From Gammaproteobacteria bacterium (GTDB lineage Bacteria > Pseudomonadota > Gammaproteobacteria > Eutrophobiales > Eutrophobiaceae), in the NCBI GenBank assembly GCA_965198875.1, contig CBDAPU010000001.1, positions 495,134-559,133 on the forward strand: DNA of 64,000 bases, written 5' to 3'. Shown piece by piece: positions 1 through 64,000 of this stretch. Numbering within the stretch: the stretch's first letter is position 1; every line of letters begins with the position of its first letter. The notes below the pieces were generated by a model. That model saw only the letters and a program-made list of their open reading frames with translations. It searched no databases and was not told the DNA's origin. Both the position numbers and the translations under genes were made by a program.

Positions 1-54
1 ACATTCAAACAGTGGCCGACATTGAAGGTATTACACTATGACAAGGGTTATGCC

Positions 55-270
55 ATGAATAATCGAGAAAAACTGATGGAGATGATGAGTGATAATGCAC
101 TGGATAGGCGTGAAATAGCGGAGATGTTGAAAGTCAAAAGGGATCGGGTTGATCGCTGGTTGTTGTCAAATGAGTCAAAAAACCGTGAGGCGGTGCCGGA
201 TATGGCCATTGAATTGCTACGTATGAAAATAACCTATCCCGAGCCACAGGAGAGCGCGCCATCGGCATAA
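55..270 (+). CDS. small hypothetical protein, possibly helix-turn-helix DNA-binding
   Basis: ORF 22..270 (TTG at 22), with the first in-frame ATG at 55 (MNNREKLMEMM...). The segment REIAEMLKVKRDRVDRW looks HTH-like. No family recognised. Confidence 0.3.
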   Translation: MNNREKLMEMMSDNALDRREIAEMLKVKRDRVDRWLLSNESKNREAVPDMAIELLRMKITYPEPQESAPSA

Positions 271-391
271 ACAGATCACCCATTTCAATGCCTTATGATC
301 CGCTATGATCTGTAGCCTGGGTCAAAGCGTTTTCATCATTGCCCGGATTAAATTAAACTGCTGTCGCTATTTTAGTCACTTTTCATTATAC

Positions 392-1202
392 GTGAGCCGC
401 ATTTCATCAACATTTCAGTCGTTGGGTGAGCAAAACAGGAAGGCCCTGATCCCCTTTATCACCGCCGGAGATCCCACCCGGGCGCACACCGTTTCGGTGA
501 TGAGGGCGTTGGTAGCCCATGGTGCGGACTTGCTCGAAATCGGCATACCGTTTTCTGATCCGATGGCCGATGGGCCCGTCATCCAGCGTGCCAGCGAACG
601 TGCCCTGTCGCAAGGCGTCTCATTGGCCAGATGTTCTACAGATGGTTGAGCGGTTCAGACAGTGCGATACGGATACGCCGGTGGTGTTAATGGGGTATGC
701 AAACCCGATAGAAATACTCGGCTATGGGGCCTTTGCAAGGCAGGCGGGCGATGCCGGTGTTGATGGCGTGATCATCGTTGATATGCCGCCTGAGGAGTCC
801 ATGCTACTGAATGAACATCTGCGCGCAGCACAGCTCGATCAGATATTTTTGATCACACCGACAACAAACGATGAGCGAATTGAGAAAATCATCAGTGTCG
901 CTTCCGGTTTTATCTATTACGTCTCTCTCAAAGGGGTCACCGGGGCCCAGGCGCCGACACTCACAGATATGCGCCATAGAATTGGGCAGATCAAACAACA
1001 CAGCCATTTACCCGTTGCCGTGGGTTTTGGTATTAAAGATCCCGGATCCGCCGCCGAGATAGCGGGCTGTTGTGATGCTGTTATCATAGGTAGCGCATTG
1101 GTCGAGGCACTACATGAGGCGGATAAACATCATAAAGACCTGATCGTTGCAGTCGACTCGTTTATAACACCGATCCGGGCTGCATTGGATCGGGCTTCAT
1201 GA
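392..1202 (+). pseudogene. trpA: tryptophan synthase alpha chain, reading frame broken by a 1-nt insertion near 629
   Basis: The N-terminal part (GTG 392, [28 protein letters not shown]...[29 protein letters not shown]) is in the frame of ORF 305..649. The continuation ([28 protein letters not shown]...) is in the frame of ORF 519..1202. Junction reads TTG GCC A GAT GTT. Confidence 0.85.
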
Positions 1203-1212
1203 GAAATACGCT

Positions 1213-2083
1213 ATGAGTTGGTTAGATAAATTACTGCCATCACGGATCAAAGACCAACGGGGCGACACGCCGAACGGTGCCGGAGGGTTTATGGACGAAA
1301 TGCGTTGATTGTCATGCCGTTCTTTATCGCGCTGAGCTGGTACGAAACCTGGAAGTGTGTCCCAAGTGCTCTCACCACATGCGGATCAGCGCCCGCTCCA
1401 GGCTGGATAGTTTCCTCGATACGGAAGGCCGGGTGGAAATGGGGGAAGATATAAAACCGGTTGATCAATACAAATTCCGCGACAGCAAAAAATACAAGGA
1501 CAGATTAGCGAGCGCACGCAAGCGAACCGGTGAGAATGACGCCCTGGTTGTGATAATGGGCCATGTCAAAAACATGCCTGTGGTTGCCTCGGCGTTTGAG
1601 TTTGATTTTATGGGTGGCTCTATGGGATCGGTGGTCGGAGAGAAGTTTATTATCGCTACGGATACGTGCGTGGAAAACAACATCCCCCTGGTGTGTTTCT
1701 CAGCCAGCGGTGGGGCACGTATGCAGGAGACCTTGATCGCACTTTTCCAGATGGCGAAAACCAGCGCCGCCCTGGCAAAATTAGGCCGGGCCGGGCTCCC
1801 GTATATCTCGGTTTTAACCGATCCGACAATGGGCGGCGTATCGGCAAGCCTTGCAAGCCTGGGGGATATCAACATCGCTGAGCCCAATGCCCTGATAGGG
1901 TTCGCCGGCCCCAGAGTGATTGAACAGACAGTGCGTCAGACATTGCCCGAGGGTTTTCAAAGAAGCGAGTTTTTATTAGAACATGGCAATATTGATATGA
2001 TAGTAGACAGGCGTGAGATGAGAGACAGCATCGCCTCATTATTATCCATGCTGTGCCGTAAACCCGGATCTGCTCTGATCTGA
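1213..2083 (+). pseudogene. accD: acetyl-CoA carboxylase carboxyltransferase beta subunit, N-terminus out of frame (1-nt shift near 1276)
   Basis: ATG 1213 encodes [21 protein letters not shown], a typical AccD N-terminus, and runs into a stop at 1306..1308. The rest of the protein reads from GTG 1277 in another frame: [34 protein letters not shown] (C-X2-C-X15-C-X2-C zinc finger) plus the CT domain. Confidence 0.85.
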
Positions 2084-2112
2084 TCAGGGATCAACCGGCG
2101 CCCAGGAAACAG

Positions 2113-3435
2113 ATGACATGCACCCGGTTCCCACCACTTTCAATAGTATCTGGTCGGCAGAGCCCGCCGAGGTTTGATAATCTCGCCGATTGGCTTAAAT
2201 GGCAGGAGGGCCTGCATTTTACCGCAATAGAGATGGGGCTTGACCGCTGTGATCAGGTAGCACGGAGAATGCATCTGCTCAATCCTGATTTCAAGGTGAT
2301 CAGCATCTCCGGCACCAACGGGAAGGGTTCAAGCGCCGCCATGCTGGACGCCATGTTGCGCCATGCCGGTTATAAAGTCGGGGCTTACACTTCCCCGCAC
2401 CTGATCAAGTATAACGAGCGGATCTGTGTGGGTGGCGACCCGGTGAGCGATGAGCAGTTATGTGAGGCATTTGCCCGCATTGATGAGGCCAGAGGTGATG
2501 TTTCCCTGACGTATTTCGAGTTTGGCACCCTGGCGGCCCTTGATATTTTTCATCATGCCGATATTGACATAGCCCTGCTGGAAGTGGGTTTGGGCGGCAG
2601 ATTGGATGCGGTGAATATTGTGGACGCCGATGTTGCCCTGGTCGGCACAATCGATTTGGATCATGAGGAATGGCTGGGATACACCAGAGAGCATATCGGT
2701 ACGGAAAAAGCCGGTATTTTCAGGGAAAATCGCCCTGCAATTTGCTCTGATCCATCGCCGCCTGACAGCATTGCCCGTTACGCAAAAGAGATCGGCGCGC
2801 ACCTTCATCAAGCCACTTTGGAGTTTCACTATCAGTTGCATGAGAGGACCTGGACCTGGAGGCGGGACGAGCGGGTTTATGAGAACCTGCCCAAACCGGG
2901 GGTCAATAACGAGAAACAGGTGCAAAATGCCGCCGGCGTGTTGATGGTGCTGGAGGCCATAGCCGATGCGTTTCCGGTGGATATAGAGACGATCCGGGGT
3001 TGTTTGAGGGACTTTAGACTGGACGGGCGACTCCAGATGATCCCCGGGGAGATCCCCTGCATACTCGATGTGGCGCATAATACCCAGGCGATCTCCGCTT
3101 TGGTTGAAAACATTAAAAAAATTGCCTGTGTTGGCGAGACCCATATCGTCATTGGTATGCTCAAAGATAAAAACCACATGGCCATATTTGAGCGCTTGTC
3201 GAAGATTGCCGATCACTGGTATTTGGTGGATCTGCATGTTGATCGCGCCGCCAGCATGGAAGAGTTAACCCGGGTATTATCGGCCTATGTTGATGGCGAG
3301 CGGGTTAATCGCTTCACTAGCGTTAAGGACGCCCTGGTGATGGTTGAGAGAAAAGCCCGTGCCGGCGATAGAGCCATTGTGACCGGCTCATTTATCGCAG
3401 TTGGGGCCGCCATCGGCTACCTGAAGAATATTTGA
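2113..3435 (+). CDS. folC: bifunctional folylpolyglutamate synthase / dihydrofolate synthase
   Basis: 440 aa with the GTNGKGS P-loop and Mur-ligase-like architecture. AGGA lies upstream of ATG 2113. Position after accD matches E. coli. Confidence 0.85.
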   Translation: MTCTRFPPLSIVSGRQSPPRFDNLADWLKWQEGLHFTAIEMGLDRCDQVARRMHLLNPDFKVISISGTNGKGSSAAMLDAMLRHAGYKVGAYTSPHLIKYNERICVGGDPVSDEQLCEAFARIDEARGDVSLTYFEFGTLAALDIFHHADIDIALLEVGLGGRLDAVNIVDADVALVGTIDLDHEEWLGYTREHIGTEKAGIFRENRPAICSDPSPPDSIARYAKEIGAHLHQATLEFHYQLHERTWTWRRDERVYENLPKPGVNNEKQVQNAAGVLMVLEAIADAFPVDIETIRGCLRDFRLDGRLQMIPGEIPCILDVAHNTQAISALVENIKKIACVGETHIVIGMLKDKNHMAIFERLSKIADHWYLVDLHVDRAASMEELTRVLSAYVDGERVNRFTSVKDALVMVERKARAGDRAIVTGSFIAVGAAIGYLKNI

Positions 3436-3438
3436 TAT

Positions 3439-4131
3439 ATGGAACGGCGGCTAAAAGAAAGACTGATCGGCGCCAGTGTTCTGGTGTTGTTGGCGGTTAT
3501 TTTTATCCCCATGGCGCTGGATGACTCTCAAGAGCGGGAGCCCCTGATCGGCAAAACCAATATTCCGCAAAAACCCGATGGTGAGTTCAGCTCCCGGCTC
3601 ATTCCGTTGCCGCAACCCGAAGATATCATCCCGCCGGCCCCGGAAACGGAAGAAGCTGAGATGGAAGAGCCGGCAATACAAACAGCGCCGATCATCACAT
3701 CGATGGAAGATCCCGCCACCTCCGGCCAGACACTGCCCCCCCATGAGATGGTTGCCGCTAAAGGCATCATCGTTCCCGCCGAGGGCGAACCCCCTCCCAC
3801 AGTCCCGCCCAGGACGGCGGCGGCTCTGGCGGACAACACGCAAACCGCTGTGCCCCCGCAAGGGGTCAATGACGGTAGCCATGATAAAAAAGGACTGACC
3901 GCCTGGGTTGTTCAGGTTGGTAGTTTTGCTATTGAGGAGAATGCGAACACATTAAATGATAGATTGCGAACTGCCGGGTACCGATCTTTTGTTCAACCTG
4001 TCAAAAACAGGAACACCCTGTCATATCGTGTGAGAGTGGGGCCGGAGATTTTACGTTCAGAAGCGTTAAAACAGCAATCAAAGTTGCAAGAGGAGATGAA
4101 CCTGCAAGGCATCGTATTGGATTACCCATAA
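3439..4131 (+). CDS. dedD: SPOR-domain cell-division protein (DedD-like)
   Basis: N-terminal TM helix, Pro/Glu-rich linker and a C-terminal SPOR-like segment (AWVVQVGSFAIEENANTLNDRLRTAGYRSF...YRVRVGP). Sits in the folC-dedD-cvpA order. Confidence 0.65.
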   Translation: MERRLKERLIGASVLVLLAVIFIPMALDDSQEREPLIGKTNIPQKPDGEFSSRLIPLPQPEDIIPPAPETEEAEMEEPAIQTAPIITSMEDPATSGQTLPPHEMVAAKGIIVPAEGEPPPTVPPRTAAALADNTQTAVPPQGVNDGSHDKKGLTAWVVQVGSFAIEENANTLNDRLRTAGYRSFVQPVKNRNTLSYRVRVGPEILRSEALKQQSKLQEEMNLQGIVLDYP

Positions 4132-4353
4132 CCACTTCGCTTCTCTTTCATGTCGGCGACGGCGCAGGTGATCGACACCGAAGGGAGCCCCTCAGGTGAC
4201 GATGATTATGATGATGATCAAAGACGAGGCGGGCCTGGCAAGCGCATCGCCGTCATGGCTGGAGAACGCAAGGCCGGCCCGTGGGCCTGCATCTCTCAAG
4301 AGGCAAACATAACCGACGATCATACATAACGGAAAACGTATCGGGGCTTTTTA

Positions 4354-4893
4354 GTGCAAGGGGTTGATATTGGTATTTTGGTGGTGTTGCTTCTACCGGC
4401 CTTGACGGGCCTGATTTACGGGTTTCTTAACATTGTCTTCTCCATCACCGCCTGGGTATTGGCGCTGGGGATCAGTATTACATTCGGCCCGGGCTTATCG
4501 CCGCTGTTGACTGATTATATCGACTCGATACTGCTCAGGGATATTGCCGCTTTTGCCAGTATCTTCATCATCAGCTTGATGGTATTGACCGCTCTCGGCT
4601 ATTTTATCGTCAAATTGCTTGGCAGAGCAGGCCTCACCGCCGCCGACAGACTGCTCGGTTTTTTCTTTGGAATTGGGCTTGGGGGGGCTATCATAACAGT
4701 CATGATTTTCCTGGCTGGATTTACCGCATTGACGGAGAAACCCTGGTGGCGGAGCTCGGTACTGATCGAGCCGTTTCAACATATTTGCATCTGGGGACAA
4801 CGGTTTCTACCCGACAATGTCGCCGCCTATCACCGCTATGGGCAGAGGGCCCCTGAACGTGAAGCGGAGCAATCCGCATCAGAGACCCCATAA
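4354..4893 (+). CDS. cvpA: colicin V production / CvpA-family membrane protein
   Basis: 179 aa with 4 predicted TM segments and a GTG start. Lies immediately upstream of purF, as in E. coli. Confidence 0.7.
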
Positions 4894-4922
4894 ATCCCCT
4901 GGCTGATCAGATCGATAAACAC

Positions 4923-6440
4923 ATGTGCGGGATCATCGGCATTGTCGCTAAATCGAATGTAAACCAGGCTATATTTGATGGTTTAACCATACTTCAGCAT
5001 CGCGGACAGGACGCCGCCGGTATGGTGACCTGTGACGGCACCCGCCTTTACCTGCGTAAAAATAACGGACTGGTGCGTGATGTTTTTCAGACCCGTCACA
5101 TGCTGAATTTGAAGGGCAAGATGGGGATCGGGCAGGTGCGTTACCCGACCGCTGGTTGCTCATCCTCCGCCGAAGCACAGCCTTTTTACGTCAATTCGCC
5201 CTACGGGATTGTGCTCGCACACAATGGCAATCTCACCAATGGCGAACAACTCAAGGCAGATCTGATGAGTGATGAGCTACGGCATATCAATACCGGATCC
5301 GACTCTGAGATCTTGTTAAACATATTTGCTTTCGAGTTGCAGCGAATGGGAAAGCTGCGGGGAGCATTAACCCCGGATGATATTTTTGCGGCGATCGGCC
5401 AATTACACCGGCGTTGCCGGGGAGGCTTTGCTGTTGTCGCCCTGATATCCGGTGTCGGTATCGTTGGTTTTCGGGATCAATACGGTATTCGACCGATCAT
5501 CTTTGGTGAACGCACGACTGATTCAGGCAAGGAGTTTATCATTGCCTCGGAGAGCGTGGCCATAGATGCACTGGATTTTGTGGTGAGGCGTGACATAGCG
5601 CCGGGAGAGGCGCTCTTCATCAATGAGCAGGGTGAGTCCTATACGAAACAATGCGCTGAAAACCCGCAATATGCGCCTTGCATATTTGAGCATGTCTATC
5701 TCGCCAGACCCGACTCGGTGATTGACAATATTTCCGTCTATAAAACCCGTTTGCGGATGGGGGAGTTCCTGGCGACAAAGATATTAAAACTAAGACCGGA
5801 TCACGATATTGATGTGGTCATACCGATACCGGATACCGGCCGCACGTCCGCCTTGCCGCTGGCCTTTGAATTAGGCGTAAAATACCGGGAGGGGTTTATT
5901 AAAAATCGTTATATACCGCGCACATTCATTATGCCGGGGCAGAGTATCCGGAAAAAATCCGTCAGACAGAAATTGAACGCCATTGAGCTGGAATTCAAAG
6001 ATAAAAACGTGCTCCTGGTTGATGACTCCATCGTCCGTGGCACCACCTCATGCGAGATTATTCAAATGGCCAGGGAAGCGGGCGCCAGGAAGGTGTATTT
6101 TGCCTCAGCGGCGCCGCCGGTGTTGTATCCGAACGTGTACGGGATCGATATCCCCACGCCCGCCGAGTTGATCGCATCCGGCAAGACGGAGCGGGAAGTA
6201 TGTGATGCCATCGGCGCTGACTGGCTGATATATCAGGAAGTGGATGATCTAATTAACGCCGCAAGTGAAGGCAACCCACAAATACAACAGTTTGATACCT
6301 CCTGTTTTACGGGAGAGTATGTTACCGGAGATATAAGCGAAGACTACTTGCAACAGGTATCTGTACTACGCAGTGATGCGGCGAAACAGGGCGGTGGCGT
6401 GTTTGATGAGTCGATGATCGATTTATCTAACAGCGAATAA
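4923..6440 (+). CDS. purF: amidophosphoribosyltransferase
   Basis: MCGIIGIV N-terminal nucleophile Cys, a PRPP-binding [13 protein letters not shown] motif, 505 aa. Confidence 0.95.
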
Positions 6441-6566
6441 CACGCCTTAAAGCGTATTTCATTGTCAGGCACTTTTAGCCTCCGCCCGGCAGGGGTCTTT
6501 TAAGAAGCGCAGTCGATGGGCAGGGAGTGATGCGACTCGCCAGTGACCATCATCAAGTCATTATAG

Positions 6567-6703
6567 GGGATCTCTAAAAATGCACTTCTCTGCGGTAGCA
6601 TCGTTGGCGACGTACTCACATCCTCATGTATGGCTTATACACTGCGGTGCTGTGTGCGCCGCCGCCTCACTACCACAGAAAAATCACTATTTTTAGAGGC
6701 GCC
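6567..6703. repeat. imperfect inverted repeat (~33-nt arms) able to form a ~135-nt hairpin; MITE/REP-like element or structured RNA
   Basis: Left arm is ggggatctctaaaaatgcacttctctgcggtag (6567..6599). Right arm is cactaccacagaaaaatcactatttttagaggcgccc (6668..6703); its reverse complement gggcgcctctaaaaatagtgatttttctgtggtagtg matches the left arm with a few mismatches and indels. Confidence 0.5.
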
Positions 6704-6833
6704 CTGTAGTCAAAGGCAAAGAGAATGGCGGCGGCAGTCGTTGTTATGCCCGGATAGCATTAAGAGGATCTCGCCAAGGCAGGCTCATCGACAGGCATAA
6801 ATGGCTGGCGGGCCTGCATTGGTGATGTGAGAC

Positions 6834-7316
6834 TTAGTCTTTATCGTCAGGTTGTTTATTCGGGCTACCAACCCCGGCGGCCTTGAAAAAGCTCTCCTGT
6901 ACCTGACGCCACATCTGCATATTCTGCTCCGTCATTTCAGTCATCTTTGCGGCAAACGGGTTATGACTGATAGCCTGTTGAAAGTTTTTCTGCAGATCCT
7001 GTTGCTGTGAGGTAAACATCTCCAGACTCCTTTGCAGGTATTCGCTAAAGGCGCTTTGGTAGGTATTGCCATAAAAACGGATAAGCTGGGTCAACATCTG
7101 CGTATTGAAGATAGGTTGGCCATCGTGCTCCTGCTCGGAGATGATCTGTAACAAGATACTGCGGGTTAGATCCTCATCTGATTTTACATCCCTGACGCGA
7201 AACTCAATGCCACTCAGCACCAGTTTTTTAACATCATCCAGGGTGATATATTGACTGATCTCGGTATCGTATAACCGGCGATTGGGGTATTTTTTTATAA
7301 TGCGTATATCGCTCAT
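6834..7316 (-). CDS. phaR: polyhydroxyalkanoate synthesis repressor PhaR
   Basis: N-terminal IKKYPNRRLYDTEISQYITLDDV motif typical of PhaR. 160 aa. Confidence 0.85.
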   Translation of the reverse strand: MSDIRIIKKYPNRRLYDTEISQYITLDDVKKLVLSGIEFRVRDVKSDEDLTRSILLQIISEQEHDGQPIFNTQMLTQLIRFYGNTYQSAFSEYLQRSLEMFTSQQQDLQKNFQQAISHNPFAAKMTEMTEQNMQMWRQVQESFFKAAGVGSPNKQPDDKD

Positions 7317-7334
7317 GCTGTGGATTGTCTTTGT

Positions 7335-8516
7335 TTATCTCTCAACGGCAAGCGCCACCCCCTGGCCGCCGCCGATACACAACGTAGCCAGACCTTTGCG
7401 TGCATCTCTTCGTTGCATTTCATGGATGAGGGTCACTAAAACTCTGCAACCTGAGGCGCCAATGGGATGGCCTAAAGCAATAGCGCCGCCGTTGACGTTG
7501 ACTTTTTCAACATCCCAGCCTAATGCATTGTTAACGGAAATCGCCTGTGCTGCAAAGGCTTCATTCGCCTCGATCAGGTCTAATTCATCCACTCTCCAGT
7601 TAGCTTTATCAAGGCAGCGCTGTGAGGCCGGGATAGGGCCGGTTCCCATAATTGCCGGATCAACGCCGGCGCTGGCATAGGCCTTGATATTGGCGAGAGG
7701 GGCCAAACCCAGCTCATCTGCTTTCTCTTTACCCATGACGATGACGGCCGCCGCACCATCGTTAATGCCGGAGGCATTCGCCGCCGTCACCGTGCCTTCT
7801 TTATTAAAGGCCGGGCGCAACCTGGCGATCCCTTGTGCAGTGACGCCCTGCTTGGGGTATTCGTCCTTTGCAAAGACAACGGGCTCGCCTTTTCTTTGTG
7901 GAATATGAACCGGCACGATCTCCTGAGCGAAAACATTTTCTGATTGTGCGGCGACCGTTTTTTGTTGAGATCTGGCCGCAAACTGATCTTGCTGCTCACG
8001 GGAGATATTAAATTTCTCGACGATGTTCTCGGCGGTGACGCCCATGTGATAATCATTGAAGGCGTCCCATAAACCATCCGTGATCATGGAATCCAGCATG
8101 TTCCAGTCGCCCATTTTCGTGCCGTTACGGGATCTCGGTAGCAGGTGTGGTGCACGGCTCATGTTCTCCTGACCACCGGCGATGATAATATCTGCATCAC
8201 CGCATTTTATCGCCTGTGCGGCAAGATGAACGGCCTTCAGGCCACTGCCACATACTTTGTTGATGGTCATGGCGGGGACGGTGTGCGGCAGGCCGGCCAT
8301 GATCGCCGCCTGTCGTGCCGGGTTTTGCCCTTCGCCGGCCGTTAGCACCTGGCCTAAAATGACTTCATCCACCTGCTCAGGTGCGATGTTCGTTTTCTCC
8401 AACAAGGCCCTGATCACTGTCGCCCCCAGTGAGTGGGCATGAATATCCGCCAGGCTGCCGCCAAATGCGCCAATCGGGGTACGACCGGCCGCTACAATAA
8501 CAATATTATCTGTCAT
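7335..8516 (-). CDS. phaA: acetyl-CoA acetyltransferase (thiolase II)
   Basis: 393 aa with the VCGSGL active-site Cys region and C-terminal [17 protein letters not shown] / CIGGGQG motifs. Adjacent to phaR. Confidence 0.9.
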
Positions 8517-8845
8517 GATCTCACCTTATATCAGTTTCGTTGCAGCGCACAAGATAGCCCCGATGGTAACAAAAACACTTTGCACAGACCAGTTTTTAGC
8601 GGTTAACCCAAACTTGGGTCTTATGAAGATGACGGGCGGGAGACAGATCCGAAGACGCACTTACAGCTTGGCCCCGTCAATCATCCAGGCCTTGTGAGGG
8701 GCGCAGAACCTAAGGGATAGCCTTCGCCGTCAGGCCATGATCCTCGCTCGCCTCATCAGAGCCGAGCGTCCACCTCGCCTGTGATCCCGTCACTTGACGG
8801 ATCCTGCACGGGCTTCGCGTTCGCTAACCCATCGGATGGGCGGCG

Positions 8846-10273
<1,428 letters not shown>

Positions 10274-10288
10274 TTAGCCCCCTGTTAT

Positions 10289-11620
10289 CTAGACCTGCAA
10301 CAACAAACGCGCCGGCTCTTCAAGCAATGTTTTCATGGTAACCAGAAAAGACACGGCTTCTTTCCCGTCTATGATCCGGTGATCATAGGAAAGCGCCAGA
10401 TACATCATCGGGCGAATGAGGATCTCGCCATTCTCGGCAACCGGACGCTCCTGAATTTTATGCATACCCAAAATAGCGCTTTGCGGTGGATTGATAATAG
10501 GGGTTGATAGCAGTGAGCCGAAGACGCCGCCGTTTGTGATCGTGAACGTGCCGCCGGTCAGATCCTCAATCATGAGCTTGGCGTCACGGGCTTTTTGCCC
10601 GAGCTCGCCGATAGTGGCCTCTATTTCGGCAAAGCTGAGCGCATCGGCATTCCTGACGATGGGCACCACCAGACCCCGTGGCGAGCTAACGGCGATACCC
10701 ACATCAAAATAACCGTGATAGACAATGTCATCACCGTCTACCGAGGCATTGATGATAGGGAATTTTTTTAACGCCTCAACGGCGGCCCTGGTAAAAAACG
10801 ACATAAAGCCCAGTTTCACATGATGGATTTTTTCAAACTCGTCCTTGTATTTATTGCGTAGCGCCATGACGGGTTGCATATTGACTTCATTGAAGGTGGT
10901 CAATATGGCGTTTTCCCGTTGTGCGGACAGCAGACGCTGGGCTGCCCTTTTACGTAACCTCGTCATGGGCGCCCGCTCTTCCGCTCTGGCACCGGAGATG
11001 TCCACGTTCGCTGATGGTGTGGGTATTGAGGCCGAAGCCGGCTTTGGTGCAGGGGCTGGTTCGGGTGCAGGGGCGGCGCTGACCGGTGAAGGTTCAGGGG
11101 TTGATTCGGGAACCGCTGGCGCCGCCATCGGATCAGGCGCCGCCGGGGGGGGCGGTTTGCGATCCGCCAGATGGTTTAATACGTCTTCTTTTGTCAATCG
11201 CTCGCCGCGGTGGGCGATGTCAGAGGCATCTAAACCCTGCTCCACCAGAAGGCTTCTCACAGCAGGGCTTAGCTTTGTCTCCGCGCCACCCTCATCCACC
11301 GGCAGGGATTGTTGTTGCGGCTCAGGCTCGGGGGGTGGCGGGGTTTCAGGCTCTGATGTGGTAGCGGGCGCTGCAACGGTCGCTTGGGTATCAATTTTGG
11401 CGATCACTTCATCGCTACCAACTTCTTCACCATCGGCTTTCAGTATTTCAACCAGCACACCGTCATGGGGCGCCGCCACTTCCAGGGTGACTTTGTCCGT
11501 TTCAATATCGATTAAACTGTCGCCTCGCCTCACCTCAGCGCCCGGGGTTTTGTGCCAGCTCATTAAAGTGGCCTCAGCAACGGACTCGGCCAATATGGGG
11601 ACTTTCACTTCAACTATCAC
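10289..11620 (-). CDS. sucB: 2-oxoglutarate dehydrogenase E2, dihydrolipoamide succinyltransferase
   Basis: A single lipoyl domain (IETDKV), Pro/Ala-rich linkers and a catalytic SYDHRIIDG motif. Confidence 0.92.
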
Positions 11621-11665
11621 GGTTCTCTCCTGATTGCTACCTTTGCGTTATGGATGAAACAGCTC

Positions 11666-14533
11666 TCATGCACTGTTTATTAAATGTGTCGTCACTTCCA
11701 ACTTCTCTAATTGCAGGGCGTCATCGACCAGTTGTTTTTGCTGGGCCAGGTGCAGACCCATAGAGCCTACCGCCGGTGATGCGGCATAAAAACGTCCGGC
11801 ATAACCGAATACATGTCGCTCGCCCAGGCACCCGATCATGGTTCCTCTGGACTGCATATAATACCAGCTACCCTGGTTTTTGGGCTCTTCCTGCACCCAG
11901 ACGATCTCTCTGGCGGCAGGATAAGAGGCGATGAGCTGTTTCATCTCGTTTTGAGGAAACGGGAATAACTGCTCGAGACGAATGACGGCGATGTTTTTGA
12001 TCGCATTGCTACGCCTTGCTTCCAGCAGATCGTAATAGACTTTGCCGGAGCAGATTAATAACCTCGTTACCGCTTCTTTATCGAGCGCATCGATCTCATC
12101 GATGATGAGTTCGAATTGGCCATCGGTGATTTTATCCAATGTGGATGTTGACAGCTTATGCCGTAGTAGGCTTTTCGGGCTCATGACAATCAGCGGCTTG
12201 CGATAGGGCCTGATCACCTGGCGTCTTAACAGATGAAACATCTGTGCCGGTGTGCTGGGCACGCAGACCTGCATGTTTTCTCGGGCGCATAATTGCAGAT
12301 AACGCTCCAGCCTGGCCGATGAATGCTCCGGCCCCTGACCATCGTAACCATGGGGCAAAAACACCGTCAACCCGCAAAACCGCCCCCACTTCGCCTCACA
12401 TGAGCTGATGAATTGATCAAACACCACCTGGGCGCCATTGGCGAAATCACCAAACTGCGCCTCCCACAACACCAGGGCATTCGGCTCGGCGCTACTGTAG
12501 CCGTAATCAAAGGCGAGGACGGCTTCCTCAGAGAGCGTTGAGTTGATGACCAGAAAAGAAGGCTGATCCGCTTTGATATGTTGCAATGGTAAATATGTCT
12601 CGCCGTTATCCTGGTTGTGAATGACGGCGTGTCGATGGAAAAACGTGCCGCGCCCACTGTCCTGACCGGAGATACGCACGGGGAAGCCCTCGTTCAGCAA
12701 GGCGGCATAGGCGAGGTTTTCCGCAAAGCCCCAATCCACGGGGATCTCCCCGGCGCCCATTTTTTTGCGGTTTTCTACAATGCGATTTACCGTGGCATGT
12801 AATGTGAAGTGATGCGGGATGGTGGTGAGCTTTGCGGTGAGTTTGGCGACCCATTCACGGCTGATGGAAGTGGTCACATGCGTATCCCAGGCCGTTGCCT
12901 TGAAAGGCTCATAGTTAATTAAAAATTGCGTGTCGGCGTTGGTTGCCCGGGTGCCGGCCACCATTTTGTTGGCCTCCAGGGAGTCGATATAGCGCTTGGC
13001 GATACCATCGGCTTCATCTTCAGTGATAACTTTCTCTTCGATGAGATAGCTGGAGTAGATCTCCCTGACGTTTTTATGCGCTCTGATCTGTCTGTACATG
13101 ACAGGTTGTGTGGCGGCAGGTTCATCCGCTTCGCTGTGTCCGTGTCTTCGGTAGCAGACCATGTCGATCACCACGTCTTTCTTAAAGGCCATACGAAAAT
13201 CCAACGCCAGTTTGGCGATCAGGACAACCGCCTCGGGGTCGTCACCGTTGACGTGGAAGATGGGCGCCTGCACCATCTTCGCCACATCGGTACAGTAAAG
13301 GGTGGAACGTGAGTCCAGCGGATCACTGGTGGTGAAACCAATTTGATTGTTGATGATGATGTGCACCGTGCCGCCCGTGCTGTAACCCCGTGTCTGCGAG
13401 AGGTTGAATGTTTCCATCACCACGCCCTGCCCGGCAAACGCGGCATCGCCGTGTATGAGTATGGGCAAGACCTGATCGCGCGCTTTGTCATCCCTTCTAT
13501 CCTGTCGTGCGCGCACTGAACCCTCGACAACTGGATCGATGATTTCAAGATGCGATGGATTAAAGGCCAGGGTCAAATGCAAAACACCGCCGGGCGTTTG
13601 AATGTCTGAGGAATAGCCCATGTGATATTTGACGTCCCCCGAGCTCATGGAGTCGGCGCTGGTGGCGTCATGGTTTTTGCCTTCAAACTCCCCAAATAGC
13701 TCATCGGGCAATTTGCCGATGGTGTTGATGAGCACGTTGACCCTGCCGCGGTGGGCCATACCGATCACCGCTTCCCGTACACCCGCCGCCCCGCTGGACT
13801 GGATGACCTCATCGAGTAGCGGGATTAAGGACTCGCCCCCTTCCAGTGAAAAACGTTTCTGACCCACATATCGGGTGTGCAGGTATTCCTCCAGGGCGTT
13901 GGCCGCAATCACACGATCCAGGATGCGTTTCTTTTTTTCACTTGAGAACCGGGGTGTGCTTTTGCCCTCTTCCAAGCGTTGCTGGATCCAGCGCTTTTGC
14001 TCGGTTTCGTTGATGTGCATGTATTCCGCACCGATGGTACGGCAATACGTGGTCTTGATGAGATCGGTGATCTCGGACAACGCTAACTCATCAGGCGCAA
14101 ACAGCGAGCCGGTATTAAAAGAACGACCCATGTCCTGCTCCGTGAAGTGGTAATAGTCCGGATCCAGCTCCGGGATCGCCGGCCTTTCATATTGCTTTAA
14201 CGGATCCAGCTTTGCCTGCCCGTGGCCACGAAAACGATGTGCATTGATGAACTGCAATACCGAGGCCTGTTTTTTATTATCAGCGCTGCCCGTATCGGTG
14301 GGTGCGGCTCCGGGAAATGAGCGCTTATTATTTTTTACCGCCTGCAAAAACGCATCTTGAATGGGGCCATGAGCTATATCTTTATCCGCCCCCGGCATTT
14401 CTTTATTAAGGGAGTCGAAATACTCTCGCCATTTTCTATCTACCTTCTCGGGATGGCCAAGATAGTCTTCGTATAAATCTTCAATAAACGCCACATTGCC
14501 ACTGTAGATAGGGGAGTGCCCGGGATTGCTCAT
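11666..14533 (-). CDS. sucA: 2-oxoglutarate dehydrogenase E1 component
   Basis: 955 aa with typical SucA sequence throughout (e.g. HGDAAFAGQGVV, GYDGQGPEHSSARLERYLQL). Confidence 0.95.
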   Translation of the reverse strand: MSNPGHSPIYSGNVAFIEDLYEDYLGHPEKVDRKWREYFDSLNKEMPGADKDIAHGPIQDAFLQAVKNNKRSFPGAAPTDTGSADNKKQASVLQFINAHRFRGHGQAKLDPLKQYERPAIPELDPDYYHFTEQDMGRSFNTGSLFAPDELALSEITDLIKTTYCRTIGAEYMHINETEQKRWIQQRLEEGKSTPRFSSEKKKRILDRVIAANALEEYLHTRYVGQKRFSLEGGESLIPLLDEVIQSSGAAGVREAVIGMAHRGRVNVLINTIGKLPDELFGEFEGKNHDATSADSMSSGDVKYHMGYSSDIQTPGGVLHLTLAFNPSHLEIIDPVVEGSVRARQDRRDDKARDQVLPILIHGDAAFAGQGVVMETFNLSQTRGYSTGGTVHIIINNQIGFTTSDPLDSRSTLYCTDVAKMVQAPIFHVNGDDPEAVVLIAKLALDFRMAFKKDVVIDMVCYRRHGHSEADEPAATQPVMYRQIRAHKNVREIYSSYLIEEKVITEDEADGIAKRYIDSLEANKMVAGTRATNADTQFLINYEPFKATAWDTHVTTSISREWVAKLTAKLTTIPHHFTLHATVNRIVENRKKMGAGEIPVDWGFAENLAYAALLNEGFPVRISGQDSGRGTFFHRHAVIHNQDNGETYLPLQHIKADQPSFLVINSTLSEEAVLAFDYGYSSAEPNALVLWEAQFGDFANGAQVVFDQFISSCEAKWGRFCGLTVFLPHGYDGQGPEHSSARLERYLQLCARENMQVCVPSTPAQMFHLLRRQVIRPYRKPLIVMSPKSLLRHKLSTSTLDKITDGQFELIIDEIDALDKEAVTRLLICSGKVYYDLLEARRSNAIKNIAVIRLEQLFPFPQNEMKQLIASYPAAREIVWVQEEPKNQGSWYYMQSRGTMIGCLGERHVFGYAGRFYAASPAVGSMGLHLAQQKQLVDDALQLEKLEVTTHLINSA

Positions 14534-14928
14534 TGCTCTGCCTGGCTCCTGTGAGGTCTGACCGTCATGTTCTTAAAGTTTAAGCGAAATCACTGTTTTC
14601 AATGTAATAGCACAGATCCACATCCGAACTCTTCAAATGCAGTATATGAAGTTTGCGCCACATCTCCCCTGTAAACAAGCGCATACTCGGAAGCAAGCGC
14701 AACAAACAGGCTCTCTCTCACTGCTAATGACTACACGGTCATTGAAGAAGGGGGTGCGCCCGCCCCTTCGACTATAAGCTATTTTGGAGAGGTTGACATG
14801 TCTATTTCAGGGGGTTTTTCCGGATAGGGGCTTGCGGGCTGTTCCCGCTGACCTGTATGCTAGAAAAACGGCGTCTTTTTAAGATGCAGATCACCTCAAA
14901 CATAAACCCCGTACAGGGAGATGGGTTC

Positions 14929-16221
14929 ATGACACGCACAGTGACGATTACTGATAATGAAACGGGCAAGCAGATTGAATGTTCGGTTATTGAAGGCACC
15001 TATGGCGCCCCGGTGATCAACACCAGCGCCCTCTATAATGAGCTCGGCATGTTCACCTTTGATCCGGGTTATGCGACAACCGCCAGTTGCCGTAGCGCCA
15101 TCACCTATCTCGATGGTGAGCAGGGAGTCTTGCTCTATCGGGGTTATCCCATAGAGCAGTTAGCCGAGGGAAGCACCTTCCTTGAGGTGGTGTATTTGTT
15201 AATCCATGGGGAATTGCCGGATCAGCAACAAATGCACGACTGGGACCATGCGATCAAGATGCACACCATGACCCACGAGCACCTCACCCGTTTCTACAAT
15301 GGTTATCGATATGACGCCCACCCCATGTCCATCATGGCCGGCGTCACCAGCGCGATTGCCTCATATTATCATGACGCCACCGACATCCGTGACCCGGAAA
15401 GCCGCCTGTTAACCGCCAAACGGGTGATCGGCAAGATCCCCAATGTGGCCTCCAAGTGTTATCGCTATGCCTCTGGCCTGCCCTTTGTATATCCTGATAA
15501 CTCATTGAGTTATATAGAGAATTTTATGAACATGACGTTTTCCTGGCCATCGGAGCACTTCCAGCCGTCCGCAGTCGCTATTCGCGCCCTGGATCTGTTG
15601 TTTATCCTGCATGCCGATCATGAGCAAAACGCCAGCACATCGACAGTGCGCCTGGCGGGCAGTGCGGAGTCCAATCCCTATGCCTGTGTTGCCGCCGGGA
15701 TCACCACCCTGTGGGGGAAGTCCCACGGCGGCGCCAATGAGGCGGTCATCGAGATGCTTGAGGAGATCGAACATCCTCAAAATATTAAAAAATTCGTCGA
15801 ACGTGCGAAAGATAAAGCCGATCCGTTCCGTTTAATGGGTTTTGGGCATCGGGTATACAAGAACTATGATCCCAGGGCGAAAATTATTCGCAAGGCCTGT
15901 CATGATTTATTGCAGGAGATGAACTTAAATCAACCGCTATTTGAGATCGCCATGGAGCTGGAGCGCATTGCCCTGGAAGATGACTATTTTATCGAGCGCA
16001 AGCTCTATCCCAATGTGGATTTCTACTCCGGCCTCATCTATCAAGCCTTGCGGATACCAACGTCCATGTTCACGGTGATGTTTGCCCTGGCGAGGAGTGC
16101 GGGCTGGATAGCACAATGGATGGAGTTAATGGAGGATGAAGACTTTCGTATCGGCAGACCGAGACAGTTATACATCGGCCCCAGGTCCCGTGAGTATATT
16201 CCCGTGGCAGAGAGGAAATAG
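14929..16221 (+). CDS. gltA: citrate synthase (type II)
   Basis: [14 protein letters not shown] signature. I chose ATG 14929 ([14 protein letters not shown]...) because GGGAG lies ~8 nt upstream; the tracked ORF begins at 14857. Confidence 0.93.
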
Positions 16222-16285
16222 GTCTCGGTATACATCTTCCATCATACACCAGCATATTGACTATCAAACCAGGAGAAGATCAACA

Positions 16286-17263
16286 ATGAAACCACCTGTG
16301 CGTGTCGCTATCACTGGCGCTGCCGGTCAAATCGGCTATGCGTTGTTATTCAGAATTGCCGCCGGTGAGTTTTTGGGGAAAGCGCAACCGGTGATTTTGC
16401 AGCTACTGGAGGTAACCCCGGCCCTATCGGCGCTGGAGGGCGTGGTGATGGAATTAAACGACTGTGCCTTTCCAACATTGGCCGGGATCCTCACCAGTGA
16501 TGATCCCAATGTGGCGTTCAAGGATGCGGATTATGTTTTTCTCATCGGCGCGAGGCCACGCGGCCCGGGCATGGAAAGGGCGGATCTGTTGTTGGCCAAT
16601 GCCAATATCTTCAATGTGCAGGGCAAGGCGCTGAATGATCAGGCAAGCCGTGATGTGAGGTGTATCGTCATCGGCAATCCGGCCAACACCAATGCACTGA
16701 TCACCATGAAGAACGCCCCGGATCTCAATGCCAATCAGATCACCGCCATGACCCGTCTGGATCATAACCGCGCGCTCGCCAAACTCGCAGAGAAGACCGG
16801 CACGTCGATTAACGATATTCAGAAGATGATCATCTGGGGCAATCATTCAACCACACAGTATCCGGATCTGCATCATGCCTTGATTAACGGCAGTTCGGCA
16901 ATAGCGATGATCGAGCAGGGCTGGTATGAACATGAATATATACCTGGCGTGGCCAAACGCGGCGCTGACGTCATCCAGGCCCGTGGCGCCTCCAGCGCTG
17001 CATCGGCGGCCAGTGCGGCCATGGATCATATGCGGGACTGGGCGCTGGGCACGGCCGATGGTGACTGGACGAGCATGGCGATACTGAGTGATGGCGCCTA
17101 CGGGGTCGCCGAGGGGATCGTCTATTCCTTTCCCGTTACCTGTGATCAGGGTGAGTATGAGGTTGTAGGTGGTCTGGATATTAATCCATTCAGCCGAACG
17201 AAAATGATGGCGACGCAAAAAGAATTGGAAGCCGAGAGAGACGCTATTAAGCATCTATTTTAA
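16286..17263 (+). CDS. mdh: malate dehydrogenase
   Basis: [28 protein letters not shown]-binding N-terminus, with AGGAGA 10 nt upstream of ATG 16286. The tracked ORF starts earlier, inside gltA. Confidence 0.93.
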
Positions 17264-17284
17264 TATCACATAAAGTTAAAACCG

Positions 17285-17812
17285 GTGCCCGGCTCAGACT
17301 CACAAATTGATGTGCATGGATTTCGCGCTAATGTCGCCATTGTCCTGTTTAATGAAGAAGGGCGATTGTTCTGGGCCAAACGCACGGGGGCAAAGGCCTG
17401 GCAGTTTCCTCAAGGCGGCATAAGAGCGGATGAGTCCACAGAGGCCGCCATGTTCAGGGAATTACACGAAGAGGTGGGGTTGTTGCCTGAACACGTTAGA
17501 CTTGTTGGCGCAACCCAGGGCTGGCTTCGTTATCGACTGCCGAGGAGATACATCAGACGAGATGTGAAACCACTCTGCATCGGCCAGAAACAACGCTGGT
17601 TTTTACTGAAACTCATGGGTGATGAGCGCAATGTTGATCTGTCAGTAAGCAGGCGACCCGAGTTCGATCATTGGCGCTGGATAGATTTTTGGGAGCCGGT
17701 AGAGAGTATTGTCTCTTTTAAGCGGCCTGTCTACAGGCGCGCATTGGCTGAGCTCGAACCCCTCATTCAAGCATCAAACCCTTCGGTCATGCAGACTTCT
17801 CGCACAGCGTAG
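17285..17812 (+). CDS. rppH: RNA pyrophosphohydrolase (Nudix)
   Basis: Nudix box [44 protein letters not shown]...WQFPQGG is colinear with E. coli RppH. Confidence 0.85.
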
Positions 17813-17954
17813 TCCGTGTGGCCTTGCGCTGTACGGGCATGAAGATGATCTCCTCGCCAGGGTCGCAAGCGTTCACCTCGTCCGTGATCATGGCGATCTC
17901 AGGGCATCTCCCAGCCTTGCCTGCGCCTTCGTTGGCGCCTCGTTGATGTTTCGG

Positions 17955-18431
17955 CTAATGGGTCTGATTTGATCTTTCCATCATCAACAGTGGCAACAGG
18001 CGACGGATAGCGCGGTTTTTTACCTGCTCGATTGTGCCGTTATAGAAGTCGGGATGAATACCCTGATCATCCAGGGCGGCCTTTAGTTTATCCAGCACCG
18101 GGCGGCATGTGTTGACCGCCTGTGCGGCTATGTTACGGATGTCAGCATGTGAGTCTAACCCCGAAAGCGCCGCTTTTTGTATACATTCGCTAAAGGATAG
18201 ATTGGTTTTAACGACCCATGCGATGGCGTCGGCGTCCAGCGCGTTTTTTAATGTTGTCTCTGCATGTGAGACGGTGCTGACGGGCAGCAAAGACAGGCTC
18301 GCAAACAACACGGAGGAGTAAAAAATAACCATCTTTTTTGCTGCCTGAGCGTCAGTTATGTGATCTTTTTCTGTGCGCCTGTTGGACTTGTCAAATAGGC
18401 GTAACGTCATTTTTATTATCGCCTCATTCAT
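17955..18431 (-). CDS. hypothetical exported or membrane-anchored protein
   Basis: ORF 17955..18533. ATG 18431 (MNEAIIK...) has GGGGAG 8 nt upstream. An internal hydrophobic signal-like segment MVIFYSSVLFASLSLLPVSTVSHA is present. No family recognised; start uncertain. Confidence 0.4.
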   Translation of the reverse strand: MNEAIIKMTLRLFDKSNRRTEKDHITDAQAAKKMVIFYSSVLFASLSLLPVSTVSHAETTLKNALDADAIAWVVKTNLSFSECIQKAALSGLDSHADIRNIAAQAVNTCRPVLDKLKAALDDQGIHPDFYNGTIEQVKNRAIRRLLPLLMMERSNQTH

Positions 18432-18563
18432 AAACGGATCTCCCCGTAAACACAGATTGTCACAGGTAAAATGATATAAAACAATGCCCCGGCCAAGCAC
18501 ACCTGATTTCCCCCGGGGCATGAGTGAGTTCACGTTCTCATCCCGCTATTATAAACTGACGGT

Positions 18564-19094
18564 ATGTATAATGGCGTCATCGTACTGTTTCGGGCGTTTT
18601 TCGATATTTGTCTTTTGAAGCGCCGCCCACAGGATATTCCCGCTTCTCAGGCATTGCTCCTGATCGTTGTTACGAGTTATCTTCTCATCACGTTTTTATT
18701 AGCCGGACTGGATAAAACCAGTCCCAATACCATTGTGGTGGGGATCATGGATACGGCCTCGTTGCTGGTATTTGTGTTCCTGCTTTTATTGTTGCACCGT
18801 AAGCTCAACCGCTGGCTGCAAACAACAACGGCGTTGGCGGGAACGGGAATGATATTCAGCATTTTCGTTTTGCCGTTCATGCTGGACAGGCCGGGGCCGG
18901 AGCTCCTCAGCGATACCGTACCGGTTTCTTACTTTGCACAACTGCTTATCGTTATGTGGTATATCCTCGTGATGGCGCATATTTTCAGGCATGCGATTTC
19001 CACTTCCCTCTTTTCAGGGATCTGTATTTCGATCGGCTATGTTTTATTATTAAGACTGCTCATCGAATTGAGTGTTGCGGGGCTCATAACATGA
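18564..19094 (+). CDS. hypothetical polytopic inner-membrane protein
   Basis: 176 aa with ~5 hydrophobic helices. Its stop overlaps the mpl start (ATGA at 19091..19094). Confidence 0.5.
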   Translation: MYNGVIVLFRAFFDICLLKRRPQDIPASQALLLIVVTSYLLITFLLAGLDKTSPNTIVVGIMDTASLLVFVFLLLLLHRKLNRWLQTTTALAGTGMIFSIFVLPFMLDRPGPELLSDTVPVSYFAQLLIVMWYILVMAHIFRHAISTSLFSGICISIGYVLLLRLLIELSVAGLIT

Positions 19095-20446
19095 GATTAC
19101 ACCTGTTAGGAATAGGCGGCGCCTTCATGGGCGGGCTTGCCCGCCTGGCCAAACAACTGGGGCATGACGTCTCCGGCAGTGATGAGCGTATTTATCCGCC
19201 CATGAGCGATGAGCTGGCCGGCTTAAATATAACCGCTCATGACGGTTATGCGCCGGGCAACTTAACGCCACAACCCGATCACATCGTTATCGGCAATGCG
19301 CTCTCCCGGGGCAATGCCTGTGTTGAGCATATCTTATCCAGGCGCCTGCCCTATATTTCCGGCCCCCAATGGCTGGCTGAGAACGTCCTCGATCAAAAAC
19401 AGGTGCTGGCGGTTTCAGGCACCCATGGGAAGACAACCACAGCGAGCATGCTCGCCTGGATCCTGCAATCGGCACACCGGGAGCCCGGCTTTTTGATCGG
19501 CGGCGTAGCGGAGAACTTTAAGTTATCGGCGGACATGGGCGACTCGGCGTTGTTCGTGGTGGAAGCGGATGAATACGATAGCGCTTTTTTTGATAAGCGC
19601 TCGAAGTTTATGCACTATCGCCCGAATATCTTGCTTATCAATAATATGGAATACGATCATGCGGATATATTCAATGATATCGCCGCCATACAACGGGCGT
19701 TTCATCACTTGCTGAGGATCATCCCGAATAACGGACGGGTTATCCTCAGGGACGCCAGCCCTTATATAGACGAGGTGCTGGACATGGGTTGCTGGACGCC
19801 GACCATACGCTTTGGTGAGAGGACATCGCCGTGGTATACCGAACCGCTCCATGATGATTATTCCGCCTTTCGGGTGATAAAAGACGCCAGGATAGCCGGG
19901 ACGGTAAGCTGGTCATTATTCGGCGAGCATAACGCTGATAACGCCCTGGCGGCTATCATTGCATCCAGTGAGGTTGGCGTGCCACCACGGCAGGCCTGTG
20001 AGTCGCTGACTGAGTTTAAGGGCGTGAGACGACGTCTGCAATTACTCGCCTCGGTGAATGGTGTTTGCGTCTATGATGATTTCGCCCATCACCCAACCGC
20101 CATCACAAAAACCCTGCAGGCATTGAGAAAGCGAATTGGCGAGCAGCGGATCATCGCCGTGCTGGAGCCTCGTTCAAACACGATGAGAGCCGGTGTGCAC
20201 AGGGAGGTATTGGCCGCATCGCTGGATGGCGCCGATCAGGTTTATATCTACAGCCCGCCGGGGCTTGGCTGGGATATAAAAGCATCGCTCAGGGAGTTGG
20301 GCGGCAAACTGCACCTGTGTGATAATACTCAGGCCATCGTCAATGAGCTGGGCAGGGATACATCGGCCGATGATCACATACTGATCATGAGCAATGGCGG
20401 TTTTGAGAACATACACCAACGTATCATCACGGCATTACAGCATTGA
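19091..20446 (+). CDS. mpl: UDP-N-acetylmuramate:L-alanyl-gamma-D-glutamyl-meso-diaminopimelate ligase
   Basis: MRLHLLGIGGAFMGGLA N-terminus and a GTHGKTTT P-loop, Mur-ligase family. The start is taken at internal ATG 19091 of ORF 18956..20446. Confidence 0.9.
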   Translation: MRLHLLGIGGAFMGGLARLAKQLGHDVSGSDERIYPPMSDELAGLNITAHDGYAPGNLTPQPDHIVIGNALSRGNACVEHILSRRLPYISGPQWLAENVLDQKQVLAVSGTHGKTTTASMLAWILQSAHREPGFLIGGVAENFKLSADMGDSALFVVEADEYDSAFFDKRSKFMHYRPNILLINNMEYDHADIFNDIAAIQRAFHHLLRIIPNNGRVILRDASPYIDEVLDMGCWTPTIRFGERTSPWYTEPLHDDYSAFRVIKDARIAGTVSWSLFGEHNADNALAAIIASSEVGVPPRQACESLTEFKGVRRRLQLLASVNGVCVYDDFAHHPTAITKTLQALRKRIGEQRIIAVLEPRSNTMRAGVHREVLAASLDGADQVYIYSPPGLGWDIKASLRELGGKLHLCDNTQAIVNELGRDTSADDHILIMSNGGFENIHQRIITALQH

Positions 20447-21039
20447 TGGAGAACATCCCCTTATTTCCACTGCACCGGGTGTTGTATCCTCACGGGATCT
20501 TGCCGTTGACAGTCTTCGAGCCCCGTTATGTGGATATGGTGAGCGAGTGTATGAAGACAAACTCAGGGTTTGGGGTGTGTCTTATTCAACGCGGCACAGA
20601 GGTCGGGCCGGCCGCTAGCTGTTTTCATATCGGCACCTATGCCCGGATCATCGATTTCTCACAACAGCAAAATGCCCTGCTCAGGATTGATGTGCAGGGA
20701 CAAAGCCGATTCAGGGTGCTCAGTACGGCAGTTCGGGATAATCATTTACTCACCGGGGATATCGACTGGATAGTGGATGAGAAGGGCCTGCCCTGCCCTG
20801 AAGAGTTCGCATCACTGCAGGCCATCTATTTGCATCTTATGAAGCGTTATGAGAGCTTGTACCCGGATGAGCCCCATGATGGGGTTGATAGCAGCATACT
20901 GGCCTATCGCCTTGCGGAGTTCCTCCCCCTGGATGAAAAAGTCAGGCAGGCGATCCTGGAAGAGGATAGCATAAGCCAGCGTCTGGAGCTCATCGCAGCG
21001 AGCTTGCCTGATCCGAGGGGGCGCCTTGATGCAGCATAA
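20446..21039 (+). CDS. LON N-terminal (substrate-binding) domain protein
   Basis: IPLFPLHRVLYPHGILPLTVFEPRYVDMV is the typical Lon-N/PUA-like opening. ~197 aa with no ATPase or protease domain. ATG 20446 overlaps the mpl stop. Confidence 0.75.
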   Translation: MENIPLFPLHRVLYPHGILPLTVFEPRYVDMVSECMKTNSGFGVCLIQRGTEVGPAASCFHIGTYARIIDFSQQQNALLRIDVQGQSRFRVLSTAVRDNHLLTGDIDWIVDEKGLPCPEEFASLQAIYLHLMKRYESLYPDEPHDGVDSSILAYRLAEFLPLDEKVRQAILEEDSISQRLELIAASLPDPRGRLDAA

Positions 21040-21685
21040 TACCCAGGAGAGCATGAGCGCCGATCTATTCAGATCATTCACACCGCTTGTTATTGGCGTA
21101 ACGCCCCTGTTGGCGGTGTGTACCACCTCAGTGAACGGCCTGCTGATGGGGGTCGCCTGTTTTCTTGTTTTGATCTTCACCGGGATCACCGTATCGGGCA
21201 TAAAATTATGCATCCCGCCCCGGTATAAGTTAATTTATTTGTTATTAGTGACCTCCACCTGGACCAGCGTTGTCGATGTACTTTTTCAGGCGTATGCCTA
21301 TCCGCTAAGAGATCAACTCGGCATATACATCTATATTCTGGCCATGAATACCTCGATCCTGTATTTTCTCGATGAGATAGCGCTCAGGCGAAGAGTAAAT
21401 GCGAGCGCTCTGTCGGCTGTGACGGTCGGTGTTCTCGCCATCTTTTTATGTGTTGGCGTCGGCCTGATCCGGGAGCTCCTCACCCACGGCGGGATCTTAA
21501 CGGATGTCCACGGTTTGCTTTCGATATACGCATTAGGCCCTGCTCGCCCGGTATACTTTTTCGATGCGGGTTTGAGTTTGTTCAAGACCCCCGCCGGCGC
21601 CTTTATCGTCTTTGGATTGTTGCTTGCGATACCGGGGTATTTTCAAATGAAACACGATAACCCGTCCGCTAATCAAGCCTCATAA
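21029..21685 (+). CDS. Rnf/Nqr-family membrane subunit, RnfE/RsxE-like (orphan, divergent)
   Basis: Colinear with E. coli RsxE by eye: TPLLAV..., [22 protein letters not shown] vs [45 protein letters not shown]. ~6 TM helices. Located directly upstream of nth, as rsxE is in E. coli. Confidence 0.6.
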   Translation: [218 protein letters not shown]

Positions 21686-21686
21686 T

Positions 21687-22331
21687 GTGAACAGTGATAA
21701 ACGCAGAGAACTATTCTCCATTCTAAAGAGACAAAACCCCAACCCCACAACCGAGCTTCAGTACCGAAGCCCGTTTGAGTTACTCATTTCGGTTATGCTC
21801 TCTGCACAGGCGACCGATGTTAGCGTCAACAGGGCAACCAGGGCATTGTTTAAGGTGGCCAACACCCCTCGGCAAATGATAAAGCTGGGCGAGCAGGGTC
21901 TAAGAGAATACATAAAATCCATTGGTCTTTTTAATACAAAGGCGAAAAACATCATTAAAACCTGCAAGATGCTGGTGGACGAACACGATGGCGTCGTACC
22001 CGATCAGCGTGAATTGCTGGAGAGGCTGGCGGGCGTGGGCAGAAAAACAGCGAACGTCATCTTAAATACGGCATTTGGGCAACCCACCATCGCCGTTGAT
22101 ACCCATATCTTTCGTGTTTGCAATCGCACCGGTATGGCGCCGGGAAAAGATGTGCTGGAAGTGGAAAAGAAGTTAGTAAAATGCGTCCCCGAGAAGTTCA
22201 AACAGGACGCACACCATTGGCTAATCCTGCATGGCCGCTATACCTGCATGGCGCGAAAACCAAAATGTGATGTTTGCCTTATCTACCGCCTGTGTGAATG
22301 GAAAGACAAGAAGCGCTATCACGAAGCATGA
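21687..22331 (+). CDS. nth: endonuclease III
   Basis: HhH motif LAGVGRKTANV and C-terminal 4Fe-4S ligands C-X6-C-X2-C-X5-C (CMARKPKCDVCLIYRLC). GTG start. Confidence 0.95.
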   Translation: MNSDKRRELFSILKRQNPNPTTELQYRSPFELLISVMLSAQATDVSVNRATRALFKVANTPRQMIKLGEQGLREYIKSIGLFNTKAKNIIKTCKMLVDEHDGVVPDQRELLERLAGVGRKTANVILNTAFGQPTIAVDTHIFRVCNRTGMAPGKDVLEVEKKLVKCVPEKFKQDAHHWLILHGRYTCMARKPKCDVCLIYRLCEWKDKKRYHEA

Positions 22332-22502
22332 AGGGTTAAAAACGCTCGACTAGTAACCTGCAGGCGTCATTTGAACAGGGACAAGGCCATTCTCTAACAG
22401 GGGAACTCGCCTTATTGTGGTGGATGTTGCTCGCCCGTTCACATGCTCCCTCTACATCAATAAAACAGGACAACGTCAATGTGTGAGAGAAGCGGCGTCT
22501 GT

Positions 22503-23237
22503 CTAGGCGGCGGAGAACTCCATTTTCACGCCGGCGAGTTCAATTAGATCGCTGTCGTTTAGTTGATAGGCCTTAACACCGATGGGCTCACCGTTGACGG
22601 TGGGATAGCGCCTGCCGTCACCATCGCTTTCGATATGGGTGAGAAAGTATCCCTGTGGTCGTCGGGAAATAACGGCCACCTGCGTGCCGGGTTTGCCTAA
22701 TGTGATCAACGCCTTGGTGAGCTCCAGCTCTTTACCCGCTATGGGGCCGTTCAACACAGTAAGGCGACCCAGCGGCATGCCGCCACCAGTGGCAGTGGCG
22801 CCACCACCGACCGGAGGGGGCGGGGCGGCCTCTGCGGCAGCGCCGGCTTTTTCTGCGGCCTGGGCGGCGGCAACCGCAGCGCTGGCGGAGCCGGGTTTGA
22901 TGATCATGGTCTTTTCAAACTCATCATCATCATCGTCATCATCGGTGGCGTTTTCGTTTATATATTTGAGCTCATGTTTGCCGATGGCGACAACATCACC
23001 GTCTTTCAGGGCATGTTTTTTGACCAGTTTGCCGTTCACATAGGTGCCATTTGTGCTACCCAGGTCTTCCAGGAAGGAGTCATCGAGGATGCTGATCACC
23101 AGCGCGTGTTTACCGCTGACGGCAAGATTATCAATAGTGATGTCGTTTTCGGCCTTTCGCCCTATGGTGAGCCGCTCTTTGCTGAGCTCATATTCACCCT
23201 GGACGACGCCATTTAAGCTTAAAACCAACTTGGCCAT
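22503..23237 (-). CDS. FHA-domain protein (N-terminal FHA, acidic and Ala/Pro/Gly linker, second FHA-like C-terminal domain)
   Basis: N-terminal LTIGRKAENDITIDNLAVSGKHALV...GSTNGTYVNGKLV is a classic FHA pattern. D7 run and A/P/G-rich linker. The C-terminal ITLGKPGTQVAVISRRPQGYFL...TVNGEPI segment is FHA-like. Confidence 0.8.
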   Translation of the reverse strand: MAKLVLSLNGVVQGEYELSKERLTIGRKAENDITIDNLAVSGKHALVISILDDSFLEDLGSTNGTYVNGKLVKKHALKDGDVVAIGKHELKYINENATDDDDDDDEFEKTMIIKPGSASAAVAAAQAAEKAGAAAEAAPPPPVGGGATATGGGMPLGRLTVLNGPIAGKELELTKALITLGKPGTQVAVISRRPQGYFLTHIESDGDGRRYPTVNGEPIGVKAYQLNDSDLIELAGVKMEFSAA

Positions 23238-23289
23238 TGTAGTTTTGCCCTGTTTCCCCTGACTTTAGAAAAGGCGATTCAATGTTTTT

Positions 23290-24096
23290 TTACCCCTCCC
23301 CGGATGAGGAGAAGGTTTCCTGAACCCGGATGAGTATGACGGAGATGTTGTCTTTTCCCCCTTTTTCGTTTGCTTTTCGCACCAACTCCCGAGCCACCTG
23401 TAGAAGATTAGCACTATATTTACTTAGGGTTAAGTGAATTTCCTCATCATCTACCATATCATTTAATCCATCAGAGCACAGCAAGTAAATATCGCCCACC
23501 TGCACCGCCTCCTCCAGCACATCCACTTCCACTGTCTCCTCAATGCCCAGGGCCCGTGTTACCAGGTTTTTGGGGGTGTTGGCGATGGCCTCCTCAGGGG
23601 TATAGACGCCTTTGTCGATCAGCTCCTGAATGAGCGAGTGATCTTTGGTCACTTGCGAGAGAGTACCGCCCCTTTTGCGATACAGGCGTGAATCACCCAC
23701 ATAGGCCACTGTGATCATGTTATCGTGAAACAGGCAGGCGACAATGGTCGTGCCCATGCCCTGACACTCGGCGTCACTCTCGGCGGTGTTGTAAATATTG
23801 GCATTGGCTTGAACGACCGCTTTTTTGAGGATGTCTGATACCCCTGTTAAACCCGTACTGGCCTGTATCTGGCCGGTGTTGATGCGCTGGATCCCGGCCT
23901 TGATGTTATTGTAGGTCGTCATCACCGCTATGGCGCTGGCCACCTCCCCGGCCTTGTACCCCCCCATGCCATCGGCCAGTACCGCAACCCCCTCATCGAG
24001 ATTGCTCAAGGTGCTGTCTTCATTGTGTGGACGCCGCCGCCCCACATCCGAGATATTGGCGATGTCGATTTTCTCTGCCAGGCTCATCAAAGTCAT
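23290..24096 (-). CDS. PP2C-family Ser/Thr protein phosphatase
   Basis: RRPHNEDS, LADGMGGYKAGEVAS, LLCSDGL and GGKDNISV motifs. 268 aa. Confidence 0.88.
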   Translation of the reverse strand: MTLMSLAEKIDIANISDVGRRRPHNEDSTLSNLDEGVAVLADGMGGYKAGEVASAIAVMTTYNNIKAGIQRINTGQIQASTGLTGVSDILKKAVVQANANIYNTAESDAECQGMGTTIVACLFHDNMITVAYVGDSRLYRKRGGTLSQVTKDHSLIQELIDKGVYTPEEAIANTPKNLVTRALGIEETVEVDVLEEAVQVGDIYLLCSDGLNDMVDDEEIHLTLSKYSANLLQVARELVRKANEKGGKDNISVILIRVQETFSSSGEG

Positions 24097-24201
24097 GGGC
24101 TTCTATTGAATGACCGCTGTGGCTATTCTACCCCAGTCGTTTTTATCGGGGTTTTATTTGCGCCTTGAATGATGCCTTAACTGGAACAGGCGCCAAACAA
24201 T

Positions 24202-24227
24202 AATCCTTATAATAAACAAGGATTTTT
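24202..24227 (-). terminator. weak AT-rich hairpin, possible terminator downstream of the DUF4124 gene
   Basis: aatcctt (24202..24208) pairs with aaggatt (24218..24224) across a 9-nt loop, flanked by T/A runs on both strands. The stem is short and weak. Confidence 0.2.
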
Positions 24228-24341
24228 AGACACATCATACAGCAAAGTCTAGATTTTATATCATTATATTGCCTCTCAAGCCAGCGTGATATGTTGTTGG
24301 CCTTCGATCAGGCGTATTAAAAGAAGTGGGGTATGACCGGC

Positions 24342-24830
24342 TCATAGGGCATGACACCAATGCTCAACATCAGCCTGCGCCTTCGCCTCCGCTTTTTGTC
24401 GCTCAGCATCCGAATAGACATGGGGGTTATCGGGATCATCGGTTTGTTCGAATAAAAATCGGGCGTTTTGGGCGCCCGAAAGGTATGCTCTGGCGCGCTC
24501 GCAATTCGCCTTGCGCCTCTGTTGCGCCGCCCTCTCTTTCGCCTTTATTTCCCTGGCCTCGGCCCGCTCTTCACTGTAAACCTCCAAAAGCCTTTGTTGT
24601 TTTTTGCGACGTTCATTCAAAGCATTATCTCTGGGCGGCGCCCTCTCAACAGGGATCATCTCGGCGTCTTCTGATGGGGGTTTATCGCCGAAATGCACGC
24701 GACCCCTCTCATCCACCCACCTGTAGACCTCGGCGAAGCCTAAGCATGGATTGAGCAGGCAAACAAGCGTCAAGCGGATGATGTTTGATTTGAGTTCAGT
24801 TGAGTAGATCCGAGCGGACGATATCGGCAT
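24342..24830 (-). CDS. DUF4124-domain protein
   Basis: Signal-like N-terminus followed by VYRWVDERGRVHFGDKPP, the DUF4124 signature as I recall it. Charged coiled C-terminal half. Confidence 0.6.
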   Translation of the reverse strand: MPISSARIYSTELKSNIIRLTLVCLLNPCLGFAEVYRWVDERGRVHFGDKPPSEDAEMIPVERAPPRDNALNERRKKQQRLLEVYSEERAEAREIKAKERAAQQRRKANCERARAYLSGAQNARFLFEQTDDPDNPHVYSDAERQKAEAKAQADVEHWCHAL

Positions 24831-24918
24831 GATCGTCTCCCTGGCATGAATACGCCCTGGTTTTCAGTGTTGATGGGGTGTTAATAACAGGCAATCCATT
24901 TCAACAAACCATGCAGGA

Positions 24919-25242
24919 CTAACGCTGCAGGTGCTCGCGTTTGCCCTCTACCTCCTTCCAGTCGTTTGCATCGGCAGGGGCGTCCTTCATCTCGCTGATC
25001 ACCGGCCAGTCTTTGGAGAGCTCGGCATTTAAGGTGATAAACTCCTGCATATTTTCCGGGACATCGTCCTCGGACATAATGGCCTCTACCGGGCATTCCG
25101 GCTCACATAATGTGCAGTCGATACACTCGTCCGGGTCGATAACCAGCATATTCGGCCCCTCATGAAAGCAATCAACCGGGCACACTTCAACACAGTCTGT
25201 GTATTTGCATTTGATACAACCCTCGGTAACGATAAAAGGCAT
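24919..25242 (-). CDS. fdxA: ferredoxin, 7Fe (3Fe-4S/4Fe-4S) FdxA type
   Basis: [29 protein letters not shown]...[12 protein letters not shown]. 107 aa. Confidence 0.92.
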
Positions 25243-25350
25243 AAAATATCCTTAACAAACGTGATGGATTTATCTCTCGATCATACCGTGTTCCTGGCCG
25301 TTGAAAAAGAATAAAATGCCATTCTGAGAAGCTGATGTGGGTCTCTTAAA

Positions 25351-26283
25351 TCACCTGTCTTTGGCGATTAGCGCCAGCAAACCTTCCAGCGCACGCTGGC
25401 CACGGTGCATTTGCAGGATACGACAACCCTGCTCATTGAACAGGGCCTGAGCCTGGATTTGTACGTCATCGACCTGCTCGGGGTCCAGCAACAGGGTTAT
25501 TTGCCCTGCATCCACCTCATCGCATAGCAACTCTTTTATGCCAACAAGCCGTGTCAGTCTTGCGCGCAACTGGGCCGAGAGGGGTTTATCCAGGGTAAAG
25601 CTCAATCTCGCCTTCGCCCGGGCGAGCTCTGAGATGAGGCGGTTGGCCAGCAGTTTGCCTTTATCCAAGATCACCACACGGGTGCAGATCTCCTGTATTT
25701 CATAGAGATTATGGGAGCTGATGATGGTGGTGGTTGATGGCGAGCGGGTTTTTATGAACAGGCGTATGTCATTGGCTAGAACAGGGTCGAGCCCCGCCGT
25801 TGGCTCATCCAGTATGATCAATGCCGGATTGCCGATGAACGCCTGTAATATGGCGAGCCGTTTACGCTGACCATAACTCAGGGTTTCCGGTTTTTGTGAT
25901 GCGAACTCAATATCATTCAATGCGCCCAGCAGTGAGTTAATCTCATTGACCGCCTCCATTTTGTTTTTGCCCTGAAGCCGGGCGAAGTGAACCAGTTGGG
26001 AGAGGACCGGAACGCCTTTTTTGAAGTTCGCCTCTTGCAGTAAAACGCCCACTTTCCCCTGTATGTCAGGTGAAGACGGCGAGCGACCCAGCACGTTAAT
26101 GAAGCCGTGACTTTGTTTGAGGGCGCCGGATAGCAGGGATAAAAAAGTGGTTTTGCCGGCCCCGTTTTTTCCAACCAGGCCAATAATGCCGCCGGCGGGC
26201 AATGTTAAGGAGAGATCATCCAGCGCCCGGATCATGCCGTAATGCCGGGATAACCGCCGGGTTTCTATCACCGCTTCCATCAA
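25351..26283 (-). CDS. ABC transporter ATP-binding protein
   Basis: Walker A GKNGAGKTT, signature LSYGQRKRL, Walker B LIILDEPTAGLD. 310 aa. Confidence 0.88.
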   Translation of the reverse strand: MMEAVIETRRLSRHYGMIRALDDLSLTLPAGGIIGLVGKNGAGKTTFLSLLSGALKQSHGFINVLGRSPSSPDIQGKVGVLLQEANFKKGVPVLSQLVHFARLQGKNKMEAVNEINSLLGALNDIEFASQKPETLSYGQRKRLAILQAFIGNPALIILDEPTAGLDPVLANDIRLFIKTRSPSTTTIISSHNLYEIQEICTRVVILDKGKLLANRLISELARAKARLSFTLDKPLSAQLRARLTRLVGIKELLCDEVDAGQITLLLDPEQVDDVQIQAQALFNEQGCRILQMHRGQRALEGLLALIAKDR

Positions 26284-27104
26284 AGACCCCTGCGACTGAA
26301 AATGAACCAGGCAAGGCAGGCATAAACAACCCCATAAACTATTAACAACATCAACACCGGCATGACGGCGACAAGGTCGAGATTGATGAGGGCGGGTTTC
26401 AATACACTCGGCAATAAATAGATCAATACTGCACCGCCGTCAATGAGATGTCCAGCTAAAAATATCATGAACAACAAGGCGCAATAGGTCACGCCCCCGA
26501 GAAAAATAGAGCCGATCGCTGATCTCGTGAGCGCCGATATCATCGACATGAAAGATAACAACGCCGCTGCGTAAAGTAATAACTTGATCTCAATTTCAAT
26601 AAAATAATAAAACATGGCGATACCCGGCTCTTCCATCTGGGTAGCGCAGGCCACAGTAATGACTACTCCCATACCGATTAGCGCTAAGGAGATAAGTGCA
26701 AAAGAGCTGAGGTAGCGGCCGATAAACATCTCCAGCCGACTTGCGCGCGAATTGCAAAGGCGAAAAAACCCACCACCCAGATCAGATGAGAATTGATCGC
26801 AACCTGCGAGCAGCACAAATAACGGCATACCGATGAGATTGACGATCAGAAATAGGGACATGGCGGGTGGGTGGGCGAGAAACCGATCCATCGCGCCCTG
26901 ATATTCAAATACGGCGGCGAATAAGGCCAGCCCCTCGCCTTGCAGCCACATGGCCCCGGGTTGATCCAGTTTTGTCAGGAACCCGATCCAGCATAAAAAG
27001 TAGGGCATAAGAGGAAACAACCCTTTTAATCTGGTTAAAGAGTAACGAAGGTCAAACAGCAGTATGATCCCGATGCGAGACCAGCTCATGGCGGAGACAA
27101 GCAA
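26280..27104 (-). CDS. ABC transporter permease (ABC-2-like), substrate unknown
   Basis: 274 aa, very hydrophobic with ~6 TM helices. Overlaps the ATPase gene by 4 nt. Confidence 0.6.
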   Translation of the reverse strand: MLVSAMSWSRIGIILLFDLRYSLTRLKGLFPLMPYFLCWIGFLTKLDQPGAMWLQGEGLALFAAVFEYQGAMDRFLAHPPAMSLFLIVNLIGMPLFVLLAGCDQFSSDLGGGFFRLCNSRASRLEMFIGRYLSSFALISLALIGMGVVITVACATQMEEPGIAMFYYFIEIEIKLLLYAAALLSFMSMISALTRSAIGSIFLGGVTYCALLFMIFLAGHLIDGGAVLIYLLPSVLKPALINLDLVAVMPVLMLLIVYGVVYACLAWFIFSRRGL

Positions 27105-27131
27105 ACAGATAACGGCGCTATTCGCATGTGT

Positions 27132-29705
27132 TTATTGGTTTAATGCGTGCAGCCGATAGAGCAACGCCAGCGCTTCTTTGGGGGTGGTGGCGTCCGGGTC
27201 GTTCTCTTCCAGTAATGCTCGAATGCTGTCCTTCTGCTGTCTATCCGTCTGCTGAAACAGATCCGCTTGTGGTATGTCTTCAAGTAGATCCAGCGTGTTG
27301 TTTTCAATGACGTTGAGCTGATGGTTGGCCTGCTGGATCACCGGTGTCGGTATACCGGCGAGCCTGGCGACCTGGATCCCGTAGCTTCGATTGGTTGCGC
27401 CGGGTTTCACCCGGTGCAGAAAAATGATCTCATCATTGTGCTCAATGGCGTTAAGATGCACATTCTTGATGTTATTGATGAGCTCAGGTAATGCGGTCAA
27501 TTCAAAATAATGGGTCGCAAACAGGGTCAACGCCTTTATTTTATTCGCCAGATAAGCCGCACAGGCCCATGCCAGGGACATGCCGTCATAGGTACTGGTT
27601 CCACGACCAATCTCGTCAATTAACACCAGACTGTGCGCTGTTGCATTATTTAAGATATTGGCGGTTTCCACCATCTCCACCATGAAAGTAGATTGGCCGG
27701 TGGAGATGTCATCAGCGGCGCCGATGCGGGTGAAGATCCGATCGATTGGCCCCAGTACGGCCCTCTCTGCCGGGACAAAACTGCCGATGTGTGCAAGCAA
27801 CACGATAAGCGCAGTTTGTCGCATGTAGGTGGACTTGCCGCCCATATTCGGCCCGGTGATCAACAACATGCTGGTCTCAGCGTTAAGCGTGACGTCGTTG
27901 GCGATGAATGGTGTTGTTTGTAGTCGCTCAATAACAGCATGACGTCCTGCGATCATCTCAAGGCCGACGGTATCATTGAATTCGGGCCGATGATAATCCA
28001 GCACATCGGCGCGCTCGGCAAAGGAGGCCAGCACATCGATTTCACAAAGCGCCGATGCCAGCGTTTGCAATGCCCTCAGATCCGCACAGATCCGCTCCAG
28101 CAGTTGTTCGTATAAAAACTTCTCCCTCGCCAGGGCCTTCTCCTGTGCGCTCAGGATCTTATCTTCGAAGACTTTCAGCTCATCGGTAATGAAACGCTCG
28201 GCGGATTTCAGGGTTTGCCGACGATGATACTGTTTGGGGACTGCCGAGCTGTGTTGCCTTGAGACTTCTATGTAATAGCCATGTACACGGTTAAATCCGA
28301 CTTTCAGGCTGGCGATGCCGGTCCTCTGCTGTTCACGCTCTTCCAATGCGCCTAGAAATCGCCCGGCGTCAGCGCTGAGCTGGCGTAACCCATCGAGCTC
28401 ATCATCGAAGCCATCGGCGATGACCCCGCCATCACGCAGGCTGGTGGCGGGCATGTCCATTAAAGCGCTTTGCACATGTTGTTGTAGTGTTGAGAAGTCC
28501 GCTATCTGCTCATTGAGCGTTTGTAGATGAGGGCTACTGATCGCCGCCACTGTGGATTTTAAACCCGGAAGCTGACGTAGGGATGTGTGTAATTGTGCGA
28601 GGTCCACAGGGCGGGCGCTCTTCAATGCAATACGGGTGAGAATGCGTTCCAGATCACTGATCTGTTTCAGCGACCCCCGCACTTCTCTATAAGCGCGGTT
28701 TTGCAACAGGGATCCCACCACATCATGCCGAAGTCGCAACGTTTGCTGATCACGTATCGGCCGGTTCAACCAACGTTTTAACAGGCGACTGCCCATCGCC
28801 GTGCTGGTCGAGTTCAGCACGTTGAAGAGGCTGTGATCTTTTTTGCCCGAGAGCCCCTGCTCCAGCTCGAGGTTACGACGGGTGATCCCATCGAGAATAA
28901 TACTCTCGGAGCGGCGCTCAACTTTTATATGTTGCAAATGCAGTAACGCTGCGCTCTGTGTTTCATTGACGTATTTTAACAAGGCGCCGGCCGCCGAGAC
29001 CGCCAGCGGCAAGTCCTTGCAACCCAGCCCGCTGAGGGCTTTGATCTGATATTGTTGCTTGATGAGATTCGCCGCCGCCGCATAGTCGAAATCCCAACCA
29101 GGACGGCTAACGATACGGCTACAAACCGCCTTTAGCTGATCTCTCATCTGCATATCTTCACAGATCAACAATTCCGCCGGTTTGAGACGTTGTAACTCAT
29201 CATGCATGGCGCCTCGGCTTGAAGTCTGCATGAGCACAAACCGGCCATCGGACACATTCAAACTGGCGATGCCCTGCTCGTTTTCATCCATAAAGATGCA
29301 GACCAGCAGATTATCCCTGCTCTCCTCCAGTAATGCCGCATCCGTCACCGTGCCGGGCGTGACGATGCGAACGACCTTGCGCTCTACCGGGCCTTTTGCA
29401 AGGGCCGGGTCGCCAATTTGCTCACATATCGCCACCGACTCACCCAGGCGAATCAATCTGGCCAGATAGGGATCAACAGCATGATGGGGCACGCCCGCCA
29501 TCGGTATGGCCTCCCCGGCGGATCTGCCCCTGGAGGTGAGTGTGAGATCGAGCAGTCGAGCGATTTTGCGGGCGTCCTCAAAGAAGAGCTCATAGAAATC
29601 GCCCATACGAAAGAACAGCAAAATATCCGGGTAGTCGGCCTTAAAACCCAGGTACTGTTGCATAACCGGGGTATGTCGCTTGTTGATCTCTAAAGGGGCG
29701 GACAT
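27132..29705 (-). CDS. mutS: DNA mismatch repair protein MutS
   Basis: [13 protein letters not shown]-terminus and a [13 protein letters not shown] Walker A. ATG 29705 is the third codon of the tracked ORF (which begins with TTG at 29711). Confidence 0.97.
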
Positions 29706-30371
29706 CTTCAATCAGTGGCGATGTTTAGTGATTTGCCGACATCGGGATAGCTCAGGTTCAACATGCGCTTCGGGTTTATCTTCACCTTGCATCGTATCAA
29801 GTATGCCTGTAGGGATATGATTGCCCCTTCTATTTAGCGGACTGCTTTTATCTCCCTATCATCTTAGCGCATTAAAGCTGTTCGCCGCCTGTCTTAATTG
29901 CAAGATGTATATATTAAAGGCGAGGCCCGGCTGGGAGCAGATAAAAAATACCGATTCTGTTCAAGTTAGGGCATACACGGGGTGTGGGACTGGGGCGTAT
30001 TCGGTTTTAGTCGGCAACGACCAACACCATCGCAGTCATAGGCGCCGCCACCTTGAATGCGGACATTTTCAACATTCTCGCCATGAGCGGCACGATTAGG
30101 AACAGTGGCGCCGGAATACAGGCTGTGGCGGCTTGAAACTCCGTCATGGCCTGTCCTGATTGTTGTTTCCCGTCATCATCAGCGAAAACCAAACCACTCC
30201 ATAAACGACCCAGACACACTGGAGAGCACATTAGCGAGTTTAACACCGCTGCCCGCATACACGCCCTGTTGCAACGCCCGCACATCGGCGGCGGCAGGCG
30301 CAACAGGTTTGCGGCTTTATACATACAAGCAACTGATTTTATCAGGCACTACCAGGATTTTTCGCTGTTGT

Positions 30372-30401
30372 CCTTGAAAATGTGCATGCTCGGCCATAGA
30401 T
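30372..30401 (+). promoter_or_regulatory. candidate sigma32 (heat-shock) promoter of htpG
   Basis: CCTTGAAA (30372..30379), a 14-nt spacer, then CCATAGAT (30394..30401). This compares with the sigma32 consensus CTTGAAA-N13-15-CCCCATNT. It lies ~38 nt upstream of ATG 30439. Confidence 0.45.
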
Positions 30402-30438
30402 AAGGCGGGTTTAAGCAATAGCCATTTGTGGGGATAAC

Positions 30439-32322
30439 ATGACGGTAGATACCAGGAAAGAGGCGCTGGGTTTTCAAACCGAGGTGCAGCAGTTGCTGGA
30501 TCTCATGATCCATTCTCTGTATAGCAATGAGGAGATTTTCCTGCGGGAGCTGATCTCCAACGGCTCGGATGCGGCGGACAAGCTCCGCTTTGAGGGGCTT
30601 CAGGATGAGGGGCTGTTTGAGGATGATCCTGATCTCAAGATCAGGGTGGAATATAACAAGGCACAAAAAACCATCAGCGTGCTGGATAACGGTATTGGCA
30701 TGTCCAGAGAAGAGGTGATCGATAATCTGGGCACGATCGCCAGATCCGGGACAAAGCAGTTTTTTGAGTCATTAAGCGGCGATCAGGGCCGGGACTCCCA
30801 GCTCATCGGGCAGTTCGGTGTGGGTTTCTATGCGACCTTCATTGTGGCGGAAAAAGTCGAGGTGGTGACACGGCGGGCAGGCAGGCCCAGGACGGAGGGG
30901 GTGCGCTGGATCTCCGATGGCAAGGACGAATACACGGTTGAGACCCTGGACAGACCAAGGCGCGGCACCAAAGTGACCTTGTACCTGCGTGAGCGGGCAC
31001 AGGAGTTCCTTGATGGCTTTAAGTTACGCGCTATCATCAATAAATACTCCGATCATATCTCGCTACCCATCGTTATGCCCAAAGAGGGGAAAGAGGAAAG
31101 CGGCGATGAGACCGTCAATTCAGCGACGGCGCTGTGGACCAGGAACAAGCAGGACGTCACCCGGGAGGAGTACGATGCCTTTTATAAAAACATCTCCCAT
31201 GATTTTGACGGCCCGCTGGGCTATATCCATAATAAGGTAGAGGGGAAACTCGAATACACCAGCCTGCTGTTTATCCCCGGGCGGGCGCCCTTTGATCTCT
31301 GGGACAGGGAGCAGCGACATGGCGTGAAGCTGTATGTCAGGCGCATTTTTATTATGGATGATGCGAAACAACTACTGCCGCCTTACCTGCGTTTTGTAAA
31401 AGGTATCGTCGATACGGATGATCTGCCGCTGAATATATCCCGGGAGATCCTGCAACAGAACAACACCATCGACAGTATTCGCTTCGGCTGTACCAGGAAG
31501 GTGCTGGATTTCCTGCAGAAGATGGCGGACACCCGGGCGGATGATTACAGCACGTTCTGGAAGACGTTTGGCCGGGTCTTGAAGGAAGGGGTGATCGACG
31601 CCCGTGATAAACGGGAAGACATCGCCAGATTATTTCGCTTCAAGTCGACGCAACAGGATACCGAGGAGGAGAGGATCTCACTGGATGATTACCTGGCCCG
31701 GATGAAGGAGGGACAAAAAGCCATTTACTACGTCACCTCAGAGAACTACGCAACAGCAAAAAGCAGCCCCCATCTTGAGATATTTAAGAAAAAAGATATT
31801 GAGGTGCTGCTTTTGACCGACACCATTGATGAGTGGCTGGTTAGCCACTTAACCGAGTATGCGAAAACGCCATTGCAGTCGGTGAATAAGGGTGAGCTGG
31901 ATCTAGGTGGGCTTGAGGATGAGAAAAAAGAAGCTGACGGGGAAGCTGAAGATAAACTGGATGAGTTGACCGGGCGTATCCAGCAGGCGCTGGGTGAGAA
32001 GGTCAAGGCGGTGCGGGTAACCCATCGATTAACTGACTCCCCCGCCTGCCTGGTGTCCGATGAACATGACATGGGACGTCATCTTGAGCAGATACTCAAG
32101 GCCTCAGGCCAGGAGATCAGTACCGCAAAACCGGTACTGGAGATCAACCCGGGGCATCCCATTATCAATAAACTGAAACAGGAAGCCGATGATGAGCGGT
32201 TCCATGACTTATCGAATATCATTTTCGATCAGGCCCTGCTCAGTGAAGGCGGGCAACTAACCGATCCGGCCAGTTTCGTGCAGCGGTTAAACAACATGTT
32301 GCTTGAGTTAGCGGATGGTTAG
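30439..32322 (+). CDS. htpG: molecular chaperone HtpG (Hsp90)
   Basis: FQTEVQQLLDLMIHSLYSNEEIFLRELISNGSDAADKLRF N-terminal ATPase motif. 627 aa. Confidence 0.97.
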   Translation: MTVDTRKEALGFQTEVQQLLDLMIHSLYSNEEIFLRELISNGSDAADKLRFEGLQDEGLFEDDPDLKIRVEYNKAQKTISVLDNGIGMSREEVIDNLGTIARSGTKQFFESLSGDQGRDSQLIGQFGVGFYATFIVAEKVEVVTRRAGRPRTEGVRWISDGKDEYTVETLDRPRRGTKVTLYLRERAQEFLDGFKLRAIINKYSDHISLPIVMPKEGKEESGDETVNSATALWTRNKQDVTREEYDAFYKNISHDFDGPLGYIHNKVEGKLEYTSLLFIPGRAPFDLWDREQRHGVKLYVRRIFIMDDAKQLLPPYLRFVKGIVDTDDLPLNISREILQQNNTIDSIRFGCTRKVLDFLQKMADTRADDYSTFWKTFGRVLKEGVIDARDKREDIARLFRFKSTQQDTEEERISLDDYLARMKEGQKAIYYVTSENYATAKSSPHLEIFKKKDIEVLLLTDTIDEWLVSHLTEYAKTPLQSVNKGELDLGGLEDEKKEADGEAEDKLDELTGRIQQALGEKVKAVRVTHRLTDSPACLVSDEHDMGRHLEQILKASGQEISTAKPVLEINPGHPIINKLKQEADDERFHDLSNIIFDQALLSEGGQLTDPASFVQRLNNMLLELADG

Positions 32323-32337
32323 TAAAAAATCGTTGTC

Positions 32338-33012
32338 ATGATGGAAAAGCATCGAATAGAGGGTGAGACAGCGTTAAAAGCCTGGATAGACCAGAATGAA
32401 AAAGAAGGGCTGATCATAAATTCATATCCTCGTGGTTTTAGCCGTCAATATGCCATTCTACATAGGTCAACATGCAAATCGTTTCGCGATACTGGAAGTT
32501 CAATGACGACCTATTCAAAATACTGTTTTCCAGATGTTCAGAAGTTGATAGATGCACTGGTTAAAGAGAACCTGAGTTTGAGTGACCTTAAAGCAGGATG
32601 CCCCAAGTGCTCTGTGAAAAGAATACTCCCGACCCATGATCGTGAAGAGTTGGCACATCGGGTTGATGCTTTGTTGAAAAAAGGCCCCATGGAAAGGCCT
32701 GTTGGGAATAAAAAACCCTTGAAAACAGACGTGATTGGTACGTCATTTATCCGTGATCCATCGGTAGTAACCTGGGTGCGGCAGCGGGCTCAAGGCAAGT
32801 GTGAGCTTTGTGGGAATGATGCGCCGTTTATGGGTAAATCAGGTCTGCCATATCTTGAAGTGCATCACCTTGTATATTTGTCACAAGGTGGCGAAGATAC
32901 GGTCAAAAATTGTGCGGCACTATGCCCGAATTGCCACCGGGCAGCTCATCATTCATGTGAACCCCAGAATATTTTCGATACATTAAAAGACATAATCAGA
33001 ACGAAGCATTGA
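32338..33012 (+). CDS. HNH endonuclease-domain protein (McrA-like C-terminal nuclease, unknown N-terminal domain)
   Basis: C-terminal CELCGNDAPFMGKSGLPYLEVHHLVYLSQGGEDTVKNCAALCPNCHRAAHH. Hand-counted GC of three 60-nt lines (32401..32580) is 38-40%, versus 55% for one htpG line (32041..32100). Confidence 0.8.
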   Translation: MMEKHRIEGETALKAWIDQNEKEGLIINSYPRGFSRQYAILHRSTCKSFRDTGSSMTTYSKYCFPDVQKLIDALVKENLSLSDLKAGCPKCSVKRILPTHDREELAHRVDALLKKGPMERPVGNKKPLKTDVIGTSFIRDPSVVTWVRQRAQGKCELCGNDAPFMGKSGLPYLEVHHLVYLSQGGEDTVKNCAALCPNCHRAAHHSCEPQNIFDTLKDIIRTKH

Positions 33013-33173
33013 ATGTTTTGAAGGTAAGCGGTAGACGGGTCACTGCGTTGCTTACATTTTACCGGGCATGAGCAATCACAGCAGAAGCGCAGTATGTGCT
33101 GGGCCGTAAACTTGTATTTATTCCTCATTAGTATTTAGAATGCCCGTGCATACGCACACCGGCTACAGGCTAA

Positions 33174-34793
33174 ATGACCATCACAAAAAATGATTTCCCC
33201 GGGCTCTTAAAGGAGCTAACTGATATCGGCGTTGCCCTGTCCGCCGAGAAAGATCATACCCGCCTGCTGGAGATGATCCTGCTCAAGGCGAAAGCGTTCA
33301 CCGGCGCCGATGGCGGTACGCTCTATACCCGTACCGAGGATAATGCGCTCAAATTTGAAATCATGATCACCGAATCCCTGGCGCTGCATCGGGGAGGCAC
33401 CAGTGGTGAGGCGATAAATTTCTATCCCATTGCATTGCATGATGAGCAGGGCAGGCCTAATAGAAAGATGGTCGCCGCCTGGGCGGCGCTCAGTGGCGAG
33501 ACGGTCAACATTGAAGACGCCTATAGCAGCGATGAGTTTGATTTCTCAGGCACACGTCAATTCGATGCAAAAACCGGTTATCGATCAACATCATTTCTCA
33601 CCGTGCCGATGACCGATCATGAAAATGAAATCACCGGTGTATTACAACTGATCAATGCCATGGAAGATGGACAGGTCGTGGCGTTTTCCGCACTGGATCA
33701 GCAACTGGTTGAATCGCTGGCCTCTCAGGCGGCGGTCACCATGACCAATCGAAGCCTGATCAACGCCCAGAAAAAATTATTCGACGCCTTAATTCAATTG
33801 ATAGCCAATGCCATTGATGAGAAATCACCTTATACGGCGGGGCATTGTCGGCGTGTGCCCGTGCTCACCAACATGCTGGCCGATGCCGCCTGCCGCATAG
33901 ACAGGGGACCGTTAAAAGATTTTCAAATGACTGACGAGGAGAAGTATGAAGTGGAAGTGGCGGCCTGGTTGCATGATTGCGGCAAGATAACGACGCCGGA
34001 ATACGTGGTGGACAAGGGCACCAAACTGGAAACCCTGTTTGATCGCATTCACCTGGTTGATACACGCTTTGAGGTGATCAAACGGGATGCAATCATCGCG
34101 GCGTTATTAAACCGGATCAGCGATCTCGGCGGCGGCGCCGACCCCTGCCTTGACGACGCCGCATTAAATAAAACATTACAAAGCCTGGACGATGAGCGTG
34201 ATTTTATTCGACAAACCAATATCGGCGGTGAGTTTTTATCTGCCGAGGATAAAAAACGCATTGAGAAAATAGGCGGACATACATGGAATACGCCGGCGAA
34301 TGATGAGGGCAGTTTGTTATCAACAGAGGAAATTGAGAACCTGCAAATCGGCAGGGGCACGCTGTCGGTAAGAGAGCGTGAGATCATCAACAATCACGTC
34401 TCGGTCACCATTAAAATGCTTAATTCCCTGCCATACCCGAAACATTTAAGACGTGTGCCGGAATACGCCGGTGGTCACCATGAAAAAATGGATGGTAGCG
34501 GCTATCCCCATGGCCTGACCGGTGAGCAAATGTCGATCCCGGCCCGCATGGTGGCCATAGCCGATGTGTTTGAGGCCTTAACGGCCAGAGACCGGCCCTA
34601 TAAAAAGGCAATGACCTTATCTCAATCCCTGAGGATCCTCGGCAGGATGAAGGAGGATAAACACGTGGATGCGGATCTGTTTGATGTCTTTGTGCATGAT
34701 CGGATCTATCTCAAATACGCCGAGCAATACCTTGACCCCGGGCAAATCGACGATGTGGATGTTCACGCCATCCCCGGCTACGCACCACTGTAA
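33174..34793 (+). CDS. GAF-domain HD-GYP protein (putative cyclic-di-GMP phosphodiesterase)
   Basis: N-terminal GAF-like region. HD motif AAWLHDCGKITTP and GGHHEKMDGSGYPHGL (HD-GYP signature). 539 aa. Confidence 0.85.
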   Translation: MTITKNDFPGLLKELTDIGVALSAEKDHTRLLEMILLKAKAFTGADGGTLYTRTEDNALKFEIMITESLALHRGGTSGEAINFYPIALHDEQGRPNRKMVAAWAALSGETVNIEDAYSSDEFDFSGTRQFDAKTGYRSTSFLTVPMTDHENEITGVLQLINAMEDGQVVAFSALDQQLVESLASQAAVTMTNRSLINAQKKLFDALIQLIANAIDEKSPYTAGHCRRVPVLTNMLADAACRIDRGPLKDFQMTDEEKYEVEVAAWLHDCGKITTPEYVVDKGTKLETLFDRIHLVDTRFEVIKRDAIIAALLNRISDLGGGADPCLDDAALNKTLQSLDDERDFIRQTNIGGEFLSAEDKKRIEKIGGHTWNTPANDEGSLLSTEEIENLQIGRGTLSVREREIINNHVSVTIKMLNSLPYPKHLRRVPEYAGGHHEKMDGSGYPHGLTGEQMSIPARMVAIADVFEALTARDRPYKKAMTLSQSLRILGRMKEDKHVDADLFDVFVHDRIYLKYAEQYLDPGQIDDVDVHAIPGYAPL

Positions 34794-34819
34794 ATGGCCG
34801 CTTATCTCATAACGATTTA

Positions 34820-35698
34820 TTGAATACCCCGCAAGCACTCCTTAACTGGGCGGAGCGGCAATTCATTCAAGCCGACTTATGCTATGGACATGGCACGGAT
34901 AACCCCCTGGATGAGGCCGCCTATTTGCTATTCACCGAGTTGGACATGCCTTTCGATGCGGGCGCCGACATGCTCGAGCAACCCTTATCGCCCCCCCAGG
35001 TAGAAAAAATAAAAGCGCTGGTGCAAAGGCGTATCGCAACAAGGCGGCCTGTCGCCTACCTGATCAGGCGGGCCTGGTTCGCCGGTTTATGTTTTTATGT
35101 GGATGAGCGCGTGTTGATCCCCCGATCGCCGCTGGCTGAGCTAATATCAGCCGAGTTCTCCCCCTGGTCTCAAAACAAAAAGGTACGGCGGATTTTGGAT
35201 GTTGGCACGGGCAGTGGTTGTATCGCCATCGCCTGTGCCAGCGTTTTCCCGGATGCGCTCATCGACGCCGTAGACATTGAGCCCCGGGCATTGGCCGTGG
35301 CAAAGATGAACGCTGAAAAACACGGGGTATCTGGGCGGGTCGATTTCATCCAGTCAGATGTATTTCAGGCCCTCGGCAAAAGGCGGTATGACGTCATCAT
35401 CAGCAATCCACCGTATGTGGCGGATGATGAGATGCAGAGCCTGCCGCCGGAGTACCAACACGAGCCGGGCAGGGCCTTGAGAGCCGGCGCCGATGGTCTT
35501 GATATCATCATGCGTATTCTTCACCAGTCCCATGAACACTTATCCGCCGATGGCATACTCATCGTTGAGGTGGGTGAGGCGCGCGCCCTGCTTGAGGCAA
35601 AATACCCGACAACCCCCTTCATCTGGCTGGAGTTCGAGCGGGGGGGCGAGGGCGTGTTTTTGTTATTCGCTGAAAATCTTGCTACCGTAAAGAGATGA
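34820..35698 (+). CDS. prmB: 50S ribosomal protein L3 glutamine N5-methyltransferase
   Basis: CYGHGTDNPLDEAAYL, SAM motif ILDVGTGSGCIA and NPPY. TTG start. Confidence 0.8.
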   Translation: MNTPQALLNWAERQFIQADLCYGHGTDNPLDEAAYLLFTELDMPFDAGADMLEQPLSPPQVEKIKALVQRRIATRRPVAYLIRRAWFAGLCFYVDERVLIPRSPLAELISAEFSPWSQNKKVRRILDVGTGSGCIAIACASVFPDALIDAVDIEPRALAVAKMNAEKHGVSGRVDFIQSDVFQALGKRRYDVIISNPPYVADDEMQSLPPEYQHEPGRALRAGADGLDIIMRILHQSHEHLSADGILIVEVGEARALLEAKYPTTPFIWLEFERGGEGVFLLFAENLATVKR

Positions 35699-37032
35699 TG
35701 GAGAAAAACATCAAGGTATGGCGCACAGATGATGCACAAGCCGTGGCCGGCGGCGGTTTATTAGACAGACGCAGGTTCTTAAAAAGTGCCCTGGCTGTGG
35801 GGGCCGCACCGCTTGTTTCACACCCTGCAAAGGCCGGGGAGAGAACAACATTCACCCGACCTGAGTGGATGAATGTGCCTGGTGATGGATTTACCCCCTA
35901 CGGCGAACCATCGTCCTTTGAAGAGGCCGTTATTCGTTTCCCCTCCTCTAATCGGCAACTGCCCGGTAACGGTGTTGCCTGGACCCCGCTACATCGGCTG
36001 GAAGGCACGCTAACCCCAAACGGCCTGCATTTTGAAAGACACCACAACGGCGTCCCGAAAATTGATCCGGCCAAACATCGGCTACTGATCCATGGGCTTG
36101 TGGATAAACCGGCTTTTTTCAGCATGGCCGATTTATTGCGTTATCCCTTGCGCTCACAGATCTGTTTTATTGAATGTGGCGGTAACAGTAATGCCGGATG
36201 GAACAGATCCCCTGCCCGTGCCGAGGCGGGTTATTTTCACGGCCTTATTTCCTGTAGTGAATGGACGGGCGTTCCATTGGCGAGCCTTCTCGATGAAGTG
36301 GGGGTAAGCAAGGCGGCGACATGGCTGATCGCCGATGGCGCCGATGCCTTCGCCATGAACATCAGTATCCCGATGGCGAAGGCCAGGGATGACGCCATCG
36401 TGGCCCTGTATCAAAATGGAGAGCGGTTAAGACCTGAAAACGGCTATCCATTGCGTTTGCTGTTGCCGGGTTGGGAAGGCGTATTAAACGTGAAGTGGTT
36501 GCGCTCATTAAAGGCGACGGCGGGCCCCATCATGTCCCGTAATGAGACGGCAAGATACACCGAGCTGTTGCCGTCCGGCAAGGCGCAGATGTTTACTTTC
36601 ACCATGGAGGCGAAATCACTGATCACCTCACCATCTTCGGGCATGGCCTTAAAACCCGGGTTGCATCAGATCAGCGGGCTGGCCTGGAGTGGTCGGGGAG
36701 AGATAAAACAGGTGGACGTCTCCGCCGATGGCGGGCGCTCCTGGGCGGCGGCCCATCTTGAGGAGCCGGTGTTGGCGAAAGCCTTGACCCGGTTTCGTAT
36801 TCCCTGGCGATGGGACGGCGCCCCGGCCACATTAAAAAGCAGGGCCATTGACGAGACCGGTTATGTACAACCTGAGAGAGCACAATTACTCGCCGCTAAA
36901 GGCAGGCAGGGTTTTTATCATTACAACGCCATCGTCACCTGGCATGTTGATGAAGAGGGTGATGTTAGCCACCGTTATGATCGCAAAGCACAGAGCGCTG
37001 ATCATCTGGGCATTGATGCTGATTGGGACTAG
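35695..37032 (+). CDS. sulfite-oxidase-family molybdopterin subunit (SorA/SoxC-like sulfite dehydrogenase), Tat-exported
   Basis: Twin-arginine signal LLDRRRFLKSALAVGAAPL. FIECGGNSN is the Mo-ligand Cys region of the sulfite oxidase family. 445 aa. The start overlaps the prmB stop (ATGA). Confidence 0.8.
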   Translation: MMEKNIKVWRTDDAQAVAGGGLLDRRRFLKSALAVGAAPLVSHPAKAGERTTFTRPEWMNVPGDGFTPYGEPSSFEEAVIRFPSSNRQLPGNGVAWTPLHRLEGTLTPNGLHFERHHNGVPKIDPAKHRLLIHGLVDKPAFFSMADLLRYPLRSQICFIECGGNSNAGWNRSPARAEAGYFHGLISCSEWTGVPLASLLDEVGVSKAATWLIADGADAFAMNISIPMAKARDDAIVALYQNGERLRPENGYPLRLLLPGWEGVLNVKWLRSLKATAGPIMSRNETARYTELLPSGKAQMFTFTMEAKSLITSPSSGMALKPGLHQISGLAWSGRGEIKQVDVSADGGRSWAAAHLEEPVLAKALTRFRIPWRWDGAPATLKSRAIDETGYVQPERAQLLAAKGRQGFYHYNAIVTWHVDEEGDVSHRYDRKAQSADHLGIDADWD

Positions 37033-37507
37033 CCCCCTCGCCGGTGAGCTACGCCCCGGCCCCGGTCTGGGTACAGCGGCCAGCGCCGCCGACATCATCG
37101 CCCATGATTGGGGGGTGACGCCGGATGGCGCCGGTTTGCCGGCAGGCAGTGGCACGGTGAGGCAGGGCAAGCGTCTCTATGAGGCGCAGTGTATCGCCTG
37201 TCACGGCGCCGGGGGTCTTGGTGAGAGCGGCGATCAACTGGCGGGGGCGAGGATGCAACTGACCGATGAGTGGCCGGAGAAGACCGTTGGTACTTACTGG
37301 CCCTACGCCACCACCCTGTTTGATTTTATCCGCCGCGCCAAACCGATGACGGAACCGGGCAGCCTGAGTGCCTCTGATGTCTATGCGCTGAGCGCCTATA
37401 TCCTTTATCTGAACGATATTATTCCTAAGGGGCAATCACTGAACGCCAGGTCCTTACAAAACATCAACATGCCAAACCGGGACGGCTTCATCCACATACT
37501 GAAATAA
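36977..37507 (+). CDS. monohaem c-type cytochrome subunit (SorB/SoxD-like)
   Basis: Single CIACHG haem-binding motif. Signal-like MIAKHRALIIWALMLIGTSPLAG. The ORF opens at 36848 inside the preceding gene, so the start is uncertain (36950 and 36977 are candidates). Confidence 0.65.
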   Translation: MIAKHRALIIWALMLIGTSPLAGELRPGPGLGTAASAADIIAHDWGVTPDGAGLPAGSGTVRQGKRLYEAQCIACHGAGGLGESGDQLAGARMQLTDEWPEKTVGTYWPYATTLFDFIRRAKPMTEPGSLSASDVYALSAYILYLNDIIPKGQSLNARSLQNINMPNRDGFIHILK

Positions 37508-37561
37508 CAGGTGCATGTTGCGCTATCGTGATCATCTGCCGGTTTATTATGGCGCCCCGGT

Positions 37562-37606
37562 GGCAACGATGGCAACGATGGCAACGATGGCAACGATGGC
37601 AACGAG
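37562..37606. repeat. 9-bp tandem repeat, 5 copies: (GGCAACGAT)x4 + GGCAACGAG
   Basis: Read directly from the sequence. Intergenic, 62 nt upstream of the aroC start. Confidence 0.97.
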
Positions 37607-37667
37607 ATAAAGAGAGCCGTTAAATCCGGCGGGCATAAATCTTTCCAAGCCGTTAAAATAACATCCC

Positions 37668-38734
37668 ATGTCCGGCAATACCTTTGGGAAATTATTCACA
37701 GTGACAAGTTGTGGCGAGAGCCATGGCTATGGCTATCTGTGCATTGTTGATGGTTGTCCGCCCGGCATGGCGCTGAGCGATAAGGATCTGCAACGGGATC
37801 TGGACAGGCGAAAGCCGGGGAAATCAAGGCATGTTACCCAGCGCAGGGAATCGGATCAGGTGAAGATCATCTCCGGTGTATTTGAAGGCAAGACAACCGG
37901 CACGCCCATAGGGCTTATTATTAAAAATGAAGATCAACGGGCGAAAGATTATGCGGCGATTAAAGAGAAGTTTCGCCCGGGACATGCCGATTACACCTAC
38001 CAGAAAAAATACGGCAGACGGGATCACCGAGGCGGCGGGCGCGCCTCCGCCCGTGAGACCTGTATGCGTGTTGCGGCCGGCGCCATCGCAAAGAAGTATC
38101 TACAAGAGCAGCACGCCTGCCAAATACGCGGGCGCCTGTCCCGGTTAGGCGCTATCGAGATAGCGTTAAAAGACTGGAATGAAGTCGATAACAATCCGTT
38201 TTTCTGTGCTGATCCCGGCATGGTCGGTGAGCTGGAGTCTTATATGGATGAGCTAAGGAGGTCCGGCGACTCCATCGGTGCACGGATCAACCTGGTTGCG
38301 AGCAATACCCCGCCTGGATTGGGAGAGCCCATCTTTGATCGCCTGGATGCGGACATCGCAAAGGCGATGATGGGTATCAATGCGGTGAAGGGGGTTGAGC
38401 TGGGGGATGGTTTTGCCGTGGTAGGGCAAAAAGGCACCGAGCATAGAGATGAGATCTCCGCCGGGGGTTTTTATCTAACCATGCCGGCGGCACATTGGGG
38501 GGCATATCCAGTGGTCAGGACATTCTTGTCAGTATTGCCTTGAAGCCAACATCAAGCATCCGCATCCCGGGTAAAACCATTGATATAGCTGGCAATGAAA
38601 CCGAGGTGAGCACCACCGGCAGGCATGATCCCTGTGTGGGCATACGCGCAACGCCCATTGCCGAGGCCATGCTGGCGATGGTGTTGATGGATCATCTTCT
38701 TCGCCATCAGGCGCAAAATAGCGCGCACATCTGA
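37668..38734 (+). pseudogene. aroC: chorismate synthase, frame broken by a missing base in a T5 run (38468..38472)
   Basis: The N-terminal 268 codons are in the frame of ORF 37668..38543 (SCGESHG...[13 protein letters not shown]). The conserved continuation [29 protein letters not shown]...[28 protein letters not shown] is in the frame of ORF 38495..38734. T6 in place of T5 would restore one ORF. Confidence 0.9.
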
Positions 38735-38749
38735 TATTGAAGAGCCGGG

Positions 38750-41700
38750 TCAGGCCGGGTGCGAATAACGCCCCACGATGATCAGAGAACCATCCTCATC
38801 AAGATGACCTGTATCGCCGGTTTTATACCAGCGCGCCTTGTCTATTTCGACGATGACCTTGCTGGTTTTTTTATCATCTCGCCAATAACCCGGTCCCACC
38901 TGTGCGCCGCCAATGAGGATCAAACCATCTTCACCGGCAGGTAGCCTCTCCCATGTGTCGGGGTCAACGATAAGAAAGCGAACGCCGAGCAAAGGCATGC
39001 CGACAGCGCCCGGTCGCACTTTGCGGTTTGCGAGAGCAAGGCTGCCCGGGATATTGAAGCTGGCGACAGGCGTGGTCTCACTTGCGCCATAACCTGCAAA
39101 AACCGCCTTGTTGAATTTTAATTCAAACGCATCCTGCACATCCGGGCTACATTGCTCAGCGCCGGTAACGACAATGCGTAGTGACGCCAACATCGGCGGA
39201 TGTACCTGGCTACTCTTTGTATATGCACGAAGGGAAGTGGCTGTGCCGGGGAGGATCGTCGCCTTGTATTTTGCTATGGCTTTGGCCACATTGACCACAT
39301 CGTTCGGGGCAGGGTGAGAGACTATGGGTATGCCTTCGATGGCCGGGATCAAGGTCGTGATGGTGAAACCGAATGCCTGAAACAGCGGCAAGGTCGCCAT
39401 GATCACATCACTGGATTGTGTATTTAACACAGTAGCGATTTGTTTTACGTTAGCCATGACGTCTCGATGGCTGAGCATAACGCCTTCAGGCGCCCCTTCA
39501 CTGTCGCTGGCGAAGAAGATGGCCGCCGGCGCATCCGGTTCAACGTGTCGGCGGCGCCACTTCTTTAAGACCCAGGCCGGGCCTATGGATAAAAGGGCCG
39601 AGGCATAGATGTTGGCTACACTGAGCATCGCCCCTTCTAACTCATCCATATCAATAACCTCTAACTCGGATAATAACGGCGCCAGATCCATGCCGCGCAT
39701 CGCCAGCCCGGCTAAAAACTGGCGGGAGGTATAAACATGTTTTATCTGCGCTTTTGCGAGCGCCGCTTGCAGTGCGTTTATATCGGCCGTGTAGTTGAGA
39801 TTGACGAGGGTTTTACCGGCCATGAGAGCGGCCATATTGGCGATGATCCCGGCGCTGCCGGCAGGCAACAGCACGCCGATATGTTGCCCCTTAACCTGTT
39901 GCTTTATTCGTCTGGATAAACACAGGCACCCTGTGGCTAGTTCTCTATAGGAAACCCTCTCGCCAGCGCCGTCGACTACGGCGGTTTTATCAGGCGCACG
40001 CCTCACCCGATCCATAAAAGCGTAAGGCAAGGGTGCGAACGTTTCCGTATAGCGTGTCCATGTAGCGATGGATAGATCAAAGATATGTCTTTTTAATGCG
40101 CCGGCCCCGGTGTTAATCGGCAGGGGCTCCCCAAAGGCGATGATGATATGACCGCCCGCAACCGGTGTTGTTGTTAATCCATCGCAGGCCCCGGAACCCC
40201 GTAAACCTCGCATATGAAAAGGCAAGATAACCCCGTCAGCGGCGGTTTTGGCCACTTTCTCATAGTCGTGCTCAAATGTGCGTAACGCTCCCGAACCACT
40301 GCTCGCCCCCCCAGGGAACAGACAAACGGCCTCACCGGCCTTTAGCATCTCGGAGATGGTCTTCAATGTGGACGGGCCCATGCCGTCGGATAAGGGGATA
40401 ACGCCAAAGCGATCCAGAAACCAGTTTAAGTACCATTTCTGATCGGTCTCTTTTTCCATGATAAATCGTATCGGGCGGGGTGAGGCCATTTGCACTATCG
40501 CCCAGTCTATCCGGCTCATGTGATTACCCAGTAGCAACACGCCACCGGTTTCAGGGATGTTTGCAAACCCCAGCACTTCTAGCCTGCAATGTTGCCCAAT
40601 GATCCGGGCGGTAAGAAAACGCACTAAAGACTGTGGCAGCTTCCAGGCGGTGTAGATCGTCCCTGCCAGGGCGACGGCGGTCAGCAGGGTAAATAACCGG
40701 TGACTGAGATCCATGAAAGAGAAGAGCACCGTCAGCACAAGGAAGCCGAGCATCACGGCATTCTGGATCAGGTTGTTGCCGGCCAGCACCCTGCCCAGAT
40801 TGTTTTTATCGGCATGAAACTGGATCAACGCATTTAACGGAATGATAAACATGCCCCCCAGCACGCCCAGCAGGAGAATGTTCACGCTGTGCGCCGTCAC
40901 ACTACCCAGCCCCGGCAATATGAAAAGACAGATTGCAATGCCCAGTGAACCTGTTGGAATAAGGGCGGTTTCGATATGATTTTTAGACGCTTTGCCGGCA
41001 ATGATCGAACCCAACATAATGCCGACCCCGGCACAGGCCAGCATCCCCTGAATAATTCTGGTATCAGATACATGGAGATTTTCCTTGGCGAAGGCCGGGA
41101 ATGCCGCAAGCATCACCTGTCCTATCGCCCAGAAAATGGACAGGCCGATGATGGAAAGGAAAATAACCTCATGGGACTTCACCGCCTTGAGGTTATTAAC
41201 CAGGTAATGACCGCTTCGATATTGCTCCCAGTCGAACAACATCTTCTCATCCAGATCCTGGGTTTTGGGTAGTCGATATGCCAGAACTAACTCAACCACC
41301 GCTCCCAGGATCAAAAACCAGCCAATGGGTTTGATGGCCCGTAATACATCCTGTTTATCTGCAAACGCCACATCAGCCAAATACATCTCAAAGAATATGG
41401 AAAAAACGAATGTCCCGGCGAGGATGGCGGTAGTGGTGGTTGCCTGTACCAGCCCATTGGCCCGAGCGAGTTTTTCCTTACCTGCAATCTCTTTGATATA
41501 CCCGTATTTTGCAGGGGAATAAAATGCGCTTTGAACCGCCAGTAAAAATGTCATGGCAAATGCCGCCCAGAACCAGCCCAGATAATAAAAAACGGTGATC
41601 AGGGATGTTAAACACACCGCCGCCCAGGCGCTGATCCGCATGACGTTATTTTTCGGGTATTTATCCGCCAGAAAACCAGAAGGGGTAAACAATAATATGA

Positions 41701-41875
41701 ATGGCAACAGGATTAAGGCGTTGACTATCGCCGTGAGTATGATCAGCACATCGCCTTCATAGGTTTTGAAGACGGTATTCTGGATGGTGATTTTATGACC
41801 CAGATCAACGAAGGCATTCAGGAAAACCACGGCCAGGTAAGGAGAGAAACCGGCGATCTTAAACAGCGCACCCAT
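38750..41875 (-). CDS. fusion protein: MFS lysophospholipid transporter (LplT-like) + PlsC-type acyltransferase + acyl-ACP synthetase (Aas-like AMP-binding) domain, apparently truncated at the C-terminus
   Basis: Residues ~1-420 carry ~12 TM helices. GNHMSRIDW is the HX4D acyltransferase motif (~40505..40530). The AMP-binding region has FFASDSEGAPEG (39481..39520), GYGASETT and YKTGDTGHLDEDGSLIIVGR, then a stop 6 codons later. Confidence 0.8.
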   Translation of the reverse strand: MGALFKIAGFSPYLAVVFLNAFVDLGHKITIQNTVFKTYEGDVLIILTAIVNALILLPFILLFTPSGFLADKYPKNNVMRISAWAAVCLTSLITVFYYLGWFWAAFAMTFLLAVQSAFYSPAKYGYIKEIAGKEKLARANGLVQATTTTAILAGTFVFSIFFEMYLADVAFADKQDVLRAIKPIGWFLILGAVVELVLAYRLPKTQDLDEKMLFDWEQYRSGHYLVNNLKAVKSHEVIFLSIIGLSIFWAIGQVMLAAFPAFAKENLHVSDTRIIQGMLACAGVGIMLGSIIAGKASKNHIETALIPTGSLGIAICLFILPGLGSVTAHSVNILLLGVLGGMFIIPLNALIQFHADKNNLGRVLAGNNLIQNAVMLGFLVLTVLFSFMDLSHRLFTLLTAVALAGTIYTAWKLPQSLVRFLTARIIGQHCRLEVLGFANIPETGGVLLLGNHMSRIDWAIVQMASPRPIRFIMEKETDQKWYLNWFLDRFGVIPLSDGMGPSTLKTISEMLKAGEAVCLFPGGASSGSGALRTFEHDYEKVAKTAADGVILPFHMRGLRGSGACDGLTTTPVAGGHIIIAFGEPLPINTGAGALKRHIFDLSIATWTRYTETFAPLPYAFMDRVRRAPDKTAVVDGAGERVSYRELATGCLCLSRRIKQQVKGQHIGVLLPAGSAGIIANMAALMAGKTLVNLNYTADINALQAALAKAQIKHVYTSRQFLAGLAMRGMDLAPLLSELEVIDMDELEGAMLSVANIYASALLSIGPAWVLKKWRRRHVEPDAPAAIFFASDSEGAPEGVMLSHRDVMANVKQIATVLNTQSSDVIMATLPLFQAFGFTITTLIPAIEGIPIVSHPAPNDVVNVAKAIAKYKATILPGTATSLRAYTKSSQVHPPMLASLRIVVTGAEQCSPDVQDAFELKFNKAVFAGYGASETTPVASFNIPGSLALANRKVRPGAVGMPLLGVRFLIVDPDTWERLPAGEDGLILIGGAQVGPGYWRDDKKTSKVIVEIDKARWYKTGDTGHLDEDGSLIIVGRYSHPA

Positions 41876-42002
41876 TGTTATGTTTCCTCTGTGAAGGGCT
41901 GTTCAGGGCGCATGTCGGCAAGCGGGTTGATTATCGCAACTTGCCCCATCTCGCCCCTGTGGATAGATTGAGGCGCCGCTGAAAGCCGTTATTGGCCTTG
42001 CA

Positions 42003-43445
42003 TCAAGTTGAGGTGCCGCCGACCGTCAGCTCATCTATCTTTATGGTAGGTTGCCCGACACCCACGGGAACGGATTGCCCGTCTTTTCCGCAGACGCCGA
42101 TCCCGGCATCAAGCGCCATGTTGTTTCCCACCATAGACACCCGGGTCAGCACATCCGGGCCGTTACCGATCAGGGTTGCGCCTTTTATGGGGGCGGTGAG
42201 TTTGCCTTTCTCAATCATCCATGCCTGGCTTGCACTGAAGACGAACTTGCCATTGGTAATATCCACTTGGCCGCCGCCAAACTCCGAGGCGTAGACGCCC
42301 TTATCCACCGAGGCGATAATCTCATCCGCCTCATATTCACCACCGAGCATATAGGTATTCGTCATGCGGGGCATGGGCAGGTGGGCGTAGGACTCACGCC
42401 GTCCATTACCGGTGGGGCTCATGTTCATTAAGCGGGCGTTTAATTTGTCCTGCATATAGCCCCTTAGAATGCCATCTTCAATGAGTGTGGTTGACTCAGT
42501 GGGCGTTCCCTCATCATCTATGCTCAATGAGCCCCGGCGATTTTCAATGGCGCCGTCATCAACTACGGTGATCCCCGCCGCTGCGATCCGCTGGCCTATT
42601 TTATTGCTGAAGGCGGACGTGCCCTTGCGATTAAAATCACCCTCCAGCCCGTGGCCGATGGCCTCGTGTAATAAAATACCCGGCCAGCCGGGGCCCAGCA
42701 CCACGGTCATGGAGCCGGCCGGCGCCGGAACTGCCTCGAGATTGTTCAGCGCCTGTGTTAGCGCATCATCAATATAGGCATCAACCCGAGCTTCATTTAA
42801 GAAATAGTCATAGCCGAACCGCCCACCACCGCCGGCGGTGCCCCTCTCCAACCTGCCGTTGTTCTCGACAATCACGTTGATATTAAGTCGGATCAGCGGT
42901 CTGATGTCGCCTGCATAGGTGCCATCGCTGCCGGCGATCAAGACCGTTGTGTAAGAGCCACTGAGCCCGGCCATCACCTGTTTTACTCTGGGGTCTTTTC
43001 TACGGGTTTTGGCGTCAATCTGTTTTAGCAGGTTAATTTTTTGCTGAGAGCGGATGGAGGCAAGGGGGCTTGAGCTTGAATACAAAGGCGTTATGTCCCG
43101 GCTTCGCCAGGCCTTTAATGTTTTATCGCCGCCGCTTTTTGCAATCGCGCGCGCCGCTTTGGCGGCATCGGTGAGGGCGGGCAAAATGATGTGATCGGAA
43201 TAGGCAAAACCGGTTTTATCCTCGCTCACCGCCCTGACGCCCACTCCCTGATCAATGCTATGGGCGCCTTCTTTTATCAGGCCCTCTTCCAGGGACCAGG
43301 ACTCGGCTTCGGAAAACTCAAAATACAGATCCGCATAATCGATGTTATTCACCATCATCTGCCCCAGGGTTCTCTCCACATCCGTGACCGCAATCCCCGC
43401 CGGACTGAGTAGTTGTTGCGTGACCAGATCTAGCTGCTGGCTCAT
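42003..43445 (-). CDS. tldD: metalloprotease TldD
   Basis: HEAIGHGLEGD zinc motif. 480 aa, TldD/PmbA family. Confidence 0.9.
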   Translation of the reverse strand: MSQQLDLVTQQLLSPAGIAVTDVERTLGQMMVNNIDYADLYFEFSEAESWSLEEGLIKEGAHSIDQGVGVRAVSEDKTGFAYSDHIILPALTDAAKAARAIAKSGGDKTLKAWRSRDITPLYSSSSPLASIRSQQKINLLKQIDAKTRRKDPRVKQVMAGLSGSYTTVLIAGSDGTYAGDIRPLIRLNINVIVENNGRLERGTAGGGGRFGYDYFLNEARVDAYIDDALTQALNNLEAVPAPAGSMTVVLGPGWPGILLHEAIGHGLEGDFNRKGTSAFSNKIGQRIAAAGITVVDDGAIENRRGSLSIDDEGTPTESTTLIEDGILRGYMQDKLNARLMNMSPTGNGRRESYAHLPMPRMTNTYMLGGEYEADEIIASVDKGVYASEFGGGQVDITNGKFVFSASQAWMIEKGKLTAPIKGATLIGNGPDVLTRVSMVGNNMALDAGIGVCGKDGQSVPVGVGQPTIKIDELTVGGTST

Positions 43446-44287
43446 GGTGACTGCATGCCTATAACCCGATGGTCCAGGGCCGGAAAAGATGCTCTGAGAT
43501 CATGCACCCTCTGGATGCTGATATCAGCGACGGCGACGCCGGGGCCCTCTTCAATACAACATAAGACGTCACCCCAGGGGTCAATGATCATGCTGTGACC
43601 CCAGGTGCGTCTCTTCTCGGTGTTTTGACCGCCCTGGTTGGATGCGATGACATAACACAGGTTCTCCACCGCCCGTGCCCTGAGGAGAAGCTCCCAGTGA
43701 CGTTTGCCAGTTGCATAGGTGAAAGCAGACGGGACGGTCATGATCTCAGCCTGTTGTTTAGCCAATTCCCGATATAACTCCGGGAAGCGCAGATCATAAC
43801 ACACCGTCATGCCGATATGACCCAGCGGTGTTTCAGCTATCACCCTGTTCTCTCCCGGGACGATGGTACTGGATTCGTTGTAGATCTCCTCTTCCCGCTC
43901 ACCCACCTTCACATCAAACAAATGTATTTTGTCATAACGATGGCTGCAAACACCATCAGGGCCGTACAGCAAACAGCTATTGTACACACGGGATGGGTCA
44001 TGGCTTTTTAACGAGCAGGTCCCCGCCATGAGCCAGAGCTCATGTTCTTTGCACTGGTCGGATAAAAATGCCTGTATCGGCCCCTGGCCTGGCGCCTCCC
44101 CCATCTTCACCTTGGCGGTTCCATCATCGCTGATGATGGGGAAATACTCCGGCAACAGGGCAAGTTCAGCGCCCTGCTCAGCCGCTTGCCTGATCAGCGC
44201 CGCCGCCTGCTCAAGATTGGCGGCCACATCAGCCGTGGAGACCATCTGGATTATCGCAACTTTACTCATCCAGGTAGTATACGTCAC
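43442..44287 (-). CDS. carbon-nitrogen hydrolase family protein (nitrilase superfamily)
   Basis: LPEYF (Glu), a catalytic Cys in MTVCYDLRFPE, 281 aa. Overlaps the tldD start by 4 nt. Confidence 0.8.
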   Translation of the reverse strand: MTYTTWMSKVAIIQMVSTADVAANLEQAAALIRQAAEQGAELALLPEYFPIISDDGTAKVKMGEAPGQGPIQAFLSDQCKEHELWLMAGTCSLKSHDPSRVYNSCLLYGPDGVCSHRYDKIHLFDVKVGEREEEIYNESSTIVPGENRVIAETPLGHIGMTVCYDLRFPELYRELAKQQAEIMTVPSAFTYATGKRHWELLLRARAVENLCYVIASNQGGQNTEKRRTWGHSMIIDPWGDVLCCIEEGPGVAVADISIQRVHDLRASFPALDHRVIGMQSP

Positions 44288-44401
44288 TCACCTGCATGCA
44301 AACAGGGTTTCTGATCAGATAGCCTATGCCGTATACTCCTTGAGTTTTTGTGACGCACTGTCTTTGATAGAGGCGAGATAGCATTTCATCAGGCTTGGTT
44401 A

Positions 44402-45721
44402 ATGGCGAACAGGGTTCCAGTTAAAATAGGGCTACTCGGTTTAGGCACTGTGGGTGGCGGCACGGTCACGGCGTTGACGCATAATGCCGCTGAGATTGCC
44501 CGGCGTACCGGTCGCAACATCATCATCCATCATGCGGCGGCCAGGGAATACGACGCCGATGGGATCGAGGGGCTGGGGCAAATAGAGAAGATAGGTGATG
44601 ATCCCTTTGCGGTGGTTGACGATACGGAGGTGGATATCATCATTGAGTTGATCGGTGGTTATTCACCGGCAAAAGAGCTGGCCTTGCGAGCGATAAAAAA
44701 CAAAAAACACCTGGTGAGCGCTAACAAGGCCCTGATCGCAACCCACGGTAATGAGCTGTTTGCCGCGGCTCGGCAGAGTGGCGTCACGGTTGCTTTCGAG
44801 GCGGCGGTGGGCGGTGGCATCCCCATTATTAAAGCGATGCGTGAGGGTCTGGCTACAAACCAGATTCAATGGCTCGCAGGGATCATCAATGGTACGGGCA
44901 ACTTCATTCTCACCCAGATGCGTGATAAGGGCCGGGATTTTGATCCGGCATTAAGGGAAGCCCAAGCTCTCGGTTATGCAGAGGCGCAGCCGACACTCGA
45001 TGTGGAAGGCATTGATGCGGCCCATAAATTAACCATCCTCGGCTCCATCGCCTTTGGCATTCCCCTGCAATTTGATAAAACCTATATAGAAGGGATCAGC
45101 GACATTGAACAACAGGATGTGGCCTACGCCGATGAGTTAGGCTATCAAATCAAACATTTAGGCTTGGCCAAAAGGACGGGTAGCGGTATTGAACTCAGGG
45201 TGCATCCCACTTTCATTCCGAAGAGAAAATTGCTCGCCAATGTGGATGGCGTCATGAACGCCGTGCTGGTGCAGGGCGATGTGGCGGGGCCGACATTATA
45301 TTACGGCGCCGGCGCCGGCGCACTGCCCACGGCCTCCGCTGTTATCGCCGATGTTATTGATGTTGTCCGCTCGCTTGGGGCCGCCCCTGAAAACCGCGTA
45401 CCGGATCTGGCGTTTCAGCCTGAGGCCCTGTCCGCCCTGCCGGTGCTGGAGATGGAGCAGGTACAGACAGCGTATTATCTGCGGATGCATGCCATAGATG
45501 AGCCCGGCGTCTTATCCAGGGTGACGGCTATTTTGGCTGCGCTCGATATCAGCATTGAGGCCATAGTGCAGAAAGAGCCGCAACACAGCGCCGGCCATGT
45601 GCCGGTGATCTTGCTCACTCAACCGGTGCTTGAGAAGAGCATGAATGAGGCGATGGCGCAGATAGAAGCCCTGGATTCAATTAGATCCGTACGCCGCATC
45701 CGGGTTGAATCGCTGGATTAG
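44402..45721 (+). CDS. hom: homoserine dehydrogenase
   Basis: GLLGLGTVGGG NAD-binding motif, VSANKALIA, and a C-terminal ACT-like domain. 439 aa. Confidence 0.9.
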   Translation: MANRVPVKIGLLGLGTVGGGTVTALTHNAAEIARRTGRNIIIHHAAAREYDADGIEGLGQIEKIGDDPFAVVDDTEVDIIIELIGGYSPAKELALRAIKNKKHLVSANKALIATHGNELFAAARQSGVTVAFEAAVGGGIPIIKAMREGLATNQIQWLAGIINGTGNFILTQMRDKGRDFDPALREAQALGYAEAQPTLDVEGIDAAHKLTILGSIAFGIPLQFDKTYIEGISDIEQQDVAYADELGYQIKHLGLAKRTGSGIELRVHPTFIPKRKLLANVDGVMNAVLVQGDVAGPTLYYGAGAGALPTASAVIADVIDVVRSLGAAPENRVPDLAFQPEALSALPVLEMEQVQTAYYLRMHAIDEPGVLSRVTAILAALDISIEAIVQKEPQHSAGHVPVILLTQPVLEKSMNEAMAQIEALDSIRSVRRIRVESLD

Positions 45722-45722
45722 A

Positions 45723-46841
45723 ATGAGAGGATATTCCGGCCTGATTGAACGTTATCGCGAGCGCCTGCCTGTTGATGATAACACCCGCATTATTACCCTC
45801 GGCGAGGGCGATACGCCATTGGTGGCGCTTGAAAACATGCCCGCACTACTGGGTAGAGATGTTGAGTTATACGTCAAATATGAGGGTCTGAACCCCACCG
45901 GCTCATTCAAAGATCGCGGCATGACCATGGCCATGACCCAGGCTGTGAATGCCGGCTCACAAGCGGTGATCTGTGCATCAACCGGAAACACCTCGGCCTC
46001 TGCGGCGGCCTATGCCGCCAGGGCCGGGATCAGGTGCTATGTGCTTATCCCGGACGGAAACATCGCCATGGGAAAACTGGCCCAGGCGATGATGCACGGT
46101 GCGATCGTGATGCAGATAGTGGGCAACTTCGATGATGGCATGCGTCTGGTTAAGGAAGTGGCCGATGAGGCGCCGATCACCCTGGTCAACTCAATCAATC
46201 CCTATCGGCTACAGGGGCAGAAAACCGCCGCATTTGAAATAGTGGATGCGCTGGGGCGGGCTCCGGATTTTCATTGTTTGCCTGTGGGTAACGCCGGCAA
46301 TATTGCCGCCTATTGGACGGGTTACAGCGAATATGCAGGACAGCGGACAACAGCATGTCGCTTCTGCCGGGATAGCTGTCATTACCCGCTTGCTCCGATC
46401 ATCGATACATTACCGGTCATGCTGGGTTATCAGGCAAGCGGGGCGGCGCCATTTTTGCATGGGGAGATGATCCGTGCGCCGGAAACCGTGGCCAGTGCGA
46501 TCCGTATTGGTCAACCGCAGTCATGGGAGCTGGCCTGGGCGGCCAGTGAAGAGTCCGCCGGCTGGTTTGATGCGTTCAGCGATGAGGAAATACTGGCGAC
46601 ACAGGCCATGCTCGCAGATCAGGAAGGCATTTTTTGCGAGCCGGCCTCGGCGGTAGCCGTTGCCGGCGCCGTCAGGGATATAAAGACAGGCAAGATCCCG
46701 GAGGGGAGCATCGTCACCTGTACCCTGACGGGACATGGCTTAAAGGACACGGATATTGCCATAGCACAGAGCAAGGCGCCGGTGACAACAGTCTCTGCCA
46801 ACCTGGATGCCGTGAAGAGGGTGATACTTGATCATATATAA
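45723..46841 (+). CDS. thrC: threonine synthase (short form)
   Basis: MRGYSGLIERYRERLPV...GEGDTPLV N-terminus and PLP lysine motif NPTGSFKDRGM. ATG 45723 lies 1 nt after the hom stop. Confidence 0.9.
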   Translation: MRGYSGLIERYRERLPVDDNTRIITLGEGDTPLVALENMPALLGRDVELYVKYEGLNPTGSFKDRGMTMAMTQAVNAGSQAVICASTGNTSASAAAYAARAGIRCYVLIPDGNIAMGKLAQAMMHGAIVMQIVGNFDDGMRLVKEVADEAPITLVNSINPYRLQGQKTAAFEIVDALGRAPDFHCLPVGNAGNIAAYWTGYSEYAGQRTTACRFCRDSCHYPLAPIIDTLPVMLGYQASGAAPFLHGEMIRAPETVASAIRIGQPQSWELAWAASEESAGWFDAFSDEEILATQAMLADQEGIFCEPASAVAVAGAVRDIKTGKIPEGSIVTCTLTGHGLKDTDIAIAQSKAPVTTVSANLDAVKRVILDHI

Positions 46842-47187
46842 AAAGCCCTGAATGTCATCCATGAACTATCAGGGCACGACAAACAAAAAGTATGATTTTT
46901 GTTGGCTCTCATTTTCAATGACTTAACAGTCATTAAAAATGGCGCTACATCCCTGTACCACAGGAAACCCTGAATGAATCAGCGTTGTCATGAGCTCAAT
47001 TTTAAGATCTGTTTTTAATAGTTGCCGATAATGGGTAGCGCATGACGTCAGTCACATTCCTCATCCCCGGCCTGTCTGTCCCGAAATGAAACGCCCTTTC
47101 CATGTTGTTGCCGTTGAAAAAATGGGGAGAAGAGAAAGGCGCTCGCATTTATCCCTGCATCCTGATTGAGGATCCTGATTGACATCC

Positions 47188-48906
47188 ATGAAAATCGTCC
47201 AACGTCACACCATCAAGCACACATTGCCACAGGAGATGCATCCCGTCATACGACGCATTTATTCGGGTAGAGGTATCGCATCATTACAGGATCTTGATTA
47301 TGCATTGGAAAACCTGCTTTCATTTAACGCTATTCGCAATATTGACGCCGCGGTTGATGTGCTTGTTAAGGCCATAGGGGATAATAAAAAAATCCTCATC
47401 ATCGCCGATTATGATGCGGACGGGGCCACCGCCTGCGCCCTTGCGATACGGGGGTTGTCGCAGTTGGGGGCTACCCATGTTGATTTTCTGGTGCCGGATC
47501 GGGTAAGGCACGGGTATGGTCTGAGTACGGATGTCGCCAGACTGGCGCTGGAGTTTGACCCGGATTTGCTCATAACCGTCGACAACGGTATCGCCAGTAT
47601 TGAAGGTGTTAAATATGTGCGCGCCGCCGGCGTGGATGTGTTGATCACCGATCATCATCTACCGGGGGATGAGTTGCCTGAGGCCACCGTCATCATTAAC
47701 CCAAACCAGCAAGGCGATGCCTTCCCGAGCAAGTGTATCGCCGGCGTCGGCGTGATGTTCTATGTGTTGCTGGCGGTGCGCTCAAGGTTACGAGAGCTGG
47801 GCTGGTTTGAAGATAAGGCGATCAGCTCGCCTAATTTCGCACACATGCTGGACCTGGTGGCCCTCGGCACCATTGCCGATGTGGTGGAGCTGGATCTGAA
47901 TAATCGTATTCTTATCGCCCAGGGTCTCAGGCGGATCAATTCACGGATCTGCTCGCCGGGCATGCTGGCGCTCATCCATGTGGCTAATCGTGTGCCTGAG
48001 AAAGTGACGTCCACTGATCTGGGTTTTGCACTTGCGCCCCGGCTAAATGCGGCGGGGCGCCTGGATGACATGAGTTTAGGCATAGCCTGTTTGCTCACGG
48101 ATGATTTCTCCCATGCACTTTCTCTGGCCCAAAGGCTGGACACACTCAACCAGGAAAGAAAACGAATACAGCGTGATATGCAGGCAGAGGCGGAGGCCTT
48201 GCTGGATGAAGCCCAGCCGTTACAACACAATGCCTTGCCCATGGGGATCTGCCTGTATGATGATAAATGGCACCAGGGCGTTATCGGCGTGCTCGCCGGC
48301 AGGGTAAAGGACCGGCTCAATCGGCCGGTGTTCATCTTTGCCCGTGATGATGAGGGCCTGTTAAAAGGTTCCGGGCGTTCCCTCTCGGGGATACATCTGA
48401 AAGATGTACTGGACGCCCTGGCGAGAGAGAACCCGCAGTTGATAGAAAAATTCGGCGGTCATGCCATGGCGGCGGGATTAACGATAAAGCAACAACACTA
48501 CGCCTTATTCAAAACCCTGTTCAATGATGCGATCACACGTTTGACCCGACGTCAACCCATCGGTGATGATATTGAAACCGATGGCGAGCTGGCGGCTGAT
48601 CAGTTTAGCTTGGGGCTGGCCAGAGAAATCGAAAATGCAGGCCCCTGGGGACAGGGCTTTGCAGAGCCGTTATTTAACGGGCGCTTCTCAGTGGCGGATG
48701 TGCGCGTTATCGCCGGCAGGCACCTGAAATTCAAACTACAGGCGGAAAATTCCGAACAACTGATCGATGCGATTTCTTTTTATAGCAGTGATGATGTGCG
48801 TGTTAAGGAGGCCGATAGCCTGGAGCTGATCTACCAGCTCTGCGTTAATGACTATAACGGCCATCCATCCCCGCAACTCATCATCAAACATCTCGCCCCC
48901 TGTTGA
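47188..48906 (+). CDS. recJ: single-stranded-DNA-specific exonuclease RecJ
   Basis: DHH family motifs (IIADYDADGAT, LITVDNG, ITDHHLPG). ATG 47188 is the fourth codon of the tracked ORF. Confidence 0.95.
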   Translation: MKIVQRHTIKHTLPQEMHPVIRRIYSGRGIASLQDLDYALENLLSFNAIRNIDAAVDVLVKAIGDNKKILIIADYDADGATACALAIRGLSQLGATHVDFLVPDRVRHGYGLSTDVARLALEFDPDLLITVDNGIASIEGVKYVRAAGVDVLITDHHLPGDELPEATVIINPNQQGDAFPSKCIAGVGVMFYVLLAVRSRLRELGWFEDKAISSPNFAHMLDLVALGTIADVVELDLNNRILIAQGLRRINSRICSPGMLALIHVANRVPEKVTSTDLGFALAPRLNAAGRLDDMSLGIACLLTDDFSHALSLAQRLDTLNQERKRIQRDMQAEAEALLDEAQPLQHNALPMGICLYDDKWHQGVIGVLAGRVKDRLNRPVFIFARDDEGLLKGSGRSLSGIHLKDVLDALARENPQLIEKFGGHAMAAGLTIKQQHYALFKTLFNDAITRLTRRQPIGDDIETDGELAADQFSLGLAREIENAGPWGQGFAEPLFNGRFSVADVRVIAGRHLKFKLQAENSEQLIDAISFYSSDDVRVKEADSLELIYQLCVNDYNGHPSPQLIIKHLAPC

Positions 48907-49045
48907 TGTGAACCTGCCTGAAAACCGCTGATCTGTAAGATAAGGTTCTGCTCCCGACTTCTCCTCTTGCTATTTCAGCGCTCTTAAAACGCCATTTGTG
49001 AATATGCTATAGTAGGACTTTCCTTCACATCAGCATAGCGAGAGC

Positions 49046-50144
49046 ATGTTAGAGTTCACATCAACAATCAGCCGCATTAAAGCCATCCAGGGGAGACTAG
49101 CTCCCTTGAGGAGGTATCTTTGACTTTGAAACAAAGTCAGAGCGTCTGATTGAAGTTGGCCGTGAGCTGGAAGATCCGAACATCTGGCGTGATCCGGAAA
49201 AAGCCCAGGGTTTGGGAAAAGAGCGGGCCGATCTTGAAAAAACAGTACACACCATAGCATCTCTCATCGCCGGTATTCGTGACGCTGAGGCATTACTTGA
49301 GCTGGCGAGGCAGGAGAATGACGCCAGTTTTCTTGAGGCCATCAACGCTGATCTGGACGGGTTTACCGCGCAGTTGGAAAAACTGGAATTTCACAGGATG
49401 TTCGCCGGCGAGATGGATGCGAGCAATGCATTTTTAGACATCCAGGCCGGCTCCGGGGGAACGGAAGCGCAGGATTGGGCGGAGATGTTGTTGCGGATGT
49501 ATTTACGCTGGGGTGAGCAGCATGATTTCAAAGCGGAATTAATGGCCCTATCACCGGGGGAGGTGGCCGGCATAAAAAGCGCCACCATCCGTTGTGGCGG
49601 TGATCATGCCTATGGCTGGTTACGCACAGAAACCGGCGTGCACAGGCTGGTGAGGAAATCACCGTTTGACTCCGGCAATCGGCGTCATACCTCGTTTGCC
49701 TCGGTGTTCGTTGCACCGGAAATTGATGATGACATTGAAGTTCATATCAACCCGGCCGATTTACGCATTGATACGTACCGGGCCAGTGGCGCTGGCGGGC
49801 AGCATGTCAATAAAACCGACTCGGCCGTCAGGTTGACCCATGAACCTACCGGCACAGTAGTGCAGTGCCAGAATGATCGCTCCCAGCATAAGAATAAAGA
49901 GCAGGCCATGAAACAGTTGCGGGCAAAACTCTATGAGCTGGCATTGCAAAAACGCGCCGTGGAGCAACAGGCGCTGGAAGAGGCCAAAGCCGATATTGGT
50001 TGGGGCAGTCAAATTCGCTCCTATGTGCTGGATCAGTCGAGAATTAAGGATCTGCGTACCGGTGTGGAAGTGAGCAACACCCAGGCGGTACTGGATGGCG
50101 CCCTGGATGAATTTATTGAGGCCAGCCTTAAAGCCGGGATATAA
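49046..50144 (+). CDS. prfB: peptide chain release factor 2 (requires programmed +1 frameshift at 49121)
   Basis: ORF0 (ATG 49046, 25 codons) ends ...AGG AGG TAT CTT TGA. Shifting +1 (GAC at 49122) continues in frame into ORF 49212..50144, which carries SPF (KSPFDS) and GGQ (SGAGGQHVN). Confidence 0.95.
49109..49124 (+). promoter_or_regulatory. prfB programmed +1 frameshift site (internal SD-like AGGAGG + CTT TGA C)
   Basis: aggaggtatctttgac matches the classical E. coli prfB recoding signal (SD-like element, 3-nt spacer, slippery CUU, UGA C). Confidence 0.9.
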
Positions 50145-50162
50145 CAGCCATTAACCTTCAAA

Positions 50163-51650
50163 ATGACGAGAGATAACGACAATAACATCATCAAACAACG
50201 CCGTGCCCAGCTTCAGGCGCTGCGTGAACATGGACTGGCCTACCCAAACGACTTCAGACGTGATGTGCTGGCGGCCGAGATCCATGAGCGCTACGGCAAC
50301 GAAGAGAAAGAAGCGCTGGCGCAGGTGGCGGAAAATGTCTCGCTTGCCGGGCGCATGATGAGCCGTCGCATCATGGGCAAAGCATCATTTGCACATATCC
50401 AGGACATGTCGGGCCGCATCCAGCTCTTCATCAAGCGAGATGCTGTCTCTGAGAGTAGCTATGCGGATTTTAAGAGATGGGATATCGGCGATCTCATTGG
50501 CGCAACTGGTGCTGTGTTTAAGACGAAGACCGGGGAGTTATCCATACAGGTTCACGCTATCAGGTTGCTTGCTAAGTCATTAAGACCACTGCCGGAGAAA
50601 TTTCATGGTCTTGCCGATCAGGAAACCCGCTACCGTCAACGCTATCTGGATCTGCTCACCAATGAGCAGACGAGAGAGATGTTTCAAACGCGCTCCCGTG
50701 TGATTCATCACATCAGGGATTATTTAGCCACGTCCGGTTTTCTGGAGGTGGAAACACCCATGATGCACGCCATACCCGGCGGCGCCACGGCTAGACCTTT
50801 TATCACCCACCATAACGCACTGGATATGGATCTGTATTTGCGTATTGCGCCGGAGTTGTATTTGAAAAGGTTGCTGATCGGCGGGCTGGAAAAAGTCTTT
50901 GAAATCAATCGAAGTTTCCGAAATGAAGGTCTCTCGCCCAGGCATAACCCGGAGTTCACCATGCTTGAGTTTTACTGGGCCTATGTAGACTATGAAGACC
51001 TGATGGTGTTCACGGAGGACTTGCTGCGCTCATTGGTCTCAAGGATAAAAGGGGGCACGATAATCCAATATCAGGGAGAGACCTGTGATGTAAGCCGACC
51101 GTTTCCTCGTATGACGATGCTGGAAGCCGTACTCCACTACAACCGGGATCTATCGGCAGCGGATTTAACGGATAGAGACAGGCTGGCCGATATAGTCCAT
51201 AAAATGAACCTGGATGTTAAAGATAGTGATGGCCTCGGCAAACTCCAGCTTGCGCTTTTCGAGAAGACGGTTGAGCGGGATCTTAAAGAACCCACGTTTA
51301 TCACCCGTTATCCGGCGGAAGTCTCCCCCTTATCAAGACGTAACGATGCTGATACGGATATGACTGATCGGTTCGAGTTTTTCATCGGCGGCAGGGAGAT
51401 CGCCAATGGTTTCTCCGAGTTGAATGATCCTGATGATCAGGCGGCGCGTTTTCGCATACAGGCTGAAGAGAAAGCCGCTGGTGATGAGGCGGCCATGCAC
51501 TATGATCACGATTACATTACCGCCCTGGAATACGGCATGCCGCCTGCCGCTGGAGAGGGGATCGGCATAGACAGGCTGGTGATGTTGCTCACTGATGCGC
51601 CCTCCATTCGAGACGTCATATTATTCCCGCATATGAAAAACAGGGAATAA
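50163..51650 (+). CDS. lysS: lysine--tRNA ligase (class II)
   Basis: FRNEGLSPRHNPEFTMLEFY motif 2 region. 495 aa. Follows prfB as in E. coli. Confidence 0.95.
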   Translation: MTRDNDNNIIKQRRAQLQALREHGLAYPNDFRRDVLAAEIHERYGNEEKEALAQVAENVSLAGRMMSRRIMGKASFAHIQDMSGRIQLFIKRDAVSESSYADFKRWDIGDLIGATGAVFKTKTGELSIQVHAIRLLAKSLRPLPEKFHGLADQETRYRQRYLDLLTNEQTREMFQTRSRVIHHIRDYLATSGFLEVETPMMHAIPGGATARPFITHHNALDMDLYLRIAPELYLKRLLIGGLEKVFEINRSFRNEGLSPRHNPEFTMLEFYWAYVDYEDLMVFTEDLLRSLVSRIKGGTIIQYQGETCDVSRPFPRMTMLEAVLHYNRDLSAADLTDRDRLADIVHKMNLDVKDSDGLGKLQLALFEKTVERDLKEPTFITRYPAEVSPLSRRNDADTDMTDRFEFFIGGREIANGFSELNDPDDQAARFRIQAEEKAAGDEAAMHYDHDYITALEYGMPPAAGEGIGIDRLVMLLTDAPSIRDVILFPHMKNRE

Positions 51651-51891
51651 TGTCTTGATATGGAAAGCAAATTGCCTTGATGACATGCCGGGTCTGGCCA
51701 CTGAAATGCGGGAGTATCGCCCGCTAATTGCCGTTAATCGAGAACTTTCCCATTTCCATACAGTCCATAACATGTGAATAAAACGGGGCGGTGATCATTC
51801 AGCATGATATACTCCCCGGGCTCTTTGTAGCGCAACAACACGTCACTCATGACGAACTCTATGATCAACCAATTTAAGGAGGAACCCTTAG

Positions 51892-52308
51892 ATGTCGAAG
51901 AAAACAACTCTAAAACCAATAGCCGCCGCCCTGGGCGCGACTTTCGCCGTTTCTCTGGCCGCCAGCCCTGTTGCTAACGCTGCCGAGAATCCTTTTAGCA
52001 TGACCGAGCTGTCCAATGGCGGTTACATGGTGGCGGGCAATCATGGTGAGGGCAAATGCGGTGAAGGCAGGTGCGGCGGTGAGCACGAAAGTGGTGAGAA
52101 GGAAAGCGAAGGCAAATGTGGCGAAGGCAGGTGCGGCCATGAGAAGGAAAGCGAAGAGAAATGCGACGATGAGGAGGAAGGCGAAGAGAAATGCGACGAT
52201 GAGAAGGAAAGCGAAGGCAAGTGCGGCGAAGGCAAGTGCGGTGGTGAGCACGAAAGTGGTGAGAAAGACAGTGAAGGGAAATGCGGCGAAGGCAAGTGCG
52301 GTAGTTAA
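51892..52308 (+). CDS. secreted Cys-repeat RiPP precursor peptide (EGKCGEG(K/R)CG repeats; HvfA/bufferin-like candidate metallophore)
   Basis: AAGGAGG lies 8 nt upstream. Sec signal MSKKTTLKPIAAALGATFAVSLAASPVANA|AE. The 87-residue C-terminal region uses only G/E/K/C/R/H/S/D and has 10 Cys. It sits directly upstream of the DUF692 and DUF2063 genes. Confidence 0.75.
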   Translation: MSKKTTLKPIAAALGATFAVSLAASPVANAAENPFSMTELSNGGYMVAGNHGEGKCGEGRCGGEHESGEKESEGKCGEGRCGHEKESEEKCDDEEEGEEKCDDEKESEGKCGEGKCGGEHESGEKDSEGKCGEGKCGS

Positions 52309-52326
52309 ATCACTTCAATCCCTACC

Positions 52327-53193
52327 ATGTCTGAGAAATACCCTGTACAAGGTGCAGGTTTAGGTCTGCGGCGAGCCTTTATCGGCTCGCTCGTAGAGCC
52401 ACTCCCCGAGCAGGTGGATTTTATGGAAGTGGCCCCGGAGAACTGGATTGATGTGGGGGGTCGATTCGGTCGCCAGTTCCATGCCATCGCAGAGAAAATG
52501 CCCATCGTCTGTCACGGTCTGTCGTTAAATCTTGGCGGGCCCGCCCCCCTTGATGAGGCGTTTCTACACAAAGTCAGACAATTTCTCGATAAACACCGTG
52601 TTCGTTGTTATAGCGAGCATTTGAGTTATTGTGCGGATGATGGTCACTTATATGACTTGATGCCGATACCCTTCACAGATGAAGCCGTGCATTATGTCGC
52701 TGACAGGGTAAGGCGTACCCAGGACATCATCGGCAGGCGCATAGCCATTGAGAATGTGTCATATTACGCAGCGCCCGGCCAGGAGATGGATGAGATAGCG
52801 TTCATCCATCATGTGTTGGATGAGGCGGACTGCGATTTGTTGCTGGATATTAACAATATCTATGTGAATAGCATTAACCATCGCTATGATGCAGAGGCTT
52901 ATCTACAGGCCTTGCCGGCGGAGCGCATCGCCTACGCCCACGTTGCCGGTCACTATATGGAAGCTGAGGACTTGCGTGTTGATACCCATGGCGCTGACGT
53001 CATCGATCCGGTCTGGCGGTTGCTTGAGCTCGCCTATGAGCATTTTGGCGTGTTTCCAACACTGCTGGAACGAGACTTTAATATCCCCCCCCTGCCTGAA
53101 TTACTTGGCGAAGTAGATACCATCCATCACCTTCAGTTAAGGCAGGAAAGTCATTCTGATGAACCTGTCCGGCGATACGAACAAGTCCTTTAG
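52327..53193 (+). CDS. DUF692 / MNIO-family (MbnB-like) non-haem iron peptide-modifying enzyme
   Basis: GAGLGLRR...[10 protein letters not shown]...HGLSLNLGG...YSEHLSY...IENVSYY...[11 protein letters not shown]...AHVAGH...VDTHG...LERDFNIPP. This is the ordered motif string I associate with DUF692 TIM-barrel proteins. Confidence 0.85.
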
Positions 53194-53935
53194 GGATATT
53201 CAATATCAATTCACCCGGCACATGCGTGATCCGGTGAATGCGCCTGCGCCCGCTGATGTTGAAGACAGGCGTATGGCCATCTACCGGGATCTGCTTTATC
53301 GAAATGTAGAAGGTTTCCTGGCCAACAGCTTCCCGGTATTGAGGAAGGTTTTAACCGATGATCAATGGCATACCCTGATCCGGCATTATCTTAAACATCA
53401 TCAGTCTCACACCCCCCTGTTCCCTAAAATGCCCCAGGAGTTTTTGCAGTATCTACAGGACGAACGAGGCGATGATGAGGAGGTGTATCCTTTTATCTGC
53501 GAATTGGCGCATTATGAGTGGGTGGAGCTGGCGCTATCCATTGACAGCCGAGAGATCAGATCGGCCGGGGTCGATGAGGGAGGCGATCTGCTATCCGGCG
53601 TCCCGATACTGAACGAGCTGGCCTGGCCGCTCGCCTATGAATACCCGGTGCATCGGATCAGCCCTGATTATTTACCGGGCGCCAAGCCCGAACAACCCGT
53701 CTATTTAATCGTCTATCGGAACCGCCGTGATGAAGTGGGTTTTACCGAGCTCAATCCCGTTTCAGCCCGGCTGGTCGATTGCTTAAAGGAGAATAAAAGC
53801 AGATCAGGTCGGGACATTCTTCTCGGCATAGCAAACGAGATGTCACACCCTGAACCCGATGTGGTGATAAAAGGCGGACATGAAACCCTCAGGGAGATGC
53901 GGGAGAAGCAGATCATACTTGGAATAAAACAATAA
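53159..53935 (+). CDS. DUF2063-domain partner protein of the MNIO enzyme (RiPP maturation/recognition subunit)
   Basis: The N-terminus [15 protein letters not shown]...[28 protein letters not shown]...W resembles DUF2063 openings. Overlaps the DUF692 gene by 35 nt. Confidence 0.72.
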
Positions 53936-54410
53936 CCCCATCCGTGCTCTGGTAAACCACTGCAGGCACAGAAACTTCTCGTCATGATCACGCCACTTTT
54001 CTGGCGAGATGCTTTTGCTGGATGCACAATGTGAGAATGCGTATAGCGGCATAACTGCGCCAGCGGCTGATATGCAATCAACCATGTAAAGAAGGCCGCC
54101 CATGTAACACGCAGGAGCTTGTCCGGTAATTACACATGGCGGATGATATTGCCGATATGGGTGTGAGCATTTGGTGGGCGAGCCTCTCGTCAGTATTGTC
54201 GCCCTGTGCCGGGATGCGTTGCCTTTTAATGGTGCATGAGGCTTTATCATGATCAGCCACATTCGAGAGGCGCTGATAAACCTAAGTGTTTTGCTACCAT
54301 TGGGATAATGCTCCCCGCAAGTGAAAAAAGACAGGGCCCATGGGCAATTTTATAAAGCCCGTTGTCTGATATACTGGGCGAGTTCAAACGCATCAGGGGG
54401 CAAGGGGAAT

Positions 54411-55025
54411 ATGATTGATCTCGCCAATAAAGCACAGGGCATACTCGATAAAATCAGGGAGAGTCTGGATTTTATTGGCTCCGCTTTGCTTAGATTGTAT
54501 CTGGCCCCGGTATTTTGGGTGGCCGGCAACAACAAATGGAACCCCCTGGATGAGGACAGCTCACTTGATTCAACCATTGCCTGGTTCGGTAGTACTGAAG
54601 GCGGGCTGGGCCTGCCTTTTCCAACGATAAATGCCTATATGGCTTGGGGCGCAGAGTATTTTGGCGCAATCATTCTGGCCCTGGGGCTGGCTACGAGATG
54701 GGTTTGCATCCCCTTGATGATCACCATGGTGGTTGCCGCTACGACAGTACACATTGGGCATGGCTGGCAGGCAATCCACGATCCCGTCAGTCCCTATGCC
54801 TCAGCTAACGTCGGGGAGGCTATCGACAGATTATCAGAGGCGAGGGCCATCCTTAGAGAGCACGGTGATTATCACCACCTAACGGAGCACGGTAGCTTTG
54901 TCATATCCAACAACGGTATAGAATGGGCGGCCACCTATTTCATTATGTTAGCGGCGCTGTTCTTCCTGGGGGGCGGTCGCTTTATCAGCCTGGATTATTG
55001 GATTAAGAAAAAATTTGGCCCATGA
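54411..55025 (+). CDS. DoxX-family membrane protein
   Basis: LLRLYLAPVFWVAGNNKW...YFGAIILALGLATRWVCIPLMITMVVAATTVH has the DoxX-like helix pattern. ATG 54411 has AAGGGGA upstream; the tracked ORF opens at GTG 54321. Confidence 0.65.
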   Translation: MIDLANKAQGILDKIRESLDFIGSALLRLYLAPVFWVAGNNKWNPLDEDSSLDSTIAWFGSTEGGLGLPFPTINAYMAWGAEYFGAIILALGLATRWVCIPLMITMVVAATTVHIGHGWQAIHDPVSPYASANVGEAIDRLSEARAILREHGDYHHLTEHGSFVISNNGIEWAATYFIMLAALFFLGGGRFISLDYWIKKKFGP

Positions 55026-55075
55026 AACCGGTGATGGGTAAAATGCGCTAGTCGCGTCCTTCGCGCACTGTCATC

Positions 55076-56317
55076 ATGCTCACTCCCGAAGGCGTCCTTT
55101 TCTTTTTTGTGTTGTTGCTACTGGCGGCGCTAATGGAACCGATCGCCAATCAGCATAAAATCCCCGTCAGTGTTGTGCTGGTTTTACTGGGGTTCATAGG
55201 CTCGGAGATCACCACAGGCGTCTTTGGTATTGATACCGGGATCCGCTGGGATAATTTCCAGTTGATCATCTTTCATATTTTTATCCCCATCATTATTTTC
55301 TCCGCCGCACTGAAACTGAATATCCAGTCAATATGGCAAAACGCCATACCGATATTTTTTATCGCTTTCCCGTTTATGTGGATCTCAACGGCGATAACGG
55401 CGACGATACTGTACTTTGGCATAGGGCATGCCACGGGTTTTCCCTGGATGGTGGCGTTACTCACCGGCGCTTTATTGGCGGCGACCGCCCCCTCTGCAAT
55501 CATCTCCGTATTAAAGAGACAGCCTGTCCCTGAGAAATTACTCATATTGCTAGATGGCGAAGGTCTGTTTAATGACGTGGGGGCGATAATATTATTCATG
55601 CTGTTGATCTCACTTACCCTGGCGGGCAGTGACAATATAGATCCCCAGACCATCGCCAGTAATTTTGGCATTGCACTGTTTGGCGGCGTTCTGGTTGGCC
55701 TCATTTCGGGTGCATTGGCCGGTTTATTCTTAAAGTTGTTGCCTGATCCCCATTTAAAGACGTTGATCACCCTGTTATCGGCTTACGGGGTTTATATCAT
55801 CGCCGATGATTTCCTGCATGTCTCCGCTGTCATTGCGGTATTAACCGCAGGGCTCGTTATAAGGCAAACCGGAGAATGGTTTAATGTCAGCTCGGATTTC
55901 ACCGACAGATTCTGGGGGTTTGCCGAACACATTACCGACTCCCTGATCTTTTTATTGGCGGGCGTCACCATCACCCTGTCAATGTTCTCCAATCAGTGGA
56001 AAGCCATGTTGATCGGCATCGTTGCTGTTTTAATAGCAAGGGGCACGCTATTTTTTATGTTGATGCCTTTACTGGGTCTATTCTCGAGGGCATGTAAAAT
56101 GCCGTTAAAACACCAGGCGGTATTAACCTGGGGCGGTGTGCGTGGCACGGTGACGCTCGCCCTTGCCCTGTCTTTGCCATTAGAGCTGGACGCCTGGTAT
56201 ACGGTGCAATCCATCGCCTACGGTGTGGTGATCTTCGCCCTCTTTATACAAACCACAACGATGGGGGCACTGATACGAAAACTGGATCTATCCTGGAAAA
56301 ACCCACCAGTCATCTAG
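55076..56317 (+). CDS. cation:proton antiporter (CPA1/NhaP-like), membrane domain only
   Basis: 413 aa with ~11-12 TM helices and Na+/H+ exchanger-like segments (LLDGEGLFNDVGAIILF, TWGGVRGTVTLALALSLP). Confidence 0.75.
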   Translation: MLTPEGVLFFFVLLLLAALMEPIANQHKIPVSVVLVLLGFIGSEITTGVFGIDTGIRWDNFQLIIFHIFIPIIIFSAALKLNIQSIWQNAIPIFFIAFPFMWISTAITATILYFGIGHATGFPWMVALLTGALLAATAPSAIISVLKRQPVPEKLLILLDGEGLFNDVGAIILFMLLISLTLAGSDNIDPQTIASNFGIALFGGVLVGLISGALAGLFLKLLPDPHLKTLITLLSAYGVYIIADDFLHVSAVIAVLTAGLVIRQTGEWFNVSSDFTDRFWGFAEHITDSLIFLLAGVTITLSMFSNQWKAMLIGIVAVLIARGTLFFMLMPLLGLFSRACKMPLKHQAVLTWGGVRGTVTLALALSLPLELDAWYTVQSIAYGVVIFALFIQTTTMGALIRKLDLSWKNPPVI

Positions 56318-56552
56318 CCCATCCGCCAGCGCATGTCCACGGAATGTGCTTGACGTTATTCAGGCATAACGATGACTGCCTCAACAGAGTAGCCATGCAC
56401 CTGGCCTCCGCTCACAATGGCTTGATGATCTGCTTGAGGCGGGCGCATCGCTTCTCCTTCGCTCTCTTTATCTTCGCCAACGGCTTTTCAAGCAAAGGCA
56501 CTTGGCAATGGCGAGCAAAGAAGGTGAGTAAAACCCCTGTTATGGACGAAGA

Positions 56553-56819
56553 CTAGCGGCGTTTTTTGCCTTTTCTACCCCGTGGCTCCTGGAAATTAAC
56601 CCGAAGATACTTGCCGTTATACATCTTGCCGTTAAGACCATCGATTGCCGCCCTGGCCTCATGCCCTTCCATATCCACAAAGGCGAACCCCTTGCATTGG
56701 CCGGAGAACACGTCCGTTGCAATTTGTATGCCCCTCACCCTTCCATACTCTGAAAAGAGCTCGGTTAAGGCGGCTTCGGTTGTATCAGACGGCAGACTGC
56801 CTACGAACATTCTTTTCAA
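56553..56819 (-). CDS. RRM-type (RNP-1/RNP-2) RNA-binding protein with a basic tail
   Basis: RNP-2 MFVGSL, RNP-1 KGFAFVDM, C-terminal RGRKGKKRR. 88 aa. Confidence 0.82.
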   Translation of the reverse strand: MKRMFVGSLPSDTTEAALTELFSEYGRVRGIQIATDVFSGQCKGFAFVDMEGHEARAAIDGLNGKMYNGKYLRVNFQEPRGRKGKKRR

Positions 56820-56899
56820 GACGATACCTTCTCCCGAGTCTTGGGGGGTTTTAATAAATATGGATGCGCCCTATGCCAGGGGAGGCATAACGAAAAACG

Positions 56900-57103
56900 C
56901 TATGCTATCCTCACGTTGGCAGCCTGTAGACCTTTATCGCTTGTTTGTGTTTCAAAGGAAACACTCTGGCCTTCATTCAGCGTCTTAAAGCCTTCCGCCT
57001 GGATGGCGGAGAAATGCACAAAAACATCAGGGCTGCCGTCATCCGGCGTTATAAAGCCATAGCCCTTGGATTCATTAAACCACTTAACAGTACCTGTCGC
57101 CAT
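56900..57103 (-). CDS. cspA: cold-shock protein, CspA family
   Basis: [34 protein letters not shown]. 67 aa. Confidence 0.95.
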
Positions 57104-57599
57104 GTATCACCTCTCATAATATAATGTATGTGTTTGTTGCAAATTCAAAAAGGTAATACAGGAAAAACCGGGTGGAATTACTGAATTGACCAGAGAAATT
57201 GTGCAAACTCCCTATAGTCTGTACGAAAATAAACGAATTGGCAACACTTATAAGTCCCTCCAATGCAACCACCCCAATGAAACCGCCATGCTATCGCTTT
57301 GCCGGGGACGCGGAAACCCAGGTGGGATTTTCTGCAAAACGCCTGTTTTTCGGCGACTCAACCCCTGTGCGGGGTGAGACATGTCTGTGTCAAGCGGTGG
57401 TCTGATCCGCTACTATTAGCGGGTATCAATGCTGCTTTCTCATCGGGCTGTCATTGATATCGGGTTTCGGGTATAAAATACGCCGTCATTTTGCTGTCGC
57501 AGCATTTACCTGCTCAGCACGTAAAACCCTTGCAGGCATAATGATACTTTGCGTTACCTGTCTCTTTAATGAGTAAATCGACAAAACAAAGAGCGCCTT

Positions 57600-58067
57600 A
57601 TGAGCAATCGGGAAATAACAGAAGCGGACATGTTAGAGCGTATATTTACGATGCAAACCGATCTCAATAATTACGTCTTTAGAAAAAATAATATCAAATG
57701 CCCGTCCGGGGGCGTCTTAACCATGGAGGGCATATTCTCCGCTGTGAATAACGGCGCTCTCAAGGTCAATGAGTTGCCCAACGCCTGGCTGGCAAATTAT
57801 GCAAGAGCGATGCGGGAAGAGGTGGCCGAGCTCGATGAGGCGTTGCTTTGGAAATGGTGGAGCCGGGATGAGATCGATATGCAGAACATCAGAGTGGAAC
57901 TTATCGATATACTGCATTTTCTTGTATCCGCCATGATCTGTGCGGGGCTGACGCCTGAAAAAGTCTATGATATTTATCGTCAAAAACATGCGGTTAATCT
58001 CAGCAGGCAGGATAGGGGTTACAGCAAGGCGACAAAAACGGAAGATGACAATAAACACATCAGTTGA
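57600..58067 (+). CDS. all-alpha NTP pyrophosphohydrolase, dimeric-dUTPase-like
   Basis: 155 aa. The pattern MQTDLN...MREEVAELDEAL.WKWW...ELIDILHFLVS resembles the dimeric dUTPase / MazG-like fold family. Assignment is from memory. Confidence 0.5.
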   Translation: MSNREITEADMLERIFTMQTDLNNYVFRKNNIKCPSGGVLTMEGIFSAVNNGALKVNELPNAWLANYARAMREEVAELDEALLWKWWSRDEIDMQNIRVELIDILHFLVSAMICAGLTPEKVYDIYRQKHAVNLSRQDRGYSKATKTEDDNKHIS

Positions 58068-58194
58068 TTATTTCGAGTAAGGAAGAGCATGGGTGTTGTT
58101 GTTCACCGGAGTGAGAAAATCACGCCCTGAAAATAAAACTGGATAGCGGCCGGTTTGCCGGATTTCGCTGAAATACCTATGGCTGGATAATGAT

Positions 58195-59187
58195 ATGCAG
58201 AAAATGAATAATATTGCCAAACTCATCGGTATTGCCATCGGCATGTATGTTGTGTTGATCCTGACAGTGATGTTTTTCTGGGACGCTGAGCCGGATACTT
58301 TCAACGTCAGGGAAACCGCCCTTGCGAGACTTGACGGAGATGGTGAGCCGGTCACCGGATATATCACCACCGCCACGCTGATTGAAGTCATGGATATTAC
58401 CCTGGATAAACGGGGCGGCTATCTCAGCAACGATATCTTCCCCCCCGGCGTGTTGATGGATAACGTGCCGAACTGGGAGTTTGGTGTGATCACCCAGGTG
58501 CGGGACCTGGCGCGGGCGTTCAGAAATGATTTTAGTCGCTCACAGACGCAGTCAACGGAAGACCCGGATCTCAGCATCGCCGATCCGCAGTTTCACTTTG
58601 ATACGACATCATGGATTCTACCGGCCACTGAAAGTGAATACCGTAGCGGTGTGGCGGCGCTGGAAAATTACAGTAAGCGTCTTGGTGATGCCAGGCAACA
58701 GGACGCCCAATTTTTCTCCCGTGCCGATAACCTGAAAGACTGGCTCGCCATTGTTGAGAAAAGACTGGGGAGTTTGTCTCAACGATTGAGCGCCAGCGTG
58801 GGGCAAACGCGTGTGAATACGGATCTGCAAGGCGATACCGCCGCCGTTCAGTCCACGGCAAAACCTGAAACCGTGGTTGTAAAAACACCCCGGCATGAAA
58901 TTGACGATGTCTTCTATGAGGCGCGCGGGGCAACCTGGGCGTTGATCCATTTTCTCCGCGCTGTGGAGGTGGACTTTGAGCAGGTATTGATCAAGAAAAA
59001 CGCCCTGGTCAGTCTACGGCAAATCATTCGTGAGCTGGAGGCGACCCAGGATCCGGTGTGGAGTCCGATCATATTAAATGGCACAGGCTTTGGCCCCATG
59101 GCCAACCACTCTTTGGTGATGGCCTCTTATATCTCAAGGGCGAATGCGGCGGTTATCGATCTGGCGAACCTGCTGGAGCAGGGTTGA
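58195..59187 (+). CDS. DUF2333-family membrane-anchored protein
   Basis: N-terminal TM helix. GGYLSNDIFPPGVLMDNVPNWEFGVITQVRDLARAFRNDFSRSQTQSTEDPDL matches my recollection of DUF2333. Confidence 0.55.
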   Translation: MQKMNNIAKLIGIAIGMYVVLILTVMFFWDAEPDTFNVRETALARLDGDGEPVTGYITTATLIEVMDITLDKRGGYLSNDIFPPGVLMDNVPNWEFGVITQVRDLARAFRNDFSRSQTQSTEDPDLSIADPQFHFDTTSWILPATESEYRSGVAALENYSKRLGDARQQDAQFFSRADNLKDWLAIVEKRLGSLSQRLSASVGQTRVNTDLQGDTAAVQSTAKPETVVVKTPRHEIDDVFYEARGATWALIHFLRAVEVDFEQVLIKKNALVSLRQIIRELEATQDPVWSPIILNGTGFGPMANHSLVMASYISRANAAVIDLANLLEQG

Positions 59188-59215
59188 TGGCGTCATCTCA
59201 CCCGCACCTTTCCTC

Positions 59216-59674
59216 ATGAACCCATCTGTCGGACAACATTTTTTTATCATAGCTTGCCTGTTGCTTGCGATAACGGCGGCTCATGCAGATGAGGCCCTAT
59301 TCAAGAGCGGTGATCTGATCATCGAGACAAAAGAGAAGTCCCTGAGATATAAAATTGATGTTGCTGATAACGAGCATTCAAGGAGCCGGGGGCTGATGCA
59401 CAGACACACCCTGCCATCAGATCAGGGCATGTTACTGCTTTATAAGACGCCGAGACGGGTTAATATCTGGATGAGAAATACCTTCGTGCCGCTGGATATT
59501 ATCTATATCAACGATAAAGGCGACATCGTTAAAATCATAGAAAACGCCGAGCCTCAATCAACCCGGTTGATGCCATCTGAAGGAGAGGTCAAAGCGGTTT
59601 TGGAGCTGAAGGCGGGACAGGTGCGCGCGCAGAGAATTGCAGTGGGCGATCCGATCCGTTATCAGCTACATTAA
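59216..59674 (+). CDS. DUF192-domain secreted protein
   Basis: Signal peptide MNPSVGQHFFIIACLLLAITAAHA. SRSRGLMHRHTLPSDQGMLLLY...IWMRNTFVPLDIIYI is DUF192-like. The start is taken at internal ATG 59216. Confidence 0.7.
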   Translation: MNPSVGQHFFIIACLLLAITAAHADEALFKSGDLIIETKEKSLRYKIDVADNEHSRSRGLMHRHTLPSDQGMLLLYKTPRRVNIWMRNTFVPLDIIYINDKGDIVKIIENAEPQSTRLMPSEGEVKAVLELKAGQVRAQRIAVGDPIRYQLH

Positions 59675-59723
59675 CCTGGCCCGGGTACGGCTGATACGCT
59701 GATAAGCGCTCTTAGCAGATCCC

Positions 59724-60881
59724 ATGATGAAGATCATTATTGCGCCGGATTCGTTCAAGGAAAATTTAACCTCTATGGAAGTCGCCAAGGCCATGGAAGT
59801 CGGTATTAAACGGGTCCTGCCTAAAGCGAGATGTATAAAAATACCGGTGGCCGACGGGGGTGAGGGGACTGTCCAGGCTTTTATTGATGCAAGGGGTGGT
59901 CAATGGGTGGCCTGCCGGGTGAGAGGACCGATGGGCCGAACCATGAAAGCACGATACGGGCGCCTGGCCGATAAAAAAACTGCGGTAATAGAAATGGCGG
60001 CCGCATCGGGCCTGGCGCTGCTGACAGGCAAAAACAGAAATCCCCTGGAAACCACCACCTACGGCACCGGGCAGTTGATGGTGCATGCCATGAACAGGGG
60101 CGCCAGGAAGATCATATTGGGCATTGGCGGCTCGGCCACCAATGATGGTGGCGTGGGCATGGCCCAAGCCCTGGGCGTTGTGTTCAGAGATGATAAGGGC
60201 CGTATCATTCGCCAAAACGGCAGCGGCGGCATGTTGGGTACAATCCGCTCTATCCACATTGATGGTGTGCATAAAAAATTAACCAGTACACCCATACTGG
60301 TTGCCTGTGATGTTGATAATCCATTTTGCGGCAAGCAAGGCGCAGCCTATGTGTTTGCCCCGCAGAAAGGGGCGAGCGCTTCTGTGGTCAAGCGCCTGGA
60401 TCAGGGCTTAAAACACCTTGCCGCCATCATTGAACGTGACGTTGGTATTGATGTGAGCGACATACCGGGGGCGGGGGCAGCCGGTGGTCTGGGCGGCGGG
60501 CTTTTGGCGTTTACCAACTGCAAATTGAAAAGTGGTATCGACATCATCAGCAAGGCAACATCCATAGAGAGACAGATGAGATCGGCCGCACTGGTTCTAA
60601 CCGGTGAAGGCCGTGTTGATTTCCAGACCGCCTTCGGCAAAACACCGGCAGGTATCGCCAGGCTGGCAAAGAAACAGGGCGTGCCGGTCATTGCTATCGG
60701 TGGCGGGATAGCTGATGATGTTGGCGAGCTCTTCTCCCATGGCATTCATGGTCTTGAGGCGGCGATTGCTCGTGATATGCCATTGTCAGAGGCGTTGACA
60801 AACTCCAGGGACTATATTGCCAATGCGGCAGAGCGGGTCATGCGGCTCATTCTGATCGGGCGCAACATGAAAAAGACATAA
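59724..60881 (+). CDS. glxK: glycerate kinase
   Basis: MKIIIAPDSFKENLTSMEVAKAM...PVADGGEGTV N-terminus. 385 aa. Confidence 0.9.
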   Translation: MMKIIIAPDSFKENLTSMEVAKAMEVGIKRVLPKARCIKIPVADGGEGTVQAFIDARGGQWVACRVRGPMGRTMKARYGRLADKKTAVIEMAAASGLALLTGKNRNPLETTTYGTGQLMVHAMNRGARKIILGIGGSATNDGGVGMAQALGVVFRDDKGRIIRQNGSGGMLGTIRSIHIDGVHKKLTSTPILVACDVDNPFCGKQGAAYVFAPQKGASASVVKRLDQGLKHLAAIIERDVGIDVSDIPGAGAAGGLGGGLLAFTNCKLKSGIDIISKATSIERQMRSAALVLTGEGRVDFQTAFGKTPAGIARLAKKQGVPVIAIGGGIADDVGELFSHGIHGLEAAIARDMPLSEALTNSRDYIANAAERVMRLILIGRNMKKT

Positions 60882-60882
60882 C

Positions 60883-62148
60883 ATGATGTTATCGAAGTTC
60901 GCACAACGTTTTTCCAAACAGTCCGGTATCGTCCTGCTGATGGATGACCTGGCCGACGCCCTGGCTGGTGGGGAAGATATGTTCATGCTCGGAGGTGGCA
61001 ATCCCGCCCATATTCCTGAAGTGCAATCTTTTTTTCAGGACAGGATCCAGCGGCTCCTTAATAACCCGGCAGAGTTTGCCCATGTTATCGGTGATTATGA
61101 TCCACCCCAGGGCGATAAGGTCTTTTTAACGGCGCTGGCGGATCTGTTAAATCGCAAATACGGATGGGAGGTGGGCTCAGGCAACATCGCCCTGACTTCG
61201 GGCAGCCAGTCGGCGTTTTTTATGTTGTTTAACATGTATGCCGGTGAATATGAAGATGGCGGCAGAAAAAAAATCCTGTTGCCGCTGGCCCCGGAGTATA
61301 TCGGTTACGGGGATGTGGGATTGCTCCCCGACATGTTCATCGCATACAGACCCACCATAGAAAAACTCGGTGATCACACCTTTAAGTATCATGTGGATTT
61401 TGAAAACCTGATCGTGGATAAATCAGTGGGCGCAATCTGTGTGTCAAGACCGACAAATCCCACCGGGAATGTATTGACCGATGAAGAAGTATCAAAACTC
61501 ATCACATTGGCGTCCCATCACCATGTGCCGTTGATCCTGGACAGCGCCTACGGCATGCCGTTTCCAGGCATTATATTCACTGAAGCTGACTTGATGTGGA
61601 ATGAAAACATCATCCTCAGCATGAGTTTATCTAAACTGGGTCTGCCCGGCACGCGCACGGGGATCATCATCGCACAGGAGAAGGTGATTAAAACCATCAG
61701 CAATATAAACGGGATCATCAATCTCGCCCCGGGCAGTATCGGCCCGGCATTGGCGCTTGATCTGATAAAGTCAGATGAGGTAACACACATTAGCCGGACA
61801 ATCATAAAACCCTACTATGCAAGAAAGGCAAAACGTGCCCTGGCGTTATTGCATGAGCGGTTATCGGGGGTGGATTATTATATACACAGGGCCGAAGGGG
61901 CGATTTTTCTCTGGCTCTGGTTTCCGCACCTATCGATAACATGCGAAGAGCTGTATCATCGCCTGAAGCGAAGGGGCGTTTTAATTATACCCGGCCACTA
62001 TTTCTTTCCCGGGCTGGAAGACGATGACTGGCGGCACAAGCATGAATGTATCCGTATAACCTACTCCATGGATGATGACATCGTCAGCGCCGGGATAAAC
62101 ATCATCGCCGATGAAGTAAAACAACATCAAACTGCCAGGATGAGATGA
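60883..62148 (+). CDS. avtA: valine--pyruvate aminotransferase
   Basis: Colinear with E. coli AvtA by eye (GIVLLMDDL, MLGGGNPAHIPE, YDPPQG, LPLAPEYIGY, FKYHVDFE, CVSRPTNPTGNV, SLSKLGLPG, EGAIFLWLWF). Confidence 0.9.
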   Translation: MMLSKFAQRFSKQSGIVLLMDDLADALAGGEDMFMLGGGNPAHIPEVQSFFQDRIQRLLNNPAEFAHVIGDYDPPQGDKVFLTALADLLNRKYGWEVGSGNIALTSGSQSAFFMLFNMYAGEYEDGGRKKILLPLAPEYIGYGDVGLLPDMFIAYRPTIEKLGDHTFKYHVDFENLIVDKSVGAICVSRPTNPTGNVLTDEEVSKLITLASHHHVPLILDSAYGMPFPGIIFTEADLMWNENIILSMSLSKLGLPGTRTGIIIAQEKVIKTISNINGIINLAPGSIGPALALDLIKSDEVTHISRTIIKPYYARKAKRALALLHERLSGVDYYIHRAEGAIFLWLWFPHLSITCEELYHRLKRRGVLIIPGHYFFPGLEDDDWRHKHECIRITYSMDDDIVSAGINIIADEVKQHQTARMR

Positions 62149-62188
62149 GCGGCATTAGCAGGTTGCCCGCCAGCGGATCAATGACGAT

Positions 62189-63178
62189 CTAGTTCGGCGC
62201 CAGCATCTTAACCAGAGATGAGATGAATTTTTCCATAAGCGGTTTTTTTCTGACGAAGGTGATTTCATAAATATCGGCGAAGTCCACCGCCTCCGCCAGA
62301 TAATCATCACTGGTTTGCAGGGCGTCTACCAGGCCGAAATCCAATGCTCTTCTCCCATACCAGTGCTCACCGGTCGCTATTTTCTCAATGTCTACCCGTT
62401 CACGATGTTGCTTGACGAATTCTTTGAAAAGCTGGTGGGTCTCTTCTAGCTCGGATTTTAATTTCGCCCTCTCCTCATCGGTGTTCTCACCAAATAGCGA
62501 TAAAGTGCGTTTGTGTTTGCCGGCGGATATTTGCTCAAAGTCGATGTCGTGCCGCTTCAGCAATCTGTGGAAATTGGGGATCTGGGCCAGCACGCCGATT
62601 GAGCCGATAACGGCAAACGGCGCAGCAATGATATGATCGGCCACACAGGCCATCATATAACCACCACTGGCGGCCACCTCATCAACGGCGACGGTTAGCT
62701 TGATTTTTTTATTTTTAACCCGGATGAGTTGTGCGGCGGCCAGACCATAACCATGAACCGTGCCGCCGCCACTTTCCAGGATCACGACAACCTCATCTTC
62801 CGTTGTCGCCGTGGTCAGCACAGCGGAGATCTCCTCCCGTAACGAGCTGACCTCACTTGCCCGGATATCGCCTTTGAAATGGATGACGAAGATCCGCCGT
62901 CTGTCTTTATCTTCGGCTTTGCTCTGCGCCTTGTGTCTGCTCTCGATCTCCTTGACGGATTGATTAAAGGCCTTCTTTGGCAGTATGGCCGATTGCAACA
63001 TCAGTTGCATGTGTTCAAACTTTTGATTGATGTTTTTCACTTCCAGATGCTCATCGGCGCCTGCCCGGGCACGCGCCACGAGCATGGCCACGATAAAGGC
63101 CAGGGCCAGAAAGATGATAACAACCGTGGCGAACCGGGCCAGGAACATCCCGTATTCAGTAAGAAAATTAACCCACAT
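62189..63178 (-). CDS. sohB: protease SohB (peptidase S49)
   Basis: N-terminal TM helix. The S49 core has VAASGGYMMA and GSIGV. 329 aa. Confidence 0.85.
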   Translation of the reverse strand: MWVNFLTEYGMFLARFATVVIIFLALAFIVAMLVARARAGADEHLEVKNINQKFEHMQLMLQSAILPKKAFNQSVKEIESRHKAQSKAEDKDRRRIFVIHFKGDIRASEVSSLREEISAVLTTATTEDEVVVILESGGGTVHGYGLAAAQLIRVKNKKIKLTVAVDEVAASGGYMMACVADHIIAAPFAVIGSIGVLAQIPNFHRLLKRHDIDFEQISAGKHKRTLSLFGENTDEERAKLKSELEETHQLFKEFVKQHRERVDIEKIATGEHWYGRRALDFGLVDALQTSDDYLAEAVDFADIYEITFVRKKPLMEKFISSLVKMLAPN

Positions 63179-63567
63179 AGAAATATATCTCTCCCAGAGT
63201 TAGCGTTATGTTTCGTCTTATCCGTGCATGATAGCCGCAACCGGGCTCTTTTCTAGCGCCGTGCCCGGCACGTTCATGACTACACAATACGTTGCAGCAA
63301 TGGATTGTGTTGATTATGCCGAAAACAAGCCGACATGTCCTTGTAAAACCGCTCACTTGATGAGGATGACCTGAAATCAGAATAGCGGATCATAGGGCCA
63401 TGTTAGCATCACGCTTAAAAGCAAGGGCGTGTTTCTTTTCAAGTGACCGTGAAAAAATAAACGGCCCTGATCCACGTTAAGCAAAAAACCATGCCGATCA
63501 CTTCTGTAGTATTGGAGGGTTATTCGCTGTACTATCCTTCGGCTTGCCGCGCAAAACGCCATATTAG

Positions 63568-64000
63568 ATGAGATCCGCCGTCGATAAATTAAGGCCATTA
63601 TACCGTTCCCTGCCATTTTTATTGACCTATAAAGGCAGGTTATTGTTTGCCTTGTTGTGTCTGCTGATAGCGGCCATCGCCGCACTGGCTATGCCGGTCT
63701 CTATCAGGTATGTGATCGATTATGGTTTTTCCGATGAGCATGTGCAGTCCATTGATATCTACTTCATTGTGCTGCTGGTGTTGTCGCTCCTCTATGCCCT
63801 GTCCTCTTCATTGCGTTATTACACGGTGATGTGGATAGGTGAGCGGGTGGTTGCGGACATCCGCTCCGCCGTTTATCAACATGTGATCAAGATGGGCCCG
63901 ACGTTCTTTGAGGTGACCCGATCGGGCGAGGTGTTATCCCGGTTAACGAGCGATACCACGTTGGTGCAGTCCGTAGTCGGCGCCGGCCTGTCCATCGCCC
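63568..64000 (+). CDS. ABC exporter, fused permease/ATPase type (MsbA-like), 5' partial at the window end
   Basis: ATG 63568 MRSAVDKLRPLYRSLPFLLTYKGRLLFALLCLLIAAIAALAMPVSIRYVIDYGF...GERVVADIRSAVYQHVIKMGPTFFEVTRSGEVLSRLTSDTTLVQ is the typical ABC_membrane domain opening. The frame is open to the end of the window. Confidence 0.75.
   Translation, partial: MRSAVDKLRPLYRSLPFLLTYKGRLLFALLCLLIAAIAALAMPVSIRYVIDYGFSDEHVQSIDIYFIVLLVLSLLYALSSSLRYYTVMWIGERVVADIRSAVYQHVIKMGPTFFEVTRSGEVLSRLTSDTTLVQSVVGAGLSIA

Follow-up and report, generated by a model that had tools for sequence, protein, structure and literature searches.

A Chromosomal hvf/fon-Type Cluster Very Probably Encoding a Strongly Acidic EGKCG-Repeat Captophorin

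Known EGKCG-Repeat Metallophores

Captophorins are copper-associated peptidic thiooxazole metallophores. About 2,000 EGKCG/oxazolin precursors have been catalogued, and three peptides have been characterised: oxazolin (PMC11252979), which dates from 2024, and fontiphorin and gonophorin (PMC13097082), which date from 2025-26. All three are EGKCG peptides whose modifications have been mapped and whose binding of Cu(I) has been shown.

Each EGKCG cysteine receives one -4 Da modification from the enzyme pair HvfBC or FonBC, and the products bind Cu(I). For oxazolin, fontiphorin, and gonophorin, two independent groups have revised the assignment of this modification, formerly oxazolone/thioamide, to 5-thiooxazole, on the evidence of alkylation-assisted HMBC and of a lambda-max near 302-305 nm, as against 340/390 nm in methanobactin. 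[quoted passage not shown] FonBC tolerates a change of Lys to Arg before the cysteine, needs a small residue after it, and leaves a cysteine that is followed by a charged residue unprocessed. The hvf genes lie in the RpoE2/SigE (ECF) regulons of Haemophilus and Neisseria and are induced by HOCl; the function of DoxX/HvfX is listed as unknown in both the oxazolin (PMC11252979) and the fontiphorin (PMC13097082) papers.

Cluster Layout and Family Assignment

The window, by which we mean the whole 64-kb stretch of DNA that was analysed, carries four ORFs on the + strand between 51892 and 55025 (51892-52308, 138 aa; 52327-53193, 288 aa; 53159-53935, 258 aa; and 54321/54411-55025), just where an earlier note on this DNA had placed four same-strand genes. 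They are hvfA, hvfB, hvfC, and hvfX, in the order hvfA-hvfB-hvfC-(relic)-hvfX:

51892-52308, + strand: hvfA, precursor peptide of 138 aa (NF050137 score, 829 homologues, composition, identity to FonA)
52327-53193, + strand: hvfB, MNIO of the DUF692 type (PF05114, NF003818, PDB 3BWW, identity to FonB)
53159-53935, + strand: hvfC, DUF2063/NGO1945_C partner, PME1, which carries a RiPP recognition element (PF09836, PF22106, NF050145)
54411-55025, + strand: hvfX, DoxX-family membrane protein (PF07681, NF050144)

The Pfam families that the note expected were all matched (PF05114 at 348 bits, PF09836 together with PF22106, and PF07681 at 67.9 bits), and the Hvf names it gave are correct, with the NCBIfam models for HvfB (NF003818, 444.7 against a cut-off of 360), HvfC (NF050145, 305.2 against 142), and HvfX (NF050144, 211.1 against 80) all passed. 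All four genes are uninterrupted reading frames, and 0/161 highly conserved positions are altered over HvfB, HvfC, and HvfX together (0/88, 0/30, and 0/43, respectively). The synteny recJ-prfB-lysS-hvfABC is common to relatives; horizontal transfer was rejected on an unremarkable G+C content and on this location downstream of lysS, which the relatives keep. An Rfam scan of 51000-57600 gave no match in the cluster or the gap, and a sub-threshold cspA element downstream was the only signal.

The closest characterised system is the fontiphorin cluster fonABC of Fontimonas thermophila (PMC13097082), at 65% identity for FonB, 46% for FonC, and 42% for FonA, the last including the GYMVA region. Both precursors share this N-region (...GYMVA...) and the EGKCGEGKCG double motifs, and neither has an N-terminal Cys pair. 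Unlike the present locus, fon is a minimal A-B-C cluster that has no DoxX and works with A, B, and C alone, whereas here hvfX, an exchanger gene, and a relic gene are added. With 7 Cys and a charge of about +2, FonA is near neutral; HvfA here carries 10 Cys, including two in EEKCDDE, and a net charge of -19, compared with about +6 for H. influenzae HvfA.

Oxazolin hvfXABC of nontypeable Haemophilus influenzae (PMC11252979; 10.64898/2026.07.17.739211), a Cu(I)-binding peptide that carries 5-thiooxazole, shares the four protein families, the Sec signal, and the AEGKCGEGKCG repeats. Its gene order is X-A-B-C rather than A-B-C-(relic)-X, and its 95-aa HvfA has 3 double motifs and an N-terminal C38-C43 disulfide, a pair that is absent here. 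Identity to the H. influenzae proteins is 42% for HvfB, from which an H. influenzae loop of about 23 residues is missing here, and 24% for HvfC.

Two further groups are more distant. Bufferins (Buf1/DUF2282 and Buf2, from Caulobacter and others; PMC11626156, PMC12452194) are likewise Sec-exported, MNIO/DUF2063-modified, Cu-binding RiPPs with thiooxazoles, often DoxX neighbours, and ECF control, but their precursors have another fold and belong to another family. A Pfam search of HvfA returned no match, DUF2282 included; nor is the precursor of the Buf_6/12Cys type, and HvfB falls below the BufB equivalog model (NF050167, 269.4 against 310). Methanobactin MbnABC shares an MNIO, a four-electron oxidation of Cys to a Cu(I) ligand, and a mixed-valent diiron cofactor. 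It differs in its MbnC partner, leader-peptide precursor, oxazolone/thioamide groups, and induction by copper starvation, where the present locus has a DUF2063 partner and a Sec signal; HvfB scores 47.9 on the MbnB equivalog model TIGR04159 (cut-off 325), outside the methanobactin family.

The locus shows these features of captophorin/oxazolin (Hvf/Fon) clusters: a repeat precursor, a Sec signal, an MNIO with complete ligands, a DUF2063 partner, and HvfX, which is frequent but not obligatory. Judged by these homologies, the locus is very likely a chromosomal hvf/fon-type cluster for an EGKCG-repeat captophorin, of the class of oxazolin, fontiphorin, and gonophorin. It is an ordinary new member of an already characterised family rather than an unexplored system and, as a cluster, adds little to what has been catalogued. 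The general reading of the earlier note, a Sec-exported, MNIO-modified periplasmic metallophore, agrees with the published biology of the family. Its remark that the highly acidic EGKCG class has no structure, modification pattern, or role must be divided: for EGKCG peptides generally it is overtaken by the mapped modifications and Cu(I) binding of oxazolin, fontiphorin, and gonophorin, but it stands for strongly acidic variants such as this one, which have themselves not yet been studied, the three characterised peptides being neutral to basic. What is new here is the gap relic of a GltS-like gene, an hvfX-linked exchanger subfamily, and the D138A change in the present copy of that exchanger.

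The Precursor

51876-51882, + strand: hvfA ribosome-binding site AAGGAGG, 9 nt ahead of the ATG (direct sequence reading)
51892-51981, + strand: HvfA Sec signal peptide, residues 1-30
51982-52041, + strand: HvfA conserved N-region, AENPFSMTELSNGGYMVA
52132-52216, + strand: 30-nt tandem duplication in hvfA, 2.8 copies (Tandem Repeats Finder)

The strong ribosome-binding site, the Sec signal peptide, and the C-terminal region of eight residue types with 10 Cys, all read from the letters at the outset, were each borne out. The AGGAGG core of the ribosome-binding site is kept in relatives. Residues 1-30 comprise a basic n-region (MSKKTTLKP), a hydrophobic core (Kyte-Doolittle up to 2.1), and then ANA|AE, and this region is conserved across homologues; the call rests on a rule of thumb together with homology to the experimentally cleaved signal peptide of H. 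influenzae HvfA, and the predicted cleavage leaves a mature peptide of 108 aa.

Residues 51-138 consist solely of E, G, K, C, S, D, H, and R, arranged as four EGKCGEG(K/R)CG double motifs and one EEKCDDE...EEKCDDE pair. The two non-canonical EEKCDDE cysteines, C91 and C101, are both created by the tandem duplication (period 30, 89% matches, score 142), and the motif KCD[DE] occurs in 0/120 of the closest precursors.

The precursor has 829 homologues and passes the HvfA-family domain model (NF050137, KCGExKCG_twice; 49.7 against a cut-off of 19.5). Please note that it lies below the HvfA equivalog model (NF050188, 66.8 against 95), as do most of five relatives from the environmental clade, at 38-66 bits, with one of the five passing at 98.6. 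The missed equivalog score bears on equivalog-level naming and leaves family membership unaffected.

The Enzyme, Its Partner, and the Predicted Modifications

HvfB matches PDB 3BWW at E = 3e-74, and the ordered DUF692 motif series that the earlier note had listed, from HG to ERD, is present throughout: HG H63, SEHL H98, ENVS E142, DINN D174/N177, HVAGH H205/H209, DTH D219/H221, and ERD E248/D250. Its metal-ligand residues align to those of 3BWW and to the H. influenzae ligands N175/D242/H244. The counterparts of the site-3 ligands (N177, D219, and H221) are retained, as are R15/R16 and the ERDF motif, which gate the substrate in FonB. The stop codon of hvfB (TAG, 53191-53193) lies beyond the hvfC ATG at 53159, giving the 35-nt overlap of the DUF692 and DUF2063 genes that had been noticed. 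By analogy with its characterised homologues, HvfB is expected to convert Cys to 5-thiooxazole.

Not every cysteine should be a substrate. The note had many of them converted; taken to mean all ten, this disagrees with the FonBC rules: 8/10 HvfA cysteines, namely those in the four double motifs, are predicted to be modified, a figure that transfers the specificity of FonB onto an enzyme of 65% identity. Both EEKCDDE cysteines are likely to be spared, staying as thiols or forming a disulfide, because the FonBC rules exclude a Cys followed by Asp. As a natural substrate the precursor combines canonical sites with Cys-Asp sites; the FonBC rules predict a shift of -32 Da for it, compared with -40 Da if all ten Cys were modified. 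As a strongly acidic natural variant it is also useful for the effect of linker charge on Cu-induced aggregation and stoichiometry; its metal binding might differ from that of the basic characterised members, given the unusually acidic linkers with their His residues and the two Cys left spare.

Promoter-Like Motifs Upstream of hvfA

51743-51767, + strand: motif AACTT-N16-GTCCA, resembling an ECF-sigma promoter, some 125-150 nt ahead of hvfA (conserved motif)
51805-51813, + strand: extended -10-like element TGATATACT upstream of hvfA (conservation; putative function)

The ECF-like motif has its sole match within the window at this position. It occurs in 6/51 hvfA upstream regions, compared with a shuffle mean of 0.18, and its 16-nt spacing is fixed in the window and in relatives L002-L005 and L161, though the surrounding intergenic DNA has diverged. 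The motif is consistent with ECF-sigma control of hvf; no gene for an ECF sigma or anti-sigma factor was found among the 20 window ORFs scanned. The window shares the extended -10-like element, as TGnTATA(A/C)T, with L001-L005 and L161, its distance from the ECF-like motif varying. A generic sigma-70 promoter/terminator scan gave background-level counts (5 with 6.2 expected, and 8 with 5.0 expected).

The Gap, HvfX, and the Exchanger

53936-54410, + strand: eroded relic of a glutamate-synthase-like (PF01645) gene (collinear patches against L161)
55076-56317, + strand: CPA1 cation/proton exchanger, hvfX-linked subfamily (PF00999, 169.5 bits)

The start of hvfX was taken as ATG 54411, where homologue alignments begin, and the hvfC-hvfX gap is therefore 53936-54410. 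The length of 475 nt given for it in the earlier note stands; we would refine the description, as the gap is the remnant of a decayed gene rather than an empty spacer. In relatives a glutamate-synthase-like gene sits between hvfC and hvfX. The identity of 81% between the window and its nearest relative, L161, ends exactly at the hvfC stop codon, beyond which six collinear patches (53945-58, 54042-80, 54084-131, 54187-97, 54249-82, and 54286-356) match the GltS-like region of L161 from ribosome-binding site and start through stop. The chain scores 184 bits (shuffle mean 5.6, maximum 45), a signal detectable solely against this 81%-identical relative: 80 genome loci yielded no blastn match to the gap, and tblastn with distant GltS-like proteins gave noise only. 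Intact ORFs, Rfam families, and repeats are all absent from the gap. A further precursor gene or other short ORF there was also rejected, none appearing in a six-frame translation, and a generic terminator scan gave no convincing terminator between hvfC and hvfX.

Downstream of hvfX, the exchanger belongs to a subfamily whose gene has hvfX directly upstream in 15/15 of its closest informative relatives (at least 46% identity), and also in L016 and L048. Exchanger relatives were recovered in a metagenome scan that used a three-sequence alignment as query; the same scan with a single exchanger sequence returned none. The Na_H_Exchanger fold and the ND motif (N166-D167) are present, and the ion-site Asp expected of a CPA1 antiporter is missing: codon GCC at 55487-55489 encodes Ala138 where the ATDP motif has its conserved Asp (D138A), a position that is Asp in 64/64 aligned relatives and in 101/101 pattern-matched database relatives. 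The equivalent change in PaNhaP, D130S, abolished transport.

The GltS-like FMN oxidoreductase gene adjoins hvfX in 26/31 informative relatives, and the literature searched contained no mention of a GltS-like/HvfX/CPA1 accessory module. The present cluster very probably once carried such a module (GltS-like FMN protein, HvfX, and CPA1 exchanger); its first gene has dwindled to the 475-nt relic, and the exchanger has lost its ion-site aspartate. We suggest, tentatively and with rather more doubt than confidence, that an uncultured marine/sediment clade of Gammaproteobacteria has a captophorin cluster with a conserved membrane module, made up of a membrane-anchored GltS-like FMN oxidoreductase, HvfX, and a dedicated CPA1 exchanger, which would point to a redox/ion-coupled role for DoxX. 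If this is true, DoxX might keep thiooxazole thiolates or copper reduced, or handle membrane ions/pH, and the window would be a natural dissection of the module, with an FMN-gene relic, an exchanger without the ion-site Asp, and a fully conserved HvfX. The linkage of hvfX to the two other genes could help to assign a function to DoxX/HvfX.

Proposed Mechanism and Rival Explanations

It is important to remember that the mechanism proposed here is drawn from the characterised homologues. HvfA, probably expressed from an ECF-sigma promoter, would be translated carrying its Sec signal peptide. In the cytoplasm HvfB and HvfC, with an Fe(II)/Fe(III) cofactor and O2, would carry out a four-electron oxidation of the E-G-K/R-C-G cysteines to 5-thiooxazole. 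Sec export and cleavage after ANA (residue 30) would then yield an acidic peptide of 108 aa with a charge of about -19, and in the periplasm pairs of thiooxazoles would bind Cu(I), at roughly one Cu per double motif and so about four. The most likely role is copper sequestration during envelope, oxidative, or metal stress.

The primary job could instead be defence of the envelope against oxidants or hypochlorite, with thiooxazole thiolates as a redox buffer or scavenger, possibly together with DoxX, and with copper secondary. We consider this unlikely, although several observations lean toward it: the H. influenzae/Neisseria cluster shares its HOCl-induced ECF (RpoE2/SigE) regulon with msrAB, the ECF-like motif is conserved upstream of hvfA, Mycobacterium DoxX proteins are tied to thiol redox homeostasis, and the FMN oxidoreductase gene is so often a neighbour of hvfX in relatives. 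Direct biochemistry of the family, however, has so far shown Cu(I) binding only, and the gene for the FMN protein has been lost from the present genome; copper itself leads to oxidative stress, which makes it hard to draw a clean line between the two roles.

More improbable is a secreted chalkophore that, like methanobactin, scavenges scarce copper rather than serving as a periplasmic copper sink. The authors of the oxazolin paper (PMC11252979) raise this option, the peptide would carry high-affinity Cu(I) ligands, and the window ORFs that were scanned included no gene for copper efflux or copper resistance. Yet bufferins guard against copper stress (PMC11626156, PMC12452194), the gene for this 108-aa Sec-exported peptide adjoins no dedicated outer-membrane exporter or TonB-dependent importer, and HvfB fails the MbnB equivalog model by the wide gap given above.

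A decaying locus that has ceased to yield a functional product seems to us very improbable. The GltS-like gene is a relic, the exchanger is altered at a residue essential in PaNhaP, and the closest genomes (L001, L002, L004, and L005) have hvfC without hvfX and the exchanger downstream. Against decay, the reading frames of all four hvf genes run without a break, the 161 highly conserved positions show no change, conservation extends to the ribosome-binding site and the promoter-like motifs, and the characterised fon cluster (PMC13097082) needs none of the accessory genes.

We give hardly any credence to a methanobactin-like oxazolone/thioamide pair, the chemistry assumed in the earlier note: oxazolin was first assigned this structure in 2024 (PMC11252979) and NCBIfam names still reflect it, but the 5-thiooxazole reassignment by two groups has superseded it, and HvfB groups with bufferin-type MNIOs with DUF2063 partners, apart from MbnB.

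A Second Copy of the Extended -10-Like Element

54367-54375, + strand: second TGATATACT copy, 36-44 nt upstream of the hvfX ATG (9-mer count)

As a conserved hvfX promoter this copy was rejected, since 0/40 relatives have TGATATACT ahead of hvfX; it is possibly, though uncertainly, an hvfX promoter specific to the present lineage. The 9-mer occurs twice in the window, each time in front of an hvf gene, and at least two matches arose in 1/100 shuffles.

Family assignment and relation to known systems

The locus adds a strongly acidic new member to the EGKCG captophorin family, and its closest characterised relative is the fontiphorin (Fon) system of Fontimonas thermophila (PMC13097082). The Pfam matches expected by an earlier note, which had been made by a model from the sequence alone, were obtained: HvfB scores 348 bits against PF05114 (MbnB_TglH_ChrH), HvfC matches PF09836 and PF22106 (DUF2063 / NGO1945_C), and HvfX matches PF07681 (DoxX). 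The next gene downstream of hvfX matches PF00999 (Na_H_Exchanger).

NCBIfam scores of the cluster proteins (bits, with curated cut-off)
HvfB, NF003818: 444.7 (360)
HvfC, NF050145: 305.2 (142)
HvfX, NF050144: 211.1 (80)
Precursor, HvfA-family domain, NF050137: 49.7 (19.5)
Precursor, HvfA equivalog, NF050188: 66.8 (95)

HvfB, HvfC and HvfX are thus all above their curated cut-offs, whereas the precursor carries the HvfA-family domain but falls short of the HvfA equivalog model, which is also missed by 4/5 relatives tested from the same environmental clade. The NCBIfam equivalog models for BufB, ApyH, ChrH, and MbnB each failed. HvfB has H63, H98, E142, D174, N177, H205/H209, D219, H221, and E248, a set that aligns with the diiron structure 3BWW and with N175, D242, and H244 of the Haemophilus influenzae enzyme, the site-3 ligands found essential by mutagenesis. 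Measured against ~95 relatives, none of the highly conserved positions is altered (0/88 in HvfB, 0/30 in HvfC, 0/43 in HvfX), and the core hvf genes look functional.

The functional reading in the earlier note, that the locus makes an exported peptide whose Cys are converted to metal ligands, is essentially right. Its case for high interest was built on an outdated premise, and the system is of a kind already characterised. Manley et al. (2024; PMC11252979) found that HvfBC of H. influenzae modifies six Cys in HvfA, within three AEGKCGEGKCG repeats, and that this Sec-exported peptide yields oxazolin, which binds Cu(I). Fontiphorin, with 7 modifications and up to 4 Cu, and gonophorin have since been characterised (PMC13097082, 2025-26), so that the supposed lack of any determined structure, modification pattern, or role for this precursor class no longer holds. 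The oxazolone/thioamide chemistry that had been proposed is likewise superseded: for all three products the modification has been reassigned to 5-thiooxazole, with captophorins proposed as the class name (PMC13097082), and the original oxazolin authors agree. The same authors describe the active cofactor as a mixed-valent diiron cluster that is formed only with HvfC. A 2025 survey places ~2,000 precursors in a “Buf_EGKCG/oxazolin” family, whose clusters mix RiPP, MNIO, DUF2063, and DoxX genes in variable order. EF-hand chimaeras of EGKCG precursors have also been described (PMC12452194), and an EF-hand calcium-binding insert lies between the EGKCG repeats in eight of our homologues (P0012, P0026, P0043, P0049, P0057, P0072, P0079, P0091).

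The comparison sequences for Fon, H. influenzae, and Neisseria gonorrhoeae were machine-read from the supplement of PMC13097082. The window HvfB is 65% identical to FonB, HvfC 46% identical to its Fon counterpart, and HvfA 42%, the likeness to FonA taking in the N-region (...GYMVA...). HvfB also retains R15/R16 and ERDF; in FonB this motif and the two Arg gate the residues on either side of the target Cys. Identity to the H. influenzae proteins is 42% (HvfB) and 24% (HvfC), HvfA is alike in the repeats only, and HvfB is without the ~23-residue loop of its H. influenzae counterpart; for N. gonorrhoeae the figures are 48% and 25%.

Gene layout and a gene relic

The four same-strand ORFs are present as described earlier, and the cluster is of unremarkable G+C.

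51892-52308, +, hvfA, precursor, 138-aa ORF
52327-53193, +, hvfB, stop TAG at 53191-53193
from 53159, +, hvfC, start ATG at 53159
55076-56317, +, CPA1 exchanger gene, downstream of hvfX

An AAGGAGG can be read 9 nt ahead of the hvfA ATG, and the positions of the hvfB stop and hvfC start confirm the reported 35-nt overlap. For hvfX the longest ORF begins at GTG 54321, but homologue alignments begin at ATG 54411; the gap between hvfC and hvfX is therefore 53936-54410, in agreement with the 475 nt noted before.

This gap is not spacer: it is what erosion has left of a glutamate-synthase-like (GltS-like) gene, which relatives carry at the same place. The nearest relative, locus L161, has 81% DNA identity to the window from prfB through hvfC, the match stops exactly at the hvfC stop codon, and what comes after hvfC in L161 is a PF01645 GltS-like gene. 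Six collinear patches of the gap match that gene (L161 4251-5873), from ribosome-binding site/start to stop codon; the chain scores 184 bits, whereas 200 dinucleotide-preserving shuffles averaged 5.6 and never exceeded 45. The start codon has been lost, and ~1.15 kb is deleted between patches.

The L161 gene is itself called as two ORFs (4366-5843; 123 aa + 369 aa), the first of which departs from the conserved sequence after ...FFAMD. This suggests a frameshift, whether in a pseudogene or through an assembly error, and the GltS-like gene may be decaying throughout the lineage.

The exchanger and the accessory module

The window exchanger has ≤55% identity to anything in a database of 5.8 billion sequences. 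Its codon 138 (55487-55489) is GCC, Ala, where the ATDP motif has Asp in 64/64 aligned relatives and in 101/101 pattern-matched ones. The equivalent change in PaNhaP, D130S, abolished transport. Ala138 could reflect loss or change of function; it could also be a sequencing error, since it is a single-base difference.

Two locus sets were used to place the exchanger and its neighbours. Of 80 genome loci picked by HvfB similarity, 13 have a GltS-like gene close to the hvf genes, and the exchanger follows hvfX, embedded within the hvf cluster, in L016 and L048. In the second set, metagenome loci picked by exchanger similarity, hvfX is immediately upstream of the exchanger in 15/15 informative relatives with ≥46% identity and in 4/20 and 5/22 at lower identity. 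The GltS-like gene is ≤400 nt from hvfX in 26/31 informative loci. Because the exchanger served to pick the second set, these module proportions are biased. The window exchanger is one of a subfamily whose genes nearly always come right after hvfX (loci L016, L048, L081-L108, L153).

Loci compared for a GltS-like gene near hvfX
L010, L012-L017, L022, L032, L048, L053, L064, L079, L087-L108

The GltS-like protein is a membrane-anchored FMN protein of ~505 aa. Its gene occurs in the orders A-GltS-X-B-C, B-C-X-GltS, and A-B-C-GltS-X-exchanger, and many metagenome loci read lysS-hvfA-B-C-GltS-like-hvfX-exchanger. The searched main text and supplements of two MNIO/captophorin survey papers make no mention of antiporter, exchanger, glutamate synthase, PF00999, or PF01645; this is an absence from those texts and not proof of novelty.

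The accessory genes are lost repeatedly in the window's clade, and the hvfX-linked module, with its decay in this genome, is a modest point of interest. Four of the 5 closest genome relatives (L001, L002, L004, L005) keep recJ-prfB-lysS-hvfABC, but the 6 kb beyond hvfC contain neither hvfX nor the exchanger gene; hvfX is retained in L003 and L006.

Precursor anatomy and predicted modification

Within residues 1-30 of HvfA, a basic n-region and a hydrophobic core precede the cleavage motif ANA|AE, and the predicted mature peptide has 108 aa, a pI of ~4.5, and a net charge of ~-19. Past the signal peptide, a conserved N-region is followed by two EGKCGEGRCG, then EEKCDDE...EEKCDDE, then two EGKCGEGKCG double motifs, joined by acidic, His-containing linkers; residues 51-138 are E, G, K, C, S, D, H, and R only, with 10 Cys. 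The EEKCDDE pair arose by a 30-nt tandem duplication (52132-52216).

For comparison we took the 120 closest of 829 precursor homologues, which have 78-177 aa and 4-11 Cys, a hypervariable repeat array, and a highly conserved signal peptide and N-region. The KCD[DE] motif occurs in 0/120 of them; single central non-CG cysteines are recurrent. Net charge in the homologue comparison runs from -27 to +7 (median -3), and the window value of -19 is extreme, not unique. The nearest relative, P0001 of L161, has the same residue as the window HvfA at 50/52 N-terminal positions and is net +4 with basic GDKKK linkers, as against acidic EHESGEKES linkers here. Linker chemistry and repeats thus turn over rapidly. 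The repeat arrays (window 52042-52305, L161 2278-2610) are wholly unlike, though the DNA is 81% identical.

FonBC tolerates K-to-R before Cys, accepts just Gly or Ala after it, and leaves Cys unprocessed where the next residue is charged (PMC13097082). By these rules, eight HvfA Cys would become 5-thiooxazoles, making four Cu(I) sites, and C91 and C101 would be left as thiols or disulfide-linked. This testable prediction of 8-of-10 Cys modification is another of the modest points of interest.

Regulation

51743-51767, AACTT-N16-GTCCA, ECF-sigma promoter-like motif, sole match in the window
51805-51813, +, 9-mer TGATATACT, just upstream of hvfA
54367-54375, +, 9-mer TGATATACT, 36-44 nt upstream of hvfX

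The spacing of AACTT-N16-GTCCA is exact in L002-L005 and L161, in intergenic DNA whose flanks are unalignable by blastn, and a TGnTATA(A/C)T lies downstream at variable distance. Together they resemble an ECF-sigma promoter combined with one of the extended -10 type, which fits the RpoE2/SigE control and HOCl induction of the Haemophilus and Neisseria clusters; no ECF sigma gene was found in the 20 window ORFs scanned. The 9-mer has two copies in the whole 64-kb window, both on the + strand, ahead of hvfA and hvfX. None of 40 relatives conserves the hvfX copy, which may be a promoter gained after the deletion, or chance.

Further downstream, an RF01766 cspA-thermoregulator-like match (56864-57238, -), which at 56.2 bits does not reach the gathering score of 78, overlaps the gene of a cold-shock protein, and the adjoining same-strand gene encodes an RRM-domain RNA-binding protein.

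56900-57103, -, cold-shock protein gene
56553-56819, -, RRM-domain RNA-binding protein gene
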